Shown: piece after piece, positions 1 to 64,000 of the stretch
How positions within the stretch are numbered: the first letter of the stretch is position 1
Layout of the letters: each line of letters starts with the position of its first letter
From: Atractiella rhizophila
Lineage: Eukaryota
Direction: 5' to 3'
Length of the DNA: 64,000 bases
NCBI GenBank assembly: GCA_021432655.1
Contig: MU271188.1
Location: 53,683-117,682, forward strand
Notes under the pieces: model-generated
The model's database searches: none
What the model saw: the letters and a program-made list of their open reading frames with translations, nothing else
Told to the model about the DNA's origin: nothing
Made by a program: the position numbers and the translations under genes

Positions 1-362
1 CCTTAATACTTGCCCACCGAGAATACCACCAGTCTACGTCCTCGCCTCAATACTCAATGATGTACTAAGTGTCTCGACCTAAACTTGGCTAGAGAAAAAC
101 GAAAGTGCATTAAGCCATTCGGTACCCAGTCCCAGTCAAGACCAGTCCAACATGAAGTAAAAAGAAGTCAAGAAAGACCAGAGAGGTCTTGATCTTCAAC
201 ATAAAACGTTCAACGATGTGGCCACCAGCATGTAGTGGCAAGATTTAACCAGGCAATGATTACGACAAGATAGGAAGCGGAAGCGGAACGGAATGAAGAG
301 GCCAGGTTGAGGAAGGTATCCACAACGAAATAATGATAGGGGCTCCCGATGGAAGCGAACTC

Positions 363-1615
363 CTAGTTCTGCACGAACGCGAATGTCTGGAGAGCTTCAT
401 CAGCTACAGAGGTGATGCGGGGGAGAAGAAAAGACGTACGAGGACATCATCGCTCACCGATTGCTGGTAATGCTCTTCCGTCTGACCGATGTCCCCGGAG
501 ACGAAAACATGGTCTTGGAGGAGGAAGAATTGAAGTTTGGCTGTGCCACACGGAGTGAGACGACTAGGGGGAGGGGGGAAGGAAGACATACAAGATCCCC
601 ATGATCCCGTCAAAGCACCGTTTGACGCTTTGAGCGTCCACTACATATGGCTTGTTAATATTGCGCTTTCGAGGCAATGCTGAAGAAAAAACGTACACAA
701 GACGATGTGCTCTCAGTATCTTTCTTCGTAGCCAAGTTACCCACGGCCGCAGGGGAGTCGGCTATTCATGGTCGATCAGTAAAATAGGGAATACGAAGGA
801 AAGAAAATTTAGAGAGGAGACAGACACTTCTTCGTAAAAGTGAGCGCTCCAATCTGAGCGGATCCCTTTCCGATATTATCCGACACTGTCTCGTCTCCTA
901 CACTGGCGATGCCAAGCACAGGATAATTGGCAGCCTGGGCAGAATTCTGCGTACCCACGCAAATCAATGAGTCTCCATCTGAGCGCAGTGATGCAATGCA
1001 AGGGTGCAAGAAAGGGGATGGGAGAGGAGGAGGACCGCACCCAGATTCTCAGTTCATTATTCTCCGCAACATATCGCACCGTCAAAGCGCTTGCTGCCTT
1101 TGTAGTGAGGGAAACGACACCGCTCCCTGTAGTAAAAGAGTTGGCGAGGTAGCCGACTGAATCTCCATCTGCACCGATTAAGTATTCAGTCGGGGAGGAC
1201 GAGGTATCAACTGATGGGAGCCGGGACATACTCTGGAAAACTTGAATCTTCCCTACGACGTCGTCTGGTGTTGCTCCATCCGTCGTAGAGTTCGATGACG
1301 ATCCTGACAATAGATCTACACCATCATCGACACATTAGCAGGTTAATCTAGGGAGGGAGATCGATTCCGGCGATCCTCTCGTCATTGGAGGTTGCAGAAC
1401 ATTGGCGCATTTTGAAGCAGGGTGGAGAAGGCAAACGTACCATCTACCAGTCCCTTCTTCACCACTTGCAACCTTGCAGCGCGTGCTTTATGCGAGCTCT
1501 GGACGAATCTCCTCTCAACCAGGCTGGTAAGGGAGCCTGAGTTGGGACGTGCGACGGCCGAGGTGACCGAGGAGAGGATGAGGGGGAGGGACAGAAGCGC
1601 GGTGAAGAACTTCAT
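363..1615 (-). CDS. Multi-exon secreted protein of unknown function
   Basis: ATG at 1615 gives MKFFTALLSLPLILSSVTSAVARP (signal peptide) followed by LVERR (Kex2-like site). Spliced exons continue through ORF 876..1310, and the last exon ends ...QTFAFVQN-TAG at 363. Confidence 0.7.
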
Positions 1616-3044
1616 CGTTGTCTGGAATGATACAGTAAAAGAGTGAAGCTGAAGCCGAAGGGCGTAGAAGTTGGGTATCTGTGAGATATAAACTTGCGTC
1701 TGAATTCCTTCGTCGTCCTGAGGTAGCCGCACCGCGGGAATGCGGATCTCGTGATTTTTTTCACCTTATTTTCGAAAACGAGCTCTCTGGTGTGTCATAT
1801 ACATAATGTGCATAATACGTGATGCGATGCCAAGTTTTGCACGCTAAGTGGATGTCATCAATATTGCGAGATAATGGCATTCTTCACGGGCTACCGAATT
1901 TACATGGGTGACAAAGAACAGTGAAGACATACAAGCCGTCTATCTCGAATCACTTTCCCTGCTGCCTCTTCCGAGTATCACATCTTGGAGCGGAACTCAT
2001 CCTTGATATCGTATGTCTCAGTCTTCTCGCACAAGCTGAACAAATCTCGCCCACGTTTGAGAGACCGAGCACTTGTTCTTTCCCCTGATGATCCATTGTC
2101 ACCTGTCAAATTTAGCTTTATTGTAGACCAGAGAGAATCACTTACAAAACACACTGAAATATTCACGTAAATGGTTGGTGCACTTATTGGAAACCGCACC
2201 GATTTCTGATTTTGTTGGGGTATATGCATATACCTCGATGGCACCAGAAAGTGCACGAGACCAGGAGAATTCGTATGCAGTCTGCCTCAGTATTGTAATA
2301 CCTTCCATATTGAAGTACCTTCGTTGTGACCCTCGGTTAAAGATACGGCATCAATGACGCAAAAATGAGCATAAACGCTTCATGAGTGGTTGCATAGCAA
2401 TTCATAATTTCTTTCTGATATCCCATCCCTACCAACAGAAAATGCCAACAGACGAAAAAATAGGTAATAAATATAACCCCGCAAGTAGTACCTTCAGACC
2501 ACAACCTGATCTTCAAGTGTGGAAGGGGGTCCCTTCATCTCAAGATTGATCTCCCAAAAGCGCGTTAAGCAGAACCTCTACATTAGATGCCATAATGATA
2601 CATGTGTTGAACATGAATCGGCGGAGGACTCCTAGGCGTAGGCTTTTGGGATAAACTGAATGTATAATAAATTTTCAAGCAGCCTTCGCATCCATTCCCA
2701 TCGTATGCTGTGAAAGGAAACGAGCTCGCTCACGGAGACAACACGAAGTAATCCGTTTGAAAGAAGCCCCCATAGTGTTTGTCAAAATAGAGCTACATTG
2801 ATAAAGTCGAGCCTAGTATCAGCACTGTTGTATTGGGAAGGAGCTCCTTCCTCCAACTTCCTATTTACTCGTCGCAAAAATTTTCGTGTCGATGCTTTTA
2901 TAAGGGGTACTGCCGCTGTACGCCTTGTCCTTCCGCATTCCACGGAACATGCCGCTTTGACATCAGCCGCCGATATTTCTTCAGCAATCCTATATTTCAT
3001 AGTTTCATAGGTCCAGTGTTTACGTTGCAGCACAACCACGCGAC

Positions 3045-4682
3045 ATGCCGGCCTCAAAATACTACTCCCGCGCACCAGACGTACTACCGCCAAGTCCAAG
3101 CCCAACGCTAAACGCGTTCTATCAGACGAAGAGTCGTCACACTCTGAGGGCGATCATTCCGAGTTCTCTGCCCATTCCGATGAAGAAGAAGATAAAGAGA
3201 GCGTGGCAAGTGAAGACATAGACGCGAGCTCGGATGGAGGAAAAGGAAAGAATAAGAAGCGAAAGAGAGCTACGGCAAGGGATGACGGGAGTGCGAAGAA
3301 GAAGCTAAAGGGCAACGGAAACGGGAGGTCTACTCCTACAGGGAAGGGGACGAAAGTCATTAAGGAGGTGAAACAGGTTGAAGCTCCTCGAAAGCAAGGT
3401 GTGTAATGCCTTTCTTAATAAGGACATTTGGGAATGCTGTGTCTTGTGTCTTCAGCACCACCTGGACAAATTGCCCGAACCACGATGGACTTTCTCTCAG
3501 CGCTCTGCGACCCTTCAAAGAATGACCGCGAATGGTTTGCGATTCACGAACCCTTGTACAAGCACGCGCTCGCAAACTGGCATGCGTTTGTCGATGCTCT
3601 TCAGCCTCTGTTGGTCGAGGCCGACCCAACAATCCCGATCCTTCCGAGCAAGGATTTGGTGCATAGGATTTATAGAGATGTTAGGTTCTCCAATGACAAA
3701 ACACCGTATAAGAAGAATATGTCAGCTGCGTTCTCGAGGGCGGGAAGAAAAGGAGCATTCGCATCGTAAGCTTCTCTGCTTTTCGTTTGTTTCAGAAGGT
3801 GCTATTGGCAATATCACGCCAAGTATCTAAGTCGCGTACACAGCGATGCCATTCGGTATATTGTTAGGGCTTGTTAGCTAGTCTATAGGTTTCATCATAG
3901 CTTGCATATTGTGTTCAACCAAACAGAATACTAATCCTCTTTCCTGTCATAGATATTACCTGCACATCCGTATGCGTTCCTTTTCTGCCATCACCGACTT
4001 CTAATTTTGCTTCCCAACCCAACAGAACCTGGCGACGGCTCTCTCCTTGCGTGTGGTCGATGGTCCCCACCCTCTTCTGAGCTTGTCACGCTACGTCACT
4101 CCTTCCTCGACCCCGTTAAGAACAAGAAGTTCCGTCGAATAATCAATGAAGAAAAATTTGTCAAGTTCTTCGGGCCGGCGAAAGCAGGACGGAAGGGGAA
4201 AGGGAAGAGATGCAATGTTTTTGGGCACGAGGATTATTTGAAGAAGGCACCTAAAATGCAGGGAGTCACGAAGGATCATAAGGATATTGATTTGTTGAGA
4301 TTGAAGACGGTGGGAGTGAGCATGACGTGCGTTCCATCCTTTCATGCCCGCTATGTGCCGTCCCATCAATGAGCAATGGATTCATGTCTGAGTGTAGGTT
4401 CAAAGATGAAGAAGTCTTGTCACCGGAGTTTAAGTACATTCTTTTCGAGGTATTCAAGGCACGTTCCCTCTTTAGCCATTGGTTGAAATTTTGTACCTTG
4501 AACTGAAGGAAGAGCAGGTCATGTCCCCCTTTGTCCGCTACCTTAACGTGCTCCTCCGTCCGCGTTCGAGGGATTCCTCTGATGATGACGAGGATGATGA
4601 CGACGAGGACGAGGAAGCTAACGATGAACAACCACAACAGGAGGAGGAGGAGGAAGCCGAGGAGGATGACAACGTAGTGTGA
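3045..4682 (+). CDS. DUF2461 (TIGR02453-like) family protein; start uncertain
   Basis: Motifs NDREWF, HRIYRDVRFSNDKTPYK, YYLHI, LKKAPK and HKDIDLLRLK. Basic/acidic low-complexity N-terminus and an acidic tail ending at TGA 4682. Confidence 0.8.
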
Positions 4683-4847
4683 GGCAATCCCATAGAGAAC
4701 GATCGTGAAGTTTGGCTTGTGCAATGTAACTTATCGCTTGCTGTATGCATATTCATCTCCCTTCCGTTCAGCATCGAACCTCAACCTGTCAATGCACCAC
4801 ATTGTCCAGACTTATGAAGGAACCCAAATAGATTAGGCTGTCTTTCT

Positions 4848-7065
<2,218 letters not shown>

Positions 7066-7631
7066 TTCTTAGAAGAGTCGTATTATCTGTAATATACTCG
7101 AATGGAGGGTCGTAGAGCAGTAAGTATGGGAGTCTAATCGTCGTCGTAGAAAGAATTGGAAAGAATTCAAGTTGGAGGTGACGCGTTCTGGCGCGTTTAA
7201 GTCGGAGACATCACTACCCTGTTAGTTCTGCACTAAGGAAGAAGCAAGCGCACGTGATCAGTCAATGTTCTCTTCGAGGTGACTGGTAAAATCGTAAAAT
7301 CATTGATGGTCTATCTGGCTCTTTGTACACTTTGTGCAGTCCTTAGTTTTTGTAGACTCAAGGACAAAACTGCCGTACTAGCAGGGCAGCTGTGACATGG
7401 CCAATACTGCACTTGGGGTCTCGGCAAACGTTCGAACAAAGTCTTAATATTTACAGAAATCTGCATTGTGCCTACACCACTAACCAGACCTTGCAGAGTA
7501 AATGGTCCATGAAGCGAGTGAATAAGTTTTAACCTATTGGAACTAATACAAATGCAGATGATTAATCGATACCCCATAGAAACCAACAACTGCACTGACA
7601 CAGGTTAGCACATACATCCTCTGCTTCCACT

Positions 7632-9753
7632 TCAGACAGTGGCTTTCTCGGCGGATCCATCATGGTGTTTCTCCTCACTCGCACTGATTGAATCACCATT
7701 AAGCTCCTGCTTCTTAATGCTCTCATCCGTTTCCGACTCCTCTTCGTCCTCAGCCGATGTCTTGACGCCTTCGATTTGTTTAGGATTGAAGGCGAAGGCA
7801 CCTTTGGGGATGAACGTCGCAAGGAGGATGATGCCGCAGCACACTGAAAATTGGATGCTGTAAAACAAACAATGTCAGAACCGAACAAAGTCCAAGGTAG
7901 ACAGTGCACTCACCCTCCAACACGTTTGAGCGAGTCCACAATGTCACCGTTCTTCTTGTAATCGCGGTCGATGACTTTTCCGAGGACGGAGGAGAAGACA
8001 GCGTTGAGGACAATGTACGTTGAGTAGAGGAAGGCCATCACTGCTCCAAGAGCGCTGACCCCAGGGTATTTATCGCCTATTTTTATGTCAGTCTATGAAA
8101 ATCGGAGGGAGGACAGGTCATACCGTAATTTCCGGTCGAAAGAGCGCTCTGAATGTAAGCAGCCAGACTGACGTCCCCAGCAGCCCATCCAAAGGAAATA
8201 GGAATGAAGCAACCAGCAACCCTGTCTTTACGTCAAAGACAGATAAATTCGATGGAAACTTCTAAACTCACTTCCAGGCCCATCCAACATCTCCAGGAAC
8301 GGCAATCTTAGCAAAGTGGGGTAAGACCCAGATGATGTTGAGAGCGAGAGCATCGAGTCTCAGCCAGGGCATAGGCGTAACGACGACATCTGAAAGTGCA
8401 AAGACCGAGGCAGCACCGAGGAGTTCGCCAAAATTTGAACCTCCAGTAACGATCTGGGACCAAGCAGAGTTTCCCAAGGAGCGTTTGGCGTAAGCGGAAC
8501 CAAGGGTTGACTCGAGGAATCGATGGAGATAAAGTGCAAGGGCGTATCCAGGGATGAGCCCTATTTGCATTTTGTTAGTTATTCCGGAAACGATGTGAAG
8601 GAATTAGGATGACGCACAGACAAACCTCCTGTGGCTGAGCAGGAGGACCCCTCCAACGTAAACGGATTCAGCAAAACCGAAGGCAGCCAACCCGATCATC
8701 CTGAAGTAGCTCAATATTCCTCTCCTCTGCCTTTTCTCGGCATTCGCAAGCGGTACGCCTTCATCAGCTACCACACCGCCGCTTCCAACAGTAGTTGGTG
8801 GTCGGACGAAAAACCAAATAGCTCCAGCAAAAACCTAAATAGAAATTATTGTCAGAAGACGCCTCCAAGTAAAAATGCGAAAATACGTACAAAGAAGACT
8901 GGAGTGAGGAAATACGAGTAGTTGTTTCCCCATCTCGAAATCGCGGAAGAGGAGGCAAAGGCACCAGCAGTACCAGCAACTTCGTACCACACGTGAACAG
9001 TGGCATCCATTCTTCGCAGCTTTCCAACGTTTCCTCCGACGATATCACAGGGAATGATCCTCCTGATCAATTCCACTCCTCCATATCCGATGCCGGCGAT
9101 TGTCCAGAAGAGGAAAATGAGATCTGGCGTCCACGATCCATAATGCTTGCCTTCATCGTCCTTGAACTTTCCGCCTGCGTATAAACAGCTCAGAAAGTTA
9201 AACATTAGGTCAAAAACGAGACGCACCAGTGGCGGCATCCACGATGAGCAAGAGAGCAGTCATGACAGAGAATAAGAAGACGGCGGATGCGAGAACCGTG
9301 CGCGTTGGGAGGAGCTTGACTGCTGGAGCGACGAGGATTGAACCAACGCATTGAGCAGCTTGGTTGACACCTGATATAACTTGGTGAGCACAGAATTAGT
9401 CGGAGAAGTGGGCGACATACCTTGAGCAGCTCCGAGTTTGGTAAAGGTTTCAGCAGCGTTAAATCGATCGGTGGCCAGAGTCGTAATACTTCCATTGAAA
9501 AACTAAGCGAGCTCCGTCAGATTGATATCAGAAGTGAGCGTGTAACGATGCCTACTTCCAGTCCTACTTTGTAGAACATGATACCAGCGATGTATATCGC
9601 GCTTTCCCCTTAGGTCAGAATGAGTTTAGTTACCATGAGAGGACAACAAACATATTCCTCCTCTCGGCGGGAGAGTAGGCTGTCACATTGAATATCAGCT
9701 CGGTTGTGAATACAAAAAAGGTACTCACAGTGCCAAATCTGTTTGATATTCAT
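7632..9753 (-). CDS. MFS-like multi-pass membrane transporter
   Basis: ATG 9753 (MNIKQIWH) followed by GTGAGT. Hydrophobic exons include IYIAGIMFYKVGLE, GIGYGGVELIRRIIPCDIVGG..LRRMDATVH and QIVTGGSNFGELLGA. Stop at 7632. Confidence 0.8.
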
Positions 9754-11551
9754 ATCGTTCCTTCTGTTAGCTCGGATGCACTTCAAGCTAGAATGTCACT
9801 TCTTCGAGGGATGAGAGGGAGGATGAGTTGGACACTCCATCAAGGCTTTTATACGTCTTCCTGCCAATCTCTCGTATCTCGTCCATAATCGAGAGCAAGC
9901 GCAACTGAATAACAGCTCAGGCACGTTGCTGGAGGCATTGAAATTTCTGTATTGGGATACGACCTTGGTTTTCTCTTGGCCGTCTGTATGCCTCAGAAGT
10001 ATGAGGAGGAGAACCGGGAGAACTACCGGAACTTTGAGGTGGAGTTGGATGGGTCGCATCCCACAGACGGTTAGAGGCGGCTCACTTGCTTGGCTGCTTG
10101 CTTTTCGCAGCTTGCGAGACAAAGAAGCCTCGGTGTGAGTGTTAACAGCACGTTCGAGAGAGAGAAATTCGGTTATTATGGAGAGACATGGAACAAGCAA
10201 ACCCATGATACGAAGGGATCAAATCTAACGGAGTTGAACCCACAGAACAGGGTATTTCTCGTGTGCCAGTTCGAACGAATGTCAAAAGTGCAAAAGCCTG
10301 TCTGACTCTAGAGTCGTACGCATGCTCGGACACCAGCATGAGCTGTGGACGAAATACAGGTTGGATCTCATGATCAAAGCGCACGAAAGCGACGAAGGAG
10401 GCTGAAATTCGCTGAATTCACTCACCACGTTCAGGCCAACTGAGGGAGCGTCATGTCTTCATATTGCCTCTATATCCATGCTTGCCACCTTCACAGCAGT
10501 CCAACTGTTGTGCACCCTTTATGCTTCCTGTTGAAACTCAGTTGGCCCAGTCAGAGCAACCTGAGGCAGAAAATTGAAACTTAAAGTGTCAAGTCGTACG
10601 GCTTCATTCCAAAGCAGTTTCGAAGGCAATGAATACACGCATGAAGTTCGTGAAATGGACAAATCGAGGGTCTTGCTACTATCACGTGATAAATGTTGTG
10701 GACAAAGAAGGCCCGATCTGGTGGCAATTTTCTCTGTATCAGTTTGCTTCAAGCGCATATAGAGCTACTGCAGCTGCATGGGTAGGATCAAGTAGGATTT
10801 GTGAAGCAGGAGTCGAAATATGAAACAGAAGAGCGGAATGAACCAAAATGGAAGTAAGAAGAGTGGGAGTGGGTTGGTGAGAGGGAAAGGGAAAAAGAAA
10901 GCTGTTGAATTGGCGGAGAATAAAAGATTCAAAGTGAGTGCTTTCCTGAGGAGGGTTTCAGGGTTTCAGATGGACCATCACTGAATTTTCTATTTTACCA
11001 CTGTTAGTATGACTTCTTGCAAGAAATTTGGTGAAGTGACCCTGGTTGCTGTCTAGTAACATTGGATAGTTGCTATTCTGTGAGCTTGTCTCTTGGGATC
11101 AAACGAGTATCCAGAAAATCGTACAATCTTCTGCCATACTAGTTCTCCTAGTAGTATTCTGATGGATTGTTTCCTTGGCCCGAACTTGCTCTGTATCCTT
11201 AGGTTAACTCTGAGGTCTGGTTGTTGAATATTTTCGTTGAATATCCTGTTCATGGATTTAGCTATTGTGCGCGTACAAGTACCGCCATGCATAACGCCTT
11301 GCAACCAGCAGAAAAGGTATCGCAGTTCTCTCACATTCTGGCGATTTGTTGCCAGTCGGGTTTCGCACGATATGATTGCGAGAAACAGAGATCAAGTACC
11401 GTCGCCAAGTTGGAGTAGAACGCACAGTTATGTATTCTAACATCCATTTCAAATTTAACCCTTTCCCGTCCTCTATGAGATTCTGTGGTTACGAAGTGTA
11501 CTAATTCAGTCCCAGTATGCCTCCAACTCCTCACAACTTGCAAATCTTCCG

Positions 11552-14500
11552 ATGCCGACGTCTTCATTTGCTCCTTCGACATCTACCTCATACATCACGA
11601 GCGACTCCGAAACAAATCCGCTTTTGGGTGCACTCAACCACCTGGTGTTGGAAGATTTAACCACTCCGTTCCTCCATCTCTCTCGCGCACTGCGACCGTG
11701 CGTGGTGACGTGGGAAATGAGCGTATGGAAGAAAGATGAAATATTTACACTTCTCACTGCTGCCATCAAACGGAACACGGGACATTCATTAGATTTGCTT
11801 GAGGCGGCCATGAAGATGTTTACACCGGATGAGGTGGAGCTCGAGGGGATCCTTGAGATTACCAAAAGCATCATAATTTTGGCGGTGGAGCCGAAGACTG
11901 CATTTGACACAGTCGAAAGATGCGCCGCTATTTTAAGTCTCCTTTTTGGGAGCTGGGGAGGGAAGTGGTTCTTGAGAGAGGAGGAGGAAGAAGAAAAAGA
12001 AAAGATGGAGGTTGAAGAACAGAGACGATCGGAGAAATTGAAGAACGTTTGGACCGTTGTAAGAGGAGCGTTGGGGTACAAAGAGACGACAGTGAAGGAT
12101 CTGGATGGCGATGTGGACATGACGAGTGGTAAGGAGCAGGAGGAGGAAGAGGAACAGATACAAGATCCAGAGGATGAAGATTCTTCTACGCTTGTCGAGA
12201 GCCAAGAGGATGACGGGGCAGAGGCTGACGACAAAAGGCAAGACGGAGGTGAGGAAGGAGACGAAGAAGAGGTGGAGGATGCGGATGCGGTGGATGCAGA
12301 GTCATTACCATTACCAGTTCTGCAGTCGTCGGTTTCGCCCAAATTGTTCAGGTTGCCCGTCACCCATGTCCACTCCAGCGTACTCCGTCTCATCGCCTCT
12401 TCTTTCTCTCACATCTTCCGGCGCGCCCGTGCCTCTAAAGGTGAAATACGCCGGGTACTGGACTTGATGCTTTGTGACCTTTGCCAGGAAGCTCCTGAAT
12501 TGGACTCCGATGTAGAGGTTCAATCGAAGAAAGGGAAGGCGAGGGGAAAGCAGGGCGGAGAAACCATTGGATTTCGGGACGCTATTGCTCTCGTGCTATC
12601 GGAGGCTTGCAAATCCATACCACCCAGTTTGCATGCACATACAAAAGACATCATGCACTCTCTCTTGGATACTATCCTCTCACCGTCATCTTCTACCAGG
12701 CTTGTTCAACGCACTGGAGAAGTTTTCAAGTCCATCCTCACGGCCCTCGTTCATTTCACGGCACCTGCGGACGGGGAGGATGAGTTTGGAGGTTTTGAAA
12801 TGAATGTAGGCGAGACGATTGTGAGTGCCGTGGAGAAGGCATGGGAGGATCAAGCTAGTAGTATCGAGGCGAACGAACAGCTTTTAGAAGTGATGATCAC
12901 CATAGTGGGCGGGAGGAAAGGGAAAAAGATTTCTGGTGGGTTCGACTGCTTGAGAAGCATATTTGACTTACTAATTGACATTTAGGCCCACAAAAGATGC
13001 GGATATCAAAGCTTTTGTCGAGAATGCGAAAACCTTTCATTTCGAACGACAAGACCAGAGCCAAGTTCATCGAATTATCCCTTTCTTCCCTCCTATCTTG
13101 CGCATCCAGCGTCGATGAAGGGTTTGTTACAACTCTCCTGGGCATCGGGAAGGAAGCGGATGCAGAATATATCACTGTTATCCTTGTCTCTCTCGTCCGC
13201 TCAGATTGGCTCCGTTGGTCAACTTTGGGTTCCGGTCTAAGTCAACAGTGGATGCTGATCTCGCGAGATTCTACTTCAAGGCAACACCAGCTACGGCTAC
13301 TCGCCGAACTAGCAAGGGCATCCAAACTGGTCGCTTTCCTGAACCAATATCCAATCATCTTGAATTCAATAATCAAACCTTTCACGGGAGACATCGACTC
13401 AGCTCGCTGGAGCAGCCTCAATATGGCAGATCTAGCCGACGAAGTTGCGATTCTCAAGGCTATTTTGCAGAGTGATCGTTGCACTGCAGCTGAACGGATG
13501 AGCTGGAAGGAACAGTTGCTGGGTGTTCTGCAGACTTTAGTTGGAAGGGTAAAAGGGTCGGAGGCTGCGAAGGAGGAGTTTGCGAGCTCGGCAGAGAATG
13601 AGACCCTCCGTATGGCGTGGATACTCGAATGCTGGGTCAAATTGCAGCCAACACTCAGCGAAGAAATGTTTACACAAGTGCTGGAGCGATGGCATTGGAG
13701 TAAATTAGTTCTAACAAGTTTGGTTGTTGTGTGCGTTGTTTGCTCAGCATCGCGGTGCCGAAGAATTGATTCAGGCTGTAGGTCGGAGACAGCACCTCAA
13801 ATTTCGCAAGCCCAACTCAAGCTGTTACTTCCCAATGTTATCTCAGAAGATCGTGCATTACGATCCACCACTTTGAGGTTGTTACGGGCTTCTTTCCCGA
13901 CGATGCTGGACGATGCTATTGTGTCGAAATGTATTGACATCGACCACATACCACTTCTTCCTACTTCTACAAGAGAGTTTTCGGTCGCCATCCGAAAGTT
14001 GGTTGATGTGGCAACGAGGACATTTGGAGACGAGGATGGCCAACATGAGACGACCAAAACGGTTGTTGTCTCATATCTTTTGTGTATGTTTCTCACATTG
14101 TTATTGCACTCGCTCTCATGGAGCAAATAGCTTTATTGAAGGCAAACTTCCAACCGGTGTGGTCAGATGCAATTTCGGGCCTCGCCACATTAGCCAAGGT
14201 CTTGCCCACAGTTATTTCGACGCTTGGCATCAATGAATTAGAGCTTGCTGCCCATTCAGACATCAAACTTCGAGTGGTGAAATCTCCCCCGTGGCAGCCA
14301 AAAGAAGAAGCGACTACCACAAGAGAAAATGCTGTTTATGACTTTCGCGATGTCAACATCGCGTCAGTTCACCGTCAGGTAATTGAAGTTACCCGATTTT
14401 TGTGCGATCGGAAGCTCAATCCAACTCTCATAGACGACATCGAGGTACAAGGTTGTCTTCTGCATGATTTAATGATCTAATCAAATATTTCAGCGTCAAC

Positions 14501-17500
14501 TGCCAGAGTCCAGCTTCGACATCTTCAGTTACGAGACCCAGCTGCTCAAACTGATTGAGGCGATACACGACGTAGCACAGCGATCCAATCGTCGCATCGT
14601 AGAGATATACTTTTCGTACGTCGATCACCCCACAGACGACAGTGAACTAGACGATGACACTGCGATGGGCTCATTGTCTGCCAAAGCAAGAAGAACTCGA
14701 ACCGTCAGCTGGCTACGAATGTTCAGCAAGTTTTCGAACCTCAAAGCTGCTTTCAGGAGCCCTGAATTGCGCGTTTCCTTTTTTTCTTATCTGGCAAATG
14801 GGAACGTGCCGATTCAACAAGCTGCACTGGAGTGTTGTCTGGCTTGGAGTAACCCCACTGTTGAGCGACAGACAGAATTTCTTCGTCTTCTGCTCGATGA
14901 CAAATGTTTTCGTGACCAACTTTTACGATTGTCTTCGTCCGAAGAAGTCCAAGGCTTCACTGCAGAAGAGAGGGAACAACTAGTCGAATACACGACACCA
15001 ATCCTCTACGGTCTCGCTACATCTCGCAGTGGGAAGTTCACACAAGCTGGTCGTGGCCAAGTACTGAGGAGGAATGCTATTCTCTCAAGCTTGCGAGCCG
15101 GCCCAAGTTTAGAGGTGTCGACTTTTGTGGAGTGCATGTTGAAGCCTTTTCGTGACCTCATTGGTGAGGAGGACCAATCAAACTTCACGCTATCAGATGA
15201 GACTCCAAAATCATCTTTTAAGCAGCAAATTGGATTTCTCAATTTTCTAAACCAAGTGATCAAGCAAGTGTGGAACCGAGTCGAGGAGGGACGCAAACTC
15301 CATTTCGTCGGGATCGTCGTAAAAATTTTGCACTTCGCTCATTCTCAGTTGACTGTCCTCGAGTCGCAACCTTATCAAGTCTCCTCCATTTACCTTGAAA
15401 GAATCCGGACGACTCGACGGCTTGGATTGCGCTGTTTTGTGGACTTGATTCGAAATTGCTCGGGACTCACTCTGGACCAATATCTTCGACCTGCCTTTTC
15501 GTCGTTCATCTCTCCTCGACTGGCAACATTTCCGTCGGACACTGCACAAGCTCCGTCTCCACTGTTAGACCTCGCGATCTTTTGGTCACAAACCGTCGCT
15601 GGATCAAAGCTGTTAGTCCAGTACGACCTAAACTTCCTCTCTGCGATCTACAGTTGTCTAGGAGTACGAAACGCGAAGCCGGCCGTCGTGTTGAAGGTTT
15701 TCGATGTCATTCAGAACCAATTGACACTGGAATCAGAACTTTCAGACAACGTGATCATCCCGTTCCTTCCAGTTTTTCTGAAACAACTCGAAGGATTATT
15801 CTCCTCCCGAGCGTTGAACCTATCTGGGAAGGATCCCGTTTCGAGGCGATTATTCGTCGTCCTCACTCAAGCCGTTCCACTGATCCGATCTAATCACGAT
15901 GCTGCTGGTTTTATTCCTCTGCTCCTTCAGCTGCTGCGACGCCCCAATGGCGCGGTTTCCGAAAAACTCAAATGCGACGCGCTTGAGATCCTAACCACCC
16001 TCCTTGAATCGTTGACCAATTTAAACGACTCCACTCTCGATCAAGTCTACAACGCAATCTCCAGCTTTTTCTGCACATTGCGTTGGCGCGCCGCACGCCC
16101 TCGGCTCAGCCGCGCTTTTAGCGCATTAGCAAATGCGCGTCCTTCGCTCCAGAACGTCTCCCGGCTCCTTCAGGACCTCAACGCTTTCTCCCAACGTCGA
16201 GTGGAAGAACCTGACTATGAGTTGAGATTGACAGCATTCCAGCAGATAAAACAGCAAAAGACTTCCTTTTCTGTGATCGAATGGCAGCCATTGCTCAACA
16301 ACGGATTGGCTTTGTTGCAAGATAACGAAGAATTGTCGATGAGAACAAATGCGTCTGATCTTCTCCAAAACTTTACCTCGCTAGCTTTTTCAACAGCGCC
16401 GTCATTCGTGGGTTTAGTTCAGGATACTCTCTTGCCATCTCTTCGAAAGATGCTCCGTTCCTTGGAAGAGAATGTTCGAAGTGAAGCTTTGGCGGTATAT
16501 GGTTACGTTGTTCAGGAAGGGAAGAATACGCTTCCTGAGCTGCAGGAACTAGCCAAACTATTGGTAGAAGGCGACAAGGAGGCTAATGTGTTCCACAATC
16601 TCTACCACATTCAGATTCATCGACGCACAAGAGCTTGGAGAAGGATTGCCGATGTAGCCGAAAGTGGTTTGATTTCAAGCAGATCTGTTGACACTTTGTT
16701 CTTCCCTCTTTTGGACAACTATCTCCTAACTGACCAGCTGAAAACTTCGACGGATTTCCAGAATGAAATGGTCCTCATCCTGTCTAGATTCGCGTCTATT
16801 TTAGACTGGGGACCCTATCGCCGTCGGTTGCAGAAGTATCAGGCGGCACTGAAGAACACGAAAACTTCGACGCGTCTTACGGTACGTAGCGTGGTTGCGC
16901 TCCTCCGAGGATATCACTTCCCGATCAATGATCGCACCGATCAACGGATCTTTCCTTTCGTTGTTTCAAAGCTCTTACCCGATCTACTCAAGTTTTTAGA
17001 CCAGAGAGACGGGGTTGAAGAGGCGTTGCGAATTCCCATGGGGGAGGGTATAGCTCAGATTATCAAACATCTACCCGACGAAGAGAGAGATGCTTCTACC
17101 TACCACCTCCTCGCCTCATTGAGTCAAATTCTTAAGAGCACGTCACAAGATACGAGAGAATTGACCAGAGCTAGCTTGGGGAATGTTGTTGCTTTGCTTG
17201 GCTCTGAAGCCCTCCGGATTGCCGCAAAGGAACTTACTGGGGCTCTGAGACGCGGCCCTCAATTACACATCCTCGCGTATACCATTCATCATATTTTAGT
17301 CAAAATATCCAAGGTGGAAGGATTTGGAATTGACCCGGCGCTGGAAGAAGTGCTTCCCATCCTTGAGAATGACATGTTTGGTCACCCAGCGAAAGATCGA
17401 CAGAACAACGAGTTCCGCGCAAGGACCAAATTCAGAGAGGTGCGGTCGTCGAAATCAGCAGATTCGTTCCAATTACTTGCCCAAGCCGTCTCACCTTCGA

Positions 17501-19982
17501 AACTCAGTACCCTACTCCTTCCTATGCGCTCCATTCTGCAACGAATCAACTCTTCCACTGCCCTTCGCGATGCAGAAGAAATCTTTCGTCGTATATCCAG
17601 CGGCTTAGTGGACAACCCCAGGCTCGGAGCCAACGATATTCTCAGACTCTGTGCTGGCCTGATCTCACAGGACAACGAGTTTTTCCGTCTGAGGTCAGGA
17701 GAAGAGACAGACACGAAAGTGCTCTCCCGCTATCGCGTGCAGACCACTCGGAAAAGTACTGAAATCTCAAACGCTTTCAAACAAAACCGCATGCTCTTCA
17801 CCTCATTTGGCCTGGAACTCTTTTCCTCTGCGTACAAGAAGAATAAATTTGACCTTTATGATCCGTCAACGCTCTCTCAGCTCGATGACTACATGCAAGC
17901 CGTAGGGAATTGTCTCTACTCAGAGGATGTCACCATCCTCGGCAAAGCTCTGAAGGTTGCTAGCTCCCTCGTGCAATGCCCTCTTCCGTCAACGAACAAC
18001 ACTGCACCGGTTCTTATCAGGCAAATTCTTGTGGTCCTTAGACAAGCCGGGGGGACGTCTTCAGAACTGGCTCAGTCTTGCCTCCGGACCCTTGCGCTAA
18101 CCATTCGAGATTGTAAATCGGCGACGCTTTCTGTCTCACAGCTCAACGAGCTCATGAAGATTATCTCTCCTGATTTGGAAGAAGTTGACCGTCAAGCCGC
18201 CCTGTTCGCCCTCCTCCGAGCCATCATATCGAGAAAGTTCGTATCACCGGATGTTTACGATTTGATGGACAAAGTGGCAGAGATCCTTGTTACCAACCAG
18301 GCGAAGAATGTGCGAGAGGTCTGCCGCGCCATCTACCTTCAGTTCCTGTTGGATTACCCGCAGAGCCGCTCTAGACTAAAGGCGTCTCTAAATTTCCTCG
18401 CGAAGAATTTAGCTTACGAACATGAAAGCGGGCGACTTTCTGTTCTGGAATTAATTAGCGCGATCCTGAACAAGTTCAATTCAGCCCTACTCCACGACCA
18501 TATTTCTCTATTCTTTGTTGCCCTTACAATGATGATAGCAAACGATGCCTCCTCCAAATGCAGAGAGGTGGCTTCAGAGCTTCTCAAGATTCTTTTAGCC
18601 AAGGCTAGTGCGCAAAGCAAAAGAGAACTGGCAGAGATGCTCTTTGCTTGGGTCGAGCAACGGGCTCAGTTGGTTCTAGTTCATGCCGCACTCCAAGTGC
18701 TCAGTGTTATGATTGAAGTTGCGCCGCTGGAAGAAAGTGACGGTCTTTTTTCGAAATCTTGGGACCTAGTGCGTGCGAATCTTGCGGCAAGCGGTCAAGG
18801 AGTCGAGGGAGCTGAGGAAGAAGTGGAAGATGAATCCAACCCTCTGGATTTCGACTGGAAGATCCCATATTACACTCTCCAGGCCATGAACAAACTCCTC
18901 TCTAAATCGCCTCAGCGCTTTACAACGCCATCCCACGAGATGTTTACATTCTGGAACTCTGTGCGGCAACACCTTCTGTTTCCTCATGCGTGGGTTCGCT
19001 CCGTTGCTTCTCGATCCTTTGGTCAACTTTTCGCTGCTGTTGCGACGCAAACGCTGGCCGCTGTTGAGCTGTCGCAAGACCATCCCTTATCCATATTTAA
19101 TTTGGTCGAGACGGCACGCAAAATGTCTCTTCAACTTCGGAGTGAGCATCTGGACGAGGCATTGGCACTACAGGTCGTCAAGAACCTTGTTTTCATCCTC
19201 AAAACCTTTGAAGCCCGCAAGACAGCGAATATTACCCCGAGCGAGGAAGATGTAGATGAGTCTGCTGGCGAGGAAGAAGGGAAGCACGTTCCCCCAAACC
19301 CCTCACGCTGGCTGTGTGGTCGAATGTCTAGACAGCTACGGGCGTGCCATGATTCACGGCCCAGTATTTACGAGAATTTGAAGGTGTTACGGCAATGTCT
19401 GTCCGTCTATCTCGCTGACAATTGCTCCTAGAAACCGTGGACAACGCAACCTTCCGCAATATTGAAGTGGTTTGCAGCACTAATTGAAGTCCTACCCGCT
19501 GCAACCCTAGATACATTGCTGCTCCAGCTAATGACACCATTGTACCGAATAATCAATCAGGAAGCTCGAGTAGAGGACGAACAGTCAGGTGCGTCTGGCA
19601 CCCATAGATATTTGTCGCGTTGAAATCTCCGTGCAGTCAAACTTCAGAGTCTCGCATTAGAAGTTCAAGACCTCCTGCAGTCTAAAATATCTGTTGAATC
19701 GTTCACGCGTACGCTTACAGAAATTCAAAAGCGATCGACTCAGAAAAAGTTCGATCGCAAAGCAGCACAAGCACTTTTAGTTTGTCTTCTCTTTTCCTCT
19801 CCTTAGAGAAGTTATAACAAAGCCTACAGCGCTTCTCTGAACCAGAGTTGCATGACAAGAGAAGGATCGCAAAAAATGCTGCAAGGGCCAACAGCCGGAA
19901 AAGGAAAAATGCGAACTTTGAGCAAGGAAGGTATGCATTGCACAATGGAGGAGGCAAGATCAAAAAACGGAGAACGGAATGA
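11552..19982 (+). CDS. UTP20: U3 snoRNP/SSU processome HEAT-repeat protein Utp20 (DRIM); the true start probably lies slightly upstream, with an acceptor near 11509
   Basis: Very large HEAT-like protein with a 1588-aa exon containing HIQIHRRTRAWRR, LRRGPQLHILAYTIH, KFREVRSSKSADSF, QFLLDYPQ, NLAYEHESGR and LLFPHAWVR. Basic C-terminus KRRTE-TGA. Confidence 0.93.
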
Positions 19983-20190
19983 TGATGATGATTCGGTCTA
20001 TACAGCGGATACTTCGTCCATTTTGAGGTGATTTTGTATCGCATCCTGCGAGCGACAATCACATACAGCGAATCACTGATCCATACCATTACAAGACGAT
20101 ATAGACATTTTCATTCTGTGCATAGGATAAAAAGAGATACCGAACTGAACAACGCTACAACACAAAGCAATAAGTAATGATTTGGTATCC

Positions 20191-23100
20191 TCAACTCTCC
20201 CGAAAACCGGCCGCTTGGAGTTCATAAAGATGGTGATATTTCCCTTTGAGCTCCATAAGCTCTGAATGCGTCCCTTGCTCTATCAACTGTCCCCGTTCCA
20301 TAACAAGAATCCTATCCGCTTTGGCAGTGAGGGAAAATCGATGTGTCGCAAAAATGATGGTACACGTTCCTCGCATCTCGTAGATTTGTTTGAAGAAGCG
20401 ATCCTCTGCTTGAGGGTCAAGATTACCTGCAGGCTCGTCAAAAACTCGCAAGTCTGCATCAGCTCGCATGAATGCTTGAGACAGTGCGATTCGTTGTTGC
20501 TACATGCTCGGGAGACTACGTTAAATGGGGGAGCAGAAAATGAGGTCAGAAACACTCACTTGGCCACCAGAGAGAGTAACATTGCCCAATTCCTTCCAGG
20601 CTTCTTGGAGATCAGCCTCTTTTCCCATTTCCTTTTTCTTCTCGTCCTCCTTCTTTTCCTCTGCTCTCTCGGTGTTTTCTTCCTTCCTTGTATCAGTTTC
20701 CCTCTCCGCCACCTTCCTCCGCTCTTTACCGGTCTCCTCCTTCCTTACCCCGTCCATCTTCGCAACGGCGTCCTTTCGCTCGTCATCTTTCTCTTTCTCC
20801 TCCGTCACCATCGCTAACTTTGGCGCCTCTCTCCTCTGACTCCCTGAGCCAATCATGACAGCTCCAGGTAGTCCCTCTTCCTCAACAACCTCCTCAACCT
20901 CGCCCATTCCCATCGTCCGACTCATTAAGGAATCAAAACCATACGGCAACCGCTCTATAATTTCCAAAGCATCGCTCTTCCGCGCTGCCTCCCTAATCTT
21001 CTCCATGTCATGAACATCTTCGACGCTCCCGACGCCAATATATTCCTTTGCGGTAAGTGGGAGGGGTGTGGTGGTTTGGAATAGAATGGACATGCGTTTT
21101 TGCAGTGCAGGAGTTGAGTATGAACCAATAGGACTACCGTTAATTAGGATCGTGCCGGAGGTCACATCGTACAATCTCGAAATCACATTTACTAAACTGC
21201 TTTTGCCTGAGCCATTGAAGCCTGCATTCTATGGTTCGACACGGTATAGATAAATTCGGTGATGGAGACGGACCGACTAAGGCAACCAATTCCCCCGGAA
21301 GGATAGTGAAGCTGATATTCCTGAGGACCTTGGGCATCTGGTATGTCACTCGTCCCTGTTGGATCGCTTTCTTCACGGCAGGTGAAGGGTATTCGAACGA
21401 CACGTCCCTGTCCGCGAAAGACGTCAGTCTCTGATATACTCTAGTTCTAAGGGGAAATATAATATAAGGGAGAAAGAAACCGTACCGGAACTCGATCCCC
21501 ATCCCTCTCGCCTCCTTGCCTCCTTCCATCTTTCTCGTCTGTCTCCCATATTCCTGCGGATGTTCAGGCTCTGGTATATCTCTCTCGATTTCTGTTCACG
21601 GTCACGGAACCACATCAGCAGCAGCACGTGTGACGGCGAATAATCTACTACACAGATTGACATTTAGAAGAGGAGACGAAGCTTACCCAAAGAGCGATAC
21701 AACGCCTCCACGTCTGCCATCATCCTATCCATCCTCCAAAAATGGTTTGGCAGTCGAAATAATGTGCTGACTATGATCGCTACAGATTGTTGGATGAACA
21801 ACAGCTCTCCCATTGAGAGAGCCTCCCTAGATGAGCCTGTGGCCATGCGGGAGGCGATAATGGTCCATATTGCCTATGTATCCATCATTGAGACTCAGCA
21901 TCGTGAGGTAAGAGGACGCAATGCTTACATATGTTACCGTCTGACTTAATTTGGGGTATAACGACACCATCCAACTCATATTCCTCGCATACGGTGAATC
22001 AATCGAAACATCACCCAGCTCTGCCGCCTCTCTTTCAAACTCATCGTGTAAATAGTCTCCTAGTCCCAGAGCGATGATGGAGCGCGAGTAAGAGTCCGAG
22101 GTCGCAATGTTCTTCATGAGGTTCATGCGGAGATAGTGAGGGTCGTTTATCGTGTATGTTTCGTTGGCCCATCCTGCTCACCGAGTAAGTAAAAGAAATA
22201 TCACGACTCAGGCACGAGGGGAAGGGAAAGGAGTAAGAAGACCTACGTCCCCAAATGCTCCGCCAAACTTGGTACACCGTCCCGCCCAAACTGGCCAAAA
22301 CCAATGGCCAACTCTTCTCGCTGACCATCTTCCTTACTATCGCCAGCTGCGCTCCGAAGGACACCAAATCCTGCCATAGGTCCATGACGATACCCGGACC
22401 AGACCTATATACATCTGCGCTGAGCCTCGCGGACGAATGAAGGATCTGTCGAGTGGCTGAAGAGGAAAGAGATGTGAGGTCCAACCGAGAGCGAGAGGCG
22501 ATCAAACGAGATTGGATAAAGGTGTTGAGTTTGTGTTTTACAATCCCATTGTTTTCGAACCTTCAAATAATCTCGCTTGCTGAGAACGCAAATGCAAAGA
22601 AAAGGGAGAAGACAAACGTGAGGGCGAGAATTTGGAGGGAAGATAACTCGCAGAGGAGCTTAAGGAACAAGGTTTTGAGGAGTCGGAAGTAGGACAAAGG
22701 CTGATGCCCATCAACCACTCCTTTAGCCTATCCAGTGCAGAAATCATTAGACCTTTCAACTCGGACACGAGATGGGAATAGTCAAGAGCGTAGAGTAAGA
22801 ATATGCTCACAATTTCAATCATCTCCCTACTGTAGTATAAGCTCGCAGCAGGAAGCATACTTTGCACGCTCCTGCTGGCGAACAGTAGGAGTATCCTCCA
22901 GCCTCCAATGCGGACCAGGTCCCTTGCGAACTTGCCCAAAAGCGGCAGTTGAGACTCCCACTTATACTTCCAATCCCAATCAGTTGCCACCAATATTTTC
23001 CTGATTATATATCTCCAGAACCATCCTCCCTCTTCTGAGAGCACATCCTTCAGCGCTGCCGACGACGAGTTGTTGGCTAGATGACGGCGGGAACCTCGAC

Positions 23101-23320
23101 GGAAGTAGGAGCGTGCAACGTCGTGATAGGTTATTGTCCATATTCCGTCTTGCACGACCCTTGTGCCCACTCCGCCTGACCCCACTGAGACTCCAGAAGA
23201 TGCGCCCCGCCCCATCTTTCCCAGCCCTTTCATCTTAAATGCTGAGTTCGCCGTTCCGTCCACAGGTGCAGGAACTGGTTCTCCAGCCATGACTGATTTT
23301 CTATGAGCACGCATAGACAT
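20191..23320 (-). CDS. Half-size ABC transporter (TMD-NBD, HlyB/MsbA-like ABC-B type)
   Basis: TM exons, then Walker A GFNGSGKS (split by an intron), Q-loop LFQ, signature LSGGQ, Walker B/D-loop LRVFDEPAGNLD and H-loop ATHRF. Confidence 0.9.
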
Positions 23321-24805
23321 AAATCTAATGTTCTCTACCAAAGCAGAAGCAGGAAGACTGAGAGCAGGGCTGGTTTTGTGCTGGTGGCGCGTCGAAAGAA
23401 CGCGGTGGTACGTACAAACGTGACTTGCTTCCACTGCGCATAAAACGACGAAGTCGACCAAGTTCGTAGATTCCTTGGCTGAAAGGGTCACACAAAGGTG
23501 ATGATATGAAAGGAGTAAGAGTTACTTACCCCGGTAGCGGAGGAGATAAGCAGCAAGGTGGGCTGACGGGGGTTACGTACACAGTATGTGAGTTTCGTTA
23601 CTCGATTAGCGTTGGGATGGGATGCAGCAAACCATGGAATTTGGACGTGTCCAGTCAAATTCAAACTGAAGACAGGAGTGTTCCCTTTTAATGAGACCTG
23701 TTGCAGCTTGGTAGAAAAATAACTGAACGTCATGGACCTTGACAGCTTCTTCGCAAGCTCTTCAAATATTTCGAAGTGATCTACGACTTTCTGCACCATA
23801 ATTACTCAATGAAATTTGACGGAGTTGGAGTTACCATCTCGCTTCATCCCTTCAGCAGTCCATTCCTCGAAATGATCGGGCGCCGACTAAAGACGATGGA
23901 GAATTAGAGGAGAATATAGGATAGGCGACGGAAGCGGACACCGTCGAATGAGAGCAAAGGGAAACTTTCGACAGCTCGCATATCTTCTGATGCGCCGTGC
24001 CGAAGCAGCTTCTCTTCTTGTTCAATTTTTGCGACAGCGATAATAACTCTATAACAGATCTCTCTCTCAGAGCTGAAGAAGCCAAATAATCATCGTCAGG
24101 TCAGATTTGAGATTCGGACAAAATTTCATTTGTCCATACTGCTTTTACACTAGCTTCAGCTATAAGAGGACCATCCTTCGACATCCAAGAGCATAAGCTC
24201 TCTTTGCGAATAAGTATGTGGGGTCGGAGACTTTCGTTCCTCCCAAAAGTGTGCTTAACTCTAACCGCTCGGACGCGTGTCTTCTGTTCCTGTTTGTTAA
24301 GCCCAAGAAATCGAAGTTGATTGACTCAACAAGATGAGGTCAACCCCTTGTCGCAGCGAATTTCCTCTCATTTACTCCTGCTAGTGGACGGACGAATCTA
24401 GACGGTGGTTTGGTTCTGATCCTCGTTTGTTTGTTTGCGAAGCAAGCGTGTTCACAGTCACAGCGTGACGTGAGTCCTCCGCTGACCACCGACTTGCCTG
24501 CCAAGAGCCAGCGTTCTAGAGGAGAAATGTCTTTTCTAAGGTGCTCAATGTCTTCTCTGAGAGGCTCAATATCGAGCGCACTGCACAATGCATTGGCGGA
24601 GCGTTTTCGCAGCGGCCCATGACATACTCCGTTCTGTCCTTCGTACGTACGGTCGGTGACTCCCTTGATTGGGGCTTGCCCAATAAAAGAAAGCATCGTA
24701 AGCACTGATCTCTCCACACTACAAACCCAGAATTTGCAGGGACTTTGCATCACCATCGATTTTGTGTTTTCCCTTCATTCAACTTATTCTGGAAGCGGAA
24801 TCACC

Positions 24806-27800
24806 ATGGAGCTCACAACACCGGTCACTGCCACCTTGAATCATCGTGTGGTCGTGTTCTCCTTTGTCGTCGCACTGGCTGCCTTCTCTGCAGGGCTTGT
24901 GGCGCCGTCCGTCTATCATTCTGCTTCTGTGAAACATTTGTTGAAGTCGAAGGAAGTCGAAGAGGAGAAGGAACAGAACGAAGAGTTGCCTGAACCTGAG
25001 AAGCCAGCAGCAGGCGAGGAGCGCCTCGTCAACGCCGCTGACGCAAGTTTTGAGGAGGTGGAGAAGAAGGAGAGAGTACATTGCGACCATCCGGTCATTT
25101 CCCAAGCAATTGAGCCGCGCCGTGTCGTACAGCACAAAGGACAAGGAGATGATACCTTGGAAAAAGATGCAGGTGAAGAGATGACGGACAACGAGATATG
25201 GAAGCGCATCCCTGAAGTTTGGTGGGCTGCAGTCTTCATCTACCCGTCGAATGTATTGATAACCTTGATGGCGCTTCAAGGGACAAGCTTAGCAGCCAGT
25301 GGGTTCCTAAAGGGAAACGCCGAGGATCGATGCCCCCTCTCCCAATCCTGGTTCCTCCTCCGCCGCCACCACCAGCTCTGCCAGTATTATCCGCCTTCCC
25401 ATCCCCCAGCACTTCCCCTACCCCTCTACCGCCGCTGCCACCTCCTCCTTTGCTTTCTGCTGTTCAATCTCCCAGAATTTCTCACACACCTCTTCCCCCT
25501 CCAGCGGTCTTCATCCCACCTCCAGGATTGCCCATGCAGCCTCCTCACCCACCTCCAGTGATCGAAGTGAAACATAAAACAAAGAAACATGCTTTCGTCA
25601 TGACCGTGAGAGAAGTGGACGAGAGTCAGCCGGGGTCGATTGGTAGGCAATACTGTTTTACTGCTCCATGGATGAGTATTGAGGGAGGTGTCAGATTCGT
25701 CGCCAATCGTTCTCCTCACCCTGAAGTGCAAATGCCTCATCTCTCGGCTAAGGTGCGTTCCCGTTGAACTTGAACTTGAGGAACAGTTTTGAATATTGTT
25801 TCTTGGGCAGACCGCTGTTTGACGGATTGAAAGAGTTTATGAAGGAGGAACCCCAGGTAAGTGGCCCTTCTCCTAATTCAGGAATAACTGCTGAAGAGAA
25901 CAGGTCAGCGGAAGAGATCTGTACACCATGAAGCGACGGTTAGATGGAGTGTATGGCCCCTCACAATTTCATTCCTCTGGACTGACAATGGTGCAGACTT
26001 GAACATTTTATTGCCGAGCGAGAAGCTATGGGAGGTCCGATCCCTCCTGAGCCTAAATCCGTCATTTGTCAGCACTGCAACTGCATGAGTCTGTCTCCGT
26101 CACGTTCTACTCTTGTAACCCTGAATATAACGCTTTCTAACAGCTAAAGTCCCAGAACAAGGTGAAGGGAGAAGCCTCCGCTCTCAGCCGAAGTTCAAGA
26201 GTTCGATCTCCATCTTACGCACCTTCGAGAACTAGTCAAGTGTATCGAACGGGAATATAAATCTACGTTCGTATTCGTTTTGGATCGAAAGTGGTCTTGA
26301 TATCGTATTGCAGGACAGAAAAACTCTCAAAGTTGACCGAAGATGATGGATTGCCATTCAAACTCCTGTGGAGCAAATTCCCAATCGGGGATCTAGCTGC
26401 TTGTAGAGATGCTGTAACGTATGAAAGGGTATGAACACTCTACCGAGGTAATAAGGATTACTGAGCTAGTCATAGATCGCTTTCATCGTGAAGGAAGCAT
26501 ACTACACTTCTGATTTTGCTTCCTTCATCGTCAGTGGCACGAGACTCGAATGGAGTGGAAAAGTGTTCGCCAAGCGGAAGATTGAGGCAACTATCCCTTC
26601 ATATCTCGTAGGCTTGGTACAATCTCCCTTGCATAAGTAGGCTGATCTATCTCCTCTATGTAGGACCTGGTTAGAATACATACTCACGCAGTATATCCAA
26701 TAACCTCCGATATCTACACTGAGCTATTGGAGCGCGGCAGGAAGTATCTTCAGGTCTGTCTTGTAATCAAAATCAGGCAACGCAAAGCTCAAGTGACGAG
26801 TAGCTATGCCGTCGTTCACTGGTATCATATAAAGGTGAAGTGCACAATATCTTGATACTTTGACTCACACAGATGGCTCACAGGCGTATTCTACCACTTC
26901 TCTACTGAGAACGAAGCAAAGGAAATGGTTGACGGTCGTGTTATGCTTGACATCGAAACATGGCGGCATCTCAATCCTCAGGATGTCGGCATGCTCTTCG
27001 CATTCTTGAGATGAAATTGACTATTGTTACAGGATTATATCTATCGTTGGGACAACGACGTGAGAGGCGAATTGTGCAATTTTTGGGATGAGAGAGACTC
27101 GAGGCTTTCCGAAGTGACAGAGGAGGATGAAATTGTTACCCTGTTACCTTGGATGGTGGGGTGGAGTTTTGAAACGAACTCTTGGGGGAAATGCGTCCTC
27201 GACTGCATGAGTCCGAATACCTTTGATGATAGGCTGATCGATGGATTGTTGATGGATTCTGACCAAAAGGTGGGCTTTCTCTGACCTCCCATGTCACAGC
27301 TAACTGTGCTGGCAGCAACTTATTATCAATGCGACAAAGAGCCTCAAAAACTTGGACAACATTCCAGAACCTTGGAGCCGTTTCTCGGGAGCGCGAATAC
27401 TGCTACATGGAGTAGGTTCCGTGCAGTGATTCTTTCAACTATATGCTGAATGAAACGGCAGCCTCCTGGAACAGGGAAAACGCTGACCGCTTACGCCGTA
27501 AGTTGCCACTTGAACTTCATGCTGTAGGTTTTGAGAGCGTCGTAGATTTCAGAATCTCTCCAAGTCCCCCTCCAACGAATAAAGCTATCCTCCATTCGCT
27601 CCACATCTCAGAATCTCAGCTCTGTCCGTTACATCATCAAGTTAGCAAATATTTGGTCCTCTGTCCTTCTTCTTGATGGGGCCGATGTCGTGCTTGAGGC
27701 GCCAGCAGCGAACGATTCTTCACATCACACCAATCTTCTGACACTGTTAAACATATTAGACAACTTCAAAGGGGTTGTCTTCCTCATCTCCAATCGCATA

Positions 27801-28424
27801 CAGAGTTACGACCCCAGATTGATATCGCGACTGTCGCTTGCGATCAAATACAATAGTCTCAGCCGACAAGCGAGGGAGACGCTCCTGCGGAAGCTGCTCA
27901 CTCTAGCTGGTGTCTCCGTCCTCGAAGATCCAACATCTGCACCCCTCCCTCCTCTCGGCCCTCCACTCTTGCAGACGGCGCCGTTATTGACACGAACAGC
28001 AAGCGAAGGCGCGGTGCCATCTTCCAAGGCTATCGATGCGGATTTCCCAGAAGTCGACACCGTTTCGAGCGCTTCTGACGCTGCAACTGTGAAGAAAGAC
28101 TCAGAGGTTTTCAATGCTGTGTCATATAAGGACCTCAAATCTTGGGCTTCTCATCCATTTGATGGCCGACAAATTAATGAACTTGTCAAGACGGCACAAC
28201 TTGTCGCGGCTGGTGAAGGAGGCGGACTCTGCGCTCGACACGTGGAGAGTGTCGTGAAGTCTTGTGCGTGTCCCTTAGGCCTTAATTCACTGTGGCTTTG
28301 GCCACATATTGACCATGGGAGAATAGTGGTGCGGTGTCATGTGGATTTTGTTGAAGCTGATGACGAGAGTTACATCGTCGAGAAAAATGAGCGATGGAGC
28401 CATAAGATACCCTTGTACAGTTGA
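24806..28424 (+). CDS. AAA+ ATPase-like protein with N-terminal TM helix and proline-rich segment
   Basis: MELTT..VVVFSFVVALAAFSAGLV (TM helix); Walker [62 protein letters not shown]. These match the fungal lid-containing AAA family. Confidence 0.8.
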
Positions 28425-28523
28425 ACGCTTTCTCACACGACTTAGTGTATAGGTCAACGGTCCTGCATATTTAGTTTTAAATGTTGAAGTTGTGGTGCTG
28501 TCACCAATTGTAGCAGTAACTAC

Positions 28524-30221
28524 TCATTTCCCAATACAAAAATTCCCGAATATTTCTCCCAAAACGTCTTCTACATCTACGCCGCCACCAATCAACCGTT
28601 CAATCTCCGTCGTTGCAAGTCTCAACTCTTCGGCCGCAAAAACAATATCTTTGAGGTCACATTCTGTAAAATAATTAGGATTGGGAAAGACAATAAAAGA
28701 AAACGACGGACTGAGAAAATCTTCCAAGTTTTCGACACAAGCACGGGTATTCGACGCCTGACGAAGGTTCATGATCCACCCCTCCTCCTCTCCTTCAACT
28801 CTCTCATTGTCAGATAAAGTGCAGTTCTCCAACGCCTCTTCTAGTCCGGTCTCCACCTCTCCTAAATCCCCTGTCTTGACGCTACCCACGAAAACTCGCG
28901 CTTTCGTAAGCCCATAGGCTGAGGACAGGTGAGATTTAAGGGAGACCGATATCGAAGAGAGGGAAGGTGAAGAGGAAGGGAGAAGATCTGATTTATTGAG
29001 GAGGACGAGAAGGGGAGACGTGGGTGAAAAGGATCGAAGGAGCTGGGAAATGGATTTGTTCAATGCTGGTGGCTGGTCGGCAGTTGAGGAAAACGTGTCG
29101 GGTATGGAAAGGAGTAGTAATGGAAGTGTTGCCCGCTTTACCCTATACGAGGCTCACTTGTCACAACCATTTGTATAGACATAAATGAAGAAGACGTACG
29201 CATCTATTGCTTTTTCTATCCCTATCCTCTCGATCTCCTTCTGTGCCTCCGCAAAATTTCCGGAGCTCTGATCCTCCATATCTAGGAACCTCAATCCCGC
29301 CGTATCACTCAGTAGGACTTTGAAGCCCTTGTAATCTATAGGAGTCTCGATTACATCCCTTGTCGTTCCCTCAAACGGAGTGACTATGGAGACCGTGTTC
29401 TTGCTCAGCCAATTCGTGAGCGAAGATTTACCGGCATTCGGAGGACCAAAGATGGCTATCCGTGTGCCTTCCGTCAAGAGTTGAGTGCGTGAAGTTTTCT
29501 CAAGTTGTTTCTTAAGAAGCTTAAGCAGGCGTTGGACGGTCGTCCTGGCTTATTTTGCGATAAGTTTATGCTGCTCAAAAGGCGGAGAAGTAAGAGGATG
29601 AGACGCACCGTCCTCCCATGCTCCGCTCCCTTCTCCCTCTCCAATACCCTCATTATCCCCTCCATCCGTCTCTCCAAACTCAATAACCGCCTCTACTCCC
29701 GCTCTAGCTTTGATAATTTCCCTCTTGACGCTTTCCCACGCATCTTTGTTCCCACTCTTCTCGTTCCAACGCTGTACGACCCGCCTCTCTCTCTCAGTCG
29801 ATGCCCCCATGAGAGCAGCGAACGCTTCAAGCCCCAACATACCCCCAGGCAAGCGGTTCGTACGAAAAGATAGTTGAGTGAATTCGCCTCGATGTGCGGG
29901 TCGGAAGCCTTCCAAGTCACTGAGGAGAGACAAAGCCTTTCGAACTATGGGTACGGCACCGTGGAGGTGAAATTCGACGGTGTCATATGGGGAGAGAGAA
30001 TTTTTTGTGGGGGGAAGGTGGAATGCGAGAATGCGATCGACTACCTCTTTAGAGGGGGAAGGAGAGAGGAGAGATCGATAGTAGGCAGTTCGAGGACGAG
30101 GGAGAGTAGGTGGATGTAGGAGTGAGAGAGAAGAGAGGGCTGAGGGACCAGTTATACGGATGATCGTGATTGCACTTGGCGAGAGGGAGGTCGGCGCAAC
30201 GATGGTGTGGAGCAGTGACAT
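28524..30221 (-). CDS. MSS1: tRNA modification GTPase MnmE/TrmE (Mss1/GTPBP3)
   Basis: [29 protein letters not shown]1 [27 protein letters not shown] and C-terminal FCIGK. Confidence 0.94.
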
Positions 30222-30250
30222 CGTATTGTTCTCCTGGAATCAAATCTCAG

Positions 30251-30468
30251 ATATGTCGTTACTCAGGTTGCTGCTCTTGCAACAGCTCAATCTCCCCATC
30301 TCTCACGGTCCAATGAATCATTCATTGCGTGTTTTAGGAGATGCTTTAGAAACAAGGGAGAACAGTTCAGCATCGATCTGCGAAACAGGGAATACGAGCA
30401 CTGAGGTTGAGCAAGGCAGAGGTGTCACGGTAAGAAGGATGCTGCAAAGGAGCATGAGAAAATGGCGC
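30251..30468 (-). ncRNA. Candidate structured (H/ACA-like) RNA in a predicted 5'-UTR intron of MSS1
   Basis: Nested stems 30453-30465/30296-30307, 30438-30444/30368-30374 and 30416-30420/30377-30381. ACA at 30256-30254, 3 nt before CUGAG. Intron predicted at 30503..30234. Confidence 0.3.
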
Positions 30469-30840
30469 CTGATCCTCTCAAAAATCCATTCACTATTATT
30501 CACCGTCTTATTTTCTGTAATAGACAAGTGATTCAGTATACTAGACTGTGGCACCACGACTTTGGAAGGCTGGATGGGATGTTTAGAAGAGCCCAGAGAG
30601 GCAAAGAAAGATGGGAGGGCCAAAGTCTCAGGGCAGCTAAGAACTCACCGGTACTCTGTACAAGTCTCTTATAGTCTGAGAGATAAATATGTATAAGTTG
30701 TATTTCGCTTCTGAGGGCTGGGAAGAATCTTGGTGGACGGAAGGCTGAGGGAGCCGAAGTTGGGAGCCGAGGGAAAGTTGTTGCAGCACCATTTTCTTGG
30801 ACGCGTCTGCCATCCATTTCATTGTCTGCAAGAGCTCAAA

Positions 30841-32729
30841 ATGTCAACGCCAGAAGGCCACGCCCTTTCCTCCCAAAGCGGCATTATTTCCCGTCTGACC
30901 TTCCATCCTCAGGATCCCGACCTCCTCCTCTCTGCTTCGTGGGACAACACTCTGTGTCTGCATTCCCTCTCACAGGATGTACCTATCCTCAGAACCAAGA
31001 TCAGTATCGGGTGTCCGGCGCTGGACTGCTGTTGGGGACGCGTGGAGGGGGATGGGGAGAGGATGGCTTTTGTGGCGGGAACGAGAGGGGTGGTACATGA
31101 GTGAGTCTCTATCTCTCGTATTGGAAGAGTGAGAGTAGAATGAACGTGTCGATGGTCGCATTGCTGAACTTCCTGCTGTGCCCTAACTGCACTCATGGTT
31201 GATTTCTCGCTTACGTCCTTATCGACGTATATTCCCCAGCTTGGGTCCCTTTTGATGAATGATGAATATATATGGTAGCGGATCCAAACCAGTCTTCTGC
31301 TCCCATGGTTACTTTGAGGAGCGATGAGAAGACAGTGACTGCAATTCTCTAATCCTTTTTTCTTGTCGGGACTGGGAAATCGACCAGTGCAGGGGCAACT
31401 GTGTTAGGCTTACCTTCGTAATACTTTGTAGGAAGAGATTTTGTACTTAATTATTCGGATATCTGGTCATGCTGTGCTCATGAAACTTTTATTTGGCTCT
31501 CACCTCTTATTGTTTGCTTGCACAGATTGCAACCCGTTACCAGTGGCGAAGGACGATTGCTATTCCTATCACCTTTGAGCGGAAATAGCGATGGCTTTCA
31601 TTATTTTTCTTTAATTTGTTCTCTCTGCCAAACCACCTTTCCTTCGTAAACTATGATGCGACATGCTGATCTTGGTGTCTCCCTGCAGGATTGATCTCGA
31701 GACTCAATCTCAACGCGTCTTAGCAAAACATGAAGCGCCTGTCAAATGTCTAGCATGGGACGATGCATTGAGTGGGTCTAATTCTTTCGTATCTGCGTTA
31801 AAACAACCTGAGCTGATGGACACAATGTAGACGGCGTCGTCTCCGCCTCCTGGGATTCCACCATGGCCCTCCACGACCCTCGCTCTCCCACTCCCACCGC
31901 CTTCTCCATAGCCCTTCCCGCCAAAGCGTACTCGCTTGACGTCGTCCGGGACAAGGTGTTGGTAGCGATGGCAGAGCGTAAGATATGGGTATGGGACGTC
32001 CGTCAGCTCGGTTCACACTGGCGGGGAGGTCCTTCCGATGGGCAGGACGGGGTTTGGCAAAAGAGGGAGAGTAGTCTGAAGTTCCAGACGAGGTGTGTGA
32101 AAGGCATGCCGAGTGGTGAAGGTGAGTCTTCCCTCTTCCCCATCCCTCCTTTATGCCTCGTCAAGAACAACACCTGGTTGATCAAGGATGTATGTACGGT
32201 ATAGGTTTTGCGACCTCTTCGACTGAAGGAAGAGTGGCGGTCGACTTTTTTGACCCGACGAAGGAGTCGGCTAAGTATGCATTCAAGTGTCATCGAAAGG
32301 TGATCAATGGAGTCGACACCATTTATCCCGTCAACGCCCTCGCTTTCCATCCCATGTAAGCTTGCCGTCGCCCGTTCACGGTGTTGATCCCCCTCATGAC
32401 CATTTTCGTTTTAGACACGGTACATTCGCCACTGGCGGATCGGACTCAATGGTCTCCGTTTGGGATGCTGCCGCGAAGAAGCGTTTACGACAGTTTCCTC
32501 AGTATTCTGGCCTCGAAATTACCTCGTTAGCATTCAACGTCGATGGCACACGACTGGCCATCGGGACGGGAACGATGTTTGATGAACAAGGAAGGATCGG
32601 TTTGAAAACTGACGGAGAGGGCGGGAAGATTTGGGTGAGAGATGTGGGCATGGATTGCAATGTGAGCCCCTTCTTTACTCTGTTGGTCGAACAGTTAGCT
32701 AATGTGTCCTTGGATAGCCTAAAAAGTAG
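30841..32729 (+). CDS. BUB3: Mitotic checkpoint WD40 protein Bub3
   Basis: [44 protein letters not shown] and [26 protein letters not shown]. Last micro-exon PKK-TAG. Confidence 0.93.
31170..31666 (+). ncRNA. Candidate large structured RNA (H/ACA-like 3' end) in BUB3 intron 1
   Basis: 588-nt intron (31101..31688) with at least six complementary segment pairs and a terminal hairpin followed by ACA (31661-31663) next to the branch point. Confidence 0.45.
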
Positions 32730-33048
32730 GCGTTACTTTCAGTTTGTAGTTGAGCCACTTAGAATGGAGTGGATTTTCCCCTTCTGCTCTGGATGTTGTA
32801 TCTGCATTGCTATTTGTTTTCCTCAATGAATAAAGATTCGAGAATTCAGGTCAGAATTGTGCACTTTCTAATTATGCACTATGCGAAGCATGCAGGAAGC
32901 AGTCTAATATGGAAAGAGAAATGTTGGCAGTGAAACCTCGAGTCATGTCACGGTTGCGAACAGTTGCGAATAGATCGGAATAAAACAGCTGCACCGTTCC
33001 TTTCTGGTCTCTCTCTACGATATAGTCTGCCTTTCGTACCTACCCGTC

Positions 33049-34727
33049 ATGTCGCAGCCAGCGTGGATAGTTCAGGAGCTTGCAAAATTGACAGAGCTAG
33101 GTTCGTCTTCACCATCTCGACTCAGAATATTCTCATCTGCATCAATGCTAGACACGGAAACAGTATCAGTGCAAATTATACCTTATTTGCAGTCCATGAA
33201 AACTCACGCAGAAGTTTCTGAGTACCTCAGTGTGACTATCTTTTACAGTGTCGAGTCCCCAAAGTCCATTGAGAAATTCTTTATAGGGACTGCTGGGTGT
33301 GACACCATCATCTTCTGCTTACAGACAACGATATCTCGCCTTCCGCTTTCCCCATGCTAAACCAGCACCTCAACAAGCAGCGCCATCGGGACCTTCAAAA
33401 CATCATCCAAATCCTCAATGGGTGAAACCAGCCTCCTCGGCCACGACTCCAAGTGGCAGCAAGGCTGGCAGCAAAACTGGGACACCGAGAACGCAGACTC
33501 CAGTGGTCGATGAAAGGGTTGTTCAAGCGGCTTTTGGAGCCGGGGGTACTGTTTATGTGAAGAATAAGGACGAGATCACTTTTGCTGGGACAGGAAAGGG
33601 GAAGGGGAAGAAAGCAGCGGCTGGATCCGGACCGCCTTCCCTGGCTTCCAGCGCACAAGTTTCCAAAGTCCCAACTCCAGTTGCAACTCCCCCACCTCCG
33701 CGATCCTCTCCGATTACTGTGGGAGAAACCCCGTCGACGTCGCATCACGATTCTTCCAATTTACGACCGGATGATCACAAGAAGATCACGAAACCAATAG
33801 CCAACAATCCGAAATACAAGAATTTCTCTATTTCGGCATTGGAAACTTTATCTTCCATCGAAATATCTCTTCGAAATCTCTCCACTCCTCCCACCACAAA
33901 GCAATTGTTGAAACATCGCTGTTTTTGCCGTTGTAAGATCTACTTCCTCTCCTCCTTTGTTCGCAATGCTAACTCTTTCGCTCATAGCCAAAATACATCC
34001 TCTGTCCCCTTTTGTCCCCATGTGTTCCTCTTGCGGCCTAATCCTTTGCGCCTTACACCTCCCTCTGGCTCCTTGCCCCTCCTGCTCGTCCCCAATCTCG
34101 TCTCCAGCATCGATCGCAGCTAACGTCGCGACCCTTCATTCACAGCGCGAGGCCCTCGTAATTTCCGAACGAGAAAGGATCAAGAGCGTCCAGCTAGAGA
34201 AGTTTCCTACATTAGCAAATGGCACACAGCCAAATGCACCCATCAGAGGAGCAATGCTCAACTATTCAGAAAAGGCAGGTGGGGGATTGGACATTTACTC
34301 TAAAATTGACGCAGCATACGAAGAGAAGATTCGGGAGCAAGAGAGGAGGGAGAAGCCGAAGGTTATCAGTTTGGATATGAAGACCAAAAAGGCTACTGTT
34401 TCAGGAGGAGGGAAGGGCAAGAAGGGCAAGAAGGAGGAGACGAAAAAAAGCGGAGAGAATAAAGAGTCAGAGGAGAAGGAAGAAGATGACGATGACTTGG
34501 ACGGGTTACCTGCCTGGGAAGATGAAGATGATGACGGAGTTTGGAAAGCTGCAGGGAAGGCGCCGACAAAGGAAAGTGTCGATGACGAAATGAGGAAGGA
34601 GAGGCCGTTTCTCAACTGGCGACTGCCGCCATCCCAACACCCTACCTACGTGCCGAGAGGGGAAGTTGATGTTGGAGGCTGGAAGCCTGTAGATGATGAA
34701 GAAAGTGATACGGTGGGAGCTAAATAG
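33049..34727 (+). CDS. RQT4: zf-C2HC5 protein, Rqt4/TRIP4 (ASC-1)-like
   Basis: Spliced CFC..KIHPL..MCSSCGLILC......PCPSC zinc finger, an N-terminal helical segment and a charged C-terminus. Confidence 0.75.
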
Positions 34728-34787
34728 AAAAGTAGTTAATACTACACTAATATTTCTACGCGCTAATCTCTACACAGAGTAAAGCAT

Positions 34788-35873
34788 TCAATAAGAAGGC
34801 TTTAGTTCAGCATTCTTCGAGGTAGCAACGTTAAATTCAGAGGCAACCGCCATCCTCAGGACATCTGCATCGTTCGTAATGTTGATCTGTTATTGATTAG
34901 ATTGAAGCATCATGCGTAAGGTTTAACAAAACTCACCAGGTCGAAGCCTTCCTGCGCTCTTCCTTTCCCTAGCTCTGCAGTAGCGCAATAAATGGCACAA
35001 AGCTTGTTGTTTTGCTTGCAAGTCGCAAGGATATGTTGGATCATCTTCTCGGCGTCGGCATGTGGACGGGGATTTGGGATTGGGATCCCATGCGAGATTG
35101 AAAGGTCGTAGGGACCGATGAAGAGACCATCAAGTCCTTCTACTTTAGCTATCTCTTCGACGTTCTTGTATCCAAGCGGCGTTTCGATCTGCTCATCGAA
35201 TTCAGCTTGTCACGCAAAGCCGAAAGGGCCAGTCATACCTGACACAAAACTACAATCCTCTCATTGACTCCAGCAAGGTATTCTCCTACTGTTGTTCCCC
35301 AAGTACCAGCGACGAAAGGAGATCCATGGCCTCTCTTTCCCTGCGGAGGGAAACGACACCAAGAAACAACTTCTTTTGCCTGCTCTACCGTCTCCACCAT
35401 GGGGACCATGATTCCTGCCGCTCCTCCATCAAGGGCGAGCTTAATTTGCCAGCCAATGCTGTCGCTTGCTCCTGTTGCTGGTATACGAACTAGTGCTGCC
35501 GGAGGCTGGGTGGAAGAGGTTTGGATTGCCGCTGTACTCAATCTTCAGTTCCCGCTGAGACAGGAGTGACGAGAAACAAACCTATAGATTCGAACGCGTT
35601 TTGAATAGATATATGCCCATGCTCGCAATCAACCAGTATCCTTTACAGATGGAGTTAGGAATTGCATAAACAAGCAGGAGTGGCGAAAGTACCATGAAAT
35701 ATCGGGACTAGCCAACGCAACGTTTCTCGCGTGACCAGTGCCTACAATTCACATCAGATCGTGAACACCCTCGAGCTGCTCAGCCTGTACACACCAGGCA
35801 TTGTGAGCCAAATGCCAAACGCTGCCTTCTTCTCCTTGATCGACACGGTGAGGTTATTTGCTTTTGGCGACAT
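34788..35873 (-). CDS. HpcH/HpaI aldolase/citrate lyase family protein
   Basis: AFGIWLTMPG, ILVDCEHG, ALVRIP, IKLALDGGAAGIMVPMV, RFPPQGKRG, QIET and GLDGLFIGPYDLSI. Confidence 0.9.
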
Positions 35874-36739
35874 TGTGTGCAATCCAGCTATCAAACCGGA
35901 GCGACGGAGTGGATATGATGAAATAGTGAAGGGATAGGCAATTCTCGTATAGGGACGAAAAAAGGAGGATGCTGATAACTCTCGTCTTTATACCTCAGCA
36001 AAAACCTCATCAGCTTGATCTTAATCTATTTGACGACGGTCCGGTTCTTTACCCCACCCTGACGCGGGGTTGCCGAGGTACGGAAAGAAAGAACTGAGTG
36101 AAAGTAAGTGAAGAGGTGAAGGAGTTCCTACGCACCAACACCAAGTAAGAGAAATTTAATGTCTTGTACGTGGAAGGTGTGGTGACTGACAGACAGCTTA
36201 CATTATTCACTGGAGGTTCTAGTGAATGCAATCGATTGCCACCGCACCACCTAAGAGATGGGCATAATAACATCTTCCTTGTCCAAAAGCGAGTGATGCG
36301 TGCATAAAGTCTGACAATGTCATCTGGCTCCAGCTTCATCGATGTTTCATCGACTTCATCTCTGGAGTCTTACCAATAATGGCTAAAGTACCAAATCGTT
36401 TGTGAGAAGAACAGACGTTGAGTTTTAATCATTTGAATGGAGCAAAGACGTTTGGCTCTCATCGAATGTAGCCAGTGAACGCGGAATTAGAGCAAAAGAG
36501 ATTGGTGGATGGTGGAATCCAAGCTCAAAGCTATTCGCAGCATAGACACTCACCGTAAACAAACACTCCCTCTAATGAGGAGCATACCCTTCGTCTTTGT
36601 TATAGCAATTCTTGGTCAAGGGTCGAGGAGACCTCCAAAAAGGTAAGTGCTGTACATCTTCAAAGTCACGTGGACAATTGACAAGGAAAGAGAGTTTCTC
36701 GTTCGGGAACAATACAGCCTCGCTGTTAATGCAAAGAGT

Positions 36740-37289
36740 TCACACATTTGCTGATAATACCATACACCTGTCCAAACGCATCAAAACCCGCAATGCCAAT
36801 GTACACACCTCCATATCCGCCCCAATTGAAGATGAACCGATCTCTCATACTTCAGCCGTTCTCGTGGAAGTCCTCCTCTGGCGCGGCGTATCCGTTCCCG
36901 ACGCCGATGATCTGCTTTGTAAAGTTGGACCAAAAGATGTCGAGCGTGCCCCTGATGTTTCCGACTGGATAACACGATATCAGCGACATCCAAACATTTA
37001 CGGTGAAGACAGTCATACCCCAGCAAAAGGAGGTTCGTCAAGCTTCTCCTCCTCTTCAAGCTTGACATCTGCAACTCCTTCAGCGCTGCCCAGATCTTCC
37101 CAGCTACCTCGACGCTCACGTTCTTCCACCACCTTGAGTTCAGCAGATGGTGTTCTCTCGCTTCTTTCGCCCGTTGTTCCGCTGCCGATCGCGTCAACGC
37201 TGCCATGCCAGCGAAAGGGAGGACACACCTTGGACCAGCGACAGGTTCTTCAGGTTCGCTCATATCATCGAGTTTATGCATCCTCCTAG
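36740..37289 (+). CDS. Possible last exon of a weakly supported orphan gene overlapping the seipin 3' end
   Basis: ORF 36612..37289 has a protein-like middle part (VLVEVLLWRGVSVPDADDLLCKVG...WITRY) and there is an upstream GTAAGT donor. No family is recognised. Confidence 0.2.
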
Positions 37290-39124
37290 ATTCCCTCGCC
37301 CTTCCCATCATTCTTCGTGCTTCTTCCTCCTCTTCGTCATCTGCCGCCTTCATCCGCCTCAGAGTTTCTTCTTCCTGATCTTCCATCCCAGCGGAAGGGT
37401 AGTAATAGTACCAAGCCAGAAGAGCGCAAAGGAACTGCAAGACAAAGAAGAATCCACCAATAAAGATGAGGGAAATGAACGGGTGGTAATACATGAGGTA
37501 GCTGCACTACAGTGAGGTTTGGTCCTATGGGGTTGAAGGAAAACGTACCGCATTCCTGCGAGCCGTGCAACTACTTCCAAAGTTGCACGGTTGACGATGA
37601 GCTCGCCTCCTCTCCCACGACGGTCCACGATCCGTCGACCTCGAAGAACATCGCCATCGGAGAGACATTCCGGCTGATACTCGTCTTCTCGTCCTACCTC
37701 AACAAGTGCAGTTGTCACTTTCTCGGCTACTGCTCGATCGCGCAACAACGGGACCTTAAGTCGCACGACGTCTGAGTCTGGGCGAGAAGAGAACAGACGT
37801 AGGGGGAAAGAGAGGGAAGTTGATATGCCGTGAGGTTGGGGAGGAACGACCGACTGTGCAAGACGGGTCAGGTCATATCTCATTACCAGTGAGTAAAGGA
37901 CGCGTCGTACAGCGAAAAGCTCGTCAGGAAAAGGATAGCAATAAAGGGAGCCTTCATTAAAATGCGGCGATTCAACATAATTTGCCGGTCTCTCTCAACA
38001 GAGCTGTATGGAGCGAATTTTCTCCTAGGGCATACAGTAAAGTGCTTCTGTGTGGTATGCACTCGATTTCTCGACTATCCAGGATCAACTCTTCGCGTCA
38101 TACATAGCTAATCGAATCCACTGCATATTTACTTGCAGGTAAATCCATCTTTCTTTCACACCACAAATGGGCCGTCTCTCATATGCCCCAATTTACCTGA
38201 CCTATTTGCTATCAGTCTGCCTGAGTATTGGAGCTATCTTGAGGATATGAAACCATTAAGAATGCGCCATGTTCTCAGAGCTCCTGAATCAGCTAGGCAT
38301 CCGAAGCATCATGAAGGTTGCTCAGTGTTCCCCAAGTGCTCAAGAACGTCAAGGTATGCGAAACGAATTTCACATGCCAGGGCGGCAACTTGGTTGGCCT
38401 TGAGTGCAAGCAGATTGGATGAAACAAATGGAAGGACGAGCCACGACTTTCCCACCTTCAAAAGTTGCGATATAATAAAGGATCGAAGATGAAAAAGAGA
38501 ATAGATGCCCTTCTTCTCCCGCTCTCTTCAATGGCACAAGCTCCCCAACATGTCGTTGGCGTATGCCACTGAGCACGAAGCAAGCAAGGTAGTTCCATCT
38601 CTTCTCGTGCATTGATTCGTAAGAGCAAAAATGGATCTCCCTTCAACCTATCCTCCAACAAAAAGAGAAAGACATACATGTTTCCCCATCCTAACTACCG
38701 CCCGCTCACCCTCCCCTCGCAGTTCCAATGTGACCATGAAATTAGCTCTTCCCTCATTCAAGGCTCCCGCTCCACTCCACCTCGGGACCTCCAACACCAA
38801 TCGGGCATCATAACTCTGACCCTTCTTCCACCAGCCTCCGAGATCTACGACTGCGAATGGTGGTCTGGAATAACCGAATTGGAGGTCGAGCGGAAATGAA
38901 GCAGAGAGAGAGGGTCGATTTATGAGGAAGGACTGGAACAGGTAATAGGTGGAAGTGGAAGTTAGGATGGTTGTTACGAAGAGAGCGCAGAGGAGGAGGG
39001 ACGACGTGAATATGGCACGGTAGGAAGAGGCTCGCGTTAGGGAGTTGAGGGTGGAGATCAGCGAACCAACGGTGCCTTCGCTGCCTGCGTTCGAAGGAGC
39101 TTTCCTTGGCTGAGGTGAAGCCAT
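37013..39124 (-). CDS. SEI1: Seipin (Sei1/Fld1/BSCL2), lipid droplet biogenesis protein
   Basis: TM1, then PLDLQFG, GQSYDARLVLEVP..LNEGRANFMVTL, ATLEVVARLAGMRY.MYYHPFISLIF (TM2) and an acidic tail. Introns at 38677..37854, near 37500-37545 and near 37183-37229. Confidence 0.88.
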
Positions 39125-39541
39125 TCGCGTGTGTCCTTGGTGGTTTCGTTGTCAAGTATTCTGAGGGCAGTTAATCATTCAACCCGTCGTTTCTTGTGAT
39201 TGGCACCGGAACCGAAAGCATTGATCATTCCCGAATCTCTTTGTTCGCGAATCCACCGAATCCCTCATCCACGCCAGCATCCAAGCACATCCAAAGAGGA
39301 GAAGCAGCAACGCTGCAGTACGAGAAACCAGTTCGTAAGCCTTCTCGTGCCCATGTAGGGCTCGGTGGCTGACGCGCTTTGCTCTAGAATATTCCGTGTT
39401 GGCATACCTGACCGTCACCGCGCACCGCGATCAAGCAGCTTACGACTCCTAGCCTCCTTCACCTTATAAATCGTGCGCTCCTTCCCTGCCCTCTACATAC
39501 CGCTGAAATACAAACTATATTGTCAATTAGAGTGAACCAAG

Positions 39542-41171
39542 ATGCAGATTACTGTAGCTACGAATGAAGGCCAGATGTACACTCTCGAAGTGGACGGGTC
39601 GATGGAGCTTGAAACGCTCATGGCTTTACTAGAAGCAGATGTACGTCCTTCCCGTCCTCACATAGTGCTCTCTGGAGCGTTCAGAGCGTTCAGAAGCGAG
39701 ACACTGACATAGATCGTGAATGGATAGACTGGTCTGCCAACTGCAGAACAGGAGCTGTTTTACTTGGGGAAACAGATGATGGACCCAAAAGCTTCGTTGG
39801 AGGTTCGTCCATCCTGACTTTTCCCTCTTTACCCATTTGTTGAACGGAGTTGGGCTATAGAGCTTCCAAATAAAAGATGGCGAGGTGCTCCTTCTCACTC
39901 GAAAACCGTCCAATCAGGTCTCATCAGCGACTGGCGGCCGGTACATCCTTCTCCCTCTACTAGTTTCATGATCAAAAGACTGAAGCTACCATATGTGTTT
40001 GTGAACAGCACCTTCGAAGCCGACGCGGAAGCCCTTCGTCAACAACTGCTCTCAAACCCCTCTCTCCAATCCGAAGTCTCCCGTACGTTCCCAGATCTCC
40101 TTCGTGCTGCACGAGAGGATCCAGCACGGTTCGCTCAGCTGTTTTCCAACCTCCGGAACATGCAACAGTCCGCCGCTCTCACCCGTCAACACAACGAGGA
40201 CCTCCTCTCCAGCGACCCTTATGACATTGAAGCTCAGCGACGGATTGAGGAAGCTATCAGGCAGGAAGCTGTGGCTGAGAATTTTGAGAAGGCGATAGAG
40301 TTCAGTCCGGAAAGTTTTGGAAGGGTGGTGATGCTCTATGTCGATATGGAGGTGAATGGAAAACCAGTGAAAGCTTTTGTAGATTCTGGGGCTCAAGCGA
40401 CTATCAGTGTGTATTCCTCTTGGTTTTAGCTCCTCAGCTCCTGTATAAGTCCGTGTGTTTGGTCACTGATGTTTGGCAAACAGTGTCTCCTCAACTCGCA
40501 GAAGAGTGTGGAATCATGCGCCTCGTTGATAGGAGGTTCGCTGGCATCGCGAAGGGTGTAGGAACGGCAAAGATCATTGGTCGGGTACACAGCGCGCAAA
40601 TCAAAGTAGGAGGCCTGTTCCTCCATTGCTCGTTCACCATCATGGAGGTACGTCACACTCCCACCCTTCTCAATTGCTCATCAAATTAATTTTCGTTGTC
40701 TTTGGCTTACGCAATGCGAAGGGCCGTGGAGTTGACCTGCTCTTTGGACTGGACATGCTCAAACGTCATCAAGCCATCATCGACCTCCAACAAAACGCCC
40801 TCATCATTCAAGACGTCAAAGTCCCCTTCCTCTCCGAGCACGAACTCCCATCGAGCGCACTGGACGAGAATGCAGAGCTCGAAGATTTAAACAACCCCAA
40901 CTCCTCTTCTTCACAATCCCAACCACAAGCATCCACCTCCTCCTCATCCACCGCCCAATCGACCAGCTTCCCAGGAGCCGGACAGGCTCTTGGAGGCGGA
41001 ACGGGCGGTCAGTCGAGTGGTGCGGGAGGCAGCACGGGAGGCTTTCCAGAGGATAAGATTCAGGCTTTGGTCAATTTGGGAGTGAAGAGAGAGGAGGCGA
41101 TCAAGTTGTTGGAGCAGACGGCGGGCGATGCGGAGATGGCTGCTAGCTTGCTGTTTAGCCAGTTCAACTAG
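39542..41171 (+). CDS. DDI1: DNA damage-inducible protein Ddi1 (UBL-HDD-RVP-UBA)
   Basis: UBL start [35 protein letters not shown]; catalytic [21 protein letters not shown]-terminal UBA. Confidence 0.95.
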
Positions 41172-41888
41172 CGACGACGGGGAGATGTCGGTGCGTCATG
41201 TCTTGATGTTGGGTCTTGGCGGCCCCGGTCGAAAAGGACATTTAGTGTAACCTCCGAAGGGATGACCAGGAGGATGAGAAAATCTGCTTAGCAGGCATTG
41301 TCGTTTAGGATAACAAGGAAAAGTGTAAAAATTGAATTTGTTTTAGAGTTGCCATTTCCTGTTGATACATGAAGCCGTCAAGCATACACCTCTTCAAACT
41401 TGGAAGTTTGAACCCATGAAGCTTTCCATATGTGCTCATTATCATAATATCGACTCAAAACACCTTCTCGACCAAATGGTAGATCTGCCTCGACTGGCAC
41501 CGGACTTTAACAGTCCAACATCTTTGTTTCTATAAGTCGGTCCAATTACGCGCTGCCCCGAGTGTCGAGCTCGAGCAGCAGATGGAGCTTCAAAGATGCG
41601 GAAACGGGAGCTGGGTGGAGCGGTCACTTCCCGATGATCAATTCATACTATGTCCCGAAGAAGTACATGAGGGAAGTGGTCGGATGAGCACTACTGTAGC
41701 TCGGAAGCCTCTTTCAACCTGCTCAGGCAGTTATAAACTGCCCTTTTCATCCACACCCACTTCATAATATCAACACGAAACACTTTGGAATCACAACAAA
41801 TAGCAAGCAAGACCTTTAGCCAATTGCAAACTACACAAGGTGAGCTTCCATGACCTCAGATTGTTTTACCGCTCATGAAAACAAACAG

Positions 41889-42455
41889 ATGGTCGTTCTA
41901 CCAGAAGACGTAGTGGAAGTGGAATTGCACGAACTCGAGCATGCCGAACGCATCGCACTTCTCTATCCACTAACACCTGCTTCGATTCAGCGTTCCGGAT
42001 GTTCAATCCCCATTCTCCCCCTCAACGAATCTGCTCCTCTCCCACCACCACCCCCGTCCACGCCTCACGACTGCGAAACATCAGCAACGTTCAGTCTTCC
42101 GTTTTCGCAAAAGTTACCAGATGTACACGTCGATGACAGGCTTAGGATGTCAACCGGGAGGAAAAGCTCTCTTAAACGTCGCTCAGCTTCTGCTCCCGCA
42201 TCACCTCCCGGGTCTCACGCCCACGTCCACTTCAATTCCTACTCAGAAGAAGTAATATTCGGCGCTGCTGAGAAACCAGAGAGCGTCCCAATGGCACATA
42301 GGAATCGGACAAAGGAACCTACAGGAGATGTAAATCATGCCGGCCTTGCTGGCGCAGGGAACGAAGATGATGGTAGTTGGGCATTCTTTCTAAGGCTAGC
42401 TCGATCTCCGAGTCAGACCAGGGAGAGGAGAAAGTCGATGTCCAGTCATGTATAA
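41889..42455 (+). CDS. Small Ser/Pro-rich orphan protein (~188 aa)
   Basis: TATAAA at ~41732, a CA-rich 5' UTR, a 5'-UTR intron at 41840..41888 (GTGAGC..CAG) directly before the ATG, and a single open frame to TAA. Confidence 0.65.
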   Translation: MVVLPEDVVEVELHELEHAERIALLYPLTPASIQRSGCSIPILPLNESAPLPPPPPSTPHDCETSATFSLPFSQKLPDVHVDDRLRMSTGRKSSLKRRSASAPASPPGSHAHVHFNSYSEEVIFGAAEKPESVPMAHRNRTKEPTGDVNHAGLAGAGNEDDGSWAFFLRLARSPSQTRERRKSMSSHV

Positions 42456-42680
42456 CATATCACTTGGTTCAAATAATTTTGTTCATTATTAATAACAGTA
42501 TCACTTGGTTTACTCAATTTTCTTGAAAGGCTGCTTTGCCACCTTGAATTGAACTTGTTTCATCCACAGCTCGCAAGGCCTTCGACCGCTTCAACCGGTT
42601 CAACTGCAACCGGCCCCGGTGACTCTGGAACATCTTTGAGTATAAGTATGAGGCAGAGCGAAAGGAGAGGTCACTGAGAA

Positions 42681-44254
42681 ATGGCTGCGAGTTTAACAAT
42701 ACAGGATTTATACAGCGTCAAGGGCAAGCGATGCCTGGTGACAGGAGGTGCCTCTGGTATAGGGTACAGTGCGTGACCACCTTACTTGGGATGTGGACCT
42801 GACATCTTTTTCTCAAAGTGATGGCCTCAGCTCTGGGTGATCCCATTCTTTATTGTGAACAATTTTTATGCTTACGAGAGAACTTTCAGTGCAGAATGGT
42901 GCTGAAGTTATCATTGCGTCGCGAAAGGAAAAGGCTTTGCAAGAGGTGCGTCCCTCCCTTCAATCCCCGTACTTCTTCTTTCTGAAATCACTGTCATGGG
43001 CTGTTCTGTAGGCTGTAGAGTCTTTAAATCTCCAAGGTAGTTCTTTCCTATGCTATACAACGTAACTAGACTGAACTCATTGGTCACAGGTCCGGGAAAG
43101 AGCTCCTACATCGTTGCAGATATAGCAGTACGCAGTTCCTGACCCCGTCGCCATCTTCTGAAAACAATTAATGGGACTCGTTAGTCTAGAGCAGGGTGCG
43201 ATGCTCTAGCGGCTGAAGTGACAAAGCGGTGGTCGAAACTACACGTTTTAATGTGTGTGCTCACTTCCCGCGAGTTTCACGCTCCTATGCTGAGCAAGAA
43301 TGAGTAGCAACAACTCGGGGATCGCTTGGGTGCGTCCATTCTTCAGCAGCTAGTGGAATAAAAAGAATTGACAAGGAAGCGCAGAGTGCTCCGTTTCACG
43401 ATTTTCCAGAAGAGAAAGGATGGGATAAAGTGTTGGCTACGAACCTGAAGGGTCCCTACTACTGTGCGTCGTAACTGCCGTGATAATGCTGCAGTGGCGC
43501 TCATTGGCTCTTATAGTAACAGCTGCGTGAGTCGCTTTCGCTTTTGCAATGTAGCAGCCCCGAGACAGATTGCCAATAGTCTAGCTGATGCGCTCGCCAA
43601 AGACGCGACAAATACAGGTTTGTCTACCTCCCCTTCCCCGCCGTCGGTTACCACTAAATTACTGCCATCGCAGACCCCGGTCGAGTCATCATAGTCTCTT
43701 CAATTGATGGTCTGGACCCCAAGAGCGAAGGCTCCCCTCTAATGCCCAAAGGAACTGGATCTTGGTCTTATAACGCATCGAAAGCGGCCGCTAATCATTT
43801 GACAAAATCTCTCGCTATCACTTTGGGCCCAAGGATGATCACGTTGGTCTTTCGCTTCTAGCTGCATTTTAGCGAGCATATATTGAAAGTATGATAGGGT
43901 GAACGCTATCAATCCTGGGTTCTTCCCCTCGAGGATGACAAGTTTTGGTTCGAAATCCGCTGGAATCGAGCGGATGGCAGCAGGGTATCCCATGAAGAGG
44001 TATTTCGCCTCTCCTCCGAACCAAATCCACGGCAAATGACTTTTGGTGCACAGAACGGGCCAAGCAGAAGATGTAGCTGGAGCCACGCTCTTCTTATCTA
44101 GCAAAGCAAGTGCACATGTCTCCGGTCTCCTTTTAGTCCTAGACGGTGGGCTCGTAATTTCAGGAAACCGTGCGTGATCATTTGACTTATTAGCATCAAC
44201 GGAACTGATGATAACGAGGTAGGGCGAATTATGGAAGGGCGATCGAAGCTGTAG
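42681..44254 (+). CDS. Short-chain dehydrogenase/reductase (RhlG-like) with peroxisomal PTS1; 14 exons
   Basis: LVTGGASGIG, NNSG, WDKVLATNLKG, YNASK, VNAINPGFFPSRMT, LVLDGG and C-terminal RSKL-TAG. It is absent from the ORF track because its exons are short. Confidence 0.9.
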
Positions 44255-44519
44255 TTCTTAAGTGTTCCTATGTGCTTACCTTTTGACTCGTCTTCAGCTA
44301 TTGTTCATGGAATGCAATTCTCTTCAAAGAATTGAGTGGCATGCAAGGTTTCTAGAAATTCATTTTCTGACATAATCGGCATACTATGTTCCTCAGCCCA
44401 AAATCTGTTCAAAGTCATGAGGATGTACGCTTCCGATCTCTTCGATCCATCCTTTCAGTAGTACTGCTCTACGGGAAACTGGATTATTCATGAGAAGTTA
44501 CAACTGAGCGAGTTACTTC

Positions 44520-45882
44520 TCAAGTGATGTATGAGTTGCCCAGGAGCAAAAAGCAACAGAATGACTGTGGAGCTCTACCATATAGAAGCAACCATATTCT
44601 CGCGGCGAACTTTGCGAAGGAACCTGAAAGCACATTCCCTCCTGCCGCGTTCAACTTTGTTTCCAAATCTGCGCAAGTTAAATAATCCCAGAATGGATTG
44701 GGACGCGTCGCATCAAGTTCTGACACGCACCTGAAGTGCGCCAGTAGAAGGACATGTGACCACTTGCACTGCGTCCTCTGCAGGAATGCCTCCTCGATCT
44801 CAGCTGGTGTAACAAGGCAGCGACGCGGAATCGACACGGACATGGAGCGTAAAGAATGTGGCAAGTGAGAAAACAGTCGAGGAGTCCATCCGATTTCATC
44901 CAAACTCAGAGATTCCAACGTTTGGCATACAGAAATGAATTCGTTGAGCACCATTTCTGGACTGACAAAGTTCCGGAGAGATAGATGCTTGAGTGTTCGG
45001 ATTACAGGCACATTATGAATCGTTGGAAGAGTTGAGATCGCAAAATCACCCAAGTGCAATTCCTGGATAGAAGAAGTACAGGTTAAAAGGCTGTGGAGAG
45101 CTTGCGCTGAGTGGAAGTATCGGCCAAAGCTACAGGTGTCATAATTGAGGCTCACATGTCGGATAGGAGAAAGCTGGAGTGTGTCGTTTCCATCCTGGAA
45201 GATGAAGACTTTTCGGGTCTCAACGCAGAAGCTCTTCAGAGTAAGAGTGTTGAAGAGGGAGATGCATCCCGGAAACAAAGGGGAGGACGTATCATCACCG
45301 ATGGAGAAAGAATCGAGAGTCAATCCCCGAAAAGGGGCGAGAACGGTCTCTGTCGTAAAACATTGCGCAACTGAGGATCGGAAAATAGAAACGTTTCTGA
45401 GTGTTGACAACTTGCTGGGACAGTCCTCAAGACAAACTAAATCATCGATAGTAGTGTTTGGATCTGGCATCTCCTTACGACGCCTGAAAAGATTTGTCCT
45501 CATCTTCTTCCGTTTTGATCCTGATGAATCCTCTGGAACTTTTCCCTCTGACGGGAAAGGGTTCTGACAAAAGATTGTGAGAGATTGTATTGTTTCCTTG
45601 AGCCACGAAAAGGACCATTTCTGGCACATACGCTTGAAGGCCTGCACAGAAGGATGGTCGGCGCTGCTTGTGCTTTGCGTATGTAGCGTTACATGGCAAA
45701 AGAAAACACGTCGAACTTCGTGGGTCCAATTTCGAGCACTGTGATATCAGTCTTAGATGACTGGCAAGATGATCAAGGACGGGGCAGATGGAAACGCACA
45801 CGAGCGTCCAGGAAATGTTGACTTGTAGCTCGCACTCCGAAAGAACTCGAGCAATAATCTCGGGAGGGAGAATAAGAGCCAT
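44520..45882 (-). CDS. F-box-like/leucine-rich-repeat orphan protein; C-terminus uncertain
   Basis: MALILPPEIIARVL (F-box-like start), followed by a 375-aa exon with LxxLxL repeats (IQELHL, LKHLSL, LESLSL, LRSMSV). Confidence 0.6.
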
Positions 45883-46610
45883 TCTGGTTATTTTTACTTC
45901 CTGTCAGTGCCATTATTGTAAGTAAGTTGAAACAAAGCAATCTGATGGAATGAAGCTGAAGTAACATGAAACAGGTATCGCGTAGTTCGCGAACAATTGA
46001 TGAAATCACTCCATTGACTCAGAATAAACCTATGAAACAAATCGCGAAGGGCTGCAGTTCTTTCCCACATTGTAAGGAAATATTGACTAAAAATTATTGT
46101 GACACACGTTCATGAGGGTTGACGTATACATCTCACAGCTTCATCAAGTCTAGAAAGAAACGTTGTGGGATCAAGAGGGGGGAGGAGGCAGACATCCCTC
46201 ATAGTAGCATAATGGCTCTTGTCTCTTCGTTCGCATCGCCTAAGCGATGTGAGCACATTGTTTCATCGTTCACTCAACTCAGTGTCACGCGTCACGCCGA
46301 GTTTGAAGCACACTCATGAAACACTGCATGAAACCCAACGAGAAAGCTCACATATCGCTTGTGCAGTGTTAAACCGCTCAATTCGCGACTATCAATGACA
46401 TATGGGGAACTTGCGTTAACGTTCAGTTGTTCAGTTCGTGGCTCTGAAACTTCCGAGAGGGCAGTGTGTCATATATGTAGTTGAAAGGCTTTGACATCCG
46501 TGTGTATTATAGTAAATAGAAAGGGTATCCCCTAAAGGCATATACAGAAAAATCGAAAGCTTCCTCAACTCTCAACTAAGTGGGTTTCCCTCCTTGTCGA
46601 GCAACCCGAA

Positions 46611-46942
46611 CTAAGCGACTGCTCTCCTCCTCCTACCACCTGCCCGCCGTCTGCTCCCGCATCTGCAACAGAGGGCGTCTCCGAGACAGGCAAAGATGGT
46701 GACGAAGAAAGAGGTGATAGCGTTCACTAGTTGCGTATGTTGGTGGTTAGCAATGCGGAGCGAAGGCATCGAGGATTTGAACGCACCAATGGAGATGATT
46801 ACGTCCGCAATAATTCTGAACAGACTGGCGATACCGCGTCCGATCGCGGAGATGATAGAAGCGATGGTCCTGTAAATTATGTTAGCTAGAGCCAACCTCG
46901 GATTGGAGTGGAAAGGAAAGCGTACGAGAAGATGACACCCAT
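46611..46942 (-). CDS. Small (~73 aa) amphipathic membrane protein with Cys cluster and polybasic tail; 3 exons
   Basis: TATAAAA ~110 nt upstream. Spliced sequence MGVIFS|TIASIISAIGRGIASLFRIIADVIISI|VNAITSFFVTIFACLGDALCCRCGSRRRAGGRRRRAVA. Confidence 0.75.
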
Positions 46943-47729
46943 TTCGTTAGATTCGTTGCTTTCGTTAGATTTAGTTGGTTGATATAGCTTGTTTGTGTTG
47001 GCGTTGTTGATTGATTGGTGGGAGAATTAGTGGCGCAGGGCTCCCTTTTATACCTTTCAAAGGAACAAGTAGGAGTGACGTGAAAATCCCACTGACGAAA
47101 ACCAGGGTGAGGTGATGTCATGGCTCCCTTGCAGCGTCAGAGGAATGTCAGACGTGCTACAACACTTTCATCCGTCTGCCGGGCCGCCAGAACTGTTGTA
47201 TCGAAGTTTCTAGAACGGCCCTCCGATGGTTGGTGGGTAAAAGGAGAATCTGCTAGCTCATGCGATGAGATGACGTTCCGATCGGACGGTTAGGTTGGAG
47301 AGAAAGACTCTGATTGCAACGGTCATAACCAGTCCGAAATCATCCAAAGAAAGATATCCAAGGACAGTATATTACAGCCAGCGGAACCCTCAAAGATGTC
47401 GATGAACCAGAGCTGAGGCTAATTGTTGACGAGAGAGACTTGCGCTCTTGCCAACGTGCAGAATGACACTTCCCTCTTTATTGTATCTCCCGTTCTGCCA
47501 TGCCTACCTTGCTCCCTGGGCCCCCCTTCTCACCAATGTTCCCACCAGAGCTTGCTTCATTACTACTTTGCGAAGTAGACGAAGCTTTCATTGTTTGAGT
47601 GTGTCCGTTTAACCCCTTTTCGCAGCAGCAACCTACTGTGCGGCGCAGTTCGCGTAAATTCACTACTTTACACTTTCGTGCCTTTTCGTGCCCCAACCCA
47701 CAAGAGCTTTCTCTCCAAACGGCACTCTC

Positions 47730-48928
47730 ATGGCACCATCCTACCTTCATTCCAGCACAGATCCTTACTCCTATTCTCTCTTCCCGCGGCAGGACTCATC
47801 AAGTGGAGATGGAGGCAACAAAGTAGCAGAGAGGCTGAAGCCCACACATACCCAATTGGTCACTATCTACGTTATTGCTGGGTACAGCGTCTTCATTCTC
47901 ATCGCCTGGAATCTATGGGTCCGTCCTCTATGTCCCTCCTGCAAGTCGGGTGTCGGGGAATTCACCTTGTCGTCTTGATAGGGTCTAAGGCATTTACTAT
48001 ACCCATTCAAACTCCTAGTAGTCGCCTTCCACGAATTCTCACACGCCGCAGTTGGCTGCTGTACAGGCGCACGAATCGAGAGCATAACGTTAGATCCGAA
48101 TGAGGGAGGTGCAACGAGGATGCGAGGCGGCATCCAATGTTGTACTCTTCCTGTGAGTCTTTCTTTCCCTAGTTGAGGAACGGTCGTCTGACATGATGTG
48201 TTTGGGCTTGATGGGATACTAGGCTGGTTACTTGGGAAGCAGTTTGATCGGCGCACTCCTCATCTTCGCAGGTTTCAACATCGTAGCCTCAAAGATAGCC
48301 TCGATCGCTCTCGGCGTTGGACTCATCATCGTTCTCTTCTGGGCACGCAACTGGCTCACCCGGGGCGTAGTCGTTGCAGCAGCTGGTGCGTCTTTCTTTC
48401 CTCTCTTTCATTCTTCAGGGGCAGAATCCTTAACCCAATGTCGTCAATTGGACTGATCTTGGTTTGATGAATGAATAGGCTTGCTGGTCGCATTCTGGTT
48501 CATAAACCATGCCGAGCCGCTGCGATTCCTTGTCCTCTTTATAGGCGTCATGTCATGTTTGTACAGCGTCTGGGACATCTTGGACGACCTCGTCTTTCGA
48601 AAAGTGAATGAGAGCGACGCCAGTCAATTCGCAAAGTTGTGTCCTGTCATTCCCTCCCGAGTATGGGGGTGATATGGTGCGTCCTTCTACATCTTCCCTC
48701 ACACCTTCCTAGTCATGGCCTTGAACAAAGAGAAGGGATGTTGGTTGAATGATGTGTTGACTTTGACTTCATTGTGGCCGATGGGATGACAGGCTCCTCG
48801 TTTCTATCATTTTTCTCGGCGCTGGAATCCTCGGCGGTCTCGCAGCGTTCAAGCAGAGCGCGGAGGAGCAGAAGGAGGACTCGGAGGATTTCTTGCCAAC
48901 GAGGCTCTTGATGAGCTTGATGCGATGA
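47730..48928 (+). CDS. Peptidase M50B-like intramembrane metalloprotease
   Basis: YPFKLLVVAFHEFSHA (HExxH), LDPNEGGAT, TLPAGYLGS, LYSVWDILDD and VNESDASQFA. Confidence 0.9.
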
Positions 48929-49372
48929 AAGGTGGGTGCGACGACTGCATTTTGCATTTTAGATGGAGGACATTCGTGGACTCTTCATCCTTCTTGTGAG
49001 AGATCAGCATACTAATTGATCAATCGTTTGGACGAGCTGTTAATGTTTGGTAGTAGAATACTTTGTTCTTAGTCGTTGTGTACCGTGTTGTAATATTATC
49101 TCCTTCATGAGCGTACTTTGGCTGCCTTTGATGCCGCACATTGTTATATTCTGGGTGACAACTTATGTGATCAATATCTACTCATCACACATTTACTTTC
49201 ACCAACGACGACAGTGCTGCAATAAGGGTCTCAGGTCCAGGATGCAGGCATTCGGCAGGTACGGCATGGAGGACGACATGTATCCCATTTTTCAAGATAT
49301 CAGGTGACAAAATATTAAAACTTTGCTACAGACCGCATTGAACCCAATAACGATGCCGAAGCTCTTACGCTC

Positions 49373-51805
49373 TTACATGAGAGCTCTCCAGAACTTTTCT
49401 ACAAAGTTCCTAGGCGGGAGTTCTTCCTCTTCAACAATGTCCCTAGAGCCAGTATACAGATCGATGTCCTGAAGGGCAATGAACGAGGTGCGGTTCCAGA
49501 GGCGGTATGCGACGTAAAGGACGACGAAGAGAACCACCTAGACAAATGGCAAGATCATTAGTGCTGGTGATTGAATGGGGCATGAGGAGACAAACCGGAA
49601 TATAAGATGTGACAAAGGTTGCGGTATCCCAATGGCCATGGATGAAGACTGCCCAGCCGTTGAAGAAGATGATAAGGGTAACCATGAACAGGCCATAGTA
49701 GGTGAGGTAGGGCTGGAAGGGGGCTTTGAAGGGCAGGGCTTTGCGTGAGAATCCCTGAAGTTTGCAGGCTTGGTGCCATCGGATCTAAATTCCATGAACA
49801 TGAGGATGGCGTGACGAGAGAGCGAGAAAGATGAGACATACAAAGGTGACAAAGATTCCGAGCCAGGTCAACAGTCCAGCGACGGAAGTCATGTTAGCGA
49901 ACCAGCCAAAGACTTCGCCTGCCTTTCCTGCTCCAGCTGCCATGTAGGACAAGAGGGAGAAGGCAATAGAGACAAGCAGACACCAATAGGGAAGACCCCA
50001 GCTGGTGGTAGCGCGGAAGAACTTAGGTGCAGCTCCGGAGAGAGACATGGCCTAGAACATCGGTGCTCAACGCTGTGATCAGATTAGGGGATCAAAAGTG
50101 CGTACGTAGAGAGCTCGCGAGGACGTGTAGCAATCAGAAGAGGCAGCAGACCACGCGCTAAGCAAGCTTGTCAGGAGAGTAACACACAGACCCAAGGTAA
50201 ACGCACGAAGTGAGGAGAGCAGCATTGATAACTCCGGGGAGACCATTGACACCAGCGCGCTTGATACCGACGACGAAGGGAGAGGAAGAAGCGTTTCCGG
50301 AGCCAGTGAAGAGAGCTGGGTCGTTGGAAGGGCAGAGGAGACCGATGATGAAGACACCTGGATGGATTCGACGAGATCCAGTCAATATTTTAAAGCTTCA
50401 AAGGCGCAGCACGAGACGAACCAAGAATATAGAAGAGCAAGATACGGATGTACACCCTCTTGATTGCGCGGGGAAGGTTTCGTCGGGGGTTCTTGGCCTC
50501 TCCAGCTGCGATGGCAGTGATTTCAGTTCCGATGTAGGAGAAACCAGCTTGGATGAGAACTAGGCACTGAGTCAGTGTAAGTCACGATTAGGACGAGATG
50601 ATACTCACCAGCCCAGAAACCAAGGAAACGACCTTTAGCTCCTTGGATTCCCAGATACTGAACAAACGGCTAAAGGCAAACAGAAAGATCAGATTATTTC
50701 CCCTCTTTCAGGAATAAAACCCACTCCAGGGTCACGCCAGTAGCTATTGCATTCATCAGCTTGTCTTCAGGCACATGGATGTGGAGCAGCTCACCGGAAA
50801 CCAATGGACTCTCCAGATGGTCCACCTCCAGCAGTCAAGACGATTCCACCGATGATGAGACCAACGATGGTAATGACTTTGATGGAAGCGAACCAGAACT
50901 CCATCTCGCCGTATGCTCTGGCTCCTCCGAGGTTGATAGCCCAGACAACGACGAGGAAAATAGAGATCCATGCGGGATCGAGGTTTGAGTTGTCGTTCCA
51001 GTAGTGAATGAGAACGGCGGCAGCAGAGATTTCAGCTGGCAATACAATCGTCCAATTGTACCTATTCAAGCGTGGATTCACACGTCGTCCTTCACAGCAT
51101 AATGAAATCGCACCAATAGTTCCAACCCATTGTGAATGACCAAGCAGGGTCGACGAAACGGGTGGCAAGTGTGATGTGACCTGGTCACAAATCAGCACAG
51201 CCGCAGACCGGAGCTTGCAACACAACGAACCTCCAGCAATAGGCAAATGTGAAACCTATTCATAACCCGAGTGAATTCTTGTGCATGGAACGCGGGGAAG
51301 AGAAGCAGGTGACATACCATTTCTCCCAGTGCTACCATGACCGAAAAACAAATCGTTCCCATAATTGAGTACCTAGGTGTGCCCTTCAGCAAATCAACCC
51401 GTATTGAAACGCTCAGCTCACCCTAACAGCAAACCCAAGGGTCCACCGTGCGAAAGAGCACCTCCAGATCCCAAGAACAGACCAGTACCGATGACACCAC
51501 CGATACTACAGAAAGATGAGCAGCTGCTTTTTCTCTCTTTGGGGGAATTCGTACCTGATCATAGCAATATGCCTACACACGACACCAATCAGTACGTCAT
51601 GACCTATGGATCTCGGAAAGGTTCAAGCAGGGTCATCGAAATCAACGCACCTGTTCTTGAGCTGCCTGTGGAGGTCTCCTGCAGCGACTTGATGCTTGGC
51701 ATCACCCTGACCCTCTGTCGAAATGTCGTAGGCATTGGCGGTCTCGAGTCCTTTCTTTTCGAGATCGTCATCGTGCACTCTCTTCCCTGAATCGATGTCC
51801 GACAT
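49373..51805 (-). CDS. Amino-acid permease (APC superfamily, YAT family; Dip5-like)
   Basis: [72 protein letters not shown] and [10 protein letters not shown]. Confidence 0.93.
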
Positions 51806-52734
51806 GGTATCCTATTCTCGAGGCAAAAGGGGACTCAGAGGAAGGAAAGGCAATCCGTCGATGGCGAGGCGGAGGAGGAAGTGACGAGCTCGGATGTTGT
51901 CTTTTAAAGGCTGGCTGTATGAGATAAGGTAGCGTGTTCGTTCCTAAAGGTGCGCTATTTTTAGGCCCGAGCATAACCTAAATGGGTTGGCCAAGCCAGA
52001 ACAGCAAACTGAGCACGAGCCAAAGAACATGCGAAGTGCTTATCCTGTGCCTTATCATCGAGTGATTCCTGCTTCTATCATTAGGGCGTATTGTTAGCAG
52101 CTCGCAGTCCCAAAAGCTCTCCTTGAGGCTCTCTCCTGAGGCTCCGTCCAAAAAGTCTCAACATGTGCCCGTTGGCTGGAGCGAGGAATACAGCCATAAT
52201 GTAATTGATACTGTTGATCGGCTATTGCGACCTCGTGCTGAAAAGATGTCGTTACCCCGCAAATGTGTGGACGGGAGCAGAAAAGAAATTTGGAGAAAAG
52301 GCGCGAGGTCAGATGCGAGGAAGGCTCAGGAAGGCGGTGGGTCCATGAGGAGGCCGCGTAAAGGCAAGAATCGCTTTGGTCCGGGTGGACCAGGGCAGAG
52401 CTCATCCTGATCGAATATCGAATCAGTCAGGGAAAGTATTGAATTGAGAAAAGGGACGACCGTCGCTTGGTAGACTGGTGCTTGGCAGTGAACAAGCGCA
52501 CCTCTTCATTTTCATCACGACTTTTCCCGTGCCAGCTGAAGGTTGAAGAGATCAAGAGTCGAGTTGAACTCTGATCCTAGCAACCTCTATGACTGATGCG
52601 TCAATATGACCGTAGCAAATAGGAAGAGAAAATAGAACTTAGGGCTTGACGTTTTAGCAGTAGATCGATGAGTAGAGGCTGGAGATTGGAGCTGTCTGCG
52701 TCACGACCCTTGAACTTGAAAATTGTACATCATT

Positions 52735-55700
52735 CTATTTCTTCAGCGTTCTTTGTTTCTCGGCATGCTCTACAACTCTTCGTTCTACAAACAAGCCCTT
52801 GAGGGATATTAGCGATTGTTTGACAGTGAGGAAGGACAGAGTATCCTACCTTCCGTTTCCGCACAGCATCCATATACTTCTTTGCTACGTTCTCCCTGTC
52901 CGACTTTTCTCCTAAGTCTTCTAGCTCTTCCTCAGTCGTTGGAACCCAGAATGGATCCAGGTCTAAGATTTCGAACCTTTCATGAAAATATGAGCATTCA
53001 GAAGCAGGAGAGAATTGACTTGCCCATGGAACACTAGTTGCGGACTGGCTGCTCCAGACGTCTTTTTACGAATATCTGAGCCCAAAAGAATAAGGACCGT
53101 TGAAGACCAGTGGAAATGCTTACCAGCAGCGAATCCCCAGCTCTCGACAACTGGTATCAAAGCCCGAACTGTGAACAAAACGGTACCATCCTTCATTTCC
53201 TCCGATATAATTTGTCCGCGTCGTCGTGCAACAACGCCATAGACCTTTCCCAACACCTCGGCTGTGGATACAAATCAATACCCATGTCTACTTCAAGATT
53301 CATTTACGCACTAGTAGCCTGAATATCGCACGAATACATAGCGAGAGCAAGGCGAGGGGACCAATCGAGCATGGAGTTTCGGAAAGCCTCTTGGGTTGAA
53401 GAGATGAGGCCGCCCATGAGCTGATGACGGTTGAGTTTAGCTGTACATCGATATAAGTGAGATTGAAGGGCTTGAAAGGAAACATACAATGATCGAAGGG
53501 TTTCATTTCCACTTTTTCGACGAAAAAAGACATGCCATAGACCGGCTCGTGGCACAAAGGTCCCTTCCCAGTTGCGATTTGGAAAGCTGAATCAAAAGCA
53601 TCATCCAAATCACGCAGGCTCAGCGGCGCATCGTTAGTGGCGTCACTTTCAAGTCCTTGTTGCACTTCTTCGAGGTCAAGAGTAGAACCGTTTCTCATAG
53701 CAGTTTCTCCACGCGAAGCTGGTGCCGAATGTAATCTCGCTAGCTTTTTCCTGAGCCTGCAACAAGGGGATGTCATGGAGTAGAAATGAAATAAAAGTGA
53801 AAGCGCACGATTTCTGCCCCCCACTTACACGATCTACTAATATGTTGGCGCCGATTCGCTTTGGCCCAAATGCCCATATACTATCTCCAATTCCCTTCCA
53901 ATCTCTTCCACACTGCTCTGCAACCTTTTCCAGCTCGCTCCAAAATTCTTCCGACGAGAGTTCCTTCTCTGGAGTGACTCCACCACGATTTGAAACGTCT
54001 AAATCATCCTCTAGTGTCTTTCGTTGCTCACTGAGAAGACCTTTTATCGTCTTTGGATGTGTCTGCAGGAAGTCCAATAAAGGCGAGGGAAGCGGAATGG
54101 CTCGAATAGTGAACGACAGTACTCCGTCGTGTACAGTTGTAACAACTGTCCCTCTACGGCCATCTGGAGCCTTGGTAGGCTGCATCTCTAATCTTCCGTC
54201 AACTCTCATACTAAAGCAACAACGCTGACCAACCTGCAGTCCGGATAGCTGTTTCACGGAAAGGCACGATAGGTGCAGATGCAGTGATCTGAATCTTCGC
54301 GAATCTATCTCTCAAATCATTGAGACATCGCTGCAATGGGCACTCGATCAGTCCTTTTCCATTTGACAATGTTCCCATACCTCAAGATGAAGCTCTCCTG
54401 CACCCAAAAGGACGTGCTCCCCCGTTTCTTGCACAAAAGTCTCAACGCAGGGGTCCACTTGATTCAAGAGACGAAGTCCTTCGACCAATTTATTCATCTC
54501 TGCTGTTCCAGGGATAAACAAAATGTAGGCAGAACAGAATGGACGCACAAAGTTTTTTGGGTTCTACTGCAATTCGAACAATCGGTGCGGACTGGCGCCT
54601 TCATCAGAAACATAAGTTGATCATCAAGGATTTCAAACCTGAGTATCAACGACCGCAAGATTGACAAAATTTCCCACTTCTCCTGCCATCAAGGTGCCAC
54701 TCTTCAGAATCTTGCCCTCCAATCCACCGAGTCCTACAACATCTCCGGCAACGGCTTCATTTAATAATAACAACTCCCTCCCCATGATGCGATAGATATC
54801 AGTGATTTCCGTCTTTGAAATGTATGGAGCGTTGAGGGGATGATCCGATGGAAGTGCGACATTGTATTTTGGAAGGATGCAACTGACTATATCCCCTTTG
54901 TGCAAAGTTCCGCTGAAGACTCTGCAAAAACCTATTAGATTCTCTTCTGGACCAGAAATCGTCCCATTCGCTCCCGGGAGCAGTGTTTCCCTAAGTTCCT
55001 CATCTCCAGCCGTCGAACCAGCCAGAGTTGAATCATTAGATGCAGCCAACTCTTCCTCTCTCCTTCTTCTGGCGCGTTCCCTCATCTCGTCTGCAGTCAG
55101 TTGTTTGCGCTGGTTTTGTGGAAGGTCGGCAGATTTAATGACGACGATTTTGCTGACGAATGCAATGAACGTGCCGTCCTTCGAAGCACCGTAAAGGTCT
55201 TGTTCAATGGTGTTGCGCGGTTTCAACTTGTCCCTCTCCTCATCAGTGACTTTCCACGGCACTGCCGTCGCGCCAGACAGATCATGATGGATAATTTTGG
55301 GGAGCCGTATCGATTGCGAGATTGTCGGAGGCGGAACATGATCGATTATGGTTTGGAAGGTGAGCGGGGGAAGGGGCAACCACTGCGAAAAGATGGACTG
55401 AAGGAGAGGACGAGGTTCCTTATTGAAAGACCGAAGATCTGGAGGCCGCACTTTGATCGATAAGGAGGTGGCTATCTTTTGGACCTTTTCGGCTGACCTT
55501 GAGAACCTTTAGTGGCGATCCACACAACAGAACAAACCCACGGATTGATGACAACAGCGTCATACACCGCCCAAATATTTTCCAAAATAAATTGAACAAA
55601 CATAAGCTTCAGCTTCCCCTTTCGCTTGACAGCTTCCTTGTCAAGCGCTTTACCACTAACCACCTTCTTATTCTTCGCGTCCAAATACCACTCTCCCCAA

Positions 55701-57772
55701 AAGACCTTAATAAGCTTCTGCTCGGGGATTTTGAGTTTGGAAGCGTAAATCTTGGCAAAGGAAGAGAGGGAGAAAGCAAGTCCATCGATAGCGGAAGAGA
55801 AAATGACGTCTCCAAGGGTAGGATCGAAGTACAAGGACGAGTCGTCTGTTTCTTCGAAGTTCTCGTCCTCTCCATCCTCCATTAAGACTTCGTCACCGAC
55901 AGCCATCCGTCGTTCTCGTTCCTCACGCCACTTTGTATCCTTCTCCATCCTGTCACCTTGGAAAAAATTGCCCATCACTGCGTTGACTTGCTGCAGCAGC
56001 TTGTTCAAATGATGATAAGCTTCGTTTGGCGTGAATTTAAGCTCCGTTATTAATCGATCGAGCTTGTTAAACACTAGAATGGGTCGGAGGGAGGACATGT
56101 ATGCTTGTTGAAGCACAGTGATAGTCTAGTAGTCCGTTGAGCATTCTGAAAAAGAGTGAAGAGGTACGCTGACCTGAGTGCAAACGCCTTCAACAACATC
56201 TATTAAGACCAGGCATCCGTCACACAACCTGGAAGCAGAAAACACTTCAGAGTAGAAATCAACGTGTCCCGGGGTATCGATGAGGTTTATCATATAGTTC
56301 TCGATATCTTCTCCATCAGCCTTCTTGCGAATGATGCGGTATTTGAGGCTGACGCTTGAACTTTTCATCGTTATCCCCCGCTCTTGTTCATCTTCTCGCG
56401 AGTCGAGGTACCTTTATCATCTCCATAAATTTCAGTTTCAGGATCATGTATTGACAACATGGCGCACCTGATGTTGCCCACCAGACGGTTCGAGATGATG
56501 CCGTTTGAGGCGAGCAACGAATCAGCGAAGGAAGATTTGCCGTGGTCGACATGAGCTGTACGGATGGATTAGCAATTCTGAAGTAAGTAGGGTGCTAGAG
56601 TCCTGATTTCCAAAGAATTGAGGATGCAAGTACAAAAGATGTCAAGTGTGGACGGAATGAAAAGAGGAGGCTAGGGAGAGGAGGATCATTATCAAGCACT
56701 TTCGAAATCTGTTTCGCAACTGGACAGTTATCACTGATCCATCTTCAAGGGCTCTGGGCGCACGTAGCATTCCTTTAACATATAAAAGACAATAAGCGTC
56801 CGCCCTCGTCCCCCTTTTTCACATGCTTCTGCATTATTCATCTCCCAGTTCCCTCAACTCTGACATCTACTTAAAAGGTTCCGGATTGCGTGCTACCCAT
56901 CCTTTTGCCCATCCTTTTGCCCATCCTTTTGGCCAATTCGTGCCACGCGACATGAGTGCATTCTTCTGTCGAGGTAAGGAAAGTGTGCAGTACGCCAAGT
57001 TTATTAGGCTTATTCAAGATCCAAGGAAAGGACATTGCTCTCAATGAATTGATGAAAAGCGTATTCCTCGTGAAGCAATAACATTTGCCTCCGGAAATTA
57101 CTTATCGTCTTCAGGTATGGAAATTCTGGCTGCCTGATGGCAGAGAGATGACGCGGAAGTAGTCGATATGCGACACCTCTGTCAAGGTAATTTGTTGGGA
57201 TTTCGAAAGAGAGAGCGACTATGGCCATAAACAGCTGCACACGGGCAATAATTCTAAACCAAAGTCGCTCAATCTCACGATCGCAACGGTTACCTCATCG
57301 TCAACTTCTTAAACTCCAACATGAGCGCGGCTTTCCAAGAGGATGCCTTTATAACCATTGTCATAGCCTTTGGAATTGCTGATAGTCGAAGGAGCCACAT
57401 CGCAGGTCAGAGCCCGGAGGGTCATTGCTACGGGATTTAGGTAGAGTAGCTCCAAGCCAACCTGTTTGTTTTAAATCCAATCCAGCTGTACAATCTAAAC
57501 TTCTACACAAGACCTCTACATTATAAAACCACAAGGGCATGCTTGTAATTTGAAGAGTCAAGGCACCATAATGACACTAGAAGAAAAAATAAAGAACAGT
57601 TGCAGCAGCATGAACTACACGGAAAGCGGCCTAGTCAAAATCAGCCATCAATAGCTAAATGATGCTATTGTGCGTTTGCCATCGACGAACTGCGAGAAGT
57701 GGAAAGTTGCAGAAACTCACCCAAGATGCAAACATTCCTAATGTTCTCAGGATTCACCTGATACGAATCCAT
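52735..57772 (-). CDS. EFL1: Elongation factor-like GTPase Efl1/Ria1 (60S maturation)
   Basis: [75 protein letters not shown] and [13 protein letters not shown]. Confidence 0.95.
56896..56931. repeat. 12-bp tandem repeat (CCCATCCTTTTG)x3
   Basis: Three perfect copies, read directly inside EFL1 intron 1. Confidence 0.9.
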
Positions 57773-57915
57773 CTTTATCAGCCTGTAGATTCCTTCTGGA
57801 CCTGCGCTATCTTTCCTACAACTTTTTGTTTGTTCAATCGTGACTCGGTTAGGCCCCTGAGCCCAGCGGTCCTCTCCGCCCCTCAAGTTGCTGCTTCCTC
57901 TCACCACAGACGAAG

Positions 57916-60485
57916 ATGGCACTCTCGTTAAACGATCCTGCGCTCACTGTCCCCCTTGACAAAATCATCGGGGGCGATCCGCATACCGACTGGGTTATCT
58001 ACACATACGGAGTGGGCAGCAATACGCTCAGGGTTCACTCTGAAGGAGGAGATGGTCTGGAAGAGTTTGTCGAGGAGTTCGCGAGTGGAAGGATACAATG
58101 GGGGTTTATCAGAGTCAAGGATGAGGTAAGAGGAGGCGAAAGACTGGTCACTGTCAACTGGGTGCGATTCCCTTGCTTTCCCGCCATTCTTCGGGGAAAG
58201 CTGATAACATAGGGCAGTGCGGTGAAGGCGTCCCTTCCGATCGCAAAGCACTGTTCTCTAGCCATTCAGCGACCGTAGCAGAGAGGCTCTTGAATAAGAG
58301 CCATATCAGCATCAATGCAAGAAACGAAGGAGACATCGATGTGGATGCTATCAAGAAGAAGATTCAAAGCTCCGGTGGAAGTAGCTATGTCACGCCGGGT
58401 GCGAAGCCTGGAGTTGGAAACAGAAGTGCGCTACCCGCTGAAAGACCTGCGCCTGTGGTAAGTCTTCTGTTCCACCTGCGTAGAGACGAGAGAAGTGCCA
58501 GGCTTGGCGATGACTCCCTAGCTTTGATCTTCCGCCGATGTTTTCATCCTGCAAGACAACCTTACAGCTCGCGTATTCGCGAAATCGGGCTGTCGCATGC
58601 TCGACCTCGTATATACGACATAATCCCCTTCACAGGTCGAAGTGTCCTTACGTTGTGTCGTTGGGATAGGGGTCAAGTTACCAGCCCATCGGGCGTCCCG
58701 ACATCTCCTCAATGACAGCCGGCGTCGCAAAGCCGCCACCTCCTGCGCCAGTTGGTTCGGCATACACCCCAGTCCGGAATGAGCTCTCCTCCATTCGCTC
58801 AACACCGGTGGCACCTGCCGCACCTGTAGGAACGAACTATGTACCGGTACGGAACGAATTGGCAGACATCAAGTCATCTAGTATCGGAAGAGTTGAACCT
58901 GTGGGAACGAATTATCAGAGCGCGAAGAGCGAGTTAGAAATATTGAGGAGCAGTGGAGTCATCGGTGGTGGTGGTGGGAGGGAGCGGCCTGAGCCTGTTG
59001 GGAGCTCGTACAAGCCTGTGAGGAACGAGTTGGACGAGCTACGAAATCTCCAGGTAAATTATTCTCTGTTAAAAAGAAGGAAACATCTGAGACTTATTCG
59101 CAATTGATGTAGCGCCAACCTGTCGGCGTTACCTCTCCCAGTGCAAGCAATGTAAGCGCAGAGAGTAGACCGACGCCTCCTCCTGCTACTACTCGACCGC
59201 CCGTATGCTTTTCATGCTCGGTTCACCGGCTTGAATAGTACTCACTATGCTTCAGCCCGCGGCATCTCCTACGGAAGAGCGTCCCGGCCCAGTTGTGAGT
59301 CTGCCCTTGTTCCACGTCGTAGTCATTGCTCACACATGGACTAACAGGGAACTGCATACACTCCTGTCGCGATGGGTCGTCCTGGAAAGCTAGGCGACCG
59401 TCTCAGCGCCTTCTCCAAACCCGCTGCCCCAACTCCATCCAGTGGGGCCGGAGGAGCCCCGAAGCTGTCATGGAGCGAACGACAAGCATTAGCAAAACAA
59501 AAGCAAGCAGAAGAGGATGCTCGTGCCGCAGCAGCTATTCAAGCATCTAACACCAGGGCCGCACCGGCGACTGGTTCAGGATTTAGAGGTGTTCCCCCAG
59601 CCCCCGCGCCGGCTGCGTTCTCTCCGCCTCCTGCCCCTCCCGCTCCAGTGGCAGCGACACCTATTCCGGTTTCAGTTCCCCAGCCAGATGAAGATGACTT
59701 TGAAGCTCCTCCGCCTCCGCCTCCTCCACCAGCTCCACTAGCTCCGCCTGCCCCAGAACCAGTGGCTGCTCTAGCACAAGGTCTCTCCAGCACACACATC
59801 TCCGAGCCTGCCGGACCAAAAGCTGTCGTGTTGTATGATTACCAGGCAGATGAAGACAACGAGATTACGCTGGCGGAGGGAGAGACAATCGTTATTACAG
59901 AGATGGTGGACGAAGGCTGGTGGAAGGGGATGAGGCCGTCGACTGGAGAAGAAGGACTGTTCCCCGCTAATTATGTAGAATTACAGGAAGACAGTGGTGC
60001 AGCCCAGCCTGAGCCCGAAGCAGAGGAACCCCCTCCACCACCTCCGCCGCCACCGCCACCACCAGTGATGGAAGCTGCTCCTCCGTCCGTCCTGCCCAGA
60101 TACTTTGTGATTCTGTGATGACGAGAACTATGTAGGGCTCCCGCTCCTCCTCCAGCGCCACCTGCTCCACCTGCGCCAGCGGCCGCTGGCTCCCATGCAG
60201 GAGAGCCTCCATTCGCGGCGGCATTATACGACTACACCAAAGATGAGGATAACGAAATCTGTCTGTTGTCTTAATTCACAATCGGATGTACTATTGACCC
60301 GTGTTGCATGTGACAGCATTTTCGGAAGGGGAGACATTGCACTCGATTGAATTCGCGAGCGACGATTGGTGGGAAGGTACCAACTCGAAGGGCGAGAGAG
60401 GATGTGAGTCCTTTAATGCTCCTCATCTTTATTTATTCACGTTGCAACAGTGTTCCCTGCTAATTATGTGGAGTTGAAAGAGTGA
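57916..60485 (+). CDS. ABP1: Actin-binding protein Abp1/drebrin-like (ADF-H, internal repeats, proline-rich region, two SH3 domains)
   Basis: ADF-H (TDWVIYTY..GLEEFVEEF..VTVNWCGEGVP); KLSWSERQALAK; SH3-1 LYDYQADEDNEI..EGWW..GLFPANYV; SH3-2 YDYTKDEDNEI..DDWW..FPANYV. Confidence 0.9.
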
Positions 60486-61153
60486 AGTGACATGATATCG
60501 CTAGAAGGCAAAGAAGGAATGGACTGTTTGAACGTTGGAATGTGGAAATAGTAATCCAATTGAACATGAAAATGAAGAATATCTGTTATAACTTGTGTTA
60601 CTGTCCTTGTTCCCCTAAATCTGCTCGTAATCTTTCGCGGCGACTCGGAATCTTGTTGTCACCCCTCCCGCCTTTCACTATAACCGTAGTTTGGTGGCTG
60701 TGAAGGCGGAAGCAAGGTGAGAGTCATGGCATTGAAGCCGCGGAGTACACGTGACTCGTGTCCGGTCCAAATTTTCGTGTGCGAGTCGTTTCAGTGATCT
60801 TTTCAACAAAGGGATGTCGAATGAAGGTGCTGACAGTTTTTGTTTGCAGTGGGTGCTAGTCACGGGACAGTGGTGATTGACGCACGATTATTGAGCCGTA
60901 CCTTATGACCAGGGACGCCCGCCCGAAGCTTGACTGGATGTTAACCGCTTAGCCTGTCGTTCCGCTAGTCAACGAAGTTCCCTGTACCCTTGCGAGGTCC
61001 TCCTTTCGTCTTTTTGAACACTAGCCTTCTGCCCTTGCAACGACACCTACCTAGGAATTTTGACTACGACGTCTCCGTTTTAGTCAACCGTCGATCAAAG
61101 GGCACGTCCTGGTCCTCATCTCTCCCCTCTTCCTCCAAGTTTCGTGCACAATC

Positions 61154-61874
61154 ATGTTTCTTTTTTCGTCAAACACATCAGAAGCGCTCGGTATTCTTTT
61201 TAACGAATTTTTCAGTACCCCATCTTCCAATTATACGTTTTTCCCGTTGACGTTGCAACTCTCGATATTTTTTGTCTTCGTAACATGCCTTTATGCAGCT
61301 CTAATGTGAGTCCATTGTTTCCCCTCATCTCCTTGCTTGGATGCTAAACAGGTTTTGGGCGTGACGCAGTTATAATCTCTTCTCCTTTGACGATCGTCCC
61401 TCCAAAACGGCCGAGAAAACGCGCCAAAAACCTTTCAAGGGGAAGAAAAAGAAGAGAAAAACTTCTTCAAATGATGTCGAAGAAGAAGATGAGACGGCGG
61501 GACGGATGCCGAAGAACTTCAAGACGGTCGTCTGGCATTATCTACGCGAATGCCTCAAAATAGTTCCAGAGGAAGCATCTGCCTCTATCTCCAAAGCGAT
61601 GGGGACGAACGAAAAGATATCCTCTATCGACATTGTCACCCTTCCTGTCGGTTCCTATACCCCTGTCTGGAAAGACGGCGTTGAGATTTTGCCTAGCTTC
61701 AGGGACGACACTTGGGTGTTGGCGCAGGAATGTCAGTGTGGATTTACGAGCACCGACCGGCGGACCTTACTTCGCCATATTATACATTGTGATATGGAGA
61801 GGAGGAAACAGATTCCTGCAGCACAGGAATTACCTTTGGCGAGGATCGCAAAGTGGTTGACCTGGAGAGCTTAG
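61154..61874 (+). CDS. Orphan protein with an N-terminal TM helix and a C-terminal C2HC-like zinc-binding motif; 2 exons
   Basis: ATG 61154 stays open to donor GTGAGT (~61306) and splices in frame at CAG 61369 into ORF 61506..61874. TM LSIFFVFVTCLYAALIY, a Lys-rich linker, and CQCGFTSTDRRTLLRHIIHC. Confidence 0.6.
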
Positions 61875-62102
61875 GCTCGCTCCATTCTTACTCCATTCTG
61901 GTGTTTCATCTGCCATTGTAATTTATTCGTTCACGACTCAATCTGGAAATAACATTCGCGGATCGAGAAGCAGCGTCGCCAAAAGTTGGTCTCGGTGTGG
62001 TATACAACATATTCTCATCATCCATTGAGGGCTTTGATGGAATACATCCTTCTGCTCCACTTCTTCGTCCATTCTAGCAAGACCACATCTAAATGTTCGG
62101 GC

Positions 62103-63147
62103 TCAAGGAGCCAGGAGCCATGCGAGGGCAACAAAGCTGATTGACGTTCTCACTGCCATTTGCATGCCGAGATTCAAAGAAGGAGCAGATGAATCCACGT
62201 CTTCTTCCTCCGAAGACTGGGATTGTGAGAGAGTGCCAGATACGCTTGATGGCACGGCTCCGGATCCAACTGAGGTGGTCGAAGAACGCGAAACGATCGG
62301 GGTTGAGGAATCTCCCGAGGGCGTCTCGTCGCTCGGTTCTGATGTCTCTTCAGGAACTGACGAGTTGACGGTTGGCGTCTCGTCACTGGCTTCGGTAACT
62401 GTCGTTGCGCTCGCTACCTCTTTGTCGAATTGCACATCAACGCAATAGTAGTACTAGAAACCGCAACACGTTAGGATACCATCATTGTGAGAGAAGGACG
62501 CTGACGTTCTGCGAGAAGTCAGGTGTAGCCCAGAATAATTGAACAACACAATCTCCCGCTTGAGAGCAAGAGTCTCCAATTACTTTGGCAGAGGGGAGCT
62601 TGAAGGTAAGCTTGCTTTCTATCCAATGATATGTAATGAGTTTGAAAAGTCTGAATGGAGAGTAACGAACGATCAGCAGGTGTTTCTCCATCGGTAGGAC
62701 AAAAGTCATCGAAAGTCTTCAAGAAATCTCCAATGACTTCACCCTCCTTCGACTTTGCGCCGTTCACGTCGACAAGAGAAACATTTGCTGGTCCACCATG
62801 AGGGATGGTACAATCGACTCGCATCGTCATCTCGTCCCCAGGTTTCACGACTTGAACGTTCTCCGCCGGCTGGTCATCGAATTGCATCCCTCGACAGAGC
62901 GTGAGAGGACAAGAAGACAGGATAGGGAGCTGTTCTTCAATATGTCCAGTTGCGTCGCTGGTTATTGCGCGTGTGGAACTGGACCCGCAGATAGAAGTCA
63001 ACGCCGCACCCGGCTGGAAAACCGATGTGAGATAACCAGACTCGTCAGAGCAAGGGACACCCATACCTGCCGGATTGGGGGGGATGTGATGGCAGCGTGG
63101 CCCAGCGTCCTGTGGATCTGGAGGAAGAGAAGTAGGAGAAGGAACAT
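62103..63147 (-). CDS. Secreted, probably GPI-anchored LPMO-like copper protein
   Basis: Signal peptide MFLLLLLFLQIHRTLG followed by mature His1 (HAAITSPP); LCRGMQF; PHGGPANVS; CVVQLFW; QN|YYYCVD; Ser/Thr/Glu stalk; hydrophobic C-terminus. Confidence 0.8.
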
Positions 63148-64000
63148 AACGTAGCGTAAAGATGAGCTGAAGAAGAAACAAAAACGCTGCCTGCAGCTGA
63201 CTTGACCAGAGTTCAGAAAGAGATTTGTGGTGGAAAGGAGAAAGGAAAAGTCACTGGCAAGCTAGAGAACCGTAGGTTAAACCATTCCAGTTCTATTTCT
63301 GCCGAACGTCGCCTTGGTGACAGGATCGGATCGACAGGAGCATCATGACGGCAAGGGCTTGATCTTGGGTATAGTCGTTGTTGCGCTTCTATCGTTCCCA
63401 CACCAATGTCTCCGCCACTCACCGACACTTGAGAGGAAGAAAGGAAAAGAAGTGGCCGGATTTGGTGGTTGAAACCAGGCGTCAGACGCTCACGGTATGT
63501 AGCATTCTGTAGATTGGCTGGTCAAAATACACCTGCATATACTGTTGATATTTCTTACCAGACTTTCCGATTCACTGGTTTCAAGTGAACGCTGGATATA
63601 GTAGATTGACACTTGTTGACACGATCAATCCTCCTTAGGCTTTTGACCATTTCAAAGTTATTTTGTCCAAGTGGCATTCTTGAGCCTGTTTTCAGGCAAC
63701 CAATCTATGACAACCTACCATTTACTCTCGATATCAGACTGCGAGAGGCAGGTCATCTCGTAACGAGGGCTGCATTTTAGTCATCATCTCTGCGTATTCA
63801 AGAGTTATCAGAACTCTTCTCAACACAGCCAGGGCTTCAAGAGGGCTTTTCATCTCTTGCTACAATAGTAGAGCTAGAGGGCCGCCGTAGTTTTAAATAA
63901 CATGTCGAGATTGTAGACCAGGTTTGAAACTTTGTATAAATATTGAGATGGTGTTTCTTTTGCTTCAAGTTATCGTAATCGCCTAAAGATACATGACTCC

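Follow-up and report, generated by a model that had tools for sequence, protein, structure and literature searches.

The window analyzed here, a continuous stretch of 64,000 nt (64 kb) from the genome of Atractiella rhizophila, carries a BUB3-like gene in which the first intron extends over 588 nt, whereas the remaining three introns measure 59, 83, and 59 nt (Table 1). In searches against PDB, the best match of exon 4 was yeast BUB3 (1.2e-7), with Rae1 next (2.3e-6), and exons 1 and 5 gave generic WD40 matches only. The first-pass annotation had assigned a 588-nt intron to BUB3, and its splicing is confirmed by a GT..AG joint that skips exactly 588 nt, found in one contig each in runs X8 and X1; six X7 contigs run on from 31100 into the downstream exon. 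The 59-nt intron at 31772-31830 is also present as a contig joint, and the other two short introns were drawn from sequence and open reading frames. Contig depth in X7 is 4-13 in the long intron compared to 400-3700 in the exons, values that are neutral on the existence of a stable RNA, since the library type is unrecorded and depth is no measure of RNA level. A UTP20 gene neighbors the BUB3-like gene, one 501-aa stretch of it being identical to a sequence that NCBI assigns to Atractiella rhizophila, and protein-family look-ups in the window returned fungal F-box and UTP20 families. A protein search with ORF 11459-12982 gave no match, probably because this ORF covers no more than part of UTP20, a long gene.

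Table 1. Position of the intron and of the structural elements and candidate motifs within it (positions are those of the window).
Feature	Position	Strand	Remarks
BUB3-like gene, first intron	31101..31688	+	588 nt, GTGAGT...CAG; sequence and contig joint
Domain I, candidate oversized 5′ hairpin	31125..31508	+	384 nt, rod-like, branched; MFE, pair probabilities 0.79-1.00
Domain I, closing helices	31125-31167 / 31467-31508	+	30 bp in total, six segments
Domain I, inner 8-bp helix	31169-76 / 31428-35	+	between closing helices and 22-bp stem
Hairpin UUGGGUCC/GGAUCCAA	31241..31287	+	loop with UGAUGA twice (31253, 31260)
Hairpin GUCUUCU-GCUCC / GGAGC-GAUG-AGAAGAC	31292..31333	+	competes with alternative pairings
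Hinge AUUGUUUGCUUGCACAGAU	31509..31527	+	carries H-box-like ACAGAU (31522-27)
3′ hairpin	31528..31660	+	fold and pair probabilities
3′ hairpin, possible lower stem	31528-31 / 31657-60, or 31535-37 / 31658-60	+	
5′ pocket strand ACCCGUUACCAGUGG	31532..31546	+	15 nt
3′ hairpin, distal stem	31556-64 / 31584-92	+	
Second m1-like CUAUUCCUA (31560-68) and m2-like AAACCAC (31630-36)	31560..31636	+	distal part of 3′ hairpin
3′ hairpin, 3′-side bulge	31593-31639	+	47 nt
3′ pocket strand UAAACUAUGA	31647..31656	+	10 nt
ACA box candidate	31661..31663	+	directly after 3′ hairpin
Branch-point-like CUGAU	31666..31670	+	19 nt upstream of 3′ splice site; putative role

The intron had been described as folding into a large multi-helix RNA, and the statistics of domain I and of control segments agree that it is strongly structured in a sense-specific manner. 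On the + strand, domain I folds at -124.0 kcal/mol (z = -4.08) and none of 100 shuffled sequences was as stable, compared to -94.3 kcal/mol (z = -1.64) on the - strand; among 588-nt segments treated under one rule it ranks first of 14, with controls ranging from +0.52 to -3.78. The comparison of MFE with shuffled sequences is less sharp for the whole 588-nt intron, whose stability (z = -1.93) was equaled by 3 of 100 shuffles. Within domain I, the long-range stem noticed earlier was recovered at 31179-31206 / 31376-31397 as 22 bp in three runs (5 + 7 + 10 bp) with mean pair probabilities of 0.90-1.00, together with the stem UUGGGUCC/GGAUCCAA at 31241-48 / 31280-87 (P 0.96). The hairpin GUCUUCU-GCUCC / GGAGC-AGAAGAC, proposed at 31292-303 / 31318-33, can be drawn, and the segment 31290-31335 is more stable than any of 200 shuffles (z = -3.04), but the ensemble favors other helices, namely CCAGUCUU/GGGACUGG plus GAUGAGAAGA/UUUUCUUGUC. 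The two UGAUGA sequences at 31253 and 31260 raised the possibility of a box C/D snoRNA, a class in which a terminal stem unites a C box (RUGAUGA) close to the 5′ end with a D box (CUGA) close to the 3′ end; this candidate was rejected, the only CUGA sites lying at 31164 and 31666, neither in D-box position.

A rod of this kind might instead have come from a foldback (MITE-like) insertion, or be the long-hairpin precursor of small RNAs, in either case having no snoRNA function. Domain I indeed forms a rod of about 60 bp in two arms with 53 Watson-Crick pairs, and CTGTG occurs on either side of 31181-31398, resembling a target-site duplication. We nevertheless regard this explanation as unlikely, given that the fold of the + strand is 30 kcal/mol more stable than that of the - strand, an asymmetry that counts against it because an inverted repeat at the DNA level is expected to fold to a similar degree on either strand; moreover, the inverted repeats start away from the proposed ends, and there is no second copy within the 64-kb window. 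Also against it, a second copy of the locus in X7, about 87-89% identical, has the same element in the same place. Over 140 nt of the 5′ part of the intron, 15 substitutions and 6 gap positions separate this copy from the first, and the 22-bp stem is changed twice, by C31183U and C31190U, with pairing kept as G-U both times.

The topology of the intron may be read as hairpin-hinge-hairpin-tail, but the 5′ hairpin is then the 384-nt branched domain, and the hinge is paired with 31664-78 in the MFE structure. Two stems described earlier for the 3′ hairpin are well supported by the pair probabilities, the upper stem CGAAGGA/UCCUUCG at 31547-53 / 31640-46 (7-8 bp, P about 0.87) and the stem AUUGCUAUU/AAUAGCGAU (P 0.85), and the hairpin core at 31545-31648 has z = -3.06, with 1 of 200 shuffles as stable. 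The lower stem UGCA/UGCG is possible on paper (31528-31 / 31657-60), but its probability is 0.0 in the full-intron ensemble, which instead pairs the hinge with 31664-78 and leaves the ACA in an internal loop. The one-sided 47-nt bulge is unusual in guide hairpins. The first-pass annotation had noted an imperfect H box, and the hinge does contain ACAGAU at 31522, with U instead of A at the final position; the consensus ANANNA is absent from 31509-27, all five of its matches in the intron (31132, 31286, 31327, 31630, and 31648) lying elsewhere. In H/ACA RNAs the target uridine is positioned 14-16 nt upstream of the box (PMC2780460, PMC2664660). The candidate 3′ hairpin conforms to this rule as had been claimed, the 3′ pocket strand beginning at 31647 and 14 nt (31647-31660) separating the upper stem from the ACA.

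The rRNA complementarity of this pocket was assessed on stand-in 18S sequences, which are contaminant pieces in prokaryote assemblies and not the 18S of Atractiella itself. In an unbiased scan of stand-in rRNA, the best target of the 3′ pocket was U121 of locus L102 with a score of 22.0, followed by targets of at most 17, and the same target ranked first in the stand-in 18S loci L115 and L110. The 3′ strand (31647-56) pairs at 10 of 10 positions (9 Watson-Crick and 1 G-U) with UUAUAGUUUA, directly 5′ of the target U, and on the other side 31538-45 pairs at 7 of 8 positions with UGAUGGUA, including two G-U pairs, one mismatch, and a 1-nt offset, so that the earlier description of the 5′ match as imperfect was correct. 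H/ACA guides pair with rRNA in two parts, over 9-13 bp flanking a U, and on stand-in 18S the 3′ hairpin pocket shows such bipartite complementarity. By yeast numbering, U121 of L102 is the presumed equivalent of yeast 18S Psi120 and human Psi119; both are documented sites, guided by snR49 and SNORA66, respectively. On this presumed assignment, the Psi120-equivalent target named in the first-pass annotation stands as the best stand-in 18S match (10 bp plus 7/8). The score of 22.0 is obtained on the AUAG/GAUGG form of the target, compared to 14.5 on the AUCG/GAUAG form of ascomycete-like loci. Atractiella rhizophila is a basidiomycete, and the candidate guide suits the AUAG/GAUGG form and not the ascomycete-like one.

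These features point to a new H/ACA guide for pseudouridylation, oversized and encoded by an intron of the BUB3-like gene, a reading to which we give about an even chance. The earlier proposal of an oversized H/ACA-class RNA finds partial support in the fold, the geometry of the 3′ hairpin, and the rRNA complementarity; on the other side of the balance stand the lack of a consensus H box in the hinge and of an Rfam match, and a 5′ domain with no convincing pocket. For the latter, three pockets that close at the 5′ splice site and a fourth in the middle were scored, and their best targets reached only 16-18, none at a site that we know to be modified. The other targets of snR49 are 18S 211, 18S 302, and 25S 990; the two in 18S do not appear among the best 25 bipartite matches listed for the first 575 nt of 18S. 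Searches of Rfam at the gathering score found no match in the whole window, and at E<=10 the regions 31000-31800 and 31390-31675 gave chance-level matches only (snoMe28S-U3344 with 17.7 bits, IsrR, MESTIT1_1, and BsrC); the families against which the first-pass annotation would have had the intron compared (snR30/U17, snR49, MRP, RNase P, and telomerase), as well as SNORA66, produced no match at E<=10. BUB3 exon 5 retrieved 80 loci from metagenome contigs, the best of them 57% identical, indicating that there are no close relatives there, and in 381 kb of these loci the guide-like motif TAAAC[TG]A[TC]...ACA occurs twice, in neither case in a hairpin context. The BUB3-like gene is also absent from four prokaryote assemblies containing pieces of contaminant 18S. 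In the literature on Atractiella snoRNAs and on fungal BUB3 genes as snoRNA hosts, the supplements of PMC5824354 aside, we found no description of this RNA.

The main rival to an H/ACA guide is a long structured intron that yields no stable RNA product, its H/ACA-like features and 18S match having arisen by chance. Folding would then take some 510 nt out of the 588, so that the 5′ splice site comes to lie near the branch point and the effective length is like that of the 59-83-nt introns. In agreement with this, about 80 nt are left single-stranded once domain I and the 3′ domain are closed, and the sense-specific fold is what would be expected of a splicing aid; the lack of a consensus H box and of an Rfam match fits as well, and the 5′ part of the intron is no better conserved against the second copy than neutral sequence would be. 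The complementarity score can be cited both for the guide and for chance, at least 22 being attained by 2% of shuffled pocket strands (8 of 400) and by 7 of the 216 H/ACA-shaped candidates in the whole window; once the structural rules are relaxed, the intron offers many chance complementarities that score as high. However, the branch-point-like CUGAU is itself paired with the hinge in the MFE structure (31520-31 / 31664-78), which would be no help to splicing, and chance leaves unexplained why a pocket placed 14 nt from an ACA should have as its single best rRNA target the presumed equivalent of a documented conserved pseudouridine. About 3% of rRNA uridines are modified; on this figure, such a score and such a site would coincide by chance in about one of a thousand trials. 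We hold the structured-intron explanation to be a serious but rather improbable one.

The first-pass annotation had further suggested a relation to snR30/U17, based on pairs of TATTCC and AAACCA. Both pairs are present, at 31230/31286 and 31561/31630, and within 20-150 nt spacing only three such pairs exist on both strands of the whole window, two of them in the BUB3 intron. The first consists of AUAUUCC (31229-35) and AAACCA (31286-91) flanking the hairpin at 31241..31287. Compared to the m1 (AUAUUCCUA) and m2 (AAACCAU) consensus (PMC7601244, Table 1), the second pair matches m1 at 8 of 9 and m2 at 6 of 7 positions, and the first at 7 of 9 and 6 of 7. If the intron RNA were an snR30/U17 orthologue or relative, these motifs would dock on rm1 and rm2 of ES6 for 18S processing, and complements of the two hexamers, GGAAUA and UGGUUU, do occur in ES6 of L096 and L133, two ascomycete-like 18S loci; the size of the intron RNA also falls within the range of yeast snR30 (576-606 nt; PMC7601244). 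In snR30/U17, m1 and m2 lie on opposite strands within the proximal portion of the 3′-hairpin internal loop, and the element is invariantly 7 nt upstream of the ACA (PMC2664660). The second m2-like motif, by contrast, ends at 31636 in a distal loop, 24 nt from the ACA at 31661, and although it is unpaired, its m1-like partner is enclosed in a stem (probability of being unpaired 0.00-0.02 for 7 of 9 nt), so that the snR30 reading breaks down on the very feature that defines this RNA. For the first pair, no ACA is correctly placed, AAACCA-N8-ACA being absent throughout the intron, the final U of m2, invariant in 14 of 14 species (PMC7601244), is here C or G, and no Rfam snR30 or SNORA73 model matches at E<=10. 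Hence, the suggestion was not sustained, and we consider an snR30/U17 orthologue or relative highly improbable. Hardly more probable is a single composite H/ACA-class RNA of about 540 nt that guides the Psi120-equivalent and at the same time docks ES6 through the two UAUUCC/AAACCA pairs; if true, a basidiomycete would have united the roles of an snR49-like guide and an snR30-like processing RNA, and the geometry of the product (motifs 24 nt from the ACA and a degenerate H box) is found in no described snR30/U17.

For the H/ACA guide, a plausible scenario can be outlined. Cbf5, Nop10, and Nhp2, and later Gar1, would assemble on the nascent intron, and after splicing and debranching, exonucleases would trim the lariat to the protected RNA, whose mature 3′ end would fall about 3 nt past the ACA at 31661-63. 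Domain I would serve as an oversized 5′ hairpin, joined to the 3′ hairpin via the hinge with its degenerate H box, and the mature RNA could reach about 540 nt, filling nearly the whole intron, or else may be confined to the region of the 3′ hairpin. Provided that the 18S of Atractiella resembles the stand-ins, the 3′ hairpin pocket would pair with pre-18S at 5′-UUAUAGUUUA-[UU]-UGAUGGUA-3′, so that the first U left unpaired would sit at the pocket top, at a distance of 14 nt from the ACA, where Cbf5 would convert it to pseudouridine.

Such a guide would share its predicted target uridine, on the presumed equivalence, with snR49 and SNORA66, as well as the guide principle, in which a bipartite pocket is set 14 nt away from the box, and like SNORA66, which is hosted in an intron of RPL5, it lies in an intron, here of a BUB3-like gene. 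On the contrary, no sequence or structure similarity to either RNA was detected (Rfam, E<=10), and the candidate departs from them in the hinge ACAGAU rather than ANANNA and in its size, about 540 nt if domain I is included. With snR30/U17 (SNORA73) it has in common an H/ACA-like layout, large size, and identical m1/m2 hexamer cores, but not the position of the motifs and the 7-nt spacing to the ACA, its m1-like motif being paired and its m2 lacking the final U. A further parallel is offered by the oversized H/ACA snoRNAs of budding yeast such as snR30, which combine a guide hairpin with a very large extra domain as the candidate does; snR37 and snR86 are further members. These yeast RNAs are independently transcribed, whereas the candidate would fill an intron within a basidiomycete protein-coding gene.

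In a homology-based survey of fungal snoRNAs, snR49 is traced only to the root of Ascomycota, and several Pucciniomycotina seem to be devoid of up to 86% of H/ACA snoRNAs (PMC5824354). If the candidate is not real, it is a warning of the extent to which chance alone can furnish a structured intron with H/ACA-like geometry and rRNA complementarity. If it is real, it would suggest that the guides of Pucciniomycotina were not lost but have become too divergent for family models, and that such hidden guides may be oversized, intronic, and equipped with a degenerate H box, for which the BUB3-like intron offers a concrete and testable locus.

The + strand interval 31101-31688 is an intron within a WD40 gene whose exon 4 finds yeast BUB3 as its best match (E 1.2e-7), with Rae1 a close second in the PDB search. 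It begins with GTGAGT and ends with CAG; the joint 31100->31689 (588 nt skipped, GT..AG) is carried by one contig of run X8 and one of run X1, and six contigs of run X7 place 31100 in continuity with the downstream exon. No joint among the contigs of these three runs supports an internal exon within 31101-31688, and thus these contigs give no sign of the extra exons against which the first-pass annotation had cautioned. The remaining introns of the gene measure 59 nt (its joint also seen), 83 nt, and 59 nt (the latter two read from the sequence), making this one about ten times the local norm. Such an intron-dense gene is unlike the three adjacent long ORFs at 11459-19431 (508, 383, and 1651 aa), which jointly resemble one UTP20 gene with few introns. 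Over 501 aa this UTP20 neighbour shows 100% identity to a protein that NCBI assigns to Atractiella rhizophila, and the next relatives reach only ~40%, indicating that the host is a deep-branching basidiomycete (Pucciniomycotina) without close sequenced relatives in the collections searched; the best BUB3-like metagenome loci are just 57% identical.

The stems and motifs that had been described within the intron are all present where the first-pass annotation placed them. Compared with shuffles, the stability of the whole intron is only marginal (z -1.93, 3/100 as stable), its structure being confined mostly to two domains, and 31101-31180 and 31396-31527 folded separately show no unusual stability against shuffles. 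Domain I reaches -124.0 kcal/mol on the + strand (z -4.08, 0/100 shuffles) versus -94.3 kcal/mol on the - strand (z -1.64). Since its borders were picked from the fold itself, the identical rule, taking the largest closed domain per 588-nt segment, was run on 13 other segments of the window, where z ranged from +0.52 to -3.78, leaving the intron as the most extreme (-4.27 in that run). A closed domain of 478 nt at 22578-23055 nearly matches it, with z -3.78 in the control run. For the core of the 3′ hairpin (31545-31648), z was -3.06 (1/200 shuffles). The long arms of domain I, together with CTGTG at both flanks, make it possible that the domain is a foldback transposon, although the window holds no second copy and the strand asymmetry of 30 kcal/mol speaks for selection acting on the RNA.

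Features of the intron RNA and their positions in the window
Feature	Position	Strand	Remarks
Domain I	31125-31508	+	rod-like branched fold, pair probabilities mostly 0.8-1.0
Closing helices of domain I	31125-67 / 31467-31508	+	~30 bp
8-bp helix of domain I	31169-76 / 31428-35	+	ensemble fold
Long stem of the first-pass annotation	31179-31206 / 31376-97	+	22 bp
Inner hairpins of domain I	within 31125-31508	+	three to four
Upper stem CGAAGGA/UCCUUCG	31547-53 / 31640-46	+	P ~0.87
Pocket strands	31532-46 and 31647-56	+	sequence and fold
ACA box candidate	31661	+	after a short lower stem closing the pocket

The only comparative sequence is a second copy in run X7 that covers the 5′ portion of the intron (31113-31252); it is ~87-89% identical, differs by 15 substitutions plus 6 gap positions, and reads GTAAGT at the 5′ splice site versus GTGAGT in the window. 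Exon contigs of the BUB3-like gene at 90-95% identity are present as well, which suggests that the material harbors a diverged allele or a paralogue. In this copy C31183U and C31190U, its two changes within the 22-bp stem, preserve pairing, and deletions abolish the small hairpin 31212-29 and leave AUAUUCC (31229-35) intact, in a sample too small to weigh.

The 3′ hairpin follows the H/ACA layout in its spacing, as had been proposed: exactly 14 nt separate the upper stem from the ACA, where the rule is 14-16 nt (PMC2780460, PMC2664660). Its departures are several. The hinge between domain I and the hairpin carries ACAGAU, the imperfect H box already recognized, and no consensus ANANNA. The proposed lower stem UGCA/UGCG has a probability of 0.0 in the ensemble, which prefers CGU/GCG (0.4), and the hairpin contains a one-sided bulge of 47 nt. 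Furthermore, 31520-31531 of the hinge (GCACAGAUUGCA) is complementary to 31664-31678 just 3′ of the ACA, and the resulting 12-bp MFE helix (P 0.67-0.75) covers a branch-point-like CUGAU. In the predicted fold this helix might hide a putative branch point or rival the H/ACA structure. No pseudouridylation pocket in domain I was convincing, the best targets scoring just 16-18. The covariance-model search that had been advised returned no Rfam match, with zero hits at gathering score in the window and chance-level hits only at E<=10 in the intron region; a box C/D snoRNA is excluded because there is no D box. A 13-nt direct repeat (12/13 identical) links 31409-31421 (CUUACCUUCGUAA) with 31637-31649 (CUUUCCUUCGUAA), the latter comprising the 3′ strand of the upper stem and the beginning of the guide strand, and 15 nt after the former stands AGAGAU, which shares the pattern A-N-A-G-A-U with the hinge box. 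Judged from sequence, the repeat may be the remnant of a hairpin duplication or a product of chance (~0.1 expected by our own estimate).

An Rfam search found no rRNA within the 64-kb window, and stand-in 18S sequences were therefore taken from a scan of prokaryote assemblies with the NS1 primer, giving at least 53 contaminant loci. These eukaryotic 18S pieces, in at least 53 assemblies (L081-L133), are plant-, fungus-, and protist-like. When every U in four stand-in sequences was scanned without bias, the best target was U121 of locus L102, within UUAUAGUUUA[UU]UGAUGGUACC, with a score of 22.0 and the runner-up at most 17. On this stand-in 18S the 3′ pocket strand pairs at 10/10 nt (9 Watson-Crick and one G-U) and the 5′ strand, whose match had been called imperfect, at 7/8 nt with a 1-nt offset. 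Judged by primer positions and yeast numbering, U121 of L102 probably corresponds to yeast U120, and on this mapping the proposed Psi120 target is the best site of the scan on stand-in 18S. Two pseudouridines are documented, Psi120 of yeast 18S, guided by snR49, and human Psi119, guided by SNORA66.

In eight of 400 trials a composition-matched shuffled pocket scored at least 22 at some site along the 10.8 kb of rRNA, and a crude scan of the window gave 216 H/ACA-shaped candidates, seven of them at 22 or more, making the score alone a 2-3% event. If pseudouridines make up ~3% of rRNA uridines, a random coincidence of score and site would be of the order of one in a thousand. Under looser structural rules many complementarities of the intron score equally, and hence the support lies in the combined constraints and not in pairing alone. 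Of the two forms of the target, the guide fits AUAG/GAUGG (22.0) and does not fit AUCG/GAUAG (14.5). Among the loci listed, L102 and L125 carry the fitting form as an exact 20-mer, 18 plant-like loci carry it with a single G-U change, and six ascomycete-like loci have the non-fitting form. Basidiomycetes typically carry AUAG/GAUGG, and the preference of the guide would agree with a basidiomycete host. In its lower half (31532-31541, ACCCGUUACC) the 5′ pocket strand also shows a 9-nt complementarity to conserved 18S GGUAACGGG around position 358 of L102, probably by chance, as a matching second arm is missing. The strongest rival reading is that the structure merely shortens a long intron for splicing, since ~80 nt are left single-stranded once both domains close; it leaves the 18S target match unexplained.

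The suggestion of an snR30-like RNA fared less well. UAUUCC...AAACCA pairs (20-150 nt apart) number three on both strands of the window, two of them in the intron (31229-31292 and 31560-31636), a clustering that none of the readings considered accounts for, and the two motifs could pair with GGAAUA and UGGUUU of ES6 in the stand-in 18S. In snR30/U17 the m1/m2 element always stands 7 nt 5′ of the ACA (PMC2664660). In the intron, however, the second m2-like motif sits in a distal loop 24 nt from the ACA, its m1-like partner is base-paired inside a stem, and no ACA lies within reach of the first pair. All 14 listed species share the final U of m2 (PMC7601244), where the intron has C or G, and AAACCA itself matches ANANNA. 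With the defining geometry absent, the RNA is not filed as snR30, and an orthologue is rejected by the available tests (motif geometry and the final U of m2).

The initial observation is confirmed and its interpretation partly right. The leading reading, at about even odds, is that the intron encodes an H/ACA-type guide for the Psi120-equivalent 18S site, possibly with an oversized 5′ domain. Homology searches, to judge from one survey (PMC5824354), miss most H/ACA snoRNAs in the lineage of the host; if real, this RNA would be a new H/ACA guide in a lineage where such searches overlook the majority of its kind.
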